The notes under the pieces are model-generated. The model made no database searches, was not told the DNA's origin, and saw nothing but the letters and a program-made list of their open reading frames with translations. Shown here one piece after another: positions 1 to 64,000 of a stretch of DNA of 64,000 nt. Each line of letters starts with the position of its first letter. Positions within the stretch are counted from its first letter, which is position 1. Location: positions 1-64,000 of the forward strand of contig ADNK01000765.1 of assembly GCA_000320545.1 (NCBI GenBank), given 5' to 3'. A program made the translations under genes and the position numbers. Origin of the DNA: Bigelowiella natans CCMP2755. Its lineage: Eukaryota; Protista; Cercozoa.

Positions 1-420
1 GGGAGGAGGGGGGGGGGTGGGGGCTTGTTTTTAGATTCCCCCCCCCCCCCCCCCCCTTTTTGTTCCCGTTGGACGGGGGGTGTTTTTTTGGAAATCCTTT
101 TTTTGTTTGCAAGCCAAAAACGCCCGGGGCCCCTTTCCCCCCCCAGGGGGAAAAGTTTTTTTTATTGTTATTAGGGTTATTAGGGGGGGGGGGGGGGGGG
201 GGGGGATTTTTTTTGGGTGGGGGGGGGGAATGTTAAATTTTGGGGGGAAAAAATTGGCCCGTGTTTTTCCATCCAAAGGCGAAAGTTTTTGGCAAGAAAA
301 CCCCCCCCCATTTGGAATATTTTGGTTTGTTTAAAAAAACAATGGTGGTCGGGGGGGGATTCCCCCGCCCCCCCCTTTTGGGTGTTTACTTTTCTTTCCT
401 TACTACCCCCCCCCCCCCCC
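1..420. other. Homopolymer-dominated low-quality sequence, probably a contig-end or read artefact
   Basis: Almost entirely runs of G, T, C and A, unlike the rest of the window. Confidence 0.6.
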
Positions 421-459
421 CCCTCTCTCACTCTCTCTCTCTTCTTTTCTATTCTGCCC

Positions 460-1040
460 CACAGGAATGCATGTATGAGGTTGCTACGAAGGAAAGCGTC
501 CATTTGAGAATGCTCAAGGTGTGTGGATTGCACTGTTCCATCACTATGTATGGATATATGAATGACCCCGTTGCTGTCATCATCGTTTTCGTCGTCGTCA
601 TCATTATCCCCACCACCACCACCACCATCATCATCACCATCATCCTCTTGACCTAGTTGTATTGCCATTGACAACTACCTCCAGGAACAAAATCGTGCCA
701 AGGAGAAAAAGTCGAAACCTCTTCCTCGAGCCAGTTTCAATCGCGGATCTTCGCATAACCTCCGTAATGCTGCTGCTGCTGCTGCTGCTGCTACTACTAC
801 TAAATATTACTGTATACAACTAAATACTCCTACTACAGCTCACTGCCCCCACATGTATCTCGTACAACTGAATCATGAATGGGAAGTCTTTTCGGCAAAA
901 AATGATTTCTAAGTGGTCGTTTGGCATCACCTTTGGTTGGAATCAATTTGTTGTTTGGGTTGGGGTCGCTCGCATCCCCCCCCCCCGTCTTGCTCCCCTT
1001 CCTTTTTGCCCCCGTGAATGATGGCGATGATGGCGCCGGG
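460..1040 (-). CDS. Possible exons of an unidentified gene running off the left end
   Basis: Non-repetitive blocks at about 470-575, 660-770 and 840-1035, separated by microsatellite introns. No recognisable domain. Confidence 0.3.
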
Positions 1041-1718
1041 TGAATCAACCATCCACCGTTCCGCCAGCGTCGTCGAGAATTCATTCGCGGTTCTTGTCTC
1101 CCACCGCCACCTCCTCCTCCTCTCCGAAGCCGAAGAATAAGCCTAAGTTTGGCTTCACCTCTCACTCGGTGAAGTTGCGCCCTAAGAAAACCCGCCCATC
1201 AACACAACACGTGTGGAAAGGGGCGTTTGACGCAGAGCTGCAGTTCTATCAGCAGCAGCCGAGAGAGAGGAAAGGAACCCCCTTTGCCGAGACAAAGCTG
1301 TTCGTTAGTCCTCACGGCCTCTCTAAGAGCGTGAAGGAGGGTTACTTTTCCCCAAAGAACTCGTCAACGCCCACCCGCACGCGGGGCCAGGCGACGGTGT
1401 GGGGGGCGGGGAGCAGTGGTGGTGGTAACGGAGGAGGAGGAGGAGGCGGGGGGGGGGGGGGGGGGAGGCAAAGAAGAGGACGGAGAATGAGGAAAAAGGA
1501 GACGGTTGGTAGCCACAGCCGTCCAAAACTGCAGCAGCGCTATCACGTGCATAGAGCGCTGATTTGCCGACTCCCTACAATCTTCATTATCATTCCCTCC
1601 CGTCGTCGTCGTCGTTGTCGCCCTCTTATAATGCCCACAAATCACCCAATTGTGTGTGTGTGTGTGTTTCTTTGTGGTTGCTTTCTTCCTTGCTTCCCTA
1701 CTATTCTCAGTCGGCAAC

Positions 1719-1862
1719 ATGGCGAAGCGCGGATCTAGGATGCGAACGGCAAACCCCAATCTCAGTCAGTGTGTGTATGCGTGTGCGTGTGTGTGGTGTG
1801 TGCTTCTTTCGTGCTGTTGTTTGGGCCTATAATTGTGCTCACGCTCCCACCCTCTCTTTTTC

Positions 1863-1920
<58 letters not shown>

Positions 1921-3459
1921 TATGTGTGTGTCGCACTGGTTATTTTATAATCTGTGTTGGTGGTAGAAAAGATAGATACAACTCTTTCTGGCTGTCCTCC
2001 TGCTGCTTTGTTATGCACTTATGCACTTTTTGATGATGAGCTGCTTTGTGCTACCCCTACTTCTGCTACGCCTAGACCAAATTGAAATGAAGGTCGAAAA
2101 TGCATCATTGTCCAGCCTCGTCAGCAAGATTCGAAAGGATGGACTCGAATGGTAGCTATAGTTGTGGCGTAATGATAGTTGTGTTAATAGTTGTAGAAAG
2201 AGCAGCAGCAGTAGTAGTAGTAGTTGTAGTAGTAGTTGTTGTTGTTATAGTATGGCAGTAGTCATAATCATTGTGTGGTCGTCGTGATTAAGCACGTCAG
2301 CTCCAAACGAATAAAAATCCCGAAACACACACGTAAATATTAATGCACGCGCGCGCGTGTGTGTGTGCCGGTGCTCGTGTTCGGCGACAGGCAAAATTCC
2401 CTCCCCGAACTCAAAGAGGGCTCTAGTGACACTTATCAGCTCATCAAGGAGGACTCGCTTGAGAAACGGGTCGGTCGGTTAGCTAGTCTCTTTTCTCTAG
2501 ATCAGTGCTGCATCGTCTTCATGTAATCGCCACCACTGTTGTCTTCTTTGTCTTCTTCTTCTTCTTCTTCTTCTTCTTCTTCTTCTTGTCGTGGTCGTGG
2601 CGCCGTGGCGATGCTGACAACACGTTTCTGTTGTGTTGTGTTGTGTCGTGTTGCGTGTGTGTGTGTGAAAAGGGCGAGAACAACACCAAGTTCAAGCCAC
2701 GGCTCTTCAGACTGGTAGTAGCTTTCACATCTCCATCATCACAAGTGTCCATGCATAATAGCCCCAGCACGCCAACGTGTGCTGCCTCGAAGTTGTCGCG
2801 CCCACTGTATCACATTTACGTTCACATTGGTTGAATAAGCACGGGGAAAGATATATCGGCATGCTGCTTGCTGACTTCTATTTAGCTATCTCGCCAACCT
2901 ACACCTTCTCTGCACGATAACGATAATATTTCTTCCTTCTGTTCTGTAGGTTCAGGTCAAGGACGACTACTTCCTCAAATATTACGAGGAGCAGAAGAAA
3001 GGCGAGCGGTGGAGAGGTACGGAGAACCCACAGGGAAGGAGGAAGGGGGGGTTGAGAGGGATAAACGTGGTGCTAACGAGCAGCTTTATGCACTTTAAGT
3101 GATTTGCGGCCTCTTTTTATTTCTTGATTCACCACCCCATTTCCTCATGATTTTGGCTTTGGTATTTTGATCGATGATATATCTACCATTATTCCCAGGG
3201 GACATCCTCCTTTCCGCGAAGGGGGTAAGTAAATAAACAGCACAGCCCACGTGCATGCAGCCCTCCAGTTTTCATCATCATCATCATCATAACTATTGTC
3301 GTAAGCGATGTAGCCATATGTATAACATTGTGCCTTTTAACAAACCAAAGGTATCTGTGGAATTGGGAGAACGCCATGAACAAAAGCAAGGTGCTGAAGA
3401 AACTGTCGTTGCTTATTGAGTGGTGGGGGGGGGGGAGGGGGGGGTCCACGGCGTTGGTC

Positions 3460-3501
<42 letters not shown>

Positions 3502-4710
3502 ATTTCTACCCAATCTCTGGATATCGATGATGAATCGGCCGTTTATTTTAACAGAATTTATTCTGAAGACTGCCAACAGAGACTACCATCTCAGGGCAAT
3601 GAGGTGGGGCCTTCTGTTGCATTGTTTATTTACGTTACATTGCGACTGCACTCCGCCAAAAAAAATAGCGGTGTTCTCTGAGTGGGTGCGAGCCGATGAA
3701 ATGATACAATCACTGCTTAAAGTTGGTCTTGATTTAGTTCCAGCTTCTTTTTCAGTTTGAGAGGAGACCGTATCTTATTCCTAATCCCTTACTCGCAATA
3801 TCTTTCTCCCCCACCATCCCCCCCATAGACCTAAAATCGCGAGGGAGTGGGTCAAGGTACTAGCGTAAGAGAGAATAGAGTATTCCTATAGAAGAATCAT
3901 TGTGAAGGCGAGCAGAAATGAATTCCTACCTTCATTTACCTCCAGCTGTGTAGTTACCTGGGGATATCTCCTTTCATGTTGGTTTCGTTAATGCCACAAC
4001 TGCGCCTATTGATATCTTTCCCCCTGTCGTCGTCGTCGTCGTCGTTGTTGGTGTATTCCTTTTGTCCACAGGCCATCAACGAGCGTCTGGAAGCTTTCAC
4101 TCCGAAATCTTTCTTGAAGCAGAAGCAAGTACTCGGTTCCATCTCCCAGGTCAGTCCTGCTCGTTCAGAAAACTAAATTTGTGAAAGAATAGTCAACAAG
4201 CACGCACGAGGGGGGGGGGGGGGAGGTACGTGGTCATAGTAGTGCTTGTTGCAGTAGTGGCGCTTTTGCGTGGCCTCAGAGTGATAGGTCTCTTTTTGAC
4301 ATCTCCCTTTCCCCCCGCCTTTCGTACGTGTGCGTGATGTTTGCTGGCGATAGATGGTTGAATTTGTCCGAGAAAAGAGTCGGGACGACGAGAAAGGCAA
4401 GGATTGTGATTAGAAACGAGAATGACGTTATTGGGCATTTGACGATGAAAGATTGTATCTCCAAATTATCGATTAGTGCAACACAAATCCACTCTTTGTA
4501 TATGCCCGCCCCCCCCCCCTTCTAATTTTCGCTGCTTACCTAATGGTCTCATCGATTTGGTACTGCTCAGATTTTCCTGATATAGGCATCTCAAGTAGCA
4601 GCTTAGCGTCCTTAGATGAAGAGGACTACGTCGATACTTCATCAACCGACTACGGGTATGGTAATGGTGGCAATGTGTATACAACCACGATGCCTGCTGA
4701 ATGAATGTTG

Positions 4711-4744
<34 letters not shown>

Positions 4745-7085
4745 CGATGTGTGATGAATGAGAGCAGCAAGGGTATTTTTTTGGTTAGAAGACATCAACC
4801 GCCTTACAATATCATTCGATTATAGCACTGGTCTTCCCACGATATCCATCCATTCATCCCATCCACCAATGCATTGTCATCATCATCATCATCATCATCA
4901 TCGTCGTCGTCGTCGTCGTCGTCATCGTCATCTCATCATCAGGTTTGAGATGAACCGTTACTATCCTATAATCCATTCTCTCTCCATTATCACCGGCGAG
5001 GTTCGTACTTTGAGAAAGAAGAAGAAGGAAGAAGAAGGCATTCCTCCCCATGTCTACCGGAAACCAACCATTTCTCGGCACACCATCGATTAGTAGACGG
5101 CAAACATCATGACACTACTTCCTTTCATACTACTGCTCAGAAACCGAGCTCTGGGCCGAAGAATAGCGGGCTGTACACAGGCTTCGATCTTGAAAACACG
5201 CCAGATAAGCTTTATATGGATGGCAGTAAGGTGATTCTGCTGCTGCTATTCCTGGGGGAGGGTGGTGATGAAGCCCCTGTCTATTATCATTGTCAATTTT
5301 ATCGTCATCATTCAACCGATCCATCGACCCCTATGCTACTGCTGCTGCTGCTGCTTGAACAGATCCGGGCGGCGACTTTGGAGAAATGCGTGATGAAAGC
5401 TACCGCAGACGTAATAACAAAAGTAGTAGCTGTTAGAGAGAAGGTTACTGGCAGATGCATATACACACTACTGCGGCTGTTCTTTCAAGCTAATTGTAGG
5501 AGAGTATAATGGGTGAGAGCTGACAAATCTCGCAATGGTGTGTTGTATTAGGGAATTAACGAAACTCAAGTTGAAATGGTAATAATGCAGTAAGTGGTGG
5601 TAGCTGCTGATGCTGCATTTTGTGCCGTTGCCATCGCAAACAGGGCATGAATCGCAAACATAGCGGCGGCGCTGTTGCTTCTGGATGATGAAAAAAGAGA
5701 ACTCATTACTATTGATGATGAATGATGTTGAGTATGTCCGTTTGTGACGTATCTCGCTCTCTCTCCTTCCTGTTTTGTTGTTTCTCCTCCTTCTTCCAAA
5801 GATCTTGACGAATTTCCCCATCTCTACAACCCAAATGGAGCTCTTAAAGGTGTGTGATCCACCCCCCTCCGTATATTCCTATTATTACTATTATTGTCAT
5901 TATTATTATTGTTATTATTATTAGTATTATCATATCCGTCTCTACGCCATCATCATTATCACTATCATTACCACCATCATCACTGCCATCGCCATTGCTT
6001 TTCTTCTCTGATCGTTTTTCGCAGGCGTTGATAAAGAGATATTGCGTCCCAACTCCACTCAATCTCACTTCTGAGGTCAATTCGATATTCATGAGGGGGG
6101 GGGGAGAGCCTCTGTGTATGGATGGGTGATTGCCTATGTCACGATCGGGAAGGGGGGGGGGGGGGGGGACAAGGATAGGTATATTATAGCTGCATCAGGG
6201 AAAGGGGAGGCGGGGGGGGGGAGGGCTATCAAAAGGAAAATGTTACGACGACACGACAGCATGCCAGCATGCCAGCACGCACTGAACACATAACATACCA
6301 GCCCTTCTCCTCTTGATCTTCCGTTGACTGCACTGCTGCTGCTACTCACTTGAACAGGAGCTTGAAGACGTGAAGAAAACCATGGCTCAGATCAGAATAG
6401 CAGTCCTCCTCTTCATCAACATATGGGTACTACTACTCCCATCCATAATCAGAATTGTCATTAGCGCCATCAAGCCTCCTCCTCCTCCTCCTCATCCTCC
6501 TCATCATCATCATCATTATCACCATCAGCATCGCTATTCCAGTCTTGCATATACGAAAACTGTACTAATCCCCTTTCGCCCTTGATCAGCTCCGAACCCA
6601 TTCCTCCGACTTCACGACCGACACAGCGAGCCTGAAGAAGCATACCTCGGCCTTCCTCAACGCAGTCATGAACGCGGCCCTCTCGCCGTCCGAAGTCGAG
6701 ATCGCAGATCAAAACCTTACGTATCTGCACAACATCAATGCGTCGGTGGTCAAGCGCCTCCACTCCATCGAGGTTTGGAAGAATCATGTTAAGAGACGGC
6801 GGCGATTATGATTATGATGATGATAATGATGATGATGATCATGATGAGGAGGAACAAAAATTGGTCCCACAGCATCCCTGTTACGACAAGCAGTCGCTCC
6901 AGGAGGAGCAAGGGGTTGTTCGAAATGTGCTAATGCGAGCTGCTTTCTCGCTTGCTTGATATTGTCGTGTGTGCTAGCAATCAATTATTTGCTGAGCATG
7001 ATGATTGTGACTGTGGCTTTGTTCTTCTTGCTTCTCCAGGAACTCGAATCTGCAGGATCTGGTGTCCCCGAGAAGAGGGTAGAGT

Positions 7086-7122
<37 letters not shown>

Positions 7123-7363
7123 CAGCAGAAAAAATCAGCAGCAGCAGCAGTAGTCGCATCACGAGAACTTTGCACAGCATCCCCCCCCCCCCCCACCACC
7201 ATCATCAGTTGCCAGACTAGATACTTCCTCACCATTCGAACGCTATTCTCCTCCTCCTCCTCCTCCTCCTCCCTCTCCCCGCAATAATTAGTTTGAGAAG
7301 GTTAAGCCGACCGAGTTTGCGGAGCAAGTCACTCTCCTCCACTTCGCCATGTAATACGAGGCA

Positions 7364-7396
<33 letters not shown>

Positions 7397-7551
7397 CAGC
7401 AGCGATAAGATGATACTTTTCGATAGATAACCGTGTTTTGGTAATGAGCTGCCCATGATATCCTGATATAATGACCTTGGCCACGAGTACTTGGTGATGT
7501 GATGAGAGTACTCAAGTATTTGTGCGGCGACGATGATTATGCTACCCTTTG

Positions 7552-7588
<37 letters not shown>

Positions 7589-9506
7589 CCTCCCTCCCCC
7601 CCCTCTTCCTGTAATCACCCATTCATTCGCACGATATTTGTCTGTCTACCTGTAGATACCAATCGATTACGTCACGGGAGTTCCTGAAGACAGGATGGTC
7701 ATTAGATTATTATTCCTCTCATGCCCCTCTCCCCCTCCCCTGTATCTGGCATGATTTACTCTCGCCCTTAAAGAGTGCTTCAATCACCCTCGATCTCCGT
7801 GATTGTGTTGTGTCCAATCGCATGTTGGATGTTTCATCTCCCGCCGTATTGCATGATGTAGCGTTTCTCCTGAGCGATATGTTCGCGTTCCTTGCTTTCT
7901 TGTCGTCTTTTGATCCCCTCCCCTCCTGCAAAGGTCGAAGGAGGATAAGCACAAGAGATCTCCATATATAGTCAAGGTGGGATGTTCACTCTAAGAGTAT
8001 CTCCCTCCTCCTCCTCTTTATTTCTCTCTCTGTGTGTGTTCTGCCTCCCCTCTCTCTCTTTCAGTCTCTCTTGCTTCTTCGTGAGTAAACTGATCTAACT
8101 TCGTCAATGATGTTCTCCTCCTCATCCTCCTCTCTCCAATCGTTGTTACTGGCCGTTTCTTCATTCATTCATCGTATGTGTTGCTGTTATGCAGATGACG
8201 GAGCATTTCATCGCATTATCTCACTTCGTCCAGAAGGTAGCAGCATCAGCAGCATAGCAGTAGGAGAATCGATACCAACAGCGGTGTTAGCAGCAGCAGG
8301 AAGGCGGAATGGTGGGGAGAAGAAGAAGTCGAAGTCGTGGTCATTTTACTCTTGGGTTCCACTGAGACTATAAATCACTCTCTTTCATCATCTGCAACCA
8401 AACGACGAAGAGTATACCAGCTATGGTACTTAACTTATTTGGATGTAAAAATGATAGCTTCTCTCTCTTTCTCCTCCCCTACTCCTCCCTCCCCCGCGCC
8501 AGACGATATGTGAGGAGAGCGACGTTCGGAGACGAGCGGCTTCAATGACCAAGTGGTTGGAAATCGGAGAGGTTCTAATAGCAACAACAACCACAATGCG
8601 AAGAAATTAAGTAGCACATGGAGGCATATGAGTGGTGACAGATCCATCGTTCTCAAAAATGAATGAATATGTCTGATGATGGCTTCTGGTGGTGCTGCTG
8701 CTTCTGCCTAAATTTTTGGCACTGGTTACGCGAAATGATGATGACAAACAATGCCGCCGATGAACGAGGGCAATGATGTAGTGATGATGATGATGATGAT
8801 GATGGTGGTGGTGATAATGGTGGTGATGATGATTCTTGACCCAGGCGTGCTTCGAGATGCAAAACTACCACGCAGCTGGGGCTATTCACGCAGGTGAGAT
8901 CAGATGACAGGAGGCATCCATGATGAGGGTGATGATGGTTGGTGTAACTACTACTACTACTACTACTACTACTACGACTACTACAATGACACGTGGGCCT
9001 TTGTGTGTGCGAATCCGTGCTTCACAGGCCTTTCTTCAAATGCTGTGCATCGAATGAAAAAGGTAGCTGCAATAACATAAGTAGTAATTATGAGGAGAAG
9101 AATAACATTTATTCACAAAAAAGTCACGAGTGCATGAGTGAAGCGTGGGGGAGGGGGACATGGCGGCCTTACGTATGCATTTTCCCCACAACAGACCAAG
9201 GAACAAGTAGGGAAGAAATTGAAAATCTTCGAGAAATTGGAGAAAATCACCTCGGTGAGTGCGTGATGGAGCGAGATTGCGTGAGCGCATTACTTAGCTG
9301 CATGGGTTTGGCGTGTATTGGTTATGCTGTGATTGATGAAGAGCACAACTCTACACCACACGATCCACCTAATGGCTGTTCTCATTGTCGTTGTTCCATG
9401 CATCATCATCGTTTAATCACGCGGTCTCCCTTCCACCGATGTGTTCAGCGGAAAGGCAACTCTAAGGACTATAGGGAGCTGCTCGAAAAGGTATATTAGT
9501 TGATGT

Positions 9507-9545
<39 letters not shown>

Positions 9546-11050
9546 CTCTCTCTCTCTCGCTCGCACTCTTCTGTCTCCCTTCTCACTTCTTACTAGTCTT
9601 TGATTAGCATGGTCTGCACCGTCATAACATGCCACTTACTTGCTAATCCTATTCTTTCTCCCCTCCTCCTCCTCCTCCTCCTCCTCCTCCTCCTCCTCTC
9701 CCCAACCAGGCATTCTCATCATGTGTCCCGTTCCTGCCTACGTTCTGTGGCTTTTTGGAGAAGGTTTGTGTGTGTATAGTGTCGCCGTCTCTCTTCCTTC
9801 TCTCGTGCGTAGAACTGGTTGCGACGTGCTAGTGCGCGAATAACCCTTACCTTCAAGCGCTTCCCCCCCCCCCCCGCCCCCACACACACACTCGCGCCAT
9901 TGGTGTACTCATTGTTCTGCTACCTGCTGCTTGACGATGAATCTGTGATGGAAACAGACGGAGACCGCTCATGAGTCGCAGCTGTTCGGTAAGAGAACAA
10001 TAGAGTGATGATATCTCGACCACAACGACGACGTGTGTTTGTGGTGCCTAATGATGATGCCGCGAGCCCGATGATGCATGGGAACAAGGAGAGAATTCGG
10101 CAAGCGAAAAAATAGTCGACTATCACAACACATTGCATTGCTCGAGCGACAAAGTTGTAGAGCTATGGTGATGCCCAGCAAACCCCAGAGTGCACATCGA
10201 TGTCCATTTCTCATGAAAGGAGAAGACGATGATGATAATGATGATGGTGATGATGATGATGATTGATCATATATGCTTTTACCTATACAGGTACAATAAA
10301 CTGGAACAAGCACCAGTGTAGATCGGACACCATCATTAGAGTTCTAAGATTTCAGGTACTAAGTACGCTATGTTATGAGGGACATTCTTTGCCGCTATTC
10401 TTTTCTGCCCTCTCCATTTTTCGGTGTGCATGAAATCGAAGGGAAAATAATCTCTCCCCTTTCCCCCACCCTATCCACAGACGCAGGAGATGCAATACCG
10501 GAAAATAGATGTAGATCCGCCAGTGCAGAGCTTGCTCGCTAAGGTTGTTATTATACCTCCTCTTCTCCAGCTGCTAGAGTTAGCTGGTGGATCTTGCTAC
10601 ATATCATGCAACTGAATAAACGTCGTTTGAAGATGCGTCGCCCTAAGCTTACGACATCTTGCACCATTCGCGAAGGAGATTTCCTGATGAAATAAGATCT
10701 AAAATCTTTCGCCTAGTCCCCCCTTTACCCACAATGCAGTCTGTAGGGAGTTGTACAACTCCTCGGCAAATGGCGGATGAGAAAGAATTCATGATATTTC
10801 TTTTTGTTTCAAATCGGTCGCCATGCCACTTTTGCTCAAACATCCCCTCTCCCCTCCACAAAGGTTATCCAAGTGATGGACAAGGATGAGGAAAAGGAAT
10901 TCATAGACAGGTCTTATCCTTCCCATTTTCAAGCACACGCACGAACAATCAACCGTGAACCAGTTGCTGAGATTTCGTTTCTTATCTCTTTTGACTAGGA
11001 TGTGGAATCAATCGTTATTGAATGAGCCTCGTGATCCGGCTCCGCAGTGA
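1719..11050 (+). CDS. Multi-exon PH domain + REM + RasGEF (CDC25-type) guanine nucleotide exchange factor
   Basis: Spliced exons give a PH domain (KRGENNTKFKPRLFRL..YFLKYYE..GDILL..FILKTANRDYHLRA) and a REM region (IRAATLEKCV, IRIAVLLFINIW). RasGEF motifs: KPTEFAEQVTLLHF, ITSREFLKTGW, SPYIVKMTEHF, CFEMQNYHAAGAI, LSSNAVHRMK, NSKDYRELL, CVPFL, INWNKH, and terminal SLLNEPR. Confidence 0.88.
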
Positions 11051-11219
11051 GACCCCAACTACCTTCGTCTTGTGTGCGCACCGAAATAGTAAGCGAGTAG
11101 TAGCAGCCCAATTATACTCGTAGCAGCCCAATGAAATTCGTTACCAAAGTGTATTGTTATTATCACGATTCCAATCCATTCCACTCAGTACGTGACAATT
11201 GATCATCTGTACAGCGCAG

Positions 11220-11620
11220 ATTCAATGCGCACCACTATAGTTAGATTGCCAGCGCAGGTCGATCAAAGATACCACTGCACATGCTAGCATGTCTAGATGT
11301 GCTGATTTTAATTGCAATGCTGCTATGCGACACTGTGTTATACTATCGCACGCATCTACACATGCACGTTTTCTTGGAAGCATGGTAATAATGGATGCGC
11401 AGCTACAGCTAGACAGCATGCACAGTCATGCTAGCATGGTGATGAGTTATAGACCACAGCGCAACTTTGCATGTACGTGTGTGTAGACGTGAGCTGTAGT
11501 ACACTACGAGCACTTGAGCGTACACTTCGATGCATATGAGCCAGCCAGCAAGTGTCCTAGTCAACTAGCTAAACATGCATCGCTAGATCGATTGCATGCG
11601 TTACAGCCTCGCATCGAGTG
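11220..11620. repeat. Intergenic patch with TpA-conversion signature (rich in CATG, TGCA, CTAG)
   Basis: Lies between convergent gene ends and is dominated by gcatgc, ctag and tgca words. Confidence 0.55.
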
Positions 11621-11806
11621 TTCCAATTCGCAACAAATACTAGGCAGAATTCAGAATTTTTTCAGCTTTCACCAGCGAGTTCGTTTCCAGACTATCAGCC
11701 CAGCAAGCGAAATAAGGTATTATTCTATTCGCTTATTTTCAGCGTATTCGTTGAATAAGCAGCCGAGTCTTCAAGCAAGGCAGGAAAGCCATGGAACGCA
11801 CAGTCA

Positions 11807-12287
11807 TCAGACACCACCATTTACTTCTTGAATGGAAATCAAACCCTGAGGTTTGTATGGGTATGGTAGTTGTCCAAACGTGTTGTTACGAGCCTGATTG
11901 GTCCATGGAAATAGGTTGGGTAAGTAGTTAGGGGAGGCCTCAACAAATCAGCGTAAGCCATACACAACGAATGAATGAATTGTGCAAGCCCATCAAACAC
12001 TTGACCCCACCTTTACATGTAACTGTTCTTGAAGAATCTGAGCAATTTTGTCGATATCGGTTGGATGGCCATGCACGCACCTGATTTATACAGATTGAGA
12101 TGTTGACGGACGCGTTAACCAATACATCATCATCATCATCATCATCATCGTTATCATCATTATCAACTACAACTATCAGATTCTCTTTCATTATTTCTAC
12201 TACTACCCATCGCTGTTGGGCATTGGTTTATCCGGAGTCCACCCTGCCGTATGAATGACCGATCGTCGTTTTACGATGATGATGATT

Positions 12288-12319
<32 letters not shown>

Positions 12320-13793
12320 GGAGGTGATAGTGATGGTGATGGTGATGGTAGTGGAATGTTCTCGGATAGACAACAAGTGCATTTTATATTTGTTGTTATT
12401 TTTGGATGCAATAATAAGGCGACCTGCCCACTCCCCGGTGTGCACGAGCAGACCGTTCCTGATGTGGGGTACCAAAAAACCCAAATTTCCGTCGAGTCCC
12501 CTGAGGCAGTATTATTTTCTTCATTTGACCATCGAGTGACTTAGGAGGGGGGGTTAGAGCGGAACAGCTACAGCTTTATATTCACCGAACGAATCTGTTT
12601 ATTGGGTAAGGCCCGAAGTCCTTCACGTCATCTAATGCGGAAAGATCAAAGATATGTGTTCTTGTCGTTACGTCGAATTGATGTCGTTATGAATAGAAGG
12701 CTTTGAGGGAACCTCGGCCAAGAAAACAACACGGCTGATGATGCAAAAGTTCAGGTACCCTCAGGAGTGTTCAGATCGATTTCGGCTAGCCCAGTAGGGG
12801 TATCTCCTGCAATGAGTTATTCGCAAAGTAGAGGTCGTCATCCATCTACAAATAAATTTACTTTTCTGCTTGTGCAGATTGCTACCGTTTCTGGAGAACT
12901 GGTTTGGCGCGTAGCTTTTTCCGTGGAGGCGAACGCGAAACGTGTGCACTGGCTGCAGCACTGATTGGTCGTCCTTGCCGAAGAGGGTCGCGTTCACCTG
13001 TAGCAGGGCGGGCACAAAGGTCCCTGTTAGTGTTGTTTGTCAGGCGGTATATCTTTCGGCTGGACTTACTTCCTTGTCCCGATCCGAGAAAACGTCAATT
13101 GTAATCAAATAGCTATACCCGTCCGGAAGGGACGAAATGTGGCTGAATGAGGGGGTATGAAGAATGATCAGAAACTGGTAGCTAATTATTCTTTTCATCT
13201 TTCCCTTCCTTCTCCCTCCTCCTTCCTCTTCATTCTTCTAGGACAACAACTGTTGCTATCAACCTGTAATTATCTTTAGTGTGTAGGTCGAGGAGCAATT
13301 GAGCTGTGTCGACTCCCACGACTCCGTCGTCGGCGAGCCCGTTTCCAGATTGGAATTCTGATGATCCGATATTGTGCCTCAAATCACAGCGTTCAACATT
13401 TCGAAGTTTCCAACTATGCTAATTCCAAAAGGAGGGTAAAACTCACTGGTTGTAGCCAGCACAGATTCTTTGTCGAAGACTCCAGACGTGAAATTCACAT
13501 CCTATGTATTCACATTATGAGCGGGACAAAAGGGAAGCCTCAGAGTTGCCCAACTTTGTGAACGTGAGGCAGCAGATCCAAGAACAAGGGGAAGGAGTTG
13601 TGATGATTATTGTTTTCGTCAGACATGCCTTGGGAACGTAGGGGGATCTTCGAAGCAGGTTCTGAGCAATAACCACATCGTTTCCTGTATCGTTCTCTCT
13701 TAGTGTTCTTGTGAAGGGAAGTGGCATATCAGTTTCGCCGTTTCTATTTCCATGCGTAGCAGCGATTGGGAACAGGGCGAGCAGAAGCAACAT
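11807..13793 (-). CDS. Secreted protein: peptidoglycan-binding domain (PG_binding_1) + YkuD-like L,D-transpeptidase-fold domain, multi-exon
   Basis: Signal peptide MLLLLALFPIAATHG. PG-binding region RTLRENDTGNDVVIAQNLL..SGVFDKESVLA..FQSGNGLADDGVVGVDTAQLL. Then GDTPTG and LLVHTGEW..NSDGCVH, resembling the YkuD HxX(14-17)[ST]HGC motif. Ends PYPYKPQGLISIQEVNGGV*. Confidence 0.72.
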
Positions 13794-14082
13794 GGAAGTG
13801 GGGGAGAGAGTCTCCACTGGACGAGCTCTTCCGACTGCAGGCAAAATATTCACGTTAAAATCCAATGAATTTTCTTCTTGCGACATGTAAATTTCCTGTG
13901 ATATGTTAGGTTTTCCCATCCCATTCGGGGTAGGTGACAGACAGATAACTGGGGTTTTGTATACGACAACAAATATTTGTTGTCGCACGATCTAAATCCC
14001 ATTGAAAGGCTGGATAAATCACCAGAGCCATCAGCCATCTGCTATCCGCCATCCTTCCGGCAACACTGTGAGACTAGCAACC

Positions 14083-16086
14083 ATGAGTAGAACGAAGGAG
14101 GGAGTGCAAGAAAGCATCGTGCCTTACTGTCTGGTACTACATGTGCTAATATACCAAGGCGAAATTTTTGCTCGCTTACACGTTTCACCATGCGTGTTCT
14201 TTACTAACACAGTTCTACACCCTCCCCCTCGTGGGCCTGGCCAGTCTTTACGCCTTGGGAATATGGTACGGAGAGATTATTTGTGGTAAAGATTGCGAAT
14301 TTATTGTATGAACCTCAATGGTCAAAAGGTCATACGGTGGAGCAATGTTTGCTTTCGGCTGCATTCCAGTAATGGATCTGCTCGTATCGGTGAGTCGCTC
14401 CTCAGGTTTATACTAGAGCGGTACCCAACATCCTATGTGCTTGTTTCTTTAGGAAGACACCACAAACCCTACAAAAGAACAAAGTTCGCGTTTGGCACGA
14501 GAGTTCAGATTCAAAGTAAGCGAGTACACTCATGTTGTATGCTGGGTCGTGAATAGTTTCCAAATTTTCATATCCCATACTCGCAAGTGTTGTTTTGCGT
14601 ATGTTCGTTGATTTCTTGTTTTCTGCTTTGTTCCAAAGTTGATCCCAGCCTTCTGGGTGCCTACGCAGTTTGCATTGATGGTGTATAGCGGGTTCAAGTT
14701 TTGCACCCCAGGACTGGCCCTGTATGAATACATCGGCATAATTACTTCAATCGGAATTCTTGCCGGCAGCATTGGAATCAACGGTCAGCTCAGCTTAAAC
14801 TTGCAGCATCGGCTACTGCTACTACGAATACATTGTTATTTTACAACGAACACATTGCTTCATTACTTATGACACCGATCTTGCCAAAAAAATTGGCGGT
14901 ACCTTCCTTGCTAAATTTTAAAGTCATTTTCTATGGACAGTCGCCCACGAATTGATCCACAAGCCAAGCTGGTGGGAGAAGTTGCTGGGACGAGCACTTT
15001 TGGCTTCTGTGTGCTACGGTCACTGGGCTGACGAGCATTTATACGGGCACCACAAATTGGTTTCGACCCCCTTTGATCCTGCAACCAGCCGATTCGGTGA
15101 GTGGCGAAGAGGCGGCGAAGATATACGAGAGAGTGGGACGACGACCTGCTTGTGTGTCCTTTGAATTCTTCACAAGTGTTGTAGTACTTCATAAAATGAT
15201 ATGCGAGAGTGCACGATGATTAAACGGAGATGTCTTCAATCATTGGTGGATGATTTGCTTTTTAAATATCGGAACAGGCGAGAGTTTTTACACGTTCTGG
15301 TTTCGCACTGTGTGGGGGACATGGACATCAGCCCTCGACATGGAAAGGAGAAGACTTAGAAATGTGGCATTCCCTGAACGAATTCTTCGAGACAGGGTGT
15401 TCCTATCTTGCCTATCGTCCCTTGCTGTTGCTGCATGCTTCGGGCTTCTCATGGGGCCCTACGGCGTGCTCTTTTTCTTCCTGCAATCACCGGTTGCGTT
15501 CACTATGCTGGAGGCAGTCAACTACATTGAACACTACGGGCTGCAGAGAGAATTGGTTGAAGGAGCTCCTTCGATGAAGGAGCTTGAGAAAAGGAAGAAA
15601 CTGGGCGACTATGGTTACGTGGCCTCCGCCTTTGAGTCCGTGACCCCATTCCACTCATGGAACGCCGGCGAAACAGTCACAAACTACTTTCTGTTGAAAC
15701 TGCAACGTCACAGCGATCACCATGCAAACGGGTATCGACGTTATCAGGTAGGAACAGCAACAACACAAAACTGTGAAGTCAGACCTTGCCAGCGCTGTTA
15801 GTGCGGTGGGAAAGAATTATCTCATGATAATCTGTTTCAGGTGTTACGTTCATTCCTCGCCAGTCCACAGCTTCCAACAGGATACGCAGGGTGTATGGTT
15901 CTTGCCACCATTCCTCCCCTTTGGTTTGCTATTATGAATCCGCGGGTGAAGAAAGTTAAGTCGCAAATCGAGTACATCAAGGGGACAGGGATAAACGTTT
16001 TTTCGGATGAATTTGACGTTTTGGCACGTAAGGAAGGCAGCGTCGAAGCGGCATTACGAAAGATGAACGAGGGAAAGAAAAAATGA
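14083..16086 (+). CDS. alkB: Alkane 1-monooxygenase (AlkB family membrane di-iron enzyme), multi-exon
   Basis: All AlkB motifs present: AHELIHK, EHLYGHH, DPATSRFGESFY, NYIEHYGL, HSWN, LQRHSDHHA, PQLPTGY, IPPLWF..MNPRV. Confidence 0.93.
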
Positions 16087-16442
16087 CTCGTCCGATTATT
16101 TTCTCATGTGCAGTGACCTGCACTGCTTCCGGCGACGGTGTTTAATTTGATATACGTATGCCCGTTGCATCTTCATGACCGATGTCAAAAAAAGTATAAA
16201 GATGGCGGTAATAATGCAGATACTTCCTGTATCTATTCGCTTTAGTTAGATCGTATTAGTCGGAACAATAATATGATCATGTCTAACTTATATTATGTAC
16301 GTAGCATAGCATAAAGCTTACACCTGTACATATTGCAGCTGCATGCACGCAGCACGCAGCACGCGTAAAGCGGCTACGTACAATACAGCAGGCCAGCGCA
16401 TGCACACGAGTGTGACAAGCATGACGACTGACTGCTACATGT

Positions 16443-16500
16443 GACGGATGTAATAAAGTGATTAAAGCTTTTCAATGGTTATAGTCATCCTGATTTAGCT
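16443..16500 (-). mobile_element. Degenerate LINE 3' tip
   Basis: Reverse-complement similarity to the conserved end aggatgaccattgaaaa...attacatccgtc of the LINE at 49460-51422. Confidence 0.6.
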
Positions 16501-16583
16501 ATATATGCAAATATAACTGACGGTTTGCTTACTGGACAGTTGCGTAGTTTGTAATAGAGCGATAGCGTTAGTGGGAAATGTAT

Positions 16584-18103
16584 TTAAACCTTCGAGTGGC
16601 AGCATGCTATTGCAAACGAAAGAGGAGTATTGTCTTTGGAACCAACAAGGAAGGGCTCTGGGGTGTATTGCGCATACGCAACCCTTCGTTCGCGCAAGCT
16701 TCGATTTGGCCCACTGTGCCAAATGAAGAATGTTTAGTGGACGAGGAATGACTATGATACTGAAGATAGAGAACAGTACCTACTATGGATTCTGGAAGAA
16801 TGAAATAATACGCAATCTCCTGCCTCGCACTCTATCCGAATGTTTCTACGAGAGAAAAAAGGAAGTAAAGGCGCTAGTTCTCAAGAAACAGGCTTAAACG
16901 ATTACTTTGACTCCTCCAAATCCTCAGATCCGAACACTAATGTGCCATTTGACTCTTCCATTCGATCAAGAGCACACCAGACTGTGCATATGATGGAAAA
17001 GGATGAAAGAATGACATCTTGCACAATCTGCCGATTCGCACGCGTAAAATATGTTACCGGAAATATACTGCATGGTGTTAGCTTTAAACCATATTCCAAG
17101 TTGTTCTTCAGCATCCTTGTGCCAGGCTACATTACATTTTAAGGTTTGTGCGCATTTCGAATCCAATAAATTTTTCATTGATACCAAACGAGAGAGCAGA
17201 ATTTGCCGGCTTCACAATGTAGTTTTCGTTGAAAAGGTATGCCCTGTTGCTTTGCATCAACTAAGAAAAATTGAGTATAATTTCTCATTCAGCTATTTTG
17301 CGAAAGATAAATCTAACCTGAGAACACAGTGCGGGGAATATTCGGAGAATAACCTCCGGGGCAGATCCTGGATGCAGCTTGCAGCTATCTGCAAGTGAAC
17401 TGCTAGTACTAATAAGGTTGTTGGCGGCGATTGTTAATCTTGCACGTTTTCGTTTTCGAATGTCTTCGTCCTCATGGGAGCTAGACACCTCCTTTTCTTC
17501 TCCATCCTTCGTCTCTATTTCCCTGCTTGCCGCGCCTCCTTTCATCATGGAATCAAAGGACTGTGTTCTCAAAGCGAGATAAGATTTTACTGATGTACGT
17601 TCAGGCGATGATTCCGGGATGGTTGAATTGACGAATGGGTCCTAATCGACAACCTTGTCAGCCATAATGTTATGTAGAGTAAGAAGTGTCACTAACTCGG
17701 CAACATACCAGTGTGCATGATTCTTCCTCACAAGACCGATTTTCTCGCTTGTACTTCATCTTTAGGCGCAGATAGAATTACACTTGTGAGCAAGCTCCAG
17801 GATTAAAATTTTACCTTGAGGATCTCAATCTCGCGTTGCATCGACCGTATGTGGCGTTCAGAAAGCGCCCCACGCACTAAGACGAATCTATAAACAATTT
17901 TCTCTCTAACAGAGTTCAATGTTACATATTTGATGTTGCAGATACCCGTTTTCCTTGTAAAACTTAATCTCTTCTTGTGTAAGCTGTCTGGGTGGTTGGC
18001 TCGGGGAACTGTCTGATGTAGCCAATAATTTCCTCTTCTCCCCCTTAGTTTTCCTTTTATCCTTATCCTTCATCGACACGATATTGTTTTTACCCGAATC
18101 CAT
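16584..18103 (-). CDS. Phytanoyl-CoA dioxygenase (PhyH) family Fe/2OG dioxygenase, multi-exon
   Basis: LTQEEIKFYKENG/FVLVRGAL, AWHKD, TVWCALDRMEESNGTL, AGDCVLF, HSGPNRS..RRVAYAQY. Confidence 0.85.
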
Positions 18104-19657
18104 TGTTGGTATATTCTTGGCGCGTCCGTGTTCTGGCGATGGGAGCAGCGACGGCGACTACGACTACGACGACAACGAGACTACGACGATGAGACACAGT
18201 GAATATGCTGCGGGCGCTATTTTGATTGACACAGTTGCATTATGCAAAGAATTCTGTTTCCGACGCAATCGAGCACGAAAATACTCGATCGGCAAAGAAA
18301 CACGCAATACGAGAGGGAGCGAGAGGGGTCTTGGCCCTGCAGCTCGTACGAAATTTTGCTGCCGGAAGAGGTCGATCGCCCAACATAAAAACGAAATACG
18401 ATTTTAGTCTGACGACAATGACTATTCTATGTCGTCGGCTAATATAGGGGGTTCTGTGTGTGTGTGCTCGGCATGCGAATAATTTCCCTAAAACTTTTGA
18501 CTGAACTTCTGGGCCACTACAACAGTCACAACAGTTTCCAGCGTTTCGGCCCATGGCGGATGTGCGCTGCGGGGTTGATGATGGTGTGACGACGACGATT
18601 GAAAGCCGTCATCACGCAATCCAGTTTTCACCAAACAGAGAAGAAGGAGATTCTCGACCTAGCAGCCATGGCACAGATCGGAGTATCAGTAGAACACGCC
18701 GAAGATTGCTTGTCGCGCAGCCAGTTTTACGCTACCGAGCTTTACAAGGACTAGTGGAAACAATGCAACCGGCCCTGGGTCAAACCTTTTCCGAGGCGGC
18801 TTCATTTACGGGGTTGTTAAATCGGCGCGTCTGTGGTTCCCTTGCAATACCGTACGGAATTCAACAGCGGTGCAGTATTGAAAACTCGCTACCAAGATTA
18901 GATACCCTGCCTTCAAAAAGTACGAATATGATGTTGGAGCCCGGCTTTTTGGCAGGTCTAATGCTGATGCTTCTACTTCTGATCCTCATCATTCTCTGGT
19001 ATCGCTAACACTTTATGCATTGTGCAAGTCATGAAGAAACCAATGCAAATATGGTTTAATGATGCCTTCGGATACATATCGAGATAGATACTATAAGAAA
19101 TCTTTATTCAGTTTTAATGGTCAATCTGGGACACTCATCCAGTGAATTTGGTTTTCTAATTCAGGAACACATAACAACAGTCCTGAGAATCATATTTTAA
19201 TGTTGCGCAGTAGTCTAAGCAAATTACTCATGAACATTGTATTCTTACATGCTATGCGAAATGTTTATCTCCTCATCATCAGTGAGCTGTATGAATTTAC
19301 CGGAACATAGTTTCTCGATGAATACATGCTTATGTAGTATAGCTTTTGAGCTCTGTTGGTGTCATTGAAATGAAGATAGGCATGGCTTATATACTCATGT
19401 CTTAGGTACTCATGTATGTAGACAGATCATGTTGCGATGCAGTAAAGGGAGCATGCCACACGTAGGCAAGCGCGCTGTACGCACGACTACCAAAGCAAAG
19501 ATTTACCAAATTATAGTTGCAGCCGCAATATGCGTACATGCAGCACGCTCAAGTAAACCCGAAGTATTATCCAAGCCTATGCCTCGCATCGGCTGCATAT
19601 TTTTAACGTAATAAACATTGCGTGTGCCTCTTTGCGTCTTATGTCTCGAAAGCCAGA

Positions 19658-19698
<41 letters not shown>

Positions 19699-19704
<6 letters not shown>

Positions 19705-19745
19705 CGGATGTAATGAAATGTTTAAATTGTTTCAATGGTCATCCT
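19699..19745 (-). mobile_element. About 45-bp LINE 3' tip ending in an intact (TA)n tract (19661-19700)
   Basis: Reverse complement reads aggatgaccattgaaacaatttaaacatttcattacatccgtctca followed by (TA)n. Confidence 0.8.
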
Positions 19746-19794
19746 TATATATATATGTATGTATATATATTAAATTATCTCTCTGAACTAATTA

Positions 19795-19910
19795 CATAGA
19801 TACTGTAAAATCACGAAAAGATGTATGGCATGATATTGTGTGTCGGTTCCATAGATACTGTAAAATCACGAAAAGATGTGTGGCATGATAATATTGTGTG
19901 TCGGTTCCAT
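19795..19910 (+). repeat. About 55-bp tandem duplication
   Basis: catagatactgtaaaatcacgaaaagatgt(a/g)tggcatgat..attgtgtgtcggttc occurs twice. Confidence 0.85.
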
Positions 19911-19995
19911 AATGTACTCTTCGAAAAGATGTAACCATTAAGATGTACTAAGCTATTATTCTTCGTAAGTATTGTATTAGCTTCTTTTAAATAGA

Positions 19996-20029
<34 letters not shown>

Positions 20030-20032
<3 letters not shown>

Positions 20033-20364
20033 CACATGCAAAACATTGCAAGACATGGACCACATTCTGCAATGCAGGAAATACGGACCACAGAGACTCA
20101 GAATCAACAAACAACTGACGGCGATCATGGATCGCAATGATGAGACCACGCGCCTCACAACCGCACGAAAAACAAGTGGAGAAGCTGCGCGCAAAGCGCG
20201 ACATGCTAGACCAAATCATGATGCATTTTCATGCATGCGCCATGTGACCAAGGAAACAAACAGATGCAATTTAAGCGCTGTAGCCGCTGCATTGCACAGC
20301 TACATTAGGATGACCATTGAAAAATTTAAACATTTCATTACATCCGTCTCATATGTGCATGTGT
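20030..20364 (+). mobile_element. 5'-truncated LINE fragment, copy A (C-terminal CCHC zinc knuckle + 3' end)
   Basis: Translates to DTCKTLQDMDHILQC...AVAAALHSYIRMTIEK, homologous to the end of ORF 50154-51401. Starts right after a (TA)n tract. Confidence 0.88.
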
Positions 20365-20374
20365 AAAAAGATTC

Positions 20375-20563
20375 ACGAACTGTTGCGCGCAGCGCGCGAC
20401 AACATCGATCGCACGAGGACGCTTTCAAATGCATGAAGCACGTGGTGGCAGAAACCAACAGACACAATGTCAGCGCTGTAGCCGCTGCATTGCACAGCTA
20501 CATCAGGATGACCATTGAAAAAATTTAATTGTTCATTACATCCGTCTCACATGCACACACACA
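20375..20563 (+). mobile_element. 5'-truncated LINE fragment, copy B (same subfamily as 49460-51422)
   Basis: Near-identical to about 51245-51422. Confidence 0.9.
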
Positions 20564-20589
20564 TCTAGATGTGTGTGATGAGACGCCAG

Positions 20590-21342
20590 GGAAACTCAGT
20601 ATTAGAGCGGAAGCATCGACCTATTAATAATGGGATTATGGCGATGCTCCTGCAAAATGTTGAGGATCGGCACAACTGGCATAAATATTTGGAGATGATA
20701 ACATTTAGTGTGAATACCACAATCGATAAGTGTGGTTATTCCCCGGCTCACCTCATGTTCGGATATCAGCCAAAGTTCGTGGCTGATATGGAGAGCAAGT
20801 CGGTGGCGGCTCCAGGGACCGGGGACCTCGATAAGAGGATCCAAGATCTGGAAAAGATGCGGCTGTTGTATGCTACTATGAAAGAGGATTATAAATTAGT
20901 GAAAAATTTCACGAGGAACGAGAAGCTTAATACTCAAGACGAATATAAAGTAGGGGATATGGTGTGGCTTTTCCGCAAGGAAAATCGTAAAGAAAATGCT
21001 GTTACGAAAAAATATGAAATTAAAAAGACTGGCCCTGTGACTATCGTGGCCAGGAGTAGCAGATCCCATACCTATCAAATTATTGACCCGAAAACGGGGT
21101 ATAATAATAATGTACACGCGAAACATCTTTCGCCTTATGGTACATTTACCCCGTTACCAGAAGTGCGCCCGGTAGCTCCAGATGTAGAGGAGAAATTTGC
21201 TGCCGACGAGAATGAGGCTTCGGATGGTTCCTCAGACTCGTCGGATTCCCAGGGGCCTTCTGGTAACCGAATTTCGCGGGATAACATCGTCCGGGGTAAA
21301 CGTAATAGGAGACCGGCGGATATAGGTCCGTATATTTCGTAG
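20590..21342 (+). mobile_element. Ty3/Gypsy-like LTR retrotransposon integrase C-terminal remnant
   Basis: GNSVLERKHRPI..NWHKYL..FSVNTT..GYSPAHLMFG..YKVGDMVWL..TGPVTI..VHAKHLSPY, i.e. the end of the rve core plus a GPY/F region. Confidence 0.85.
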
Positions 21343-21499
21343 ATTTTGTATTTTCGCAAATATATGCTACTGTATAAATAAATTGGTGGCGGTGCAGTTG
21401 GTGCAAAATTTTTCTTTTCTTCCCTTTTCTTCTAATTTTCTTCTAGCACGCGTGATCCTACTCATATGTTGTTATTATTGAGTTAGGGGTGCAAAAATT

Positions 21500-22092
21500 G
21501 GGGGGGGGGGGTAGTGTGGTCAGTTTGCGACCACCAAATGCATGTAAGCGCGCATGTACATGCATAGCATAAATGGTAGTGCATGCTGTGCTTTATTATA
21601 TCTTACATTTGCATGTGAGCATGTTTATATAGGTTCAGGCTATCGTTCCTGTGCCTTAATTAGTCATATAGGGGCATGTAACGTGAGTTACATGCCCGGA
21701 AATACAGTTATAGGAGGGGGCACGTGCAACTGGGAACATCCTTCTCGGTTGTTTCCCCAACCGTGGATGTTCCTAGGAGCACCCTCGGTATTTTACTTAC
21801 GACATGGAGTCGGCCTACGTATTGTAATATTATAGGGGAAAATGGCCTACATTTTCCCTAATATTTTGGGCAACTGCTGCTGCGTAGCATGTTGCTGCTG
21901 GGGACGCTGTGTGCCCAGCACATGATGTGTATTGGCGCGCAACGCGCTAGTTTAGCACACTCTAAAAGACCCGCAAGCAAGCGGTAAGCTTTCTCCTTTG
22001 GTAGTTTGCTCATGCATGCTCATGTCATGTTATCTATTCAACAGGGTTTTAGTTTTGTGGATTTAAAGCATTGTAAAAGCATACATTGCACA
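21500..22092 (+). mobile_element. Polypurine tract and putative 3' LTR of the Gypsy element
   Basis: G-run at 21500-21511 followed by TG at 21515, downstream of the integrase stop. The right boundary is a guess. Confidence 0.45.
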
Positions 22093-22194
22093 GTTGTGTT
22101 GTTAGCGCTGCGCAATACAACTACAGTCATCATCTAGTCTAGGCAATTGCCAAATAGTGCAAGAGCCCTAACAGCAACAGCAATAAACATTGTT

Positions 22195-22280
22195 AATAGC
22201 GCTATAGCCGCTGCATTACGCAGCTACATATAAGGATGACAACATTGAACAAATTCAATCGATTCATTACGTCAGTCTTA
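22195..22280 (+). mobile_element. Degenerate LINE 3' tip
   Basis: agcgctatagccgctgcattacgcagctacat..aggatgac..cattgaa matches the LINE end. Confidence 0.7.
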
Positions 22281-22838
22281 CAAGCGATGTGGACGTGTAC
22301 CTGCTACGCAGCATGGCTAGATGGGCGTGCGTGATTGGAACGAGCATGCATGTTGAAAAGTCGACGCAAGACAGGAGCAAGTGTACTGTGAGCGATGCAA
22401 AGTAATGTGTGCATGTCATTCCCGTACAATTTAGCTTTACACGTATACATGATACCATAATTCACAATTTCACATTAATGTATCCTCGTTATTCTTTGTT
22501 AAACGGACTTACATCTGTAACGCATAGAGCACAATCAAGATGGCTAGTCCAAGCAAGTTGGCAAGTTGCACATATATGTCCAGTGGTTCTACTTATTTTC
22601 ATTTAAATAGAAACAGAATGTGTTGCAATATAAAATAACAGATATAACTGCTGGCCAGGTCTAAATGGAGATGGCAGGTGGTTGAGTAAACACTTCATTG
22701 TATTAATACTTTGACGCTTCACTCCAAAATAAAGTTATACCAAAGAAGATGGTCGTTAGTATTGTTATGATGATGGGGCCATGGTCTAACGGAAAAGTGA
22801 AAGGTTGACCAGATTTTACATCGGATTGTGGACACCAG

Positions 22839-24621
22839 CTACATCGAAGAAGTTTGTGTCGCGCCGCTGGTAGGTGCGGCAGCAGCTGCATGCTTAGCTT
22901 TTTGTCGCCTAAAAACGGAAAGCATAATCCAGAATCACGATATATCATCGGTTCCCACATATGTCTGAATGAATACCTGCATGCAGCACAACGACAGATC
23001 CCTCTACAAGCAGGACAAGCCCAGCTAAAAAACAAAAAGGGTATGAATAAGAGACGGACTCTTGGACAAGAGTGGATGTGGAACCAAACGGAATGCAATC
23101 TGCGGGACTGCAGATTGAAGCACTACCTTGCCTGCTGTTCCGACGTTGGGGCATTTTCACTGTAGAACTTGTTCAAACAACGGTCACAATACCTAAAGAG
23201 TAGTTGTAGTAGTAGTAGTAGTAGTAGTAGTAGGGATTACTCTCACGGTGCAGAATTAGAGGTTAAGTAAAGCCATTACTTTTTCCTGCATCCCTGACGT
23301 TTACCTGGTACGGATTTAAGATATACAGATCATTTTTATAGAAGGTTTTGACTCGGAAGTACTGATTTGATTGCATCACTGGCCAAGAAAATGTGGAGTT
23401 TGTATCTAATAACTTTACCTTTTCCCCGAAGTGACGGCAAGTTTTTGCACAGGATTAGGGAGGACAGCAGACATCTACTTTTGCACTGATAAGATGATAC
23501 AAAGGAGGTATTGAGTTTCGAAATTATCCCATTTAAGTAAGAAAATAATCCGCTAACCTGGTGACAACTGGAGCCACTTCCATTTCCAGAGACTTGCTTA
23601 GACCCTGAAGCCGTAGCAGATGCGGTATTCGTACTGGAAGGTACATGGCTATTGTTGCTCCTTGCCACGTTATTACCACCTGCTGTTTATCCAGAACATG
23701 TGTTACTTAAGGACAGTGGGGGGGGGGGAATCAATTAGTGGTGATACCTTTTCTTTTCTCCTCTTCCTCATCTTCATCCTCATCGTCCTCATCTTCGTCA
23801 GGATCATACTCGGGTGCTCTGGCTGGCTTCAAAGGAGGGGTATTTGGGAGCATTGCCTCCTTCGATGCAGGTATTTTTAATTTTTTATTCAGGTCTTGGA
23901 CATCCGTCCGCCTTCTCTTGTTAGTCCAAAACCGTGTCACAGAAACAGGAAGCTGAAATTCGGCTCCCAAAGAAAGTAATTGTGAAGAAGTGCTTTCTCT
24001 TTTCTTCCCATTTCTCGTGAATTTACCCAAATTACGCACTTCACCATTTGCAATAATGACAGGGGCTGGGAGGCGAGTGCTCTCAGGCAGAGGGGAGCTA
24101 AGATCAAGATAGGAAATACCAGGAGGGTAGAGGGGCGATGGCATCGAAAATGTCGGCGTGGCAAGAGCAATATCATTCCCCGTTGAGAGGATAGATGAAG
24201 GAAGTAGATTTGGAGTGGATGATGGCTGTAAGGATGTTGACTGAGGGGTGGAGGATGGGTGCAAGGAGCTGCTTTTATTTCGTGCAGAGGAGATTGCTGG
24301 AGATACCATGCTGTCAATGAAGGTAGTAGCAGTGGTCATGTCAATTTTTCCTTTCGCCAGAGAAGAAGTTGAGGAAGAATTCGATGACGATGAAGTGGAA
24401 TTTGAAGATGACGAAGATGACGCCAACGAAACGGTTATTTTAGGCCCTACTGACACACTTGCTTTCTTGTTGGCATCTCTCTGTTCTCTATTGGATCGTC
24501 CTGATTTTAAGGGATCTGATGCTACGGCGCCTTTGCTCTTTAGCATCGATGCTGTTGGACCAGTCGCCGGGGGGGTGTTGTTGAGACCCCTCAGAGTGCC
24601 ATAAACAGTGTTACTACTCAT
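22839..24621 (-). CDS. Ser-rich protein with C-terminal zf-4CXXC_R1 zinc finger (CDCA7/JMJ-associated type), multi-exon
   Basis: GSSCHQ|CKSR...YCDRCLNKFY...WACPACRGICRCAACR, with a long low-complexity N-terminus and an acidic tract. The start may lie further upstream. Confidence 0.8.
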
Positions 24622-25590
24622 CTTCTCAACGGGTTGCCTTCTAACTGTTGAATTAGTGGCAACTTTTTTTCCTTCCTCAAGCTATCTTTGACCCTCCCCC
24701 TCGTGTAGCGTCAACCTCTTCCTCACTTACTAGCACTGTCCTCCTGATGAACTTTACCAACCAGGCAACAGGTTGTGAGAGTCCTCCAAACTCAGGAGGA
24801 GATGCAATTTCATTTCTAACCATTTCTAACTACGAAAGTATAAGGGTTGAACTAATTGAAACCGAAATTAATACATTGAATGTGAATGGGGCAAAGAAAA
24901 AGGGGGGCGGGGAGAGCACCTCCACTTCAGCTCTATCCTGATGATGTGTAAAGAAATCTGAAAGCTCGAGCACGCCCAAAACCCCATGGTTTTCTCGTTG
25001 AAATAGTCGACCGAAAAAATATTATGATGAAAGGTACAAGCCCCTTTTTTTTCCATTTTTAGAAGAGTGACGCTTGTAGGGTGAAAGTCGTTATACGAAA
25101 ATGGTCTTGTTCGTGTGAGCTCGAGTCTGTGCAGTTCTTGTCTTTGTCGCCTGTTCCTAGGACTAAGGGGAATTTGCATGCAGCAGTTATGAGTTTCTAT
25201 AATTCTCCGGTTCTGGCTGTAATAATGCGCCGAAATAATTTTATTTCCATACATTATGTATGTCGGAGAAACGAAATATTATATAATTTTAAAACAATTT
25301 TCATCAGATAATATTTACCTGCGACAGCAAATATTATTATTTCTTTTCCCCCCGAGGAAGCGGCCGACACAGCGTCCACTAGGCCACTCTAGTCAGAGTT
25401 TTGACCGTAATATATCGCATACAGTCGATTGTATTGTTGTAAGTTATGATCTTTTTTATTTCCTCATATAATTCTGATAGTTATACTCGATTTGGTCAAA
25501 CGTATTATAAATTGTTGCCTTATTAACGGAAATTTGTGGAGGAGAAGAACTAACACAGGAAAATTAGACCCGACGACTACTGATCCGCCT

Positions 25591-25738
25591 ATGGCGGATC
25601 TCCCGACCCAGCCCCCCATCACCTGTTCCTCTAGGTGAGTCTTTTCGTCCCTTTTATCAGCAGAACTATTGAAATAATCCTATTTCGGGATCTATAACCA
25701 TATCCCCGCAACCAGAAAGCAATCGAAATATCATGAAA

Positions 25739-25783
<45 letters not shown>

Positions 25784-27028
25784 ACAAATTGTGTCCCGTG
25801 CATTAGGAATGGGAAGGATGAGGGCACCCCGGAAGACCTTTATCGAAAGGTGGTAGAGATGTTGAGTCAAAGAGAGTGGGAATGTAATCTTTATTTTGTT
25901 ACCAGGAGATTACTTCGAAGGGAATCGAATACCTCGGTAAGGGATAGGGAATTTGAGACGGTAGAGACGACGAATCAACCTCTCTATTTTATCCACAAAG
26001 GTACCCTAAAAAGCGTTCTTAAATGGCGGTCAGCAATTACTGCCCTTGGAGAGCATATTCGAAGGTAGTGAAGGACAGAGTTGGAGTGTCGCTTGACACT
26101 CACCCCTTGTGCTATCATGTAGGACAAATTTCGATCTGCAGCAAAGCGCAAAGACGTTTACGATGAAGGTCGATTTTTATGCTTCAGTAGTACCGGTGTT
26201 GTACTGATGTGCTAAGCCTTGATTGACATCATTTCCTAGGCCGAGGCGTTGTTCCAGGCTCGTCAAGTTCGTCAAAATATCGACGATGCGATTGATCTTA
26301 CGGTACGTAGGCTGAAGTTAAATTTGCGGTTTTCTGAACGAGACAGAAGCAATTTGCTATTTAATTTATCCCAGGAGCAAATCATGCGGATTCTGGATAT
26401 GGTTGAAGCAGCACAGTACGAAACCAACAACAAGAGATATTTCTCAGCCTTCAAGATTCTGATAAATCTGCAAAAGGTGGTGCGCTTGCATCTTAATTAT
26501 TTCTTTTAGTGTCTCTTTAATTTTGCTCACAGTGTACGTATACGTTATCGACCACAGGATTATAACAAAGGGCCTTTCAAAGATATCGCCATAGTTACAC
26601 AGTCAGGCCGTCGATAGCTTTAATCGCCACCCCTCTCTCGCTCGCTCTCTCTCTCTTTCTCTCTCTCTCTCTCCCCAACAATATTAATAACAATGTCGTC
26701 CTCCTATGTACCGACCCTTGATCATATTTTCTTGACCCTTTCGTTCCCTTATGTACGTAGCCTCTTAAATAGTATTGAGTCCATCCTCAAGTCCACACTC
26801 AAAGCCATGGAGAACGACCTTTATAAATGGTACTACGAGTTTATTACAACGAATGTTCATGTTAGTTACCCCTCCACGTTTGCTATATTTCAAATTCTAT
26901 TGTCGTTGTAATTGTTGTCGTGAACTATCAGGTATGATAGAACTAGGAACAGCTGCCAAGTGCTTGGTATTTGAGGAGTTTCTATGCAGTTTGTTGTCGT
27001 CGTCATTGATGTCTTCCGGATTTACTTG

Positions 27029-27066
<38 letters not shown>

Positions 27067-27082
27067 TCTATCTCTATGCAGG

Positions 27083-27117
<35 letters not shown>

Positions 27118-27639
27118 TGAGCGAATGGGATAGAGAGCGAAAGAGGGTGGGATGAAGCGGGGCTGAAGCACGGCTGTTATTAACACAACAACTACGACAA
27201 CAACTATGACAACGGCATCGACGCGCATAAACACTCACAGGTGCAATGATACTTGTGGAGATGGACCGCAAGTTACAGCTGGACAACGAGAGGAAAACGT
27301 CGTCTTGCACGCATAACACTATGAGGAGGAGGGAGGGGGGGTTACAGTGATGATAATAATGAAGATACTGCGATAAACTTGATGCGAATGTCTACCCACC
27401 GTCCTACTAATCGTATAATCTCCCTTTTCCTTCTCAGCACTACCATCATCATGGTCGACATCACTATCACCATCGTTACTCAGGTCGCGACAACAGGCCT
27501 ATTTGAGCAGCATCGCGCCTGCGTTCTCCCGGTCCCTGTTCGCGCATGCCCCGTTGCTCACCAGGACGGAGCAAAGACCCATCCCCACAGGTAGTTGTAG
27601 CAAAGAAGTAGAAGAATAGTAAAATCAGCATCTGAAATA

Positions 27640-27675
<36 letters not shown>

Positions 27676-29001
27676 GTGATGATGATGGATGATGATAGTG
27701 GTGATAAGAATAAGAACAACGACAGCAGCAACTAGCGCAAGTAGTAATGTGGAATCTGGCCATTCAATTCCGAAATCCAACCGACAGCACCGATAGATAC
27801 TCTTCTTTTTTGTCCCACAAATCGGGCATGCAGGACAAAACTCATTTGTGTGTTCAGTATCGATGACTTTCCATTCCAAAAAATACTGTAACAAGTGCAT
27901 AGCAGCATGTGATACAAAACATAGGCGAAGAAGAGGCGCCAGTCTTTCCGATTTTTTGCATCTTTTATAGCATTTCCTTTGCTTTCGCCTTCCTTGAATT
28001 GCTTTGAATTCGGTAGGTGTTGAAGACATTCTGGGGGAGTTTGGACTGATGGAGGTAGACCAATCATAATAAATAATGATGATGGTGACGATGATGATGA
28101 TGTATGATGATAATGCGAAATTAGAAGCAAATCAGGGCGGTAAGTCTGTCTGTCGCCATTATGCATCAGCAAGAGAATCGTCGTCTTCGTCGCATCATCC
28201 CTTTCTCCTGTTCTGGTCTCTTCTTTTTCCCACAGGGAGTCGGTATCGAGTATAGCCATCTGTACGATTCACTACGAGTGATGGACCTGCTGGGAGAGCA
28301 AGAGAGATTCAAGGTGATGATCTGTAGCGGGCATATGTCCTCATCACAGTAGTCGTTGTCGTCATCGCTGCCATCATCAAGTTAAACCTTCCTCCTCTCC
28401 TGCAGAGTCAATACCAAAATACGCGCAAGGAACAACTCTCTGATGCCGTCAAGGTTTGGGAGACCTGGAAACGGGGGGGTGTTCGTAGAAGCGGGAGGGA
28501 GGAGGAGCAAGGGACGTGGATATAGGGAAATGTTAACCTTCACATGATAACACCTACACCAGTGGTTTATAGAACAGGGAAGATGCTAGAAGTAAAAGCA
28601 ATAGTCATCACCCAATTTCTCTTGGCGTTACGTTCACTACCGGCTGCTACCGCTCCTTTTTTTTTCTCTGTTGTCAAATAGATGATGCAGGTCTCTGGAG
28701 ATTGTCAAGCCGCACTTGAGGTGGGTGGTCCCTCCATCCATGTTTTCAAGCACGTCCTGTCCTGCAGCCCAGTTCATCCTGCTATCGTGTCGTAGATGTC
28801 ACTGCTGCCCACTCATTTTGCTCTCTTTATTTCGTCTTTAGCCTCGTCGTTCGTTCCCGTCGTTGTTTGTGCTGATGCAAGTTGAACAATACTTGGGTAG
28901 GTTTACCCCTACTACTTTGCGACTCTCACTGGGCTGCTACTCGTCGAGGTGGTGGCCATAGATAATAGACTGCATTATCGTCGTCATCGTCGTCGTTGTC
29001 G

Positions 29002-29033
<32 letters not shown>

Positions 29034-29612
29034 GGTGATACGGGGGCTGATACGTGTGAATTTTGGCTGCGCGAGTTGCAGAGGTGGCATTCACTTGTGT
29101 GCGAGCGTATGTGCGTATAGTGACGGTTGTGCCGCTGCCACAACCCACCGTTTATGCTGTTTTAGGTGTCCATTATAGACTGGAGCTCGAAGGAAGAACT
29201 CGTCCCCAACGTGTGGGACTCGCCACTGCAGGTACTTACTCGCTTACCTGCTGTTGGCAGACCATGATATTGGATGATGATGATGACGATGATGATGGAT
29301 GATGATGGACTGTGGCGAAGAACTCATTCAGGGTACTGTAGATAGATCGCGCCCCAAAGCAGCAAATCACCTTTCATCGCAGCATTGCTGTCATAATGTC
29401 GAGTGTGCGTACGTGCGTGTGTTTGCGTGTGCGTGCGTTCTTCTCTCAGTATCACACGATTGGTAATGAAGCCTTGAGTAAAGCAGCAGTGAAGATTGCC
29501 GACCAGCTCAAAGAGTAATTATATCAACACGTAAATACGCGCATATAATGAGTATATGGGAAATCCGACGCTGGAATGAATGACCCAATGACCTCAATCT
29601 CACAGCGTCACA

Positions 29613-29672
<60 letters not shown>

Positions 29673-31011
29673 CGCCCCGTCGTCATTCTGTTCTTTCTGA
29701 GGTTGCATGGTCGTGAACGTGCATATAATAATGTTTTCATGCACGTACTCAATTTGTAAATAAAGGTTACTACCGGGACCCTCGTTGGCCAGTCATCGAC
29801 GACGACAAAGGGTTGCAAAAAGAGCCGTGACGTCGTCTTCACCATCACGACATCCTCGTCGTCACTACCATTCAAGCTTCGGCTCGTCTAATTCCTCCCC
29901 TCCTCCTCCTGCTGCTTCTTCTGCTGCTACTACTACCACTACCACTGCCAAGCAGCAGAACAAGAGCTTTTTGCTCCTGCACCATCCATTCAAGTCCAAG
30001 TCTAGGATCCCCTCTTCTCCACACGGTAATAGTAGACACGGACAGCCTCTATTCAAAGAAGAATCAAAATCTTGCCAGTTAATCGCCTCTTCATTCCCTG
30101 GAAAGCCCCTTCCAATTTTGCCAACTTTCTCTGATAAATATCAGCGAGCTATTTTTACGAAATCTGGGTCATTCAGATTGAGTAGCTTAAGATGATATGT
30201 GTGCAATTTTCGCAAGCATGTGCACGTACGATCGTTGATTATCCCGTCGATGATAATTTCTGGTGCTGTTGTTCTTGCACACTGCTGTCGTCATATTCAT
30301 CATCATCATCACCATCGATGTATTCCTCCTGCCACGCAGCCGCTGGGTCCTCCCCCTCCTATACTACTTCTTCTTCCTCAAAATCCTTGAGGAAGAGGAG
30401 GGAAGGTGGCCGAGGAGGGAGCAATGACGACGGAAAGTCTCCCCCATCGTCGTCTTCGATATGCCCTTCTCCCCTGGACGGTGGTGAAGGTTGGTCGGGA
30501 TCAAGTAGCGGACGAGGCCTTGGGGGGAGAGGCAGCAGCGCTAGCCTACCAGCAGCACTACTATCACCACGTCCACCGATAAAACCAGTCCAGCTTTCGG
30601 AGGGAGGAGGAGGAGGAAAAGGAGAAGTAGGAACAAACATCATCATCATCATCACCATCGTCGTCGTCGTCGTTATCGATCTTCCCTCTAGACATTTCGT
30701 TTCTCATACACGACATCTATCTCAGGTGGTGCCTACACCTAATGCTGCCGGAACGAGCGCAGTAGAAGCAGCAGCACCAACAATTGAAGGGGGAAGGATG
30801 GTAATCGCAAATTATGAATCGACGATCGCATAGAAGCACCACACGCACACACACACACACACAGTTCATCATCATCATTATCATTCACAACAACAATAAC
30901 AACAACAAAACCCAGCGAGCAAGCTCTTCGTGGCACTACTACAATTTTAAACAAATGGTGCTTTTCCTGATATACTCCGCTCCATCATTTATCCCCTCTC
31001 TATCAACAAGC

Positions 31012-31047
<36 letters not shown>

Positions 31048-31893
31048 GGTCTGTCTGCTTCTTTCTTTCACCACCTCTCCTGTGCTTCCCTAACTAAAGC
31101 CATTCTCCATCCACACGCCAGGCTGGAGAGTATTCTTCGTTTAATTCGTCAATAGATCACAAGTTCGGTGATAAAGCGGAGGAGGAGGATGATACGACTG
31201 GGCAAACATCTTCATGTAAGTATGTTAGTGCGTTGGCGTGTTTTGTGCTATTAAGTATATATTGTCAACATCGTAATAGCATAATCATCGTGATTGTCAT
31301 TCACTCACATCCGTTGAATCTCACGGGCAACTTGAATAATCCCCCTCCCACTACTCCCAATCTCTTGTAGTCTCGGCGTACAACAAGACACTCCAGCAGC
31401 AGCATCTTAGCAACAGCTCAAATCCGAAAGACGTACGTTCGCCCCTCCTCACAGCGCGCACCACCGACATAATCACGGCACACCTAACATTCTGTTAGGG
31501 GGGGGGGGAGAATCGCATATGCTGCGAGGGTGACCACAGTGACGAAGATACTGACAACTCCCTCCCCTCCCCAACCCTGTTCGCATGAGAGATAAATCAT
31601 TTAGAGCTGGATGTTTCTCGATGCTGCTGCTACTGCTGTCGGATATACTCATACGTTCTTTTTTGCTCGTATAATGCAGCCACAACGTTTGCTACATCTG
31701 GATTACACTCCTAGAGGGGGGGGGGAAGGGCCCCATGATGATAACGACGACGATAACAACAGCAGAAGTTGTTTAAACATTGCATACAGCATATAATGTC
31801 ATCATGATCGCATGCTTTGCTTCCTTGAACAAATTCGAGGTGATGCCACTCTATTGGAGCAGCAAGGCCTTTTTTCCTCTCCTTTCTTCTTCT

Positions 31894-31939
<46 letters not shown>

Positions 31940-31944
31940 CTCTC

Positions 31945-31981
<37 letters not shown>

Positions 31982-33086
31982 CTTACCAAATCCACCGCCG
32001 TTCTTCTTCTTGCTCCCCATCCCCCTCCACTACAGACACACACGACGAGGTTAGAGAACAGAAGGAGAGGAAAAGGTAGTTGTTGTTGTTATTGAAGGAT
32101 TTATCTTATTCTTGCCGCCCTCCACACTCATTGAAAGTCGTATACTCTCCTCTCCCCCTCCTCATTCCCCTCTTTCTCAAGCTCTCCCCCCCCCTCCCTA
32201 CCAAGATGGTAACGTTTCTCTGCATTTGTTGTTGCTGCCGCTACCGCTACTGTTGTAGATCCCTGGATTTTTTCCTCAAGTTTCGGTCGTTGTTGGAAGT
32301 TTTTTGCTTCACTCTGCACTCAGCCGGTTGGTTTTGGTCGCGCGAAGCATTGGCAGCGCAGTAGGCAGAAGCTCTTGCGTGGGTGCCGGGGACGACATGA
32401 TTACAGCGACATTACATGCGACTTTTTCAGTACTCTTCCCAACATGCACGCGCCCACTGTGTCGGTCGAGCAGTGGTGGAGAAGGAGATCGGGCAGCATA
32501 TGCCCCCTCTTCTTCTTCTTCCCGCCACCTTTGCTGCATTATCCGACAACGTCGATGGCCAACGGCCCCACAATACGACTCGCCGTTTGTTACTTACCCT
32601 GGTGTGTGGCTGCTTCAACTTTGTTGTGTTCGGAAAGGCTTCGATGCAGTAGCTATGATGGAGACATTGCTCGGTCAGTAGTTCTTTGTGGAGTTGAAGG
32701 ATGCAGCGGGAACGGGGAGGGGAGAGAATGGAGGAGAGAAATGATCCGGAGGGGGGTGACTTTTGTGCTACATCATTATCTTCAACATGGATCAATACCA
32801 CCCTCCTTTCCTCTTTTTACGACATGCAGAGAGCTGCAAGGACAGTGCGTTGAAGGCGATCGAGGCGCGATGCGAGAATGTATGGAAAATTGATTATTAT
32901 AAGATAGCGGCGTTGAAAGCAACAACGACGAACACACAGCCGTCAAAAGGCAGCTTATTCGTTCGTGCTGTGCAGTCTAGTTGCCCCAGTGTTGTCGCAT
33001 AAGAACAAAGAAGAGGAGGAGAGAGAAGAAGAAGAAGAAGAAGAAGGGGAAGAAGAAATAAAAGAAAAAGACATGCGTGTTAGAGC

Positions 33087-33118
<32 letters not shown>

Positions 33119-33385
33119 TCTGGATGAAGATAGTCCATTGAAGAATGTTGGAACACACGCACACGTACATGCACAGGAGTTGGACCAGGCTGTCACCCGT
33201 GAGAAGTACGAGCCACTGCGGATCTCCAACGGTATGTTTGTCTATCAGTTGGTGAGTGAGCGGATGAATGATACTGTCCACCCCAACCCTTTGTCTCTTC
33301 CTTTATCATCTTCGCCAAAACGGAGGGTGGGGCAGGATGATGCCCGAAAAGTCGCTTACATCGACTATTGTCTTCGTCAGATATA

Positions 33386-33425
<40 letters not shown>

Positions 33426-33653
33426 CTCCTTTCTCTGTCTCTTCCAATGCCTTTCTCCAAGCAGTTGCTGTTCGCCGCGCATGGAGATTACTTGCGGCGA
33501 TGTTATTGTTGCTGACGATGATAAATTTGATGGCTGAGGACATTGATTGATGATGAGGGTGGTGGTGGTGGTGGTTGTGGGGATAGGTATTCAATATCGT
33601 CATCTGGTTCTTGCTTATGGGCTTGAAGATAAGAGTGACGAAGGTATTACCAG

Positions 33654-33690
<37 letters not shown>

Positions 33691-35374
33691 TATACATATG
33701 TGCTAGTAATAGCTATTCACTCGCTTTTCTTCGTCGTCCTCCTCCTCCTCCCCATTGATCCTAACTTCGATAGGATTATTATCAACGAGGAGCAAGAGAA
33801 GCTCCGACTGGAAGAAGAGCTTTCAGCATCATCCCCAGCACCAGCACCAGAGCAGCAACTACCCGATAATGATGCCGTTCTCCATCTTGGTGAGAGAGCA
33901 ATAGCAGCAGCAGATCAGTAGTAGCTGTAGTAGTAGTAGTAGAAGTAGCAGTAGCAGTAGCAGTAGCAGTGAGAGGAGAAGAGTGAATGTGGTCGCAAGG
34001 CCAACAGTTCTTTGGTTCCTAAGGCACAACACTGCTGCTGCTGCCTCTGCTATGGCCTATTCTACAGGTGCCTCGTGTGTGCGCAATCCTGAGTGATTTC
34101 GTATCCCTCTACGCCAATATATGCGTGACCGATCCCCGCCGGCGGTGGAATGAGGGGGGAGGAGGGGGGGTAGACGCCGGGTACAAAATCGGGATGATGG
34201 GTCAGTTCTCACGACTTAACCACTTTCGTATCATACCGTGCCATGCTGCCATGTGCCATTTCGTCGTCGTCATCGACGCAGATGGGGTGTGACAGCTGCT
34301 GCTGGCGTTCACCCACCGTCCGTCGCTTTGCTTGCTTCTCTAGGTCTGATGCGAGGTAGCAGCGCCGGAGGGGGCGACATGTGGAGCGACAACAATAGCA
34401 GTGGTAGCTCCTTCAAGAAGAAGAAGGAGAAGAAGAAGAAGAAGAAGAAGAAAGCGGAGGAGGAGGCTGGGAATGACGACGTCACGTCATTGGTGATTCA
34501 TGCGGCGGATTGCTGCATGACTATGCTCAATCAGAGGTAAATGTGATCGTGCGGGGTGTGGGAGGGCCGGGGGGGGGGGCAGGGAGTGATGTAGGCTCGA
34601 GAAGTTTTGTGTAGAGAGATAGAAAGGGAACGTTATTACAAATGCGATTCCTCTCGATAAATGGAGGAGAAGGCATCAAGTTGCTTCAATTATCCCTTTT
34701 CCCTGCTGCTGTTTCTGCTGCTGCTGCCCGTAGCACCACCACCACCATCACCACCGCCGCAATCATCCAATAACGACTACCACTCTCCTCCTCATCCTCC
34801 TCCTCCTTATCTTTATATCATCACAGACTAAAGGCCATAGTCGTAGGTCCTGAGTCCTCCAACACGGTAAGTGAGTGAGTGACTTGTAGTTGTAGTAGTA
34901 GTAGTAGTAGTAGTAGCTAATCGTTGTTATTGCTGTTCCTTCTTCTTCCCGTCTCTCAAACCCACCACCATCTCCTCCTCCTTGTCGTATTTGTGATGAT
35001 TACCATGTACGCTCGGTCACATTCTCACCGCGCCGCTTTTCAGGAAGCAAACTCTCAAGATCTGGACGCGAAGAACCGGGGGGGGGACCGTCAAGGAATG
35101 GGGGGACACGCTGGTAGTAAATCCGCGTTGTTGTCCGGAGAACAGCCGTATCTTCCAGTCCAAATATCGATGGCCGTGCAGGTGTCGCATCATCGCATTA
35201 TTCTCAACAGCAACAAGAACCAGAAGAAGAAGAAGAAGAAAGAACGAAAAAGGGCGAGGAGAGGGGGGAAAGAAGAAAAGGAGGGTAGCCCGTGTCCCAC
35301 TTTTACTACTACTATTACTACTACTGCCGTCAACAGCTGCACAAGGCATATGACTACGACAATGCACACGCACA

Positions 35375-35427
<53 letters not shown>

Positions 35428-35813
35428 GTACGCACGTTTTCCTATATACTTCCGTAACAAAAACAAACCAAAACATAGGTGGCGCTGAACGCGAGCTACT
35501 TGATCCAAGCCTGCTCTTGGCTAGAAGCATATATCTACGCGGTGACAACGACGAACGATGGCGGCAACCACGCGACGACACCGACGACGACGACGACGAC
35601 GACGACAAAGCCCAATGCTGGCCAGCAGCCCTTCGAGCCCAGCAGCAGCGGCAGCAGCCGCCGCCTCATCGACCCCGTGAACGGTATAGCCGTCTCCGCG
35701 GGAGCAGTGGAAGCCAAATCTGCAATGCCAGCGACAGCAGTAGCACCAGCCCCTCTTGCTTCTGCTGCAGGGACGACGACCAACAACACGATTTCTACTG
35801 CTGCTGCTGCTAA

Positions 35814-35848
<35 letters not shown>

Positions 35849-36127
35849 AGCATGAGACTGCTGTTGCTGCTGCCGCTACTACTAGTGGTGGAGGTGGTGG
35901 TGGTGGTGGTGGTAGTCCATTGAATGCCATGAGTGGCAGCTCCCCGTCGGCTGTCGAGAGGAAGATGACGAGTAACAAGACGGCGGGACAGCAACAACAG
36001 CAACAACAGCGTGCAGTACCGATGATGCAAGGACGGCTCACTGGAGGAAGATGCTTTCAAGCCAGGTGGTCAATCATTGTACTGCAATTAATAATTTCGG
36101 CTGGTCCCGTTGCCATATTTACCTTTG

Positions 36128-36159
<32 letters not shown>

Positions 36160-38057
36160 GTTGCTCTTCTTACGATGAGCTCCTTGATGACGACGATAGC
36201 TGCTAGTGCCTTCTTCAGCGAGACGTGATATTCCCACTCCTGTTATTACTGTCGTCGTCGTTGATTGCGTATTGCCATCTACAATTTTCACAATGAATCA
36301 ATTCATGCCTCTATCTTGTCGCATCGGACAACATTATCATCATTATTGTCATCATTATCATCATTATCATCATCTTCGTCTTCCCACCCACCCGAAAGGC
36401 TACTTTTCCGGCAAACACAGTCGATTTGTGAGGACACTATCTTTAAACTGGTCGTTGGCACATCCCTCATCTTCTCCTCCCCTCCCCCTCCCGTGACACA
36501 CTAAAATGCCAATATAACGATTCCGCTTCAGTCAAAATACTAGCTCAAGGACGAGGCTGCGAGAGTTGAGAGTGACATGCACACGTTATTGGCATCATCG
36601 TATGCCTCTCGGCCTCTTTCTTCAGTGTTTTTAAGAGTTAGATATGAGTGAGTAGTTGAGTTATTGATACTAATTGATTGATTGCGGTTGGTTGATTGAT
36701 TGGTCATCTGGGCAGGTGAACCAGAAGATACAGCTGCTCATGGCCCTAGCCTTAGACGTCGACTGGGTTGTAATTGAATGATCGTCATCATCACCATCGC
36801 CACCACCACCATCTCTTACTTATTGAACATATAATAGGCTCCCTCCACGCCTCCGATATCAGAGCCGCATGACTATGTGACCGACGTGATAACGTACCTG
36901 ACGACCACCTTCATCTCCCTCCAGAAGCTTCCATCGTCGATCCGGGAGAACGTACCTGTGGCTGGCTTCACGCTGATCACAGAGTACTACATGGAAATCT
37001 TCAGCGGTATTAGTGGTAGCGGCAGTAGCAGCAGTGGTAGCGGGGGTAGCAGCGGCAGCAGGAGGGCGTGCAGATTCAACATGTATGGAATTTGTAACCT
37101 GTCGTGCGACCTGAAAGCTCTGGAGCACTTCGCAAAGGCGCAGGCCGTCCCAAACCTTCACAATGCCTTTCGGAATATCCGCCAGGTAATTACTTACTGC
37201 TGCTACTCTTCCTCCTCCTCCTCCTCCTCCTCCTCCTCCTCTTCCTCCTCCTATCTACCAAAACTGCTGCTACCAAATATCTGCAGCTACAGCTTGACGA
37301 TGAAGTATTAACGCGGCTCTCGCGCCCAAGAATGAAACACACTCATACAGACGCGTACCGCAGCTTGATGGTGGGCATTACCAACGCCGCTCGCTTGATT
37401 TATGTATTGTCTAACGAATAGATCGTCGACATGCTGCTCACTGGCAAGATACTGGACCTATCATCACAGATAAAGTTAGAGATGAGGACGAATTTCAAGA
37501 ACACGGAAGAGAGTGACAAGTATTAATTGAAGCAGAACAGCAGCAGCAATAGCAGTAGTAGTAGTAACAATGCAAACAGCGTTTGTAGGTGTTCGGTCTC
37601 AGATTTTCGTTACTTGACCACTCCCTCCTTATTCTCCCACCCCCCTCTCCTTCTCTCTCTCTCTCTCTCTCTCTCCCTCCCTCCCTCTCTGCCTGTCTGA
37701 CTGTCTACCTTTCTCTTGTTTAGTATCTTCTCTTTCTCCTCTCTCATATTCTCCGTCACTTGTATTCATTTTATGTAATCGCGAGTTTCATGATAGTGAT
37801 CTTGTGTACCAATTGATATTTCTGATTTCTAGAATTGCTTCAATCGGCGAGATGAAAAGGTGAAGTTTGGTTTAACATCGTCTCCTCCTTTCTTATGATG
37901 TGCAGCCTCGCCAGTAGCTAAATTTGTTCTCTTGTTGGGTCCCCCCTTTTATGTATGCAGACTAGTGATGATCTTAGGGAACTACAAGACGTTGAAAAGG
38001 AAAGAGGCAAACATACTACCCATAGAGGTCGGAACGGAGTTTCTATCGACGATGCAG

Positions 38058-38100
<43 letters not shown>

Positions 38101-38315
38101 TATTACGCATAAATATCGAACTTATCGACAGTTGTTATGCAGTACATATGTCTACTGTTTTATGTTCGAGATGCTGTCCACAAAGCAAAAGTTTGCTGAT
38201 GTTGGGGTGTTTATAATGATTTTAGGTCCGCAACCTTAGCAGTAGAGACGTCTCCAATGCAATGAAAAGATTGAAGGCTAAAATTAGAGCAATGGAAAAG
38301 CGAGGCGCATCGTAA
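25591..38315 (+). CDS. SEC15: Exocyst complex component Sec15/EXOC6, many exons with microsatellite-rich introns
   Basis: QARQVRQNIDDAI, KRYFSAFKIL, YSHLYDSLRVMDLLGEQERF, VPRVC, VALNASYLIQACSWLE, VNQKIQLLM..DVDW, EPHDYVTDVITYL, FNMYGICNLSCDLKALEHFA..AFRNIRQIVDML, matching the Sec15 layout. Confidence 0.82.
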
Positions 38316-38339
38316 ATTCTAGTTACGCATGCCCGTAAT

Positions 38340-39365
38340 GATGTAGCCATGTCTAGATGCTTTTGACTTAAAAGCGACTGAACATTGATAAGATTGGCAT
38401 TCATTCGCCAGACTTCGAGTGCAGAAATTGTTGCGATGGTGACCGCCACAGTGCTGTGTTCACTGTCTTGTGGGCCATTAGAGCAGCCAAGCTGACGCAA
38501 GCTAGCAAGTTATCACGCACAACGCTACGCACTTCACGCGCAAGCACAAAGGTCAGGAACGTCCAGACGTCCAGTCGCCTCCACTGCATGGTCCAACACG
38601 TCTAGACGTGCATGTCACAGTGCATGAACACATCTGGACACAGCTAGACAGCTCTAGAGCTAGACAGCCGCAGACAGCAAAGATGATGACACCATGCTAG
38701 CATGGTCATGTGCAGTCTAGCAGTGCGTGCTGGCTAGCTGGCACCACTCTGGCACTGCTATGTACAGCTAGACTGCTGCACTGCTAGACTGGCGCTAGCT
38801 AGCTAGCTAGCTGGCTAGCTAGCCAGGCTAGCTAGCTAGAAGGCGCACTGCTGGCTAGACTGTCCACACCGACGTGCACCTGCTAGCCTGGCGCACGGAC
38901 AGACAGGGCCCGGCCGGGAAACGCACGGGGCACGCCTGCCAGCACGGCGGTCGGGTGCTCCAGTCCAGCAGTGCTGCTCACTTCCTCACTTGCTCACTTG
39001 CTGCACGCGCTGGCGCGCACGACAATGCTGCTGGCTAGATGGTCACCACAGAAAACACGCTGTGCAGCATGTTCTAGATGTTGCCTAGATCACGCTGTGC
39101 ACACGAAATGGGCTGCTACTGGACTGAGCGACCGTCCGCTAGACGCAGATCGTGCATCCAGATGTCGTCGTGCGCATCGCCGCAGCGATCGTGCAAAGTT
39201 GCATTGCCAGGTTGTTTTCGTGCAATGAGCTGGCAAGGACAGCCACGCACGTCGACGCACACCACATTGCATCTAGATTTCTTCAGGGCGAGATGGTGCA
39301 GTGTGACACTGTCACGGACTCAGACGCAGTCCCCCATCCCCCCACCCACCGGGCTAGCTGTGCAG
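38340..39365. repeat. Strongly TpA-converted intergenic repeat patch, CTAG-rich
   Basis: Nearly all remaining TA dinucleotides are in CTA/TAG context, mostly CTAG (gctagctagctag). CATG, TGCA and CACG are abundant. Confidence 0.7.
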
Positions 39366-40241
39366 GGTCTGTCTCGAAGAAGATGGTGTCTTGCAATGCA
39401 AAAAAATGTTGATGGGTTTTGCGGGGCTCGAGACACTCTCGGTGGTCTCAGAACTTTCTCCATTTTTCTGTCGCTTATCGCCTTTCTCTCTTGGATGATG
39501 GATTCGATCCTACCGGGTACGCTCGACATCTCGATTTGAATTGCGCCGTTCCAAGACTCACCTCATCTCAACATGAATCGCATCAGAATTCAAAAGGACA
39601 TATTTTCAGATTTTCCGAGGAAGAAAGCACTGTCTCTTTATGAAATTACATCACAATCGAATATTTTTTAATATTTTTTAGCGAATGTGGCAATCTGATC
39701 GTGTGTACATGTGATGGTACATCCCATTGCTTAAAAATTACCCCCCTTCGCCCCTCTTTTGATCCTGCACCCCTATTTTCTTGCTGTAATCAGAATCAAA
39801 TCTGTGTTCTTCAATATTTTACTTTGGCAAATGTCCTTAGTGTCACATACCTTTACTGAAATTCTTCATGTCGTCATATTAAAGTTTATAAAAATCTGCA
39901 AGATTTCTCCCGACAATGAAAAAGAAGAATACTTACAGATCATTCGCTAAAAATGGCTTGAACTACCATGATTTTGATAGTCGAAGGTGAGAATCCCGGG
40001 GATAATTAAATATTAAAAAACAATGGAATTACCTTCTGCGTCAAGGATTTCTGGTTGTCACACAAGCAAAACAGAAATTCATCTCTTTAAATCACATAAC
40101 TCAACTCTTCCCCCCCCCTTGCCCCCGAAACCTCGCGAGGTTTGAAAATCCATCATGAAATGGATGTTATAAACTCTAATAGCTTCTAGATCTAGTTTTT
40201 TTTCCAAATTAAAAGGAGAAATCTAATTGCTATGTGACAAA

Positions 40242-41712
40242 ATGCCCAGAAATAATCCATTTCGGGGACATAGAGAGCCCGGATCATTGCACAGAATGAC
40301 TGATAAGTTACTGTCGAAGACTAAAAAGCTCGTGAAGTACTTGAGCAGTGCCGTTCAAGATACTGAATGCGATGAGGAGGTGCATATTCCTGCACGGTAG
40401 TGGTAGTGATAATGACATTTCATCAATTTTCTATTCCTATAGGCTAGCTTGTCTATTTACATTCACCTGCAGAAAGCGGCCAGTGTGTTGATGAACCAGG
40501 TACTGGTAGCATCAGATACCCAAATATCTATTACCCTTGTAACATTCTCTTGCGCATCGAATAATCAGCAAATAAAGCATGAGACGAAATCCAAGGAGGA
40601 AGACAACAAGAGGATGTCAAATTTTTCCAGTGGGCTCATCGCACCTCCTCAGGTCTTCAAAAATTCATCCACTTGCAGCAGACTATTTTGCATCCCTTAT
40701 AAATATGTTCCTTACTAAAGGTGTGGTTTCGTATCACGTATTCGTCGACAATGGTAGTTCCTGAAAACTCAAATGTAGGTAATAGGAGAAGTGGTCTCTC
40801 TTGGCCAGTCATTTGAAGCAGTATTTTGTAATTCGCTGAGGACTAGAATGAATTCACATTTTTTTTTATTTTGTTTAGTCGAACAAATCATTCCGATCAT
40901 CAATTTTGCGGTCGTCCAGAATCAGAAAATGAGAATAGGTGACTTCTCTTATATTTGTTAGTAGTGGACATAATTAAACCTTGAATTGTGTCGTACCAGG
41001 AGGGATGCTATTCTGTGACGTAGTTGATGGAAGGGTCATTCAGGTAACCAAGTGATCTTGCGCATTACTCTTCGTAGTATTTAAATCCCCCAGCAGTGGC
41101 ATTCCTCATCCATGGCGATCCATGATGAAACAGGTGCTGGAGGGAGAGAGGGCGACAGTTCAAGCATTGTACACCAAAATTGATAAGGACAAAAGACACA
41201 CGAATGTGCAAGTGCTAAAAGAAGAGACGGTTCGCGAACGGTAACATGCTTTTAAGAACCTCTATATAATCACCCAATAACAAAATCACGTGATTGCTTT
41301 TCACAGGAAATATCAATCGTGGGGGATGCAATTCGCTCAGTCGGAGGAGGATTGGGAAACTGTCGTCAAAATTATTCGCCAAGAGAGGCAGAAAGGTTAA
41401 TTTTACTAACATTTTTGTGGGAGGTGTGGCTCAAAGAAATGATACATCCGTCAGGACTAGCACGCGATAAGGCCGTTACCGACCTTGGTACGTTGTCTGA
41501 TGATGACGAGCCCGTATCTGCAGTTCAGACCCTTGGGTCACTGTCTGGGTGTTCGGAGGAGAAGCAGAAGGTCTTGTCTTAAAGCGTTTCTATCCTTGTA
41601 GCAAATTAATTCACTATCCTACCGGCGCCTGCACATCACTGCTCGTAATGCTGCAGAGAAGTGGTTATGCAAATGGGAGTCGTTGTATATTTGTCAATAA
41701 TAATAAAGTCTA
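40242..41712 (+). CDS. BLUF-domain (blue light sensing using FAD) protein, multi-exon with short introns
   Basis: Spliced core about 40720-41395: FRITYSS..IINFAVVQNQKMRIGGMLFCD..RVIQ|VLEGERATVQALYTKIDKDKRHTNVQVLKEETVRER|KYQSWGM. BLUF Tyr, Asn, Gln, RH and WxM positions are present. Termini are approximate. Confidence 0.85.
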
Positions 41713-42062
41713 GAGAAATGATATCTAAATTGGTCACTCTTGAGCTGCTATTCAAGAGAGGGACCAAACTCAGCTATATCGCCGGCCGAAATATTGCCGA
41801 GTCACCACAAATAAACGCTATGCATGCATTCAAATACACACATGTCTTAGTTGTGGTGTGGAGGTGCGCGATAGACAGCGGCGGCACACATGCACACAAT
41901 GTATCAGCTGTCGTTGTTAGTAGCTGCGCATCGTGTAGGTGCTAACGTAGTGTAGCGCAAGCCCTTCAGCTATAGATGTGCAGACATGCATTGTCTAGAT
42001 TGTGTCTATTAATTAACTAGCTACATTTAGAACAGAACATTAAAGCACTGTGCTGATTAGTA

Positions 42063-42966
42063 CTACGAAATGTGAAAGTCTACATTCGTTGCGTTAATTG
42101 CGGTTTTCCACAACCATTCACTTACAGCAAGATCATCAGCTAGTCTCGAAAATCGTCTTGATTTTTCGTCAATAAATAGTGATCCTAACATTTTTTAAAT
42201 ACGAACACTGATATGTTGAAGTGTAACATTTTCAAACCCGAACATGAAGATATTATGCACGGGACCTGGGGGAGCCTCTTCGTTTGTGCACGCGCTGAGG
42301 ATCGACAAAGCACCTTGTTCGCAAGTTTTAAAGATTCTCGGATATATCTCACGAGCCTAAAATTTGTGCATACACTTGACATCACACATCGCACAATGCA
42401 CGAAGAGCGTTGACACGCACAGTCTAGATGATACCTGCCATTTGCTCTTTTCAGGAGAATATCTCCAGATGTCTGAAGCAACTGCACCGGGATTGACGCT
42501 ATGAGAGATTATCTTGTCGGAAACGTCCAAAGCCTCCAGTCTAATACGGACCATGGAACTCAGCGTGAGGTGTCCCATCCTCATCAAAACCACGCCAAAA
42601 AAATAAACTTCAAGCTTCGTTTCACAGACATCCTACTTCATTGAACTACCTCTTATTTAGTGAACGAGTCAGCACGTGCATGAAGAGTTTCGACCGCTTA
42701 TATTCGCCTCCTATAGTTAATGAGCATGTACAGTACTTTCTCACTATCACCACCACAACCACCACCATCATTATTATTATCATAATCAATCACTTTTCTT
42801 ATCAGCAGTGCGTGCGCTAATACCATCCAATTCCCGATCAGTTTTGCGCCATACTGTGGAGTCCAGTTCATTTAATTTATAACCTGTGTGGCAGCAGAGA
42901 AGCTCTGATCTTCCAGACGAGTATGAATATGAGTGTGAACACTACACATTATAAAATGATACATAC

Positions 42967-43001
<35 letters not shown>

Positions 43002-43506
43002 TTCATATAGCCATTATTTCAGATGAACGCGTGACTGACTTGCTAGCCAATGGACCCCAGAGGAAAGGTTAATCACACGTGATATCTCACCTAAGACGAA
43101 ACCATAGCAGTATTATCGTCTAAACCATCATCATGATCACCATCATGGCGAGCACGAATATTCGTGCGATCCGTATACTTGAAGATAATCAAGCGCGCGC
43201 ACCCGCAAGCCAAACAACCTGTCTCAACTGCTCCGGCAAGGAGGGCAGGCAGCAGCAACATAGTCAGCTTAAAATGGCCCAGGAAGTTCACGCCGAAATT
43301 GAGCTCGATCCCATCCTTTCATGAGTTATTCGTAGCGAGTGCGTTACGGGCTATCTGCTATTCTTCACGTTCCTCTCCGTCCACAATCATGATCCTGTAC
43401 TGTGTATGTGTGTGATTGAGTACCTTGGTTATTCCGCCAGCTCCACCTCCTCCGTACCTGAGAAAGTGGAGGAGAGGAAGATGAACCACTCTTCCTCCCC
43501 TGGCGA

Positions 43507-43552
<46 letters not shown>

Positions 43553-44782
43553 ATATTTCTCGGAGATGCATGTGGGAGCACATCGGTACGTACCCAGCAT
43601 TATTGATGAGGATTGAAATGTTTGGGGCTTTCTTGTGCAATTCCTGAAGCATTGTACAACACAACAAGCAACAACCCATGTAATGACGACGACATCAAAA
43701 TTATGATAGAAACAACAAAATTGGCGCCTACGGAGACAAAGCCGTCGACAGACGAGAGGGAGGCAAGATCCAATTCCACGGCGTCGACTAGAGCGCCTTC
43801 ACCCACCTACGATTAACACCGGGCCAGTCTTTACTCTATACTATTCGGAGGCGAAACAACTACGAAGCAGGGACGGCAAGCGTACTTCGTTTTTGATGTA
43901 TGAGACGGCATCTTTGGCCTTTTTGGCGTCGCGACATGCTAGAACTACTCGGGCTCCCCTGAAAATTAGAAGCGCCGTGAAGAACATGTGAAAAAGCACG
44001 CAAGAGACTCTACCTCGCTGCCAATCCCAGAGCAGCTTCTCTTCCAATTCCAGTGTTTGCCCCGGTGATAACACACGTCTTGCCCTAACGCAAAGACGCA
44101 CGGGGGTTACGAAAAGAAGCTTAGGGTTTTTCATTAGAGGAAAGTGCTTAACGAATAGCCTACCTTGAAAGATTGATTCGCCTCTGCCTTCTGACCATCT
44201 GGCGTGTTGAGCAGGCGTTTGCGGTGGCGCCGCCTCAGCAATCGGTTGCGCGCCAGAGACCTGCCATAGCGGATTCGTTAAATAGCGATAACGATATGTC
44301 CGTGCAGTTTAATTAAAAAACACACGTCATCACCATGTCACATCGTAAAGGACGTGAAGAGCACCGAACCGCTCCTTTGCACTTGCATCCATTTCTGTCC
44401 TTACGCTCCTCAAGAGCGGGAGACGCCTATTTAGTATTCTTGGTCCTTTTATTATTACCCCCCTACTTCCTTGTAGGGTATTGCTGGTGCGGCGATTCCC
44501 CGACAGTCCAGAGAGGCCGCAGTAATAGCTGACTATACATAGAAATACCAGACCCATCCGCATTGCTGCAAACATGTTCCTTTGACCCCGTTTCCTTGTC
44601 CGTGCCCTGGACAGCATCTTCGGCGAGGATGATGCTTCTGAACCTCGAGGCATTCCGGCCCTCTCCCGTGCAAGTTTGAAATCCTCTACGACGTCATCAG
44701 CCTTGACCTCCCTTCTTTTTGTTCCGTCGTAGCAGGCGAATGTCACAGCCGACACTATGGCGGTGGTTATGACGATCACCAT
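42063..44782 (-). CDS. Short-chain dehydrogenase/reductase (retinol-DH/WWOX-like) with long N-terminal presequence
   Basis: ITGANTGIGREAALGLA|GARVVLACRD, ELDLASLSSV, FGVNFLGHFKLT, RVINLSS, AYKRSK, SVNPGAVASDI, EWLW. Confidence 0.85.
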
Positions 44783-45095
44783 CGCCGTCGTGGATGCTGT
44801 GGGGTGGGAGGGGACCGCCGAGTGGGTGAGTGGGGTGTGCGGGCAGCTGGAAATGACGCTGGGACTGACAAAATATCAGGAGAGCTCAGAGCTGCGTCTG
44901 GGTGTCGGTCTCTCGGTTCGTCGGTCGGTCTATCGTTTCGGTCGGGAAATTAGGATATTTTCGGGTTTATTATTTCCTCGAGTTATTCTGGCAACTTACG
45001 ATCACGCCCTTGGATATTCTGTGGTTTTTCTACAATAAACTTACATTTTACGATAAATAGATTATGTTTTATTTCCTGTTTTCGTCATTGCTATT

Positions 45096-45137
<42 letters not shown>

Positions 45138-45452
45138 GGGTGGTGTTGTTGTAGCAGTGGTCGGTGTTGTTCGAAAGTCTCTGCTGGCATTGCAGAGTGG
45201 TCGGGTACCCCCCATGGTTGGTGCACTCAGCTATCCCTAATCCCTAATTCGACCAAGCCGAGCGAATTGCAAATATTTACAGAAATGTCCTTGATTATAC
45301 CTCTGCGACATGTCCGAATTACTATCTATGACAAAATCCTACGTTGTCCGGCATCTCTCATCTCGCAAACCTCGGAGTGGAAGGAGTACCATCCCGAGGT
45401 GTGGCCTTCATCACGCTCCTCCTCCCCAAGAGGCTCGGCTTCCATAGCGACT

Positions 45453-48313
45453 ATGACTGCCATGATGACAGCTATACTATTGGCTGTCGTCTTCATTCTA
45501 GTGGCCAGTTTTGCTCCGCAGACGGCCCGTCATCCAGGAGTAGTAGCACCACAACAGATGAAACTCTCGCTTACAAGAGCTGCCCGCCTCCTTTCGCCAG
45601 GGTCTACATTTAACCCAAAAGCCTCTTTAAGGGGCGAACAAGCGCGACTGGTATCTTCAAGGCTTACGACGCAGCCCCTTATGATGGAAGTGATGCAGCC
45701 GAGGCACATAGGGGTATCCCCGAAGAGGCGAGCCGCCAGAAAGAAGAATGGAAAGTTTTCTGTCGGAAGCATTTTTAGAATGGTTTGTGCTCATTAAATC
45801 CCATTATAAGATTTCGATATTTATAGCCCGTATACCAATAGTGATGAGTTATACTGCGTTCATTGTGTAAGTGTTGAAGAACAACGTTGTGCAAATATCA
45901 GAACACATGCAAACACACACATACACCCAACAATCTATATCAATTTTATGCATACGTGTATGTGCATGCAGTTGCATATACAAATATGGCACAGTACACG
46001 GGAAGATCGTGAGATAGATAGGGAGAGAGAGAAACATTGTCTTGCATACGACAGATGAAAACCTCAAGGGAAAAAGCAGACGATGAAGTCGTCAGAAGTA
46101 TCCAGAAGTGGCTGAAGATGCGCCAAGATCCATTACTTATGCCTACTGCACTATCTAGCATGGAAGGTACGGTTCCCCAATTCTGGGAATTAGGGCAACA
46201 CACATGTCTGCACCATGAATATCGTTATTCTCCAAAACTTATCGCTTACCAACCTCCTACATCGTATTCGGTTTACCACGTCGGCAGATGCGAATGAAGA
46301 TCGTCGCCTGGTCATAATCGTTAATCCTACAAGCGGCGGGAAAACCGGGCTCAAAGTCCTACACGATATAGTTCTGCCTGTTCTTAATGCCGGTGGAATC
46401 CACAAGATCACGGTCGGAAGAGCATGTTTTTGTGGTGTTTGCGTGTGTGTTTATACTTGTATGGTGTGTACTAGCCGGTGGTGTCCGTGTATCGATCCTT
46501 TCGAACCATCAGGTGCCAGCAGCTGAGTGTAAGTGGTGTTGTGTCGCGTGATTGCGCAAATGCAGGTGGTTGAAACACTATCCCGGTTTAGCGTTCCGCA
46601 GCAGGTCGCAGACTTGAATCTAGACGAAATCGATGACATTATAGTGATCGGTGGTGACGGGACGCTCTGTGGAGTCGTATTGGGACTCAGTAAGCACCAA
46701 GGTTAGGCCTTTCCACGAGTGTCGATGATGAGAGGAAAGGCGATAATGGTGATAATGCCACCTTGATATGCACGTATTTGCTCAAACGCATCTGATGTAT
46801 ATGTTAGCGGAAAAAGCTCTGTCAGTACCCGTTGGTCTTATTCCTTGTGGCTCCCACAACCACATGTTCAAAGTCATGTCAGGATTCAAGAACGTCCACG
46901 GCAGGTAATAGCATTGATACGCGCAGCAACAGCAGTTATATTGTAAATGTTGGACTTATCCCATCAGCATTATTCTCCAAATTTCGCGAGTTTGGTGATT
47001 AAACTACTACAGCTGCCACCGCACCATCTTCCCAACACCGCCCTCTTCTTCTTTGATCCCTTCCTTCATATTCAACAACTTGCCGCCGTTTATCCATTCT
47101 TCCAGAGTTAGGCAGAGGGACGTGCTACTTTCCCTTTACCGTGTATGCAGACATGAAACGACGAACCTGACGATACCACTGGTGCAAGCAGATGGCCGTG
47201 ATGAGGTCGTCGGAGAGTAACAGTGGTTATGTGAAAGTAGTTGTTGGTGCAAGTCATCATAGACCTTACGACGACCACTACGACGCGCAGAGAGTAGCGC
47301 TTCTATCGTTTTTGTATGTGCTGCAGCAGTTAGATATGACAACGCCATGGTGTGTCTTCCTCACATCGTATCTCTCATCAGAGCCCATTCATGTGTGGGC
47401 TGTCGTTCGCACTCCTGGCAGCGGCATTCAAAACATCCGAAAAGCTTCGATGGACGGGTCTCAGGAAGACACGCTACTACGCTTCCATTCTCTATCACAT
47501 CTTCAGGATGAGAAAGTAACGATAACGTCGGATATGCCGCAGTCTGGGCTCTGTCCGCCTCCCACCGCTCGAATCCGTTGATAATGGCGATTGATTTTAA
47601 ACTTCAGGTACAGCTATGATGTAAGATATCTACCTGCGACGTCAGAGGAGGTGCCCCCTAGTATGGCCCCAGACACCTTTTCCGAGGTAGGTATATAATA
47701 GCTAATATCAGTACAGCAGCTGCAGGTTAGACGTCGTAGTCGTCGTAGTAGTAGCAGTAGCAGCAGCAGCAGGTATTGTCTGAAATCTATTTTTGGGGAG
47801 AGAGAGAGAGAGAGAAAGAGAGATCAGCAGCCCTAAATACCAACATATCTTAAGCTCTACCACAGCCTTCGATAGCCGATATTCTTCTTCCCCCTCCTCC
47901 CCGCGTTCAGTCCTTGGCGCCATACTAAGAGTCGGGTGTTTGTATGTGTCTTATCGTCGTCGTCCTCTTTATCGCGTGCATGCATATTTATTCATGCACG
48001 CATTGCAGGAATGGGTTGCTGAGACCGGTCCCTACCAATGGCTGGGATTTAGCCCCCTCTCATTTGGAGTGCCTAGAGAAGGTAAGTCAATGTACGTGGG
48101 AGTAGCACAGATTGTTTTAATCGATTCATGAATAGACAGGTTAGTATGAGAGCTGGGTATGAGGCACTGCGATAAACAAGTACTCCTTCGTTTTTGTGCT
48201 TGCAGAGGCGTTGAACGATGGGTGGGGTTATCTGATGACGATAGAGAATGCGAGGTCTCCCTTCGGTATCATTAAAACTGTACTGAACCCCAGGTAAAAT
48301 GTCTCTCTCTCTT

Positions 48314-48391
<78 letters not shown>

Positions 48392-48795
48392 TGGGTGTGG
48401 GTGTGTAGAGCATGCGTTGTGACAACGCAAGCCATACAACTGAGATAGTTGGAGCATGCAGTTTCGTGCATCATTTGGTGATTATGTGTTACTCGTTTTC
48501 TCCCCCTGAATCTTCCTATCCCGACAACGGCATCATCTATAGCCTGAAGATGTGGGAGACTGAGAAAAATGCCCGGCTGGTGAATGTCAAAGCATTGTCT
48601 ATAAGGCCTCTGGGAGACGACAGAGTAACTGATGAATGCCGTTGGATGTACCTCCACGAATGTGATCCATTTATACATTTTCTTTTTTTTAACAATAATT
48701 ATAACAAGGAATGGAATATGGATGGAGAAAAGATGGACAATTTTGATCAAGTATATGTCAGATTTGCTCCCCAGCCTGCTAAGTACCTAGGTTAA
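45453..48795 (+). CDS. DAGK catalytic / sphingosine-kinase-like lipid kinase with signal+transit-like presequence
   Basis: IIVNPTSGGKTG, IVIGGDGTL, VGLIPCGSHN and C-terminal NMDGE. The hydrophobic N-terminus MTAMMTAILLAVVFILVASFA is followed by an R/S-rich stretch. Confidence 0.82.
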
Positions 48796-49459
48796 AACGT
48801 ACTCGCCGACATAGCAATAATCCTGCATATTTCGTGTGTAAAATCCTACAGCTAGCTCTGAAAACTATCTACTGAGCATTGAACCATTAATCCTCATGCG
48901 TTGCGTGTGTCTATATTGTATGTATAAGACGGATGTCATAGCAATGACATGATTTCATGTGCATGTGTGTGTGATGTGTGTGTGTGTGTGTGTATGATTG
49001 ACAAAATAAAAGCACACGATCTAGCGATGGATGCTCGCCCTCTAGCGCGAGCAGCACGTAGCGCCACAAGCTACCAAGTCAGGTTCATGTTCTCACGCGT
49101 AGCACGTCGCACATGGCGCATGAACAACAACGACTTGCCCTTTGCTAGTTTGCGCGCACAAATAAACTCATCTCAACGGACCTGGCACCACAATTTGAAC
49201 AATGTGTGGAGCCGCCCTAGCGCACTGTGAGTGCCATGTTGCATGTGCGCAAAGCACAGTGTTTTTCGGCGCAATTAGCTAGCTAGACAACGTTGGGGGC
49301 GATCAAGATCAGGCTAGCAGGGTTGGGTTTGCATGCTAGCTAGCTAACTGGCATGGGGTTGGGATCAGGATCAGCTAGGCCAGCAAACTAGCGTGACTGT
49401 GTGCACAAACACCATGGTTAGCCATGTTCAACATGTCACGTGGATGGGGTACCCGAGAT

Positions 49460-51422
49460 GGCTCACGCAAGGCGGCCATTTTTTGTCTCATCCCCAAGGC
49501 CAACAAAGAACTTGACACCCCTCTCAACGGGAGAACAATTTCTCTCCTGCAAGTGGCTTCAAAAATGGAAGACAAACTGACAGAGCAACGTCTCCGCGAA
49601 GCTGTGCCCCCCAAAAACATTGGCAAACATCAGTGCGCATTCATGAAAAATCGATCCTGTGAAACTGCACTCACAAAGATGACGCAGTCAATCGAGGATG
49701 GAGTGTGCAATGAAAAGCTTGCAGCCATCACATTGTTTGCAGATGCCTCCAAAGCTCATCCAAAAGCCTGGCATTCCGGCATGATGCGCAAGTCACATGA
49801 CAAATGCGGAATGCGAGGCTCGCTGTTGCTGTGGATCGACGACTGGCTCAGAGATCGCACCGCAAGATTCAGATTTGGCAATGCTCTCTCTGAGCACATG
49901 AACCTTGGGAGCGGCGTCCCCGAAGGATCATCTCTCAGCTGTTTCCTTTTCATGACCTGTTGCGATGTTCACGAACAAATTGCCAACACAGATTTCCAAA
50001 CGTGCTGTGACGACGTCACCCCCTGCAAATCATTTTCGCCAAACCGATGGGGGAAAATGCAAGATGATGTCCAGGCCGACCTGAACCAAACGACGGACTG
50101 GTGCATGAAATGGCGGATGCGATTCAATGGGGACAAGAGCGGGCACCTCATGATTGACAAAAGAAATGAAGCCCACCGACACCAAACCTCCTGGAACATC
50201 TCTCTCAATCTCCAAGGCAAAACAAAAAGAGTCGACAGCGGCAGATGTCTCGGTCAGCGGACCAATCTTCGACAACAAATTGACCTTTGAAAAACATGCT
50301 CTTGCTTCTCACCTGAGATTGCAAAAGAAGCGAAGGTTTTTGTCAAGGTTGTGTTGTTCCAGACACCTTGCACCGCCAAATGTCAGACTGAAATTTTGCA
50401 AATCATGGTTCCTTGCATCCAGCAGATGCGCAGCTCCAACATGGAGATCACGAAGAAACATGCGAATGAAACAGATGGATTCCATGGAATCCCAAACCCT
50501 GAAACGTGCATTGGGATTGCCTGGATCCATCTCCAACGACGTCCCCCACGTCCTCACTGGCACGTTGCCACCCCGATGTCAAACCAAAGTGCAGTGTGCT
50601 AAATCATGGTTGCGCACTCATGCATGGATCGACACAGGCAGCGGTCCTCAAATCCATGAGGGAATGAATGATTGGAGCAGTCATGGCTTCATCATTGAAA
50701 ATCGAAAAATGCCAGATGGCACATCGTGGATTGATGTGTCCACAAATGCGTGGAACAAAGCATCCTTGTTTCGTCGGCTCAAATCGATCACTGACGATTT
50801 GTTAGATGACGAATTGCCCACCGTTTTGGCGACAACAGAGGCGCTGAAAAAAGAACTGAAAAAACATCACAAGGTGGTGAAATCCTGTGCTTTCAACGAA
50901 TTCGAAGAGGAATGGTCCAATGATTCATCACGCGCTGTGCATCTCAAGAATCTTGGATTCCTCCCGTCATCTTCGATCACCGGCATCAAACCAAAACTTT
51001 CAAGTGTTGCTACATCATGGATGCGCGCCATCTGTGGTGTCGGCAATCTTGGAAAATTCATGTTCTCACGTGGACAATGCACAGAGAAAGATGCCACGTG
51101 CGATGCATGTGGCATCCTGAAGGACATGGATCATCTCCTGCAATGTCCAACACACAGTCGAGAACAAATCAGATTGCGCAATCAAATGCGCGCGATCATG
51201 AATCGCAACGACGACACGAACCGGCTGACAAAGGCTGAAAAGGACTCCAGAACTGCTGCGCGCAGTGCGCGGCAACATCGGTCGCATGAGGACGCTTTCA
51301 AATGCATGAAGCACGTGGTGGCAGAAACCAACAGATGTGACATTAGCGCTGTAGCCGCTGCATTGCACAGCTACATCAGGATGACCATTGAAAAAATTTA
51401 ATTCTTCATTGCATCCGTCTCA
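49460..51422 (+). mobile_element. Non-LTR retrotransposon (LINE) ORF2 remnant: RT domain to CCHC knuckle, 5'-truncated, frameshifted at about 50260, TpA-hypermutated (copy C)
   Basis: LIPK..RTISLL..QCAFMKNRSC..DASKAHPKAWH..GVPEGSSLSCFLF..CCDD..W..KWRMRFNGDK..CLG/IFDNKLTF..CDACG..DHLLQC. Confidence 0.93.
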
Positions 51423-52206
51423 CAAACACAGTTGCATTTGTGCGCATGTGATGTCATGTCCATTGTCATGCAGGGTTGGGCTTGTAGGCAGGGTCGATCG
51501 GGTCAAAGGGAAATTGCGACAGAGACTCATTGCATGCTAGCATGTGTCATGACGCAGCGTGACTGTCTAGCTGTGCTGTGCGCGCAATGGCACGACAGCA
51601 GTGCGATTCCATGCGCCTGTGGTGCAACGTGCTTGTTACAGCTCACACGCACATGTGTAATAAGTGATCTGGACGCGACTTGTGACGGCTTATAGTTATG
51701 ACGAACCTTGATGCATGAGCCTATAGATTGATGTGTTAGAAATATACATAGGGATGTGCACATTAGCTTGCGCAACTATGTTCATGTGCTCATCATCTCA
51801 CTGTGTTTCCTATGCGTGCCTCTACCACATTGTAATGTTGTCGCAGCAGTGGTCCTATCTACATCCGATGCGGCCGCACACCGCAACCTGCGACTAACAT
51901 TCAATACAAGCGTGCAGATCCGAGCCATAGGTCGAGAGCTGCATTGTTCGGGTGATTATACATGCTACAGCTTCCTCTTCTTCTTCTTTTATTGTTGCTG
52001 TTAGTAGCTCATACTTGCTATTTCTGTTCGTATGGTTTCATGATAGTATTTCTAGTCTGCTTTCGACGGCGATACAGCATTTCCGCGAAAAATAATAATG
52101 CGGGGCTACCTCCCTCTCACAGTGACACACATCATACTATCCTATATCCTTCAGAACTGCTAGAATTTAGCGGGAAGTTTACTCATATCCCATGAGGGCT
52201 CACTCA

Positions 52207-54466
52207 CTATGACGAACCTGATATAACGTTGGAAAGTGCTGCCGAAATTGCACCGCACATGTCCGAGTCGTACTCGTACTTCTCGTAAAACCTGCTCCCA
52301 GCAGCAATTAACAGCATCAGGTAGGGTGAAGGAACGTGTATGATGATGATAATGATAATGATAACGACGATGAAAAGGCAACGGAGGAGAACCACGAGTC
52401 GCATGATGAATTAATTCGCTTGTATACGAGGAGGAGGGGGAGGAGAAGAAGAAACGAAACACCGGCCATTACTTTATCCAATACGCAGGCATTCCCGGAT
52501 CTTGCTTCTCCCCAGATACCGGTGCTTCACCATCTGCCTTGATTGCTGCTGCCTCCCTGGCAGCCTTGACTAGGGAGAGAGATTCTGGATTGTCCTGTGA
52601 AAGAACATGATGGTGTTCGTGGAAAATTTACTACACGTGCGTGGTACAACGCAACTATGCAACTTTTCCTCCCCTGCCCTGGACAAATACTGCATTTAAA
52701 CATACCTTCAAAAGTATCTGAGCTCTCGTTGCTACGCGCTGGGACATCTCTGCGAAGTCTTCGTTTCCATTGCGACGATGAGCGAGGACCATTGCGGTTG
52801 GCATCACCTTAATTAATACAATTTTGAGCAACGGCATACAGCAGACTATTTTATTCTTATGTTGTCCCTACAATCACACAAACTTTAAAATGTCATTACT
52901 CATGTGTGTGCTGTGAGTGCTGTGTGTGTGTGTGTGTGTAACATACGTGTGGCACCATGAATGGAATTCTTCATTTCTTACCGTATTCATGACAAGGAGT
53001 GGCCCTACAACCTGTTAGAAGAGGAGGAGGAGGAGGAGGAAGAAGAAGAAGTTGAAGAAGAAAAGTAATGGTTTTGCCGATCTCTAGAGTTGTAACAAAA
53101 CATATTCTTGCGCAGTATAAGATTGTGCCTCTTCTCTTCTTCCTCCTTCTCCCCATCTCATCCTCCTCCTCCACAGTAATGTCATAACCACGGCGACATT
53201 GTACCTTGTTGTCTGCCTCCTTCAATGCATCACTTATGAGTGGAACGGGAGGATTGCTACACGAAAGGATATATGTTGTAGTAGCTATGAGTGTTTAATT
53301 CGCATACAGTCATGATTCATCGTCATCACGCTTGTCGTTGTCGGTCTAATATTGCTCAAATTTTTGCTGCACACAACAAACCTGTCTGCGAGTGTACGCG
53401 ATCCGTCTTCGTTTTCAGATGTCAGAAAGCTCACGAAAAATCCTCGAGCTCCGGCCTGAGTTACAATTGCACGACTAGGTATTAATATTATATATTTATG
53501 ACATGCTAGCTACAGATGATTTCGTTTCTGCAAACTGTTATTATCCACCTCTTTCTGGAGTAGCGCTTGTAAGACTTCTTTCGTCGTCTTATCATCCTTC
53601 TGCAAACATCATAATTATTGCCTGAACTTTCTAAATTTTACCACATATTCAGTAGAATAGGGTCAGCACCTTGTCCTCGAGACGCTCTGATACGAGAGTC
53701 CCAATTGCTATCGAATCTTCAAAACCTGCCTGCGATATGACCCGAAAGGAACAATTTTGTGGGTGAAATCTCCAATTAACGCAATGGTGTCTACCTTCTT
53801 CACTTCTTCCAGGGTGGGGAAGGACCCTCCTGCATCATCACTGCTACCTGCTGGACGATAGTAGCAAACCAGGATGTTTCAGACCAACATCGACTTCATT
53901 TGCCACGGGAACTTACCCGCAAAACGGTGAAGAAGGCGAGAAACTCCTCTCCACGGATGACGATGACGACTTTCCGTGCGAACGTATTGTTTGTAAGTTA
54001 AAGACTTCGTGCTCGAATGGAGTAGCCCTCTTTGACGGCAGCGCGCTGCAGCAGGTAACTTCGCAGCAAATGCCGTCGAAGCTGTAAATGCTGTAGGAGG
54101 AAATCAAGGAAGAGAATATCATACATTTCGCAAGTAGCTCAGCAAATCGAAGCGCGCACACTGTAATGCAAGTAGTAAGATGGTAAGAGGTCTGAAGATA
54201 CTCGAATATCACTGAAACGAACCTGCGATGAATGTGAGCGATAAGGTCGCGAATCTTAGCCTTGCCATTATTGCCACAACGTCTGAAAGATATTTCGGTT
54301 AGTCAGGGATGGGTGCTTTCCTCATTAAAATCAGATACCCTCTTACTCGTGCAATTGCAAGGTGAGGACACAGAGGAACGGTCGTGTGAGTCGTGTGGTC
54401 CCAGAAGGATGTTGATGATGAGCAAGGTAGAACGTTTATTATCGAGATAATAACCAAGAAGCTCAT
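52207..54466 (-). CDS. Conserved hypothetical protein resembling a cyanobacterial/algal family, probably plastid-targeted, multi-exon
   Basis: GARGFFVSFLT..LVMNTV|MPTAMVLAHRRNGNEDFAEMSQRVATRAQILL..YEYDSDMCGAISAAL, with a hydrophobic N-terminal exon. Family recognised from memory, not searched. Confidence 0.55.
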
Positions 54467-55095
54467 GTCTTATCTCAAAAAAATGTTACCTCGATCGGTC
54501 GGGATGATATTCGAATATTTATATTTAGATTAGCTGTCATCATCGGGGAATAAATGTCTAAGAGTTGCTCACACTCACTCGATTGTGGAACGACGGGTGC
54601 AAATCCGTGCTCCTGACAGAGTGTGAAGCGTTCACCAAAACGACCTGGATATGTGATCTATTTCATTCAAGATATCGCCATACTTCCAAAAAAACCGAGA
54701 ACAAAGCTCATCCTGATTGATCCCCATTCTGCGCCTTTCTCCTTTGATTTTCGGTTGAAACCCCCTTCATTCTGACAGACATCTGGACATCTCTACGAAC
54801 AGGATTATCGCGCGGTTTCGAGATTATCTGAAAATATCACGCTGCGTACAAAAAGGGTTATATTTTATTGGGTACGGTAAAAGAATAGGGATGTCGTTAA
54901 TATGAAATGAAAAGCATCCACGGTCTGTGCGTACGTCGTTTGATAGGAAATCAAACCACGCCTTCTTAGCTTGCTTGTGAAAGGGATCCGAACACCTTCC
55001 TAGGCACATACCACAAATTTCCCATCCGCTAACTACCTGCAAGGCGCCCCATCTACATTTGCTCCTTATTATCAAGTGCATATTAAAATTAAATC

Positions 55096-56282
55096 ATGTC
55101 TGACGGACAAGGAGCAGCTCCAGAAGGTCAGTGGTGTTGTTCGAGAGATTTGGGAGGTGGGTGGTGCAGCACGCCAACAGCGTCTGAGTATCATTGCTGG
55201 GTATGCATGTCTTTCCAATGTGAATATTTAATGAGTTTGCCCATTTTACAGGAGAATCGCAAGGAGGATGCTGTAATAAATGCATCGAGAAACTGAAAAA
55301 TTTGGACCCGTCAACCCTGAGCTACATCATGAAGATTATCAACATCATCAATGCAGGCCTTCTGGCATTTACTGGAGTTTGGGTGTTCATCTCTCAGTCT
55401 GTAGATCTTCTATTGGTTTTGGCGGCGATGTATGTCATGTAAGTATATCTTCCGACCAAGAAATATTTGCAGGCACCTCTGATTCCCATTTTTTTGTAAA
55501 ATTCACAGCATGTTCAGTATGATTCTTCTATTCTGGGAACTCCGACTTGAAGCGTGCAACCTTTGCTTTTTAAGAAACATGGGATTTATGTTCAGCTGGC
55601 GAGGAAGGCTCTTGTTCTTCATCTTGTAATCTTCCATAAATATATATTCGACGTAAACTTGGCTCTTACCAATGACTTTATTTAGTGTGGGCACTCTCGC
55701 ATTCGGACTGGGTACTCCGGGACTCGTCATTGGAATCTTCACATTTGTCAACGCCGCATGGAATGTCACTATTGTTTGTATTCACCCAAAATACTTCGAG
55801 CAACAGCGTGAGATAGGTGAGAAAGAAATGGCAAGCGCACTTCGGACTGAAGCGGTATCTTCCATTTCACAGATATTCACATTATCGACTTTCAATATTT
55901 CTGTGAAATGAAAATATTTTTACATCCTTTTTCGAGAATATTTTCTCAGCCCTCCTTGTGGTGATTTAATCTTTCAGGCCAGGTTCGCTGCAAAACAAGC
56001 TGGGGCGCCACAGGCCGCAGGTGTTATCGAAGAGGGACTGAACCAAGCTCATGAGATGAAGCAGTGGGAAGATGAGCAGAAAGCTGCGACTCCTGCTTCA
56101 GCACCTGCTGCTGGTGGGAGCGACCTCCCAGCTGGATGGGAACAAAGAACAGACGAGCACTCCGGTATGGAAACCCACGACGCCGCCTACGAAACTTGAA
56201 TAATAAGTGTGATTACTTCTCAGGCACTCCTTATTGGGTTAACGCTACGACTGGAGAACAGAGCTGGGAAAAACCATCTTAA
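55096..56282 (+). CDS. COPI-associated (TVP15-like) membrane protein with C-terminal WW domain
   Basis: LFWEL..RNMGFMFSWRGRLLFFIF|VGTL (COPI_assoc) and LPAGWEQRTDEHS|GTPYWVNATTGEQSWEKP (WW). Confidence 0.85.
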
Positions 56283-56639
56283 TTAATTACTGTCATAGCG
56301 ATTGTATGTCTGATATCTCATTTTGTGAGCTCCAGTTTTTGCGATGAAGACATTTGATGTGATGTGGTGAAACTGAAAAAAGTCTCCAAATTTATGAGAT
56401 AGAAAGAAATGTTCATGAATAGGAAGTTTCCAGAAAATATTTAATACTGAAGTTCGTATGGCTTTGTTTCAATAGAATTTTGACTGCATCTGGCAGATTG
56501 ACATTGAAATAATCCCGGAAGACATTGCAGCACAACACATCTTGTTTAAATATTATAGCTATAATCTACTGTGCAACAAATTCAGACTTGATTCGCTCAA
56601 AGCATATAGCTGCGTGCGTGGCTATAGACGCAGTATATA

Positions 56640-56678
<39 letters not shown>

Positions 56679-56988
56679 AGTATATTAATATATACTCTAC
56701 ACGTATGTCTATTGTCATACAGGTCCTTCATGATGTATGACAGTATATATAATATGTATATACAGTGTATTATACATATGATATATATATACGTATGTCA
56801 ATGGTCGTACTAATATATAATGCGTTTGCTCGCGTATTACTTGCATAGCAACTACTTGCATGTAATGATGCTATTATAGCGCGCTTGGCTCCATGTACAG
56901 CACCGCAGATATTGGAAAATTGATTGTTGAGTCTGACGTGACAGCATAGTCTTATATAAAATTTGCGCATTTATATTTCATTATTACA

Positions 56989-57137
56989 ATGCATTTTCAT
57001 GCATGCATGCAACATGTGACCAAGGAAACGAACATACACAATTTAAGCGCTGTAGCCGCTATAGGTACCGCTACATTGCATAGCTACATTAGGATGACCA
57101 TTGGAAAAATTTAAACATTTCATTACATCCGTCTCAT
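56989..57137 (+). mobile_element. LINE 3' fragment, copy D (subfamily of copy A)
   Basis: Near-identical to 20221-20352 but retains more TpA. Confidence 0.88.
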
Positions 57138-57263
57138 ATTTCATTGTTTACACTTTACACATCGTATGCCTCTATGCACAACTATGAGTTGCGCTACGTA
57201 TACATGCAGCGCAGATGTGTGATGATGTATCAGATGCACCTAGCTAGCTTAATAATTGTACAT

Positions 57264-57325
57264 ATGAGACGGATGTAATGAATAATTAAATTTTTTCAAT
57301 GGTCATCCTGATGTAGCTGTGCAAA
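57264..57325 (-). mobile_element. LINE 3' tip, copy E, inverted relative to D
   Basis: Reverse complement reads gcacagctacatcaggatgaccattgaaaaaatttaattattcattacatccgtctca. Confidence 0.85.
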
Positions 57326-57518
57326 TGTACATGGCACGCTTATACGGCGCACGTACATGCATATACATACATGCATCGCAGCTAGGCGGCCCGAACATAC
57401 GCAGTAATAATAGTGCAGCTCCACGACATGCGCAACATGCAGTCACACTAGATCGAAGAAGCAGCGCACAGCGTGTGCTAGCGCGTATCATGCGTCCGCC
57501 ACACAGCATAGCTGTATA

Positions 57519-57609
57519 CAAGCGCTGTAGCCGCAGCTTTGCATAGCTACATTATTAGGATGACTATTGCATTAATAAAAGATTTAATTTTTACTAGCTT
57601 CCGTCTCAC
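57519..57609 (+). mobile_element. Degenerate LINE 3' tip, copy F
   Basis: agcgctgtagccgc..gcatagctacattattaggatgactattg..ccgtctca. Confidence 0.75.
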
Positions 57610-57810
57610 AATTGAAAATTTAACATTCTTTACATCGATTCGTCTTACAATTAAAAAAGTAGCTGTGTCCCATCGTATCGTCAACTATCTACCAAGCACC
57701 GCTACATCTAGACATGCAAACACAAACGTGCCAATTTTAGTATTTAACAGTTAACTTCATGCGTACACAAAGTCTTGCTTGTGTAAGCCAGCAAGAAGCC
57801 CAATGATCCA

Positions 57811-59355
57811 TCATATTAGGCAACTCAATCCAGACTGAAGAGGATGAGGGATGCATCCAGTAGGAACATTGAAATTTGCTGCACCCGTGATAGGTTGTTG
57901 CGCTGGACAGTAGCTCTTACCTGCAGCCAAGGTTCCGTGAAGAGAACTTACTTGAGAAGCCGAGAGTTCTGCGGACATGATGATGGCCTGCCAAATTTTC
58001 CCTATGAAAGGATATCCACCCCCTTCGTACTCATATCCAACATGTAATTCTTCCCCACCATTCACACCGCTGAATGACCCAGTGCTTTTGAGAATTCCGT
58101 CTATGTACACTTTCCCTGTGTAGGAACCTGCAGACACGGCGCTACGCGTGAAAACGATGGAATGCGCTGATACTCGTCCAGCGGAGTCAAATATCCCCGG
58201 ACTAGGATCAAATGAAGAGATGTAGTTTCCATCTTGAACACCTAGGGCGGTGTTTCCAGAATTCTTACCGACAAACCATTGAGTCCCGCCCGAGGTGTCT
58301 TTCCCACCGAAGATCGCTGAATAAGTCCGTGAATTTGTTCCTGTGTACTGGAACCAGGCAGCCACGGTGTATGCACCACCTCCTCCACTTGCGGTAATCA
58401 AATCAGACATCTTGAGGCCTGTGTTGATAGAGCCAGAACTGAAGACAAGATGATCCCCCGAGCTGCTAACGCCACCTGAAATGGTTCCATCGTTCCCCCG
58501 TGCGCTAATATCCTTTATTACTCCGCCATTCACTGGACTTATGCCAGGGTTATAGTAAGCCACAACTGAATTTGGACAAACGGCTGCTCCACAGTGTAGA
58601 TCATTTCTAGCAAGCCTTCCGTGAAGGATTGCCGCCTCTGCAGCACTAAATTCCGTTTTTAGGATAATTGCTTGCCAGATTTTGCCTTTGAACGAATAAG
58701 CTCCTCCGAATTCCTTTCCTATAGTGAGTTCCTCTTGATTATTGACACCAGTAAAGCTCGCACTTGCCTTAAACGCGCCATCGATGTACACTTTCCCTGT
58801 GTAACTGCCACCAGAAGCTGCGCTACGAGTGTAGATGATGGAGTGAGCTGACGCCCGTCCTGCGGCGTCGAATATCCCAGGACTAGCAACGAAATTGGAA
58901 CGGTAGTTTCCATCTTGAACACCAAGGGCGGTGTTGCCAGAATTCTTACCAATGAACCATTCAGTCCCGCCTGTGGCGTCTTTTCCACCAAAGATCGCTG
59001 AGTAGGTCTGTGAATCTGTTCCCGTGTATTGAAACCATGCTGCCACGGTATACGTACCAGCGCCACCGCTTGCCGCGATGACATCGGACATTTTTATCCC
59101 TGTGAGTATGGAGCCGCCATTGAAGGCGACATGATGGCCTGATGTGGACACACTCCCTTCCACGGTACCGTCATTGCCACGCGGCCCCAAGTCTTTCCAT
59201 TTGCCACCTGAGATCGGGGAGGCGTCTTGGTGATAGTAGGCCAGCACATCAGATGTACAACCCTGCAAAGCGTGAACGGGTGCGCTGAGTAGCAGCACCA
59301 TCAAGAAATGGAGCACCCGTAATGTTCTATTTCCATCCATGGCCATCATCTGCAT
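57811..59355 (-). CDS. Intronless secreted protein with two tandem LamG/ConA-like (Laminin_G_3) beta-sandwich domains
   Basis: Signal-like VLHFLMVLLLSAPVHA, then two roughly 225-aa repeats (KD...RGNDGT..G, YTVAAWF, GKVYIDG, F.GKIWQAII....S). The ORF is open to 59424. Confidence 0.8.
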   Translation of the reverse strand: MQMMAMDGNRTLRVLHFLMVLLLSAPVHALQGCTSDVLAYYHQDASPISGGKWKDLGPRGNDGTVEGSVSTSGHHVAFNGGSILTGIKMSDVIAASGGAGTYTVAAWFQYTGTDSQTYSAIFGGKDATGGTEWFIGKNSGNTALGVQDGNYRSNFVASPGIFDAAGRASAHSIIYTRSAASGGSYTGKVYIDGAFKASASFTGVNNQEELTIGKEFGGAYSFKGKIWQAIILKTEFSAAEAAILHGRLARNDLHCGAAVCPNSVVAYYNPGISPVNGGVIKDISARGNDGTISGGVSSSGDHLVFSSGSINTGLKMSDLITASGGGGAYTVAAWFQYTGTNSRTYSAIFGGKDTSGGTQWFVGKNSGNTALGVQDGNYISSFDPSPGIFDSAGRVSAHSIVFTRSAVSAGSYTGKVYIDGILKSTGSFSGVNGGEELHVGYEYEGGGYPFIGKIWQAIIMSAELSASQVSSLHGTLAAGKSYCPAQQPITGAANFNVPTGCIPHPLQSGLSCLI

Positions 59356-59417
59356 CGCTGTTGTGACGAAACCTACAAATTTACAAATTGCCCTAGATAT
59401 ATTACACATCGAATTCA

Positions 59418-59728
59418 GGTTCATCTCTCAAGATTTCGTACTGTCATTGCGCGGCAAGACCAGAATGTTGCATGCGATTTTTGTAATGCGACATCCAGAA
59501 TAGTCCCTGTAGCATAAAAATACCATCATTTCTGCCCATTCTGTGCGACGCTCGCTCGTAGCTCTTGTCGTCGAGCGATGCATTTAACTCATCTGGGTGA
59601 ATTCCATGTAGATCTAGATCTAGATCTAATCCATGAATTTCTAGACTTCCATGGACTACTTTAAGACCGACAGAAGACAAGTTTTGTTTTCGGAAATCCT
59701 GAAATCTTGAAATCTTGAGAGATGAACC
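59418..59728. mobile_element. MITE with 20-bp perfect terminal inverted repeats
   Basis: ggttcatctctcaagatttc (59418-59437) and gaaatcttgagagatgaacc (59709-59728). Flanked by CA on the left and TA on the right, consistent with a TA target-site duplication. Confidence 0.75.
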
Positions 59729-59955
59729 TAAAACCGAAATATATCTAGGAATCTAGGCGAAATCTTTTAACCGACTGGGGAAAATGAGCGTCTTACTTAA
59801 CCCCTCCCCAGCATTTGTGTTTTTGCTTTACTTATTACGACACTTATATTTAATTGTCGCATGCATATAATTGCAGTCCGGTCTCCTCCTTCCATTTCAC
59901 GACCCGAGGATTCCAGAAGAGAGAGAGAGAGCAGTACGATTTGGAACTCGTACGC

Positions 59956-61822
59956 ATGGTGGACTACTCCCGCTTCGACCAGCTCTCTAAGCAGCTGGAC
60001 GAGGAGGAAGTCCAGGAGAAGCAGAAGCGCCGAAATGAATCGATGCAGCGCTACTACAAGGAGCAGAAACTCAAACAGGAAGAGTGGGAGGCCAGGGTCT
60101 GTAGCTCACCATTCAGGCTTCGATTCGGCATCGTCTCACCTTTTCCAATATAACTGTTGTTTGGTGATAGCACGGGCATAAAGATGGCCACGGTCATGCG
60201 CACGGGGGACACTCATGTGGACATGGACATGGCGCGGAAGGAGCAGGCGATCGAAGTAGTCGTTCGAAGCAACCACCCAAGAAGCGGAGCGGGTGCATGG
60301 GCTGCGTCGCTGCTTCCGCTGACCCTTCTGCACTACAAGAGATGATGTAAGGATATTCTCCCGATTCAATTGTGACAGATCCTATCATTGTTATTATTGT
60401 TATTCTCCCACGTATTACTGTTGCGTATCTTGATTCAGAGAGGAGAGCAAGCGGATAGAAAAGGAACCCAAAGAACCAGAGATGACAATAGAGGTGAGTG
60501 TATTAATCATCATATTTTGGCTTGGATAAAGAACTTTGTGCGATGCTCTGTATGACGAATACAACTGAAGTGCTCCACCGAAAACAAAAAATTCAAAATA
60601 GATTATTGAATGGTTGCATCAGGAGAAAAACACCAAGAAGATCAAAGCTGTAGAGGCCACAAGGATAGATGGTAAAGGCAGATACACTTCAATTCACTCT
60701 TGGTTGCAGACTGATGTTGGTAGCTTCAGGCAAAAAATTCTTCCAAAAGGGGGACTACCGAACAGCGTTACAGATTTACAACAGGGTAAAAATTGCATCT
60801 AGGCTCGCATGGCCTTCGCTAATAGCCTATCGCCCATCTGATCGTTGGCCGCATATATGTTTCTGTATCAGGGTGCTCTCATATGCAATGGGATTTATGA
60901 CCTCTCCGATGAGTTGTGGACAGTGGTGCAAGAACACGAGGTGAGGGGAGGGGAGGGGAGGAGGTGAGGTGTCGCACATTCACAAATATACCACGGAGCG
61001 CGATGGGGGGGGGGGGTGAACCATCGTGTCGTACAGTTTCGATTCAACGTGTGATGTCAAGCCTAATCCACAAGGCTGGTGCTGCTGCCATGCACAGTTA
61101 CACATACTACTACAATGAAAGGTCGTTCTCGATGTGAACATAGCAACCTGTCATCTGAAGTTGAAGGAGTATCAAGAGGTGAGAAGGGGGAATCTCCTGA
61201 GCCATAGCATTGTGATAATACGTTATAAGAGAGATGGGCGCCATGGCAGTGCGTGAATGTGATCACTCTCACACGCTTACTTATTACAACCATTGCGTGT
61301 TGCTAAGCTTTGTGTTCTGCTGCTTCTTCCTGTGTATATTTTCTCAGGCTATTGAAAGATGCAAAATGGTCTTCGACTCTTCTTTCTCCCTCTCTCTCTT
61401 GCTTTTATCACCCAATCACCGCATCGCATTCCACCATTTGTCATCATTCTCTCCATAAGCATACATTCGAGGTGCATATTTGTGCAGGCTTTAGCTATTG
61501 ACAAGAAGCACGTCAAGGCCCACTATAGAATGGCACAGGTGCTGCATCACACATGCTAGACAGAGGCTTGTCGCGACCATGCAAATATGAGTATATACGC
61601 ATAACGTGTGAGAGAGGTATGTTGAAACCGCTCTCTCACCATCTTCCCATATGTTTTGTCGCTTTTGCTTCGATATGGTGCGTTCCGGGTCATGATTATG
61701 TCCCTCAATCCACTTTGCAACTTCGAAAGGCCAACCTTGAACTATTGGGTAAGACAATACCGAATATATATTTACAGAACATATCTGCGTGTTTGTGTCT
61801 GCATGCGTGCGTGCATAAATGC

Positions 61823-61862
<40 letters not shown>

Positions 61863-62328
61863 TGATGAATAATACGCACGCATGGATCAAAACTCAGAGT
61901 TTGAAAATGCCGAGAAGTCCCTCGAGAAGGCCAGAGAGTGTGGGCTTCAGACGAAAACTTTGTCGGTTATGCGCAAAAAAATCACGGCAGCCAGAAAGGA
62001 GCAGAGGAAGATAATGCGAAATTTTCAGCAGAAAATGGTCCCCTCCTCCTTCCCCATCCTTACCCAATAAATAATCCCCTTCTCCTAATCTTCTTTCGCG
62101 TTTCTACATAGTAAGAATACCTGCACATAATGCCACTTTTAACATACACTTACATAAAAGAGGCTTCCATTTCCCGTGTTGCTCTGATTTCTCCATGGCA
62201 TATTATTCGCCTTTGGCTCTCCTATCAGTTTTCTCCACATCCATTTCGGAGTGACAAGCCAACATTTTTCCTAATTTTAACCCGTGAACAACTAGGCTGC
62301 AAAGCTAGCCAATGGAGCTACTTTATGA
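59956..62328 (+). CDS. TPR-repeat protein with coiled-coil and His/Gly-rich N-terminus, multi-exon
   Basis: MVDYSRFD.., HGHKDGHGHAHGGHSCG, GKKFFQKGDYRTALQIYNR, ALAIDKKHVKAHYRMAQ, EFENAEKSLEKA. Confidence 0.78.
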
Positions 62329-62869
62329 AAACTAAAACGGCTTGATAGGCCATGCGATGAATGCTAGAATGTGCATGATCTAGATGATTTAGTAGCCCAA
62401 CGTATTCGATTGAATATGATCAAATTATTCAGCATGCTGCCACAACAAGTCTGTTTCTATTTATGCATGTGAGTCATTGCTGTGTCTGCATGCAATGCAA
62501 TGTTGCCGTATCCTCAAGAAATTATCGATGTAGAGATATGTCTACATGTGCTTTTCCCTGCGCACATTTAGAACGTCTTCTCACCAACAATAATGTAACG
62601 CTCGCGCAGCATGCTCATGTGTATGTGCCAGCTAAACTGGGCTCGCTAATATAGTAGTATCAAGGTTTCCAGTGGCTGCCTAGCACCTCGGCTAATATAA
62701 AGGTCAAAGCGATTGCAATGATGCATCTAGACATACGCACATCTAATAAAAATTCAAAATCCAACTGCTTTATCTAGTCATATCCAAGCTCGCCACGAGA
62801 TGGTGCCGTGCCTCCATGCGCACTGAAGGCACTGCTAAGCTAGTAAGGCATACTTACAGAATCTGTAAA

Positions 62870-62932
62870 AGGTTGCGATGTCCAGACCATTACTTAAACC
62901 GACAAAATGTGAGAGACCATTCGTCGCCTTCC

Positions 62933-62975
<43 letters not shown>

Positions 62976-63455
62976 AGGAAAATGTGAATGATCAGAACAA
63001 ATAGCTCAATAACAACAATAACCACCTCGCATGATAACACACACACCTTTAGAGTTTCTGCCATCTTCGCTATCATTCCTGTTCGGTCGTCGATGCTCTC
63101 CCCTCCCTCCTCACCGAACCTTTTGAAAGTGTTCCTCAACTCGCGGAGTTCCACTTCCCCCAGTCCTAGACGCATCTCCATTGCACGCTCTGTCGTGTCA
63201 GATAAACCGAGGTATTTCTGCGAAGAATCTTCTTCGTTATTCTCCTTGTAGCAGAGCAAGAGGAAGGCATTTCCTGTCGATGATTGATGAACAAACAGAG
63301 GCCTCTCAAGAACCGTGCATTCAAAATAAACGCAGACATCAGCGCGGCCCCTTTCGGTGAAGATGGGGGGGGATGGGGGCATGCCAGGAGGAAGAAGCCG
63401 AAAGTATAGCATAATTTATATCTTCAAAAGATATCTCTATATTTATACATCATTA

Positions 63456-63497
<42 letters not shown>

Positions 63498-64000
63498 TGT
63501 GTGTGTGTGCGTGTGTGTGTGCTATGTCGTACCACTTCTATAGTTGCTTTCCACGGTCACGATGTACACCTTATCAAATGCCTGTGATAGGATTCGGAAA
63601 CAACGATGTTGGCTTCGACAAAGGTCAAAACAGCTACGATGGCGGCGGCTTTTGCCACTTACTTTCACCGCATTATACGCACACATGCAGCAGCTGGAAT
63701 AAGCAGGTGGGTGAATACCACACACTATTCCAACCCTCCCCCCCCCCCCCCCCCTTCACCTCAACTGCCTTACGCAGGCACTCGCTCTTATGAGCCGGCG
63801 GTCCAACCATGTTGATGATAGCACATGCTGACCATTGAAGGAGGGGGGGGAAGAACAGAGCATCGATGAGGAAATCACTCTTCGGCGCCACTACGGCTGT
63901 ATTGCTCACAACACGATCAATCCCACCAAAATGCGACCATCTCACCTTCTCTGTCGTCCCTCATCGCACGCCGGAAGCATGTGAAGTCGTCGAGGCCCTG
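62870..64000 (-). CDS. 3' exons of an unidentified gene entering from the right edge
   Basis: Coding-like exons such as ENNEEDSSQKYLGLSDTTERAMEMRLGLGEVELRELRNTFKRFGEE between microsatellite introns. Confidence 0.45.

Follow-up and report, generated by a model that had tools for sequence, protein, structure and literature searches.

The window analyzed here comprises 64,000 nucleotides of Bigelowiella natans CCMP2755 (contig ADNK01000765.1, positions 1 to 64,000 of the forward strand) and carries a scatter of related LINE-derived repeats. Two of these lie in tandem on the plus strand: copy A (20052 to 20355), a ~300-nt 3' end of an older sister LINE family with the end motif ACATTTCATTAC..., and copy B (20365 to 20552), a 188-nt 5'-truncated 3' end from an older grade of subfamilies ('CAC') that holds the 15-mer (20460 to 20474) singled out in the initial annotation of this DNA. 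Directly downstream of copy B (20553 to 20580, plus strand) is its tail or target microsatellite, a palindrome of the form (CA)n TCTAGA (TG)n that alternates pyrimidine and purine without CG. Copies A and B adjoin a retroelement remnant (20590 to 21342) that has a normal TpA content (observed/expected ~1.1) and reaches about 10 times the single-copy depth in the sequencing runs. Copy C (49415 to 51424, plus strand) is a 5'-truncated LINE of 2 kb spanning element positions 2962 to 4964; it is erased of TpA, its translation retains a remnant of the Pfam domain RVT_1, and it includes the C-terminus of ORF2 (stop at 51399 to 51401) with its own version of the 15-mer (51333 to 51347). Copy D (57025 to 57139, plus strand) is a ~115-nt 3' end of the older family with an internal 12-nt duplication, and copy E (57257 to 57324, minus strand) is a 68-nt 3' end fragment with 96% identity to B. 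The remaining pieces are a diverged 3' end fragment of another old LINE family (57521 to 57610, plus), a second diverged 3' end fragment (22198 to 22285, plus), a 55-nt 3' end fragment (19697 to 19751, minus) adjoined by a pure (TA)n tail at ~19660-19697, and a diverged 3' end fragment of 61 nt (16440 to 16500, minus). Elsewhere in the window, a 536-aa open frame on the minus strand (57811 to 59421) encodes a Laminin_G_3 domain (PF13385) with mainly metagenomic relatives and contains a 300-nt internal direct repeat (58097 to 58396 and 58778 to 59077, 79% alike).

A 216-nt query returned more than 1,500 first-look candidates in the B. natans genome (91.4 Mb, 3,736 contigs searched). The copies have the same 3' terminus, ...CATCCGTCTCA, after which comes (TA)n or a mosaic of pyrimidines and purines, and their 5' ends vary from 189 to more than 1,690 nt upstream of it, as is typical of non-LTR retrotransposons. 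At full length, the element measures 4,964 nt, and three such copies are 99.8-99.9% alike and have the same ends; in these three, ORF1 (476 aa) and ORF2 (1,164 aa) are both open, and the latter carries the Exo_endo_phos_2 and RVT_1 domains. The endonuclease and reverse transcriptase domains, the variable 5' truncation, the common 3' end and the microsatellite tails identify the repeats as 5'-truncated 3' ends of an APE-type LINE. The near identity of the three copies and their open reading frames indicate that the family was active very recently, and five more copies match exactly in their final 683 nt. Fragments of the reverse transcriptase match B. natans gene models (jgi/Bigna1) with 68-71% identity over short stretches. 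A transcriptome entry labelled Prorocentrum lima (P0001) is 88% identical to the reverse transcriptase of this LINE; its source is probably a chlorarachniophyte that contaminated the data set, and not the dinoflagellate itself.

The insertions are often found in (TA)n microsatellites, as at 19660-19697 in the window and at many other loci (L019, L043, L048, L061 and L087 among them), and the element may insert specifically at (TA)n by preference, to judge from the pure (TA)n tails and the TA-rich DNA on its 5' side. The palindrome (CA)n-TCTAGA-(TG)n, or CATCTAGATG, recurs directly 3' of LINE ends (20553-20580 and loci L007, L009, L016, L018 and L097), and runs of (GCTA)n likewise recur just past the 3' ends. 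Perhaps the element favours the palindromic motif as a target, or perhaps the motif is produced repeatedly. The commonest size class genome-wide is that of very short 3' fragments (~90-117 nt), which often sit in tandem or inverted beside longer copies, as in the succession of 20253-20355 and 20365-20552. Assembled contigs of public runs on the interval 19000-23000 showed paralogues piling up on the LINE parts, with a summed contig depth over the last 100 nt of the LINE of ~1,200-1,500 times single copy; the unique flanks within the interval were identical in four runs, as judged from the assembled contigs.

The initial annotation had proposed that copies B and C differ in the 15-mer by reciprocal CA and TG dinucleotides that descend from TA, and all the letters that it had quoted stand in place (B at 20460-20474, C at 51333-51347, TGC of A at 20265 and CAC of D at 57037). 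Its codon parsing is also correct: the 15-mer lies in frame near the C-terminus of ORF2 and reads R-C-D-I-S in C and R-H-N-V-S in B. Over the aligned part of copy C (51238 to 51425), the two copies differ at 19 of 188 bases. The differences include reciprocal CA/TG at 20463, 20465 and 20468, within 8 bases of each other, and TA against CA or TG at 20471 and 20537. When the same number of changes was placed at random in 20,000 simulations, at least three reciprocal sites arose with a frequency of 0.00025.

We polarized these changes with 151 pattern matches, alignments of 81-124 copies, a likelihood tree and parsimony; trees on such short fragments resolve weakly outside the starred branches. 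The postulated common ancestor of B and C, AGA TAT AAT ATT AGC, occurred in none of the ~117 aligned copies nor among the 100 matches listed of the 151 found. At the first dinucleotide site (CAC in B, TGT in C), the TGC and TGT states form a nested young clade of 51 copies that includes C, CAC marks a paraphyletic older grade of 18 copies that includes B, and TAC and TTC are found in the deepest relatives, so that TAC is ancestral at depth only. Tree and parsimony place the origin of TGY from CAY on one internal branch. Hence, the site is an inherited subfamily marker rather than the post-insertion change that had been assumed, and the codon difference between B and C was inherited from their source elements. 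The second site divides the original claim in two: the TG of C is a private change from TA (TGT AAC in its kin, TGT GAC in C), as proposed, but the CA of B is itself ancestral. CA is also ancestral at the third site (97 of 117 copies) and was kept in C, the TG of B being a private double change. At the fourth, the proposed direction holds, as TA is ancestral in 96 of 118 copies and the change from TTAGC to TCAGC is private to B. Parsimony thus assigns to B the private changes CA to TG at 20468-69 and TA to CA at 20471, plus two others, and TA was the ancestral state in the relevant lineage at just two of the four dinucleotide sites of the 15-mer.

Comparisons with the other copies of the window were similarly mixed. 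Copy D has TA twice within ccgcTAcattgcaTAgc (~57069-57085), where A has TG and CA; copy E also has TA twice, at places where B has TG and C has TG. The inference that TAC preceded the TGC of A and the CAC of D agrees with the composition of that family (TA in 6 copies, TG in 4, CA in 1), and catTAc is ancestral at its column as proposed (TA 71, CA 41, TG 10). The ccgcTAc of D, which had also been read as ancestral, is a singleton among 123 copies, and the change there therefore runs in the opposite direction. Reasoning from reciprocal sites is valid and can be applied elsewhere; the main example given for it combines inherited markers with private hits.

The mutation spectrum was obtained by tree parsimony from 76 copies over the last 695 nt. 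On terminal branches, TpA changed to CpA or TpG at 38 of 961 opportunities, compared to 54 of 17,798 for other A:T to G:C changes, a 13-fold excess (p = 3e-25). This count supersedes an initial nearest-neighbour count of private changes (11.6-fold, 10 events). Neither CpG transitions (1.1-fold, p = 0.8) nor changes from CpA or TpG to TpA (1.2-fold) were elevated in the same tree. Copies entered the analysis because they resembled B or fitted a pattern that includes TTAGC and GTAGC, and thus two TpA; conversions at these two are therefore under-sampled, which makes the rates for the last 190 nt conservative and the persistence of those two TpA uninformative. The terminal branches also carry 11 private CA/TG swaps, well under one of each kind being expected from average rates. 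Swaps from CA to TG such as that of copy B fit a course in which an ordinary transition from C to T first creates a TpA, whose other base hypermutation would then convert.

An ancestor with CG at these sites would also yield reciprocal states, as deamination of methylcytosine leaves TG in one copy and CA in another, and some columns of the alignment (367, 463, 479 and 584, for example) do vary between CG and TG or CA. The initial annotation had itself named a CG consensus as fatal to its reading, and this objection fails. Among the ~117 copies, CG was absent at the first two sites of the 15-mer and present once at the third; and CpG, whose transitions were not elevated, is not depleted in the LINE (observed/expected 1.06 in the 3' 683 nt and 0.88 in the full element, against 0.85 in the window). 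TpA stands at 0.78 in the window and at 0.07 in copy C. With intact copies carrying TA rather than CG at sites that are CA or TG elsewhere, CpG decay has next to no chance of being the explanation.

No special process would be needed if B and C simply came from different subfamilies that had accumulated ordinary clustered substitutions, perhaps with selection acting on the His/Cys/Tyr/Phe codon of ORF2. The flagged stretch is indeed coding, the first site is diagnostic of subfamilies (TGC, TGT, CAC, TTC and TAC groups stand apart in the 151 pattern matches), and the tree has the form of a ladder. Yet the internal branches, which represent the source lineage, show a 7.8-fold excess of TpA to CpA or TpG changes (p = 2e-12), and the ~ten changes that separate the youngest subfamily from its predecessor include TGT to TGC, TTAC to TCAC and the conversion of its own stop from TAA to TGA. 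Against ordinary substitution also stands the clustering of three reciprocal sites in 8 nt in the simulations described above. Furthermore, dead 5'-truncated copies carry the same bias, so selection is not its cause. We regard an origin by ordinary substitution as highly improbable.

The ancestral state could be read directly by taking a natural intact copy (L109) as the reference. It contains 205 TpA, 200 of them in the first 4,222 nt and 5 in the last 740 nt, and the 3' region of the 15-mer therefore has little left to convert. Six older copies (C, L022, L025, L002, L010 and L016), scored at the TpA of the intact copy upstream of position 4230, read TA at 7 sites, CA at 112, TG at 141, CG at 6 and something else at 22; CA or TG account for 253 of the 288 outcomes and CG for 2%. 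Copy C by itself kept 3 of 70 such sites and reads CA at 22, TG at 39 and CG at 2. The retention of TA by intact copies where older ones have CA or TG confirms the direction of change that the initial annotation had put forward. Its proposal of independent mutation of each copy after insertion is borne out by pairs of copies in which both members are converted, which agree at 301 sites and are reciprocal at 208 (41%); both CA and TG are seen among the copies at 30 of 39 sites. Together with the TA of the intact copies, this mixture of agreement and reciprocity is explained only by independent conversion of an ancestral TA. The near absence of CG indicates that each TpA is hit once, a changed site no longer being a target. 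As had been suggested, both strands are hit: T>C and A>G changes each number 19 on terminal branches, and strand outcomes at the TpA of the intact copy are close to even (CA 113, TG 142, p = 0.08). The support for direction, strand equality, independence and lack of CG is far stronger upstream in the LINE, copy C included, than in the 15-mer itself.

Very probably, then, the CA-versus-TG differences were left by a hypermutation that works directly on the DNA of LINE copies and makes A:T to G:C changes specifically at TpA. Each TpA is hit once, on either strand at random, to give TpG or CpA; with the target gone, CG hardly ever arises. Because the strand is chosen at random in each copy, two copies hit independently should have the same outcome at roughly half of their sites and reciprocal outcomes at the others. 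The enzyme may be an adenine deaminase, a candidate suggested by a recent preprint (Mettrop et al., bioRxiv 10.64898/2026.01.13.699255).

The extent of conversion does not follow age. Copies with 0-0.2% of other divergence range from 0% to 92% in TpA conversion. At one extreme, L114 carries just 2 other changes in 1,045 nt but conversions at 58 of its 63 TpA; the full-length copy L123 (G000:C1193:59160-64323) has 68 of 200 converted with 3 other changes in 3,827 nt; and sister copies as young as these two are 0-5% converted. The erasure is, therefore, copy-specific and burst-like rather than clock-like. Within L123, the hits occupy positions 1-800 and 2,800-4,560, increasing from 2,800 onward until they are near-complete by 3,500-4,500, and the ~100 TpA between the two zones are untouched (runs z = -8.6). 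The 5' domain of this copy is biased to TG (12 TG to 3 CA). Its ORF2 is still open despite the half-erasure. In seven lightly hit copies, the hits fall almost exclusively at 3,980-4,222, just 5' of the TA-free 3' end. Lightly hit copies lie, for example, at C2903:4700-9859 and C2167:4480-9638. Judged from one half-erased and seven lightly hit copies, some of whose hits are shared by descent, erasure starts at the ends of the element, at the 3' end first, and then proceeds inward.

Erasure also ends within a few hundred bases of the element borders. The observed/expected ratio of TA is 0.03-0.12 inside erased elements and 0.7-1.0 within 300 nt outside (0.6-1.0 in the flanks of copy C), and the non-LINE DNA that flanks some copies is TA-poor as well for a few hundred bases. 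Three TpA, at element positions 4343, 4551 and 4912 (~50796, 51004 and 51365 in copy C), survive in nearly all erased copies. They are of the CTAN type, yet CTAN sites further upstream were converted, and sampling bias does not explain their survival. The sparing rule for CTA and TAG that the initial annotation had offered held only weakly among copies that are fully erased (odds ratio 4.5, p = 0.058). In L123, TpA preceded by C were converted in 8% of cases compared to 21-22% for those preceded by A or T (p = 0.03), and CTAG in 0 of 5, both figures being confounded with position in the element. A correspondence between an erased body and a converted (TA)n tail proved inconsistent, since L022 is erased with a nearly pure tail and L057 is intact with a mosaic one.

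Bursts of this kind could also result from editing during retrotransposition, in which the LINE RNA or first-strand cDNA would be deaminated at UpA or TpA in the manner of ADAR or APOBEC enzymes and the copies would be born mutated. APOBEC3G leaves twin gradients on retroviral cDNA. The gradients at the LINE ends resemble these, and 34-92% erasure is found in copies that have otherwise hardly diverged, as editing at birth would predict. An editor of RNA or of a single cDNA strand would, however, produce changes in one direction, whereas the two strands were hit equally (19:19 on terminal branches; 113:142 at intact-copy sites), and strand-coordinated runs of CA or TG were not significant in any of seven copies. 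The TA-poor non-LINE flanks of some copies also argue for action on resident DNA, and the preprint describes the same spectrum arising in place, in viral inserts that are single-copy and do not move by retrotransposition (bioRxiv 10.64898/2026.01.13.699255). Editing of the retrotransposition intermediates is thus very unlikely to be the source of the footprints.

Hypermutation of TpA has a peculiar consequence for coding sequences. Enumeration of the possible changes shows that conversion to CpA or TpG never creates a stop codon; it only removes TAA and TAG or turns TAA into TGA. Because the changes are stop-free, erased copies retain long open frames, and copy C is one of them. The conversions found in the youngest subfamily further indicate that source elements get hit yet stay mobile. 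Partly erased elements may in this way pass their footprints to daughter subfamilies, and such inheritance would account for the nearly TA-free last 740 nt even in the intact element and for much of the CA/TG variation in the 3' region, the His/Cys/Tyr codon being one case. Consensus sequences of older and younger subfamilies gave no sign of a progressive TpA loss in the last 683 nt, where all have 5-9 TpA; this segment was therefore erased before the sampled subfamilies split. We tentatively propose, at somewhat less than even chances, that a front of hypermutation advances inward from the ends, 3' first, that its stop-free nature lets elements stay mobile, and that the active lineage keeps a target-free 3' end and loses TpA at the front, as when its own stop went from TAA to TGA, so that the defence is partly outrun by the exhaustion of its targets. 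If so, the LINE family would provide a natural series in time that could help to learn what guides the enzyme.

The process itself is already known. Mutation-accumulation lines of B. natans underwent ~1,000-fold local hypermutation that was exclusively TpA to TpG or CpA and that affected a giant-virus insert and a virophage insert in some lines only; TpA-poor coding sequences were enriched in 'Endonuclease-reverse transcriptase', RT and DDE domains, and the candidate put forward for the enzyme was an ADAT2-like deaminase (Mettrop et al., bioRxiv 10.64898/2026.01.13.699255). Our literature search found no further papers describing a TpA hypermutation process. As a genome defence or mutator, the conversion of TpA to CpA or TpG is unusual, and its first description dates from 2026; the details on bursts, borders, entry from the ends, stop-free erasure and inheritance are additions to the preprint as far as its available text goes; that text does not mention the words retrotransposon, stop codon, nonsense, missense, gradient, CTAG or trinucleotide, and uses 'line' only in 'MA line'. 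The finding flagged in copies B and C belongs to a clean natural record of TpA hypermutation. Dozens of LINE copies at every stage of erasure record hits that are independent, limited to one per site, strand-symmetric, burst-like, confined to the element and end-first. Stop-free erasure is also a trap for gene prediction and for calling copies of transposable elements 'intact'.

The process in the accumulation lines has in common with that of the LINE its restriction to A:T to G:C transitions at TpA on both strands, a local rate orders of magnitude above background that spares some regions or lines, and TpA-poor stretches rich in CpA and TpG that carry RT and endonuclease-RT domains. It differs in that it was measured in viral inserts, the domains of transposable elements being reported there solely as an enrichment among TpA-poor coding sequences. 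Here, a multicopy and still active LINE with intact, TA-bearing references reveals the independence of each copy, the single hit per site, the entry from the ends and the inheritance. The LINE family is, for this reason, a better substrate for study than single-copy viral inserts, as intact copies give the ancestral state directly. Fungal RIP similarly ruins copies of mobile elements in place through dinucleotide-specific transitions, with a skewed signature and fairly sharp borders. However, RIP converts CpA to TpA, enriches TpA and makes stop codons, whereas the LINE process destroys TpA and makes none; and RIP depends on duplication, whereas the main target in the preprint is single-copy. 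The footprints of APOBEC3 and ADAR in mammalian retroelements are also clustered deaminase-type transitions with a neighbour preference, which in ADAR is for U 5' of the edited A. They are, however, strand-specific and bound to RNA or cDNA, in contrast to the strand-equal changes of the LINE on resident DNA. In vertebrate repeats, CpG decay by methylation and deamination likewise turns a given site into CA in some copies and TG in others, but its ancestor is CG, whereas the ancestor here is TA, in an element in which CpG is neither depleted nor hypermutable.

Follow-up and report, generated by a model that had tools for sequence, protein, structure and literature searches.

TpA erasure in a LINE family of Bigelowiella natans: age series, polarity and sequence context of a mutation process that is RIP-like in effect

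Targeted mutation of the TpA dinucleotide has been described in Bigelowiella natans. In MA lines of this chlorarachniophyte, a marine alga, de novo T:A→C:G mutations have been found only at TpA, at a rate of ~6e-7 per site per generation, which is ~1000 times the background (Mettrop et al., 2026; 10.64898/2026.01.13.699255). These mutations were measured in two viral inserts, a single-copy NCLDV insert and a virophage insert, and the targeting of transposons was deduced from Pfam enrichment only, since RT, endonuclease-RT and DDE domains are over-represented in TpA-poor coding sequences (10.64898/2026.01.13.699255). The same authors liken the process to RIP and propose the ADAT2-like deaminase Bn78255 (10.64898/2026.01.13.699255). 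No transposon family was aligned in that preprint, whereas LINE copies are aligned here, and the words CTAG, antisense, gradient and retrotransposon were sought in its main text without a match (10.64898/2026.01.13.699255). No other description of a TpA→TpG/CpA spectrum came to light in our searches of the literature. The preliminary description of the present locus could not confirm that the process was undescribed; it has been described, because the preprint shows it de novo in B. natans. What is new here is the age series, the polarity from the ends inward, the resistance of CTA/TAG, the presumably inherited 3′ scar and the match with antisense RNA, all of which should help in the search for the guide of the mutator.

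The locus lies in a window of 64,000 nucleotides (the whole stretch of DNA that was analysed), and its features are the following:

49404–49412, + strand: likely left copy of a 9-bp target-site duplication (CACAAACAC), a 9-mer common to both ends
49415–51422, + strand: TpA-hypermutated, 5′-truncated LINE copy, the 3′-terminal 2.0 kb of an element of 4.96 kb (matches nt 2960–4962 of a full-length copy)
49424–50290, + strand: RT remnant ORF of 288 aa with no Tyr (RVT_1, E 1e-15; 87% identical to unhit ORF2)
49452–50599, no strand assigned: TpA-free run, 0 TpA observed and 70 expected
49631–49642, + strand: QYAF→QCAF, by comparison with unhit copies
50003–50014, + strand: CCDD, part of IYCDD→TCCDD by comparison with unhit copies
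50154–51401, + strand: C-terminal ORF2 remnant (ORF of 415 aa); C-x2-C-x8-H-x3-C zinc knuckle at ~51099–51146
50251–50257, + strand: 7-bp insertion that frameshifts ORF2, of ambiguous exact placement, from the alignment with two sister copies
51421–51429, + strand: right copy of the target-site duplication, overlapping the CA-type tail of the element

The depletion of TpA at 49452–50599 is confirmed. This run of 1148 bp, bounded by the nearest TpA at positions 49450 and 50600, contains none of the sites expected from base composition; the chance of such a result is ~1e-29 at the TpA rate of the window, and still ~1e-15 if a rho of 0.5 is assumed. The whole LINE copy (49411–51424) keeps 9 TpA vs 128 expected. 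Between 49452 and 51398, observed/expected ratios are 0.05 for TpA, 1.79 for TpG, 1.36 for CpA and a normal 1.22 for ApT, and all six surviving TpA are in a CTA or TAG context. The preliminary description was therefore right in claiming that TpA is absent from the run where tens are expected and ApT is plentiful and, as the ORF translations confirm, that Tyr is missing from the 288-aa ORF and occurs only once in the 415-aa ORF. Its claim that the neighbouring genes have normal TpA stands for the exons flanking the LINE (24 vs 33 and 29 vs 40 expected), but the name DAGK given to one of them depends on a weak DAGK_cat profile match, to the catalytic N-terminus (46302–46415, + strand; E 0.005), and no link was found between it and the exon ending at 48795. 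Other genes of the window include a fatty-acid desaturase exon (15250–15801, + strand) and a laminin-G/ConA-like lectin protein (57811–59424, − strand).

The genome (91.4 Mb in 3736 contigs) is that of B. natans, as shown by its 100% match with a protein of this species (EukProt EP00466, JGI Bigna1 68657). It was searched for further copies, and the window copy has been found to be 93–95% identical to at least 40 of them. The full-length element, of 4.96 kb, comprises ORF1 and ORF2 (APE endonuclease, RT and C-terminal CCHC knuckle), with open frames of 486 and 1179 codons, respectively; Pfam profiles RVT_1 (PF00078) and Exo_endo_phos_2 (PF14529) match the full-length ORF2. As in other LINEs, 5′-truncated copies, a common 3′ end, a simple-repeat tail and target-site duplications are present. 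Relatives at E ≤ 1e-20 are three only; a Tara contig is 76% and a Logan contig 56% identical in amino acids, and a PDB search with ORF2 gave no match. The 7-bp frameshifting insertion of the window copy is independent of the TpA process. Elsewhere in the window, two adjoining LINE 3′ fragments at 20028–20552, one from the sister family (91% aa identity to P0004) and the other from the family of the window LINE, are TpA-poor (9 vs 22 and 4 vs 11 expected). At least six 3′-tip fragments of 55–90 bp are also present (16440–16500, 19697–19751, 22197–22282, 57068–57139, 57262–57324, and 57521–57610); the five that were counted have no TpA depletion, perhaps a sign of a length threshold.

Natural copies were used as comparators, and the window copy was scored against one natural unhit copy. 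In this comparison, transitions are found at 63/146 TpA bases vs ~2.5% of other bases (0.43 per base at TpA vs 0.024/0.026 elsewhere). The same measure gives 0.45 vs 0.006 for L016, one of two young hit copies; relative to the unhit copy, L016 carries 58 TpA transitions and 12 other changes, and the second, C1193, carries 67 and 13. TpA transitions thus dominate the copy alignment, and intact copies keep both TpA and Tyr: about 12 young copies, at least 99.5% alike, hold ~200 TpA, and 40–41 Tyr in open ORF2 frames. Neither of these results is the one that would have refuted the preliminary description. QYAF and YCDD are read in the unhit copies and in both outgroup LINEs, so that TA must be ancestral. 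A reading in which the TpA-poor state is an intrinsic codon bias, or in which polarity is reversed and a RIP-like process made the TA-rich copies out of TA-poor ancestors, could appeal to the final 235 codons, TpA-poor even in open-frame copies; it is ruled out, with scarcely any probability left to it, by the TpA-rich open-frame copies, by the tyrosines kept in the outgroups and by the fact that TA-poor copies differ in TG vs CA at one and the same site.

The outcomes over 13 copies are TA→TG in 438 cases, TA→CA in 339 and a double change (CG) in nine, which bears out the earlier claim of a strand-symmetric process with TG and CA in one copy. Copies mostly agree in the choice of TG or CA at 45–70% of sites, and no strand runs were found in the outcomes of the 13 copies, so that a strand-processive action was rejected. 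The mixture of TG and CA, the poor agreement between copies and the absence of runs indicate that the changes were made site by site, in double-stranded DNA and after insertion. The direction of change, its specificity for TpA, its occurrence on both strands with a largely independent choice in each copy and its action after insertion are all direct observations of this comparison. Single copies could be blurred where the assembly has collapsed repeats; in three DNA runs from 2025, each TpA variant listed is one that an assembly copy also carries, and contigs drop rare variants.

By the genetic code, TpA→TpG/CpA never creates a stop codon; the process kills by missense and leaves long open frames, notably through the loss of the RT tyrosines of QYAF and YCDD. 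In the whole window copy, 16/17 Tyr codons have been changed (11 to C, four to H, and one to R), in accordance with the earlier claims that the Tyr of the RT motifs was lost (QCAF, CCDD) and that a targeted TpA mutator destroyed this copy. A proposed change of YLG to CLG was mistaken, because CLG is also read in unhit copies and in the 76%-identical sister family, and therefore is no mutation of the window copy. The demonstrated part of our reading, that the window copy was hit after its insertion by a TpA mutator identical with the published process, is very probably correct.

The chemistry is less certain. An A→G change with a 5′ T fits the spectrum, and T→C on the opposite strand gives the same sequence; the simplest chemistry, put forward in the preprint as well and in our view somewhat more likely than not, would be the conversion of adenine into inosine in the DNA by a deaminase of the TadA/ADAT type, made permanent when the DNA is replicated. 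Profile searches of the genome, which give coordinates only, found six loci of the dCMP/cytidine-deaminase family and one of the ADAT1/ADAR type (A_deamin). These candidates lie on C980, C570, C3623, C3286, C1679, C3588 and C2414, and they include an ADAT2/3 pair. Alternatively, the modified base could be thymine, converted into 5hmU or 5fU by TET/JBP-like oxidation and then mispaired with G. Because TA→CA on one strand is TA→TG on the other, adenine and thymine origins are not separable by sequence, and 5hmU is known to mark repeats in dinoflagellates. This alternative seems improbable, since near-pure transitions would better suit inosine and the genome has no Tet_JBP match, a weak argument because the control gave no match either. 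A search of the genome with the MT-A70 profile gave no match, a blank that is uninformative or weak. Several C5-methyltransferase loci exist in the genome, and an intron-free match to a bacterial-type C5 DNA methyltransferase (E 2e-76) lies in a 649-codon frame at C1391:110667–111599. Another possibility is that gaps in silenced DNA under repair are filled, with errors, by a polymerase like Pol eta, which has the WA hotspots of somatic hypermutation. At TA, this polymerase tends to change A into G, but it also hits AA and makes transversions, and in C1193 the other A/T bases show no excess of changes over G/C (5/2380 vs 4/2172); strand-coordinated runs are absent too, and this mechanism is more improbable still than thymine oxidation.

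The LINE family constitutes a natural time course: some copies are untouched, in some erasure has only begun, and others are erased by half or fully. In a tree built with TpA masked, the 12/12 copies with a divergence above 1%, which belong to at least three subfamilies, are largely erased, and most of the young copies are untouched or barely touched, one being half erased and one fully erased. Every older copy has therefore been erased, and young copies range from untouched to erased. Early changes cluster near the 3′ end: in full-length young copies, which have 203 TpA sites, 13/14 fall within the 17 sites nearest to the 3′ end (p ~1e-13), and 10/11 when counted as distinct positions. One full-length copy, C1193, is also changed at the 5′ end. 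Its changed zones are nt 13–705 and from nt 2834 (up to 9/9 sites at nt 4001–4250), and its middle is spared (0/101 TpA sites changed at nt 751–2750). The 3′ end is TpA-poor in two lineages:

L040:6280–6983: TpA-poor 3′ end of the open-frame lineage
L047:4245–4950: TpA-poor 3′ end of the Tara Oceans sister family

In the open-frame lineage, the last 235 codons hold 5 TpA vs 33 expected from its own codon use, with CTA/TAG in 5/5; the Tara sister family is equally poor (12 vs 38 expected), and the more distant relative L048 is not (48 vs 42 expected). We interpret the TpA-poor 3′ end as an inherited scar, left when a master copy was hit there and survived.

Sequence context influences the fate of each site, and CTA/TAG contexts resist mutation. 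In the partly hit zones of C1193, TpA has survived in 18/30 CTA/TAG sites vs 11/64 DTAH sites (p 7e-5). Below nt 4250 of the erased copies, the proportion of sites that are still intact is 20% for CTAC/GTAG, 10% for CTAA/TTAG and 0–1% for WTAW. Since the resistance covers both strands of the site, it points to a preference at the level of the duplex. In Table S2 of the preprint, counted by eye, ~20/210 mutated adenines are followed by G, compared with ~21% in the background of this window, which is not that of the NCLDV region. TpA is also almost confined to CTA/TAG in the DNA on both sides of the window copy:

49011–49410, no strand assigned: left intergenic flank; 1 DTAH site and 11 CTAG, TpA almost only in CTA/TAG; no second copy found
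51425–51636, no strand assigned: right intergenic flank; essentially single-copy, no DTAH, both CTAGs between exact 4-bp duplications

Both flanks are stripped outside CTA/TAG, and the footprint of the process is therefore ~2.6 kb, wider than the LINE. The excess of CTAG in the flanks as a pure escape from mutation was rejected in part, because many CTAGs, several of them in the left flank, sit between exact 4-bp duplications, which makes the excess partly a separate feature. In the whole window, 26/161 CTAGs are found between exact 4-bp direct duplications, vs no more than six in several hundred with control words; a CTAG with such a duplication is a stereotyped 8-bp insertion scar. An apparently single-copy, non-coding island at 38480–39474 is also rich in CTAG, which accounts for 27/32 of its TpA (12/27 between exact 4-bp duplications), with TpG and CpA at an observed/expected ratio of ~1.55. 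The possibility that the flanks belong to a MITE with 19-bp inverted ends (49053–49071 and 51615–51633) was not supported, since this pattern is no commoner than its control and no second full copy of either flank was found in the genome.

These contexts also bear on ADAR-like editing of the LINE transcript prior to its reverse transcription. ADAR prefers a U 5′ of the edited A, but TAG, its preferred triplet, is one of those that resist, TG and CA both occur in each copy, non-LINE flanking DNA has been hit and no edited TpA is listed among the RNA reads over the 5′ part of the element. Furthermore, the mutations of the MA lines are in the DNA of integrated viral sequences (10.64898/2026.01.13.699255). 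The two-strand pattern and the MA data largely refute ADAR-type RNA editing, and its probability is very small.

How the targets are chosen is a different matter. Mobile DNA is targeted and host genes are spared: the LINE copies are erased and the adjoining exons are normal, and some intergenic DNA is hit as well. The preliminary description claimed that the process is repeat-directed, in the sense of RIP; this is not supported, because ~10 full-length copies with at least 99.5% identity are unhit or barely hit, and apparently single-copy DNA of the window (the LINE flanks and the island at 38480–39474) has been stripped. Duplication is neither sufficient nor necessary for targeting. A true reverse RIP, in which duplicated DNA would be recognised by homologous pairing and TpA mutated in proportion to copy number, would agree with the start of the changes at the 3′ end, the most repeated part of the element, where depth and BLAST copies climb steeply to the tip, and also with the many copies in which erasure halts sharply at the border and leaves (TA)n tails or flanks intact. 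Besides the spared copies and the stripped single-copy DNA, it has against it the main target of the preprint, which is single-copy, and the 5′ zone of C1193, which is no more repeated than the spared middle (BLAST table); we regard it as doubtful. Where erasure ends at the element border, the guide of the mutator can be precise. Two young copies that are unhit or barely hit (L035 and L043, in C3064 and C2494) have 0.8–1.4 kb of TpA-stripped DNA directly downstream, so that a new insertion can lie in stripped surroundings without being erased immediately.

Transcription of the element provides another view of its ends. In one RNA run, of which 6% was read as short reads, nt 1–856 are covered 3–15×, on one strand only and in antisense. 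This transcript (L040:2048–2903) is spliced, with a 274-nt minus-strand GT-AG intron at L040:2274–2547 whose joint is crossed by nine reads with five starts, and it is reminiscent of the antisense promoter of mammalian L1. A solo 5′ fragment of the LINE (C255:97518–98331; element nt 4–817, 97% identical) corresponds in length to the part transcribed in antisense. In the same partly read run, the 3′ tip gives RNA from both strands and the middle is almost empty. The RNA of the family is thus found at the element ends, matching the zones where changes begin, with the 5′ match resting on one copy, C1193, which adjoins a TpA-poor remnant. An RdRP is present in the genome; searches of the genome with Piwi and PAZ profiles, insensitive with intron-rich genes and split exons, gave no match, which weakens a classical siRNA guide. 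We see an even chance that RNA or chromatin state, and not a RIP-like DNA–DNA pairing, directs the targeting, which would then spread inward.

On this evidence, a sequence of events can be proposed. A 5′-truncated copy of the B. natans LINE inserted, and the host process of Mettrop et al. (2026) then turned nearly every TpA of its double-stranded DNA into TpG or CpA. A TadA/ADAT-type enzyme would deaminate DNA adenine to inosine, and replication would fix the change. The targets would be chosen by RNA or chromatin state, through antisense or double-stranded transcription that arises at the ends of the element and where genes converge, and the process would spread inward from there. A more specific version is tentative, and we think it rather unlikely: an RNA-guided DNA adenine deaminase without recognisable Argonaute, recruited at antisense or double-stranded RNA, such as that of the 5′ antisense unit of the LINE, of its abundant 3′ tip and of the spacers of convergent genes, and spreading inward along double-stranded DNA, could have driven the TpA-free 3′ end of the active lineage. 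If true, this RNA-guided deaminase would be a naturally occurring DNA editor, programmable and changing A to G, and an arms race between host and transposon would be recorded in the sequence. The sharp coordinates of the hit zones make the guide of the mutator directly testable against maps of small RNA, antisense RNA, methylation and inosine.

Among known systems, the closest is the process of Mettrop et al. (2026), which shares with the LINE copies the species, the TpA→TpG/CpA spectrum, the action on both strands and a patchy activity. Fungal RIP (RID/DIM-2, CpA→TpA) is likewise dinucleotide-specific, active on both strands, saturating and transposon-killing, but it changes C:G into T:A at CpA/TpG, whereas the changes in the B. 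natans LINE are the opposite, A:T→G:C, and make no stop codons. Fungal RIP also needs duplication and hits the duplicates, whereas the B. natans process hits single-copy DNA and spares many near-identical copies; and RIP is premeiotic, whereas the mutations of the preprint arose in vegetative MA lines. The B. natans process is, in consequence, RIP-like in effect, but it is not RIP. Regarding the enzyme, TadA, ADAT2–ADAT3 and the TadA-derived base editors convert A into G with a preference for 5′ T, as in the LINE changes, which on sequence grounds makes such an enzyme a candidate here; the preprint cites a report of natural activity on DNA in amphioxus ADAT2 (10.64898/2026.01.13.699255). The B. 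natans enzyme could be a natural editor of adenine in double-stranded DNA. In animals, APOBEC3 and ADAR are also responsible for a deaminase-type hypermutation of retroelements and viruses, but they act on single-stranded cDNA or RNA in the course of replication and leave one-strand patterns, whereas the B. natans process acts on integrated double-stranded DNA and on both strands. To our knowledge, it is the only A:T→G:C mutator of genome defence.
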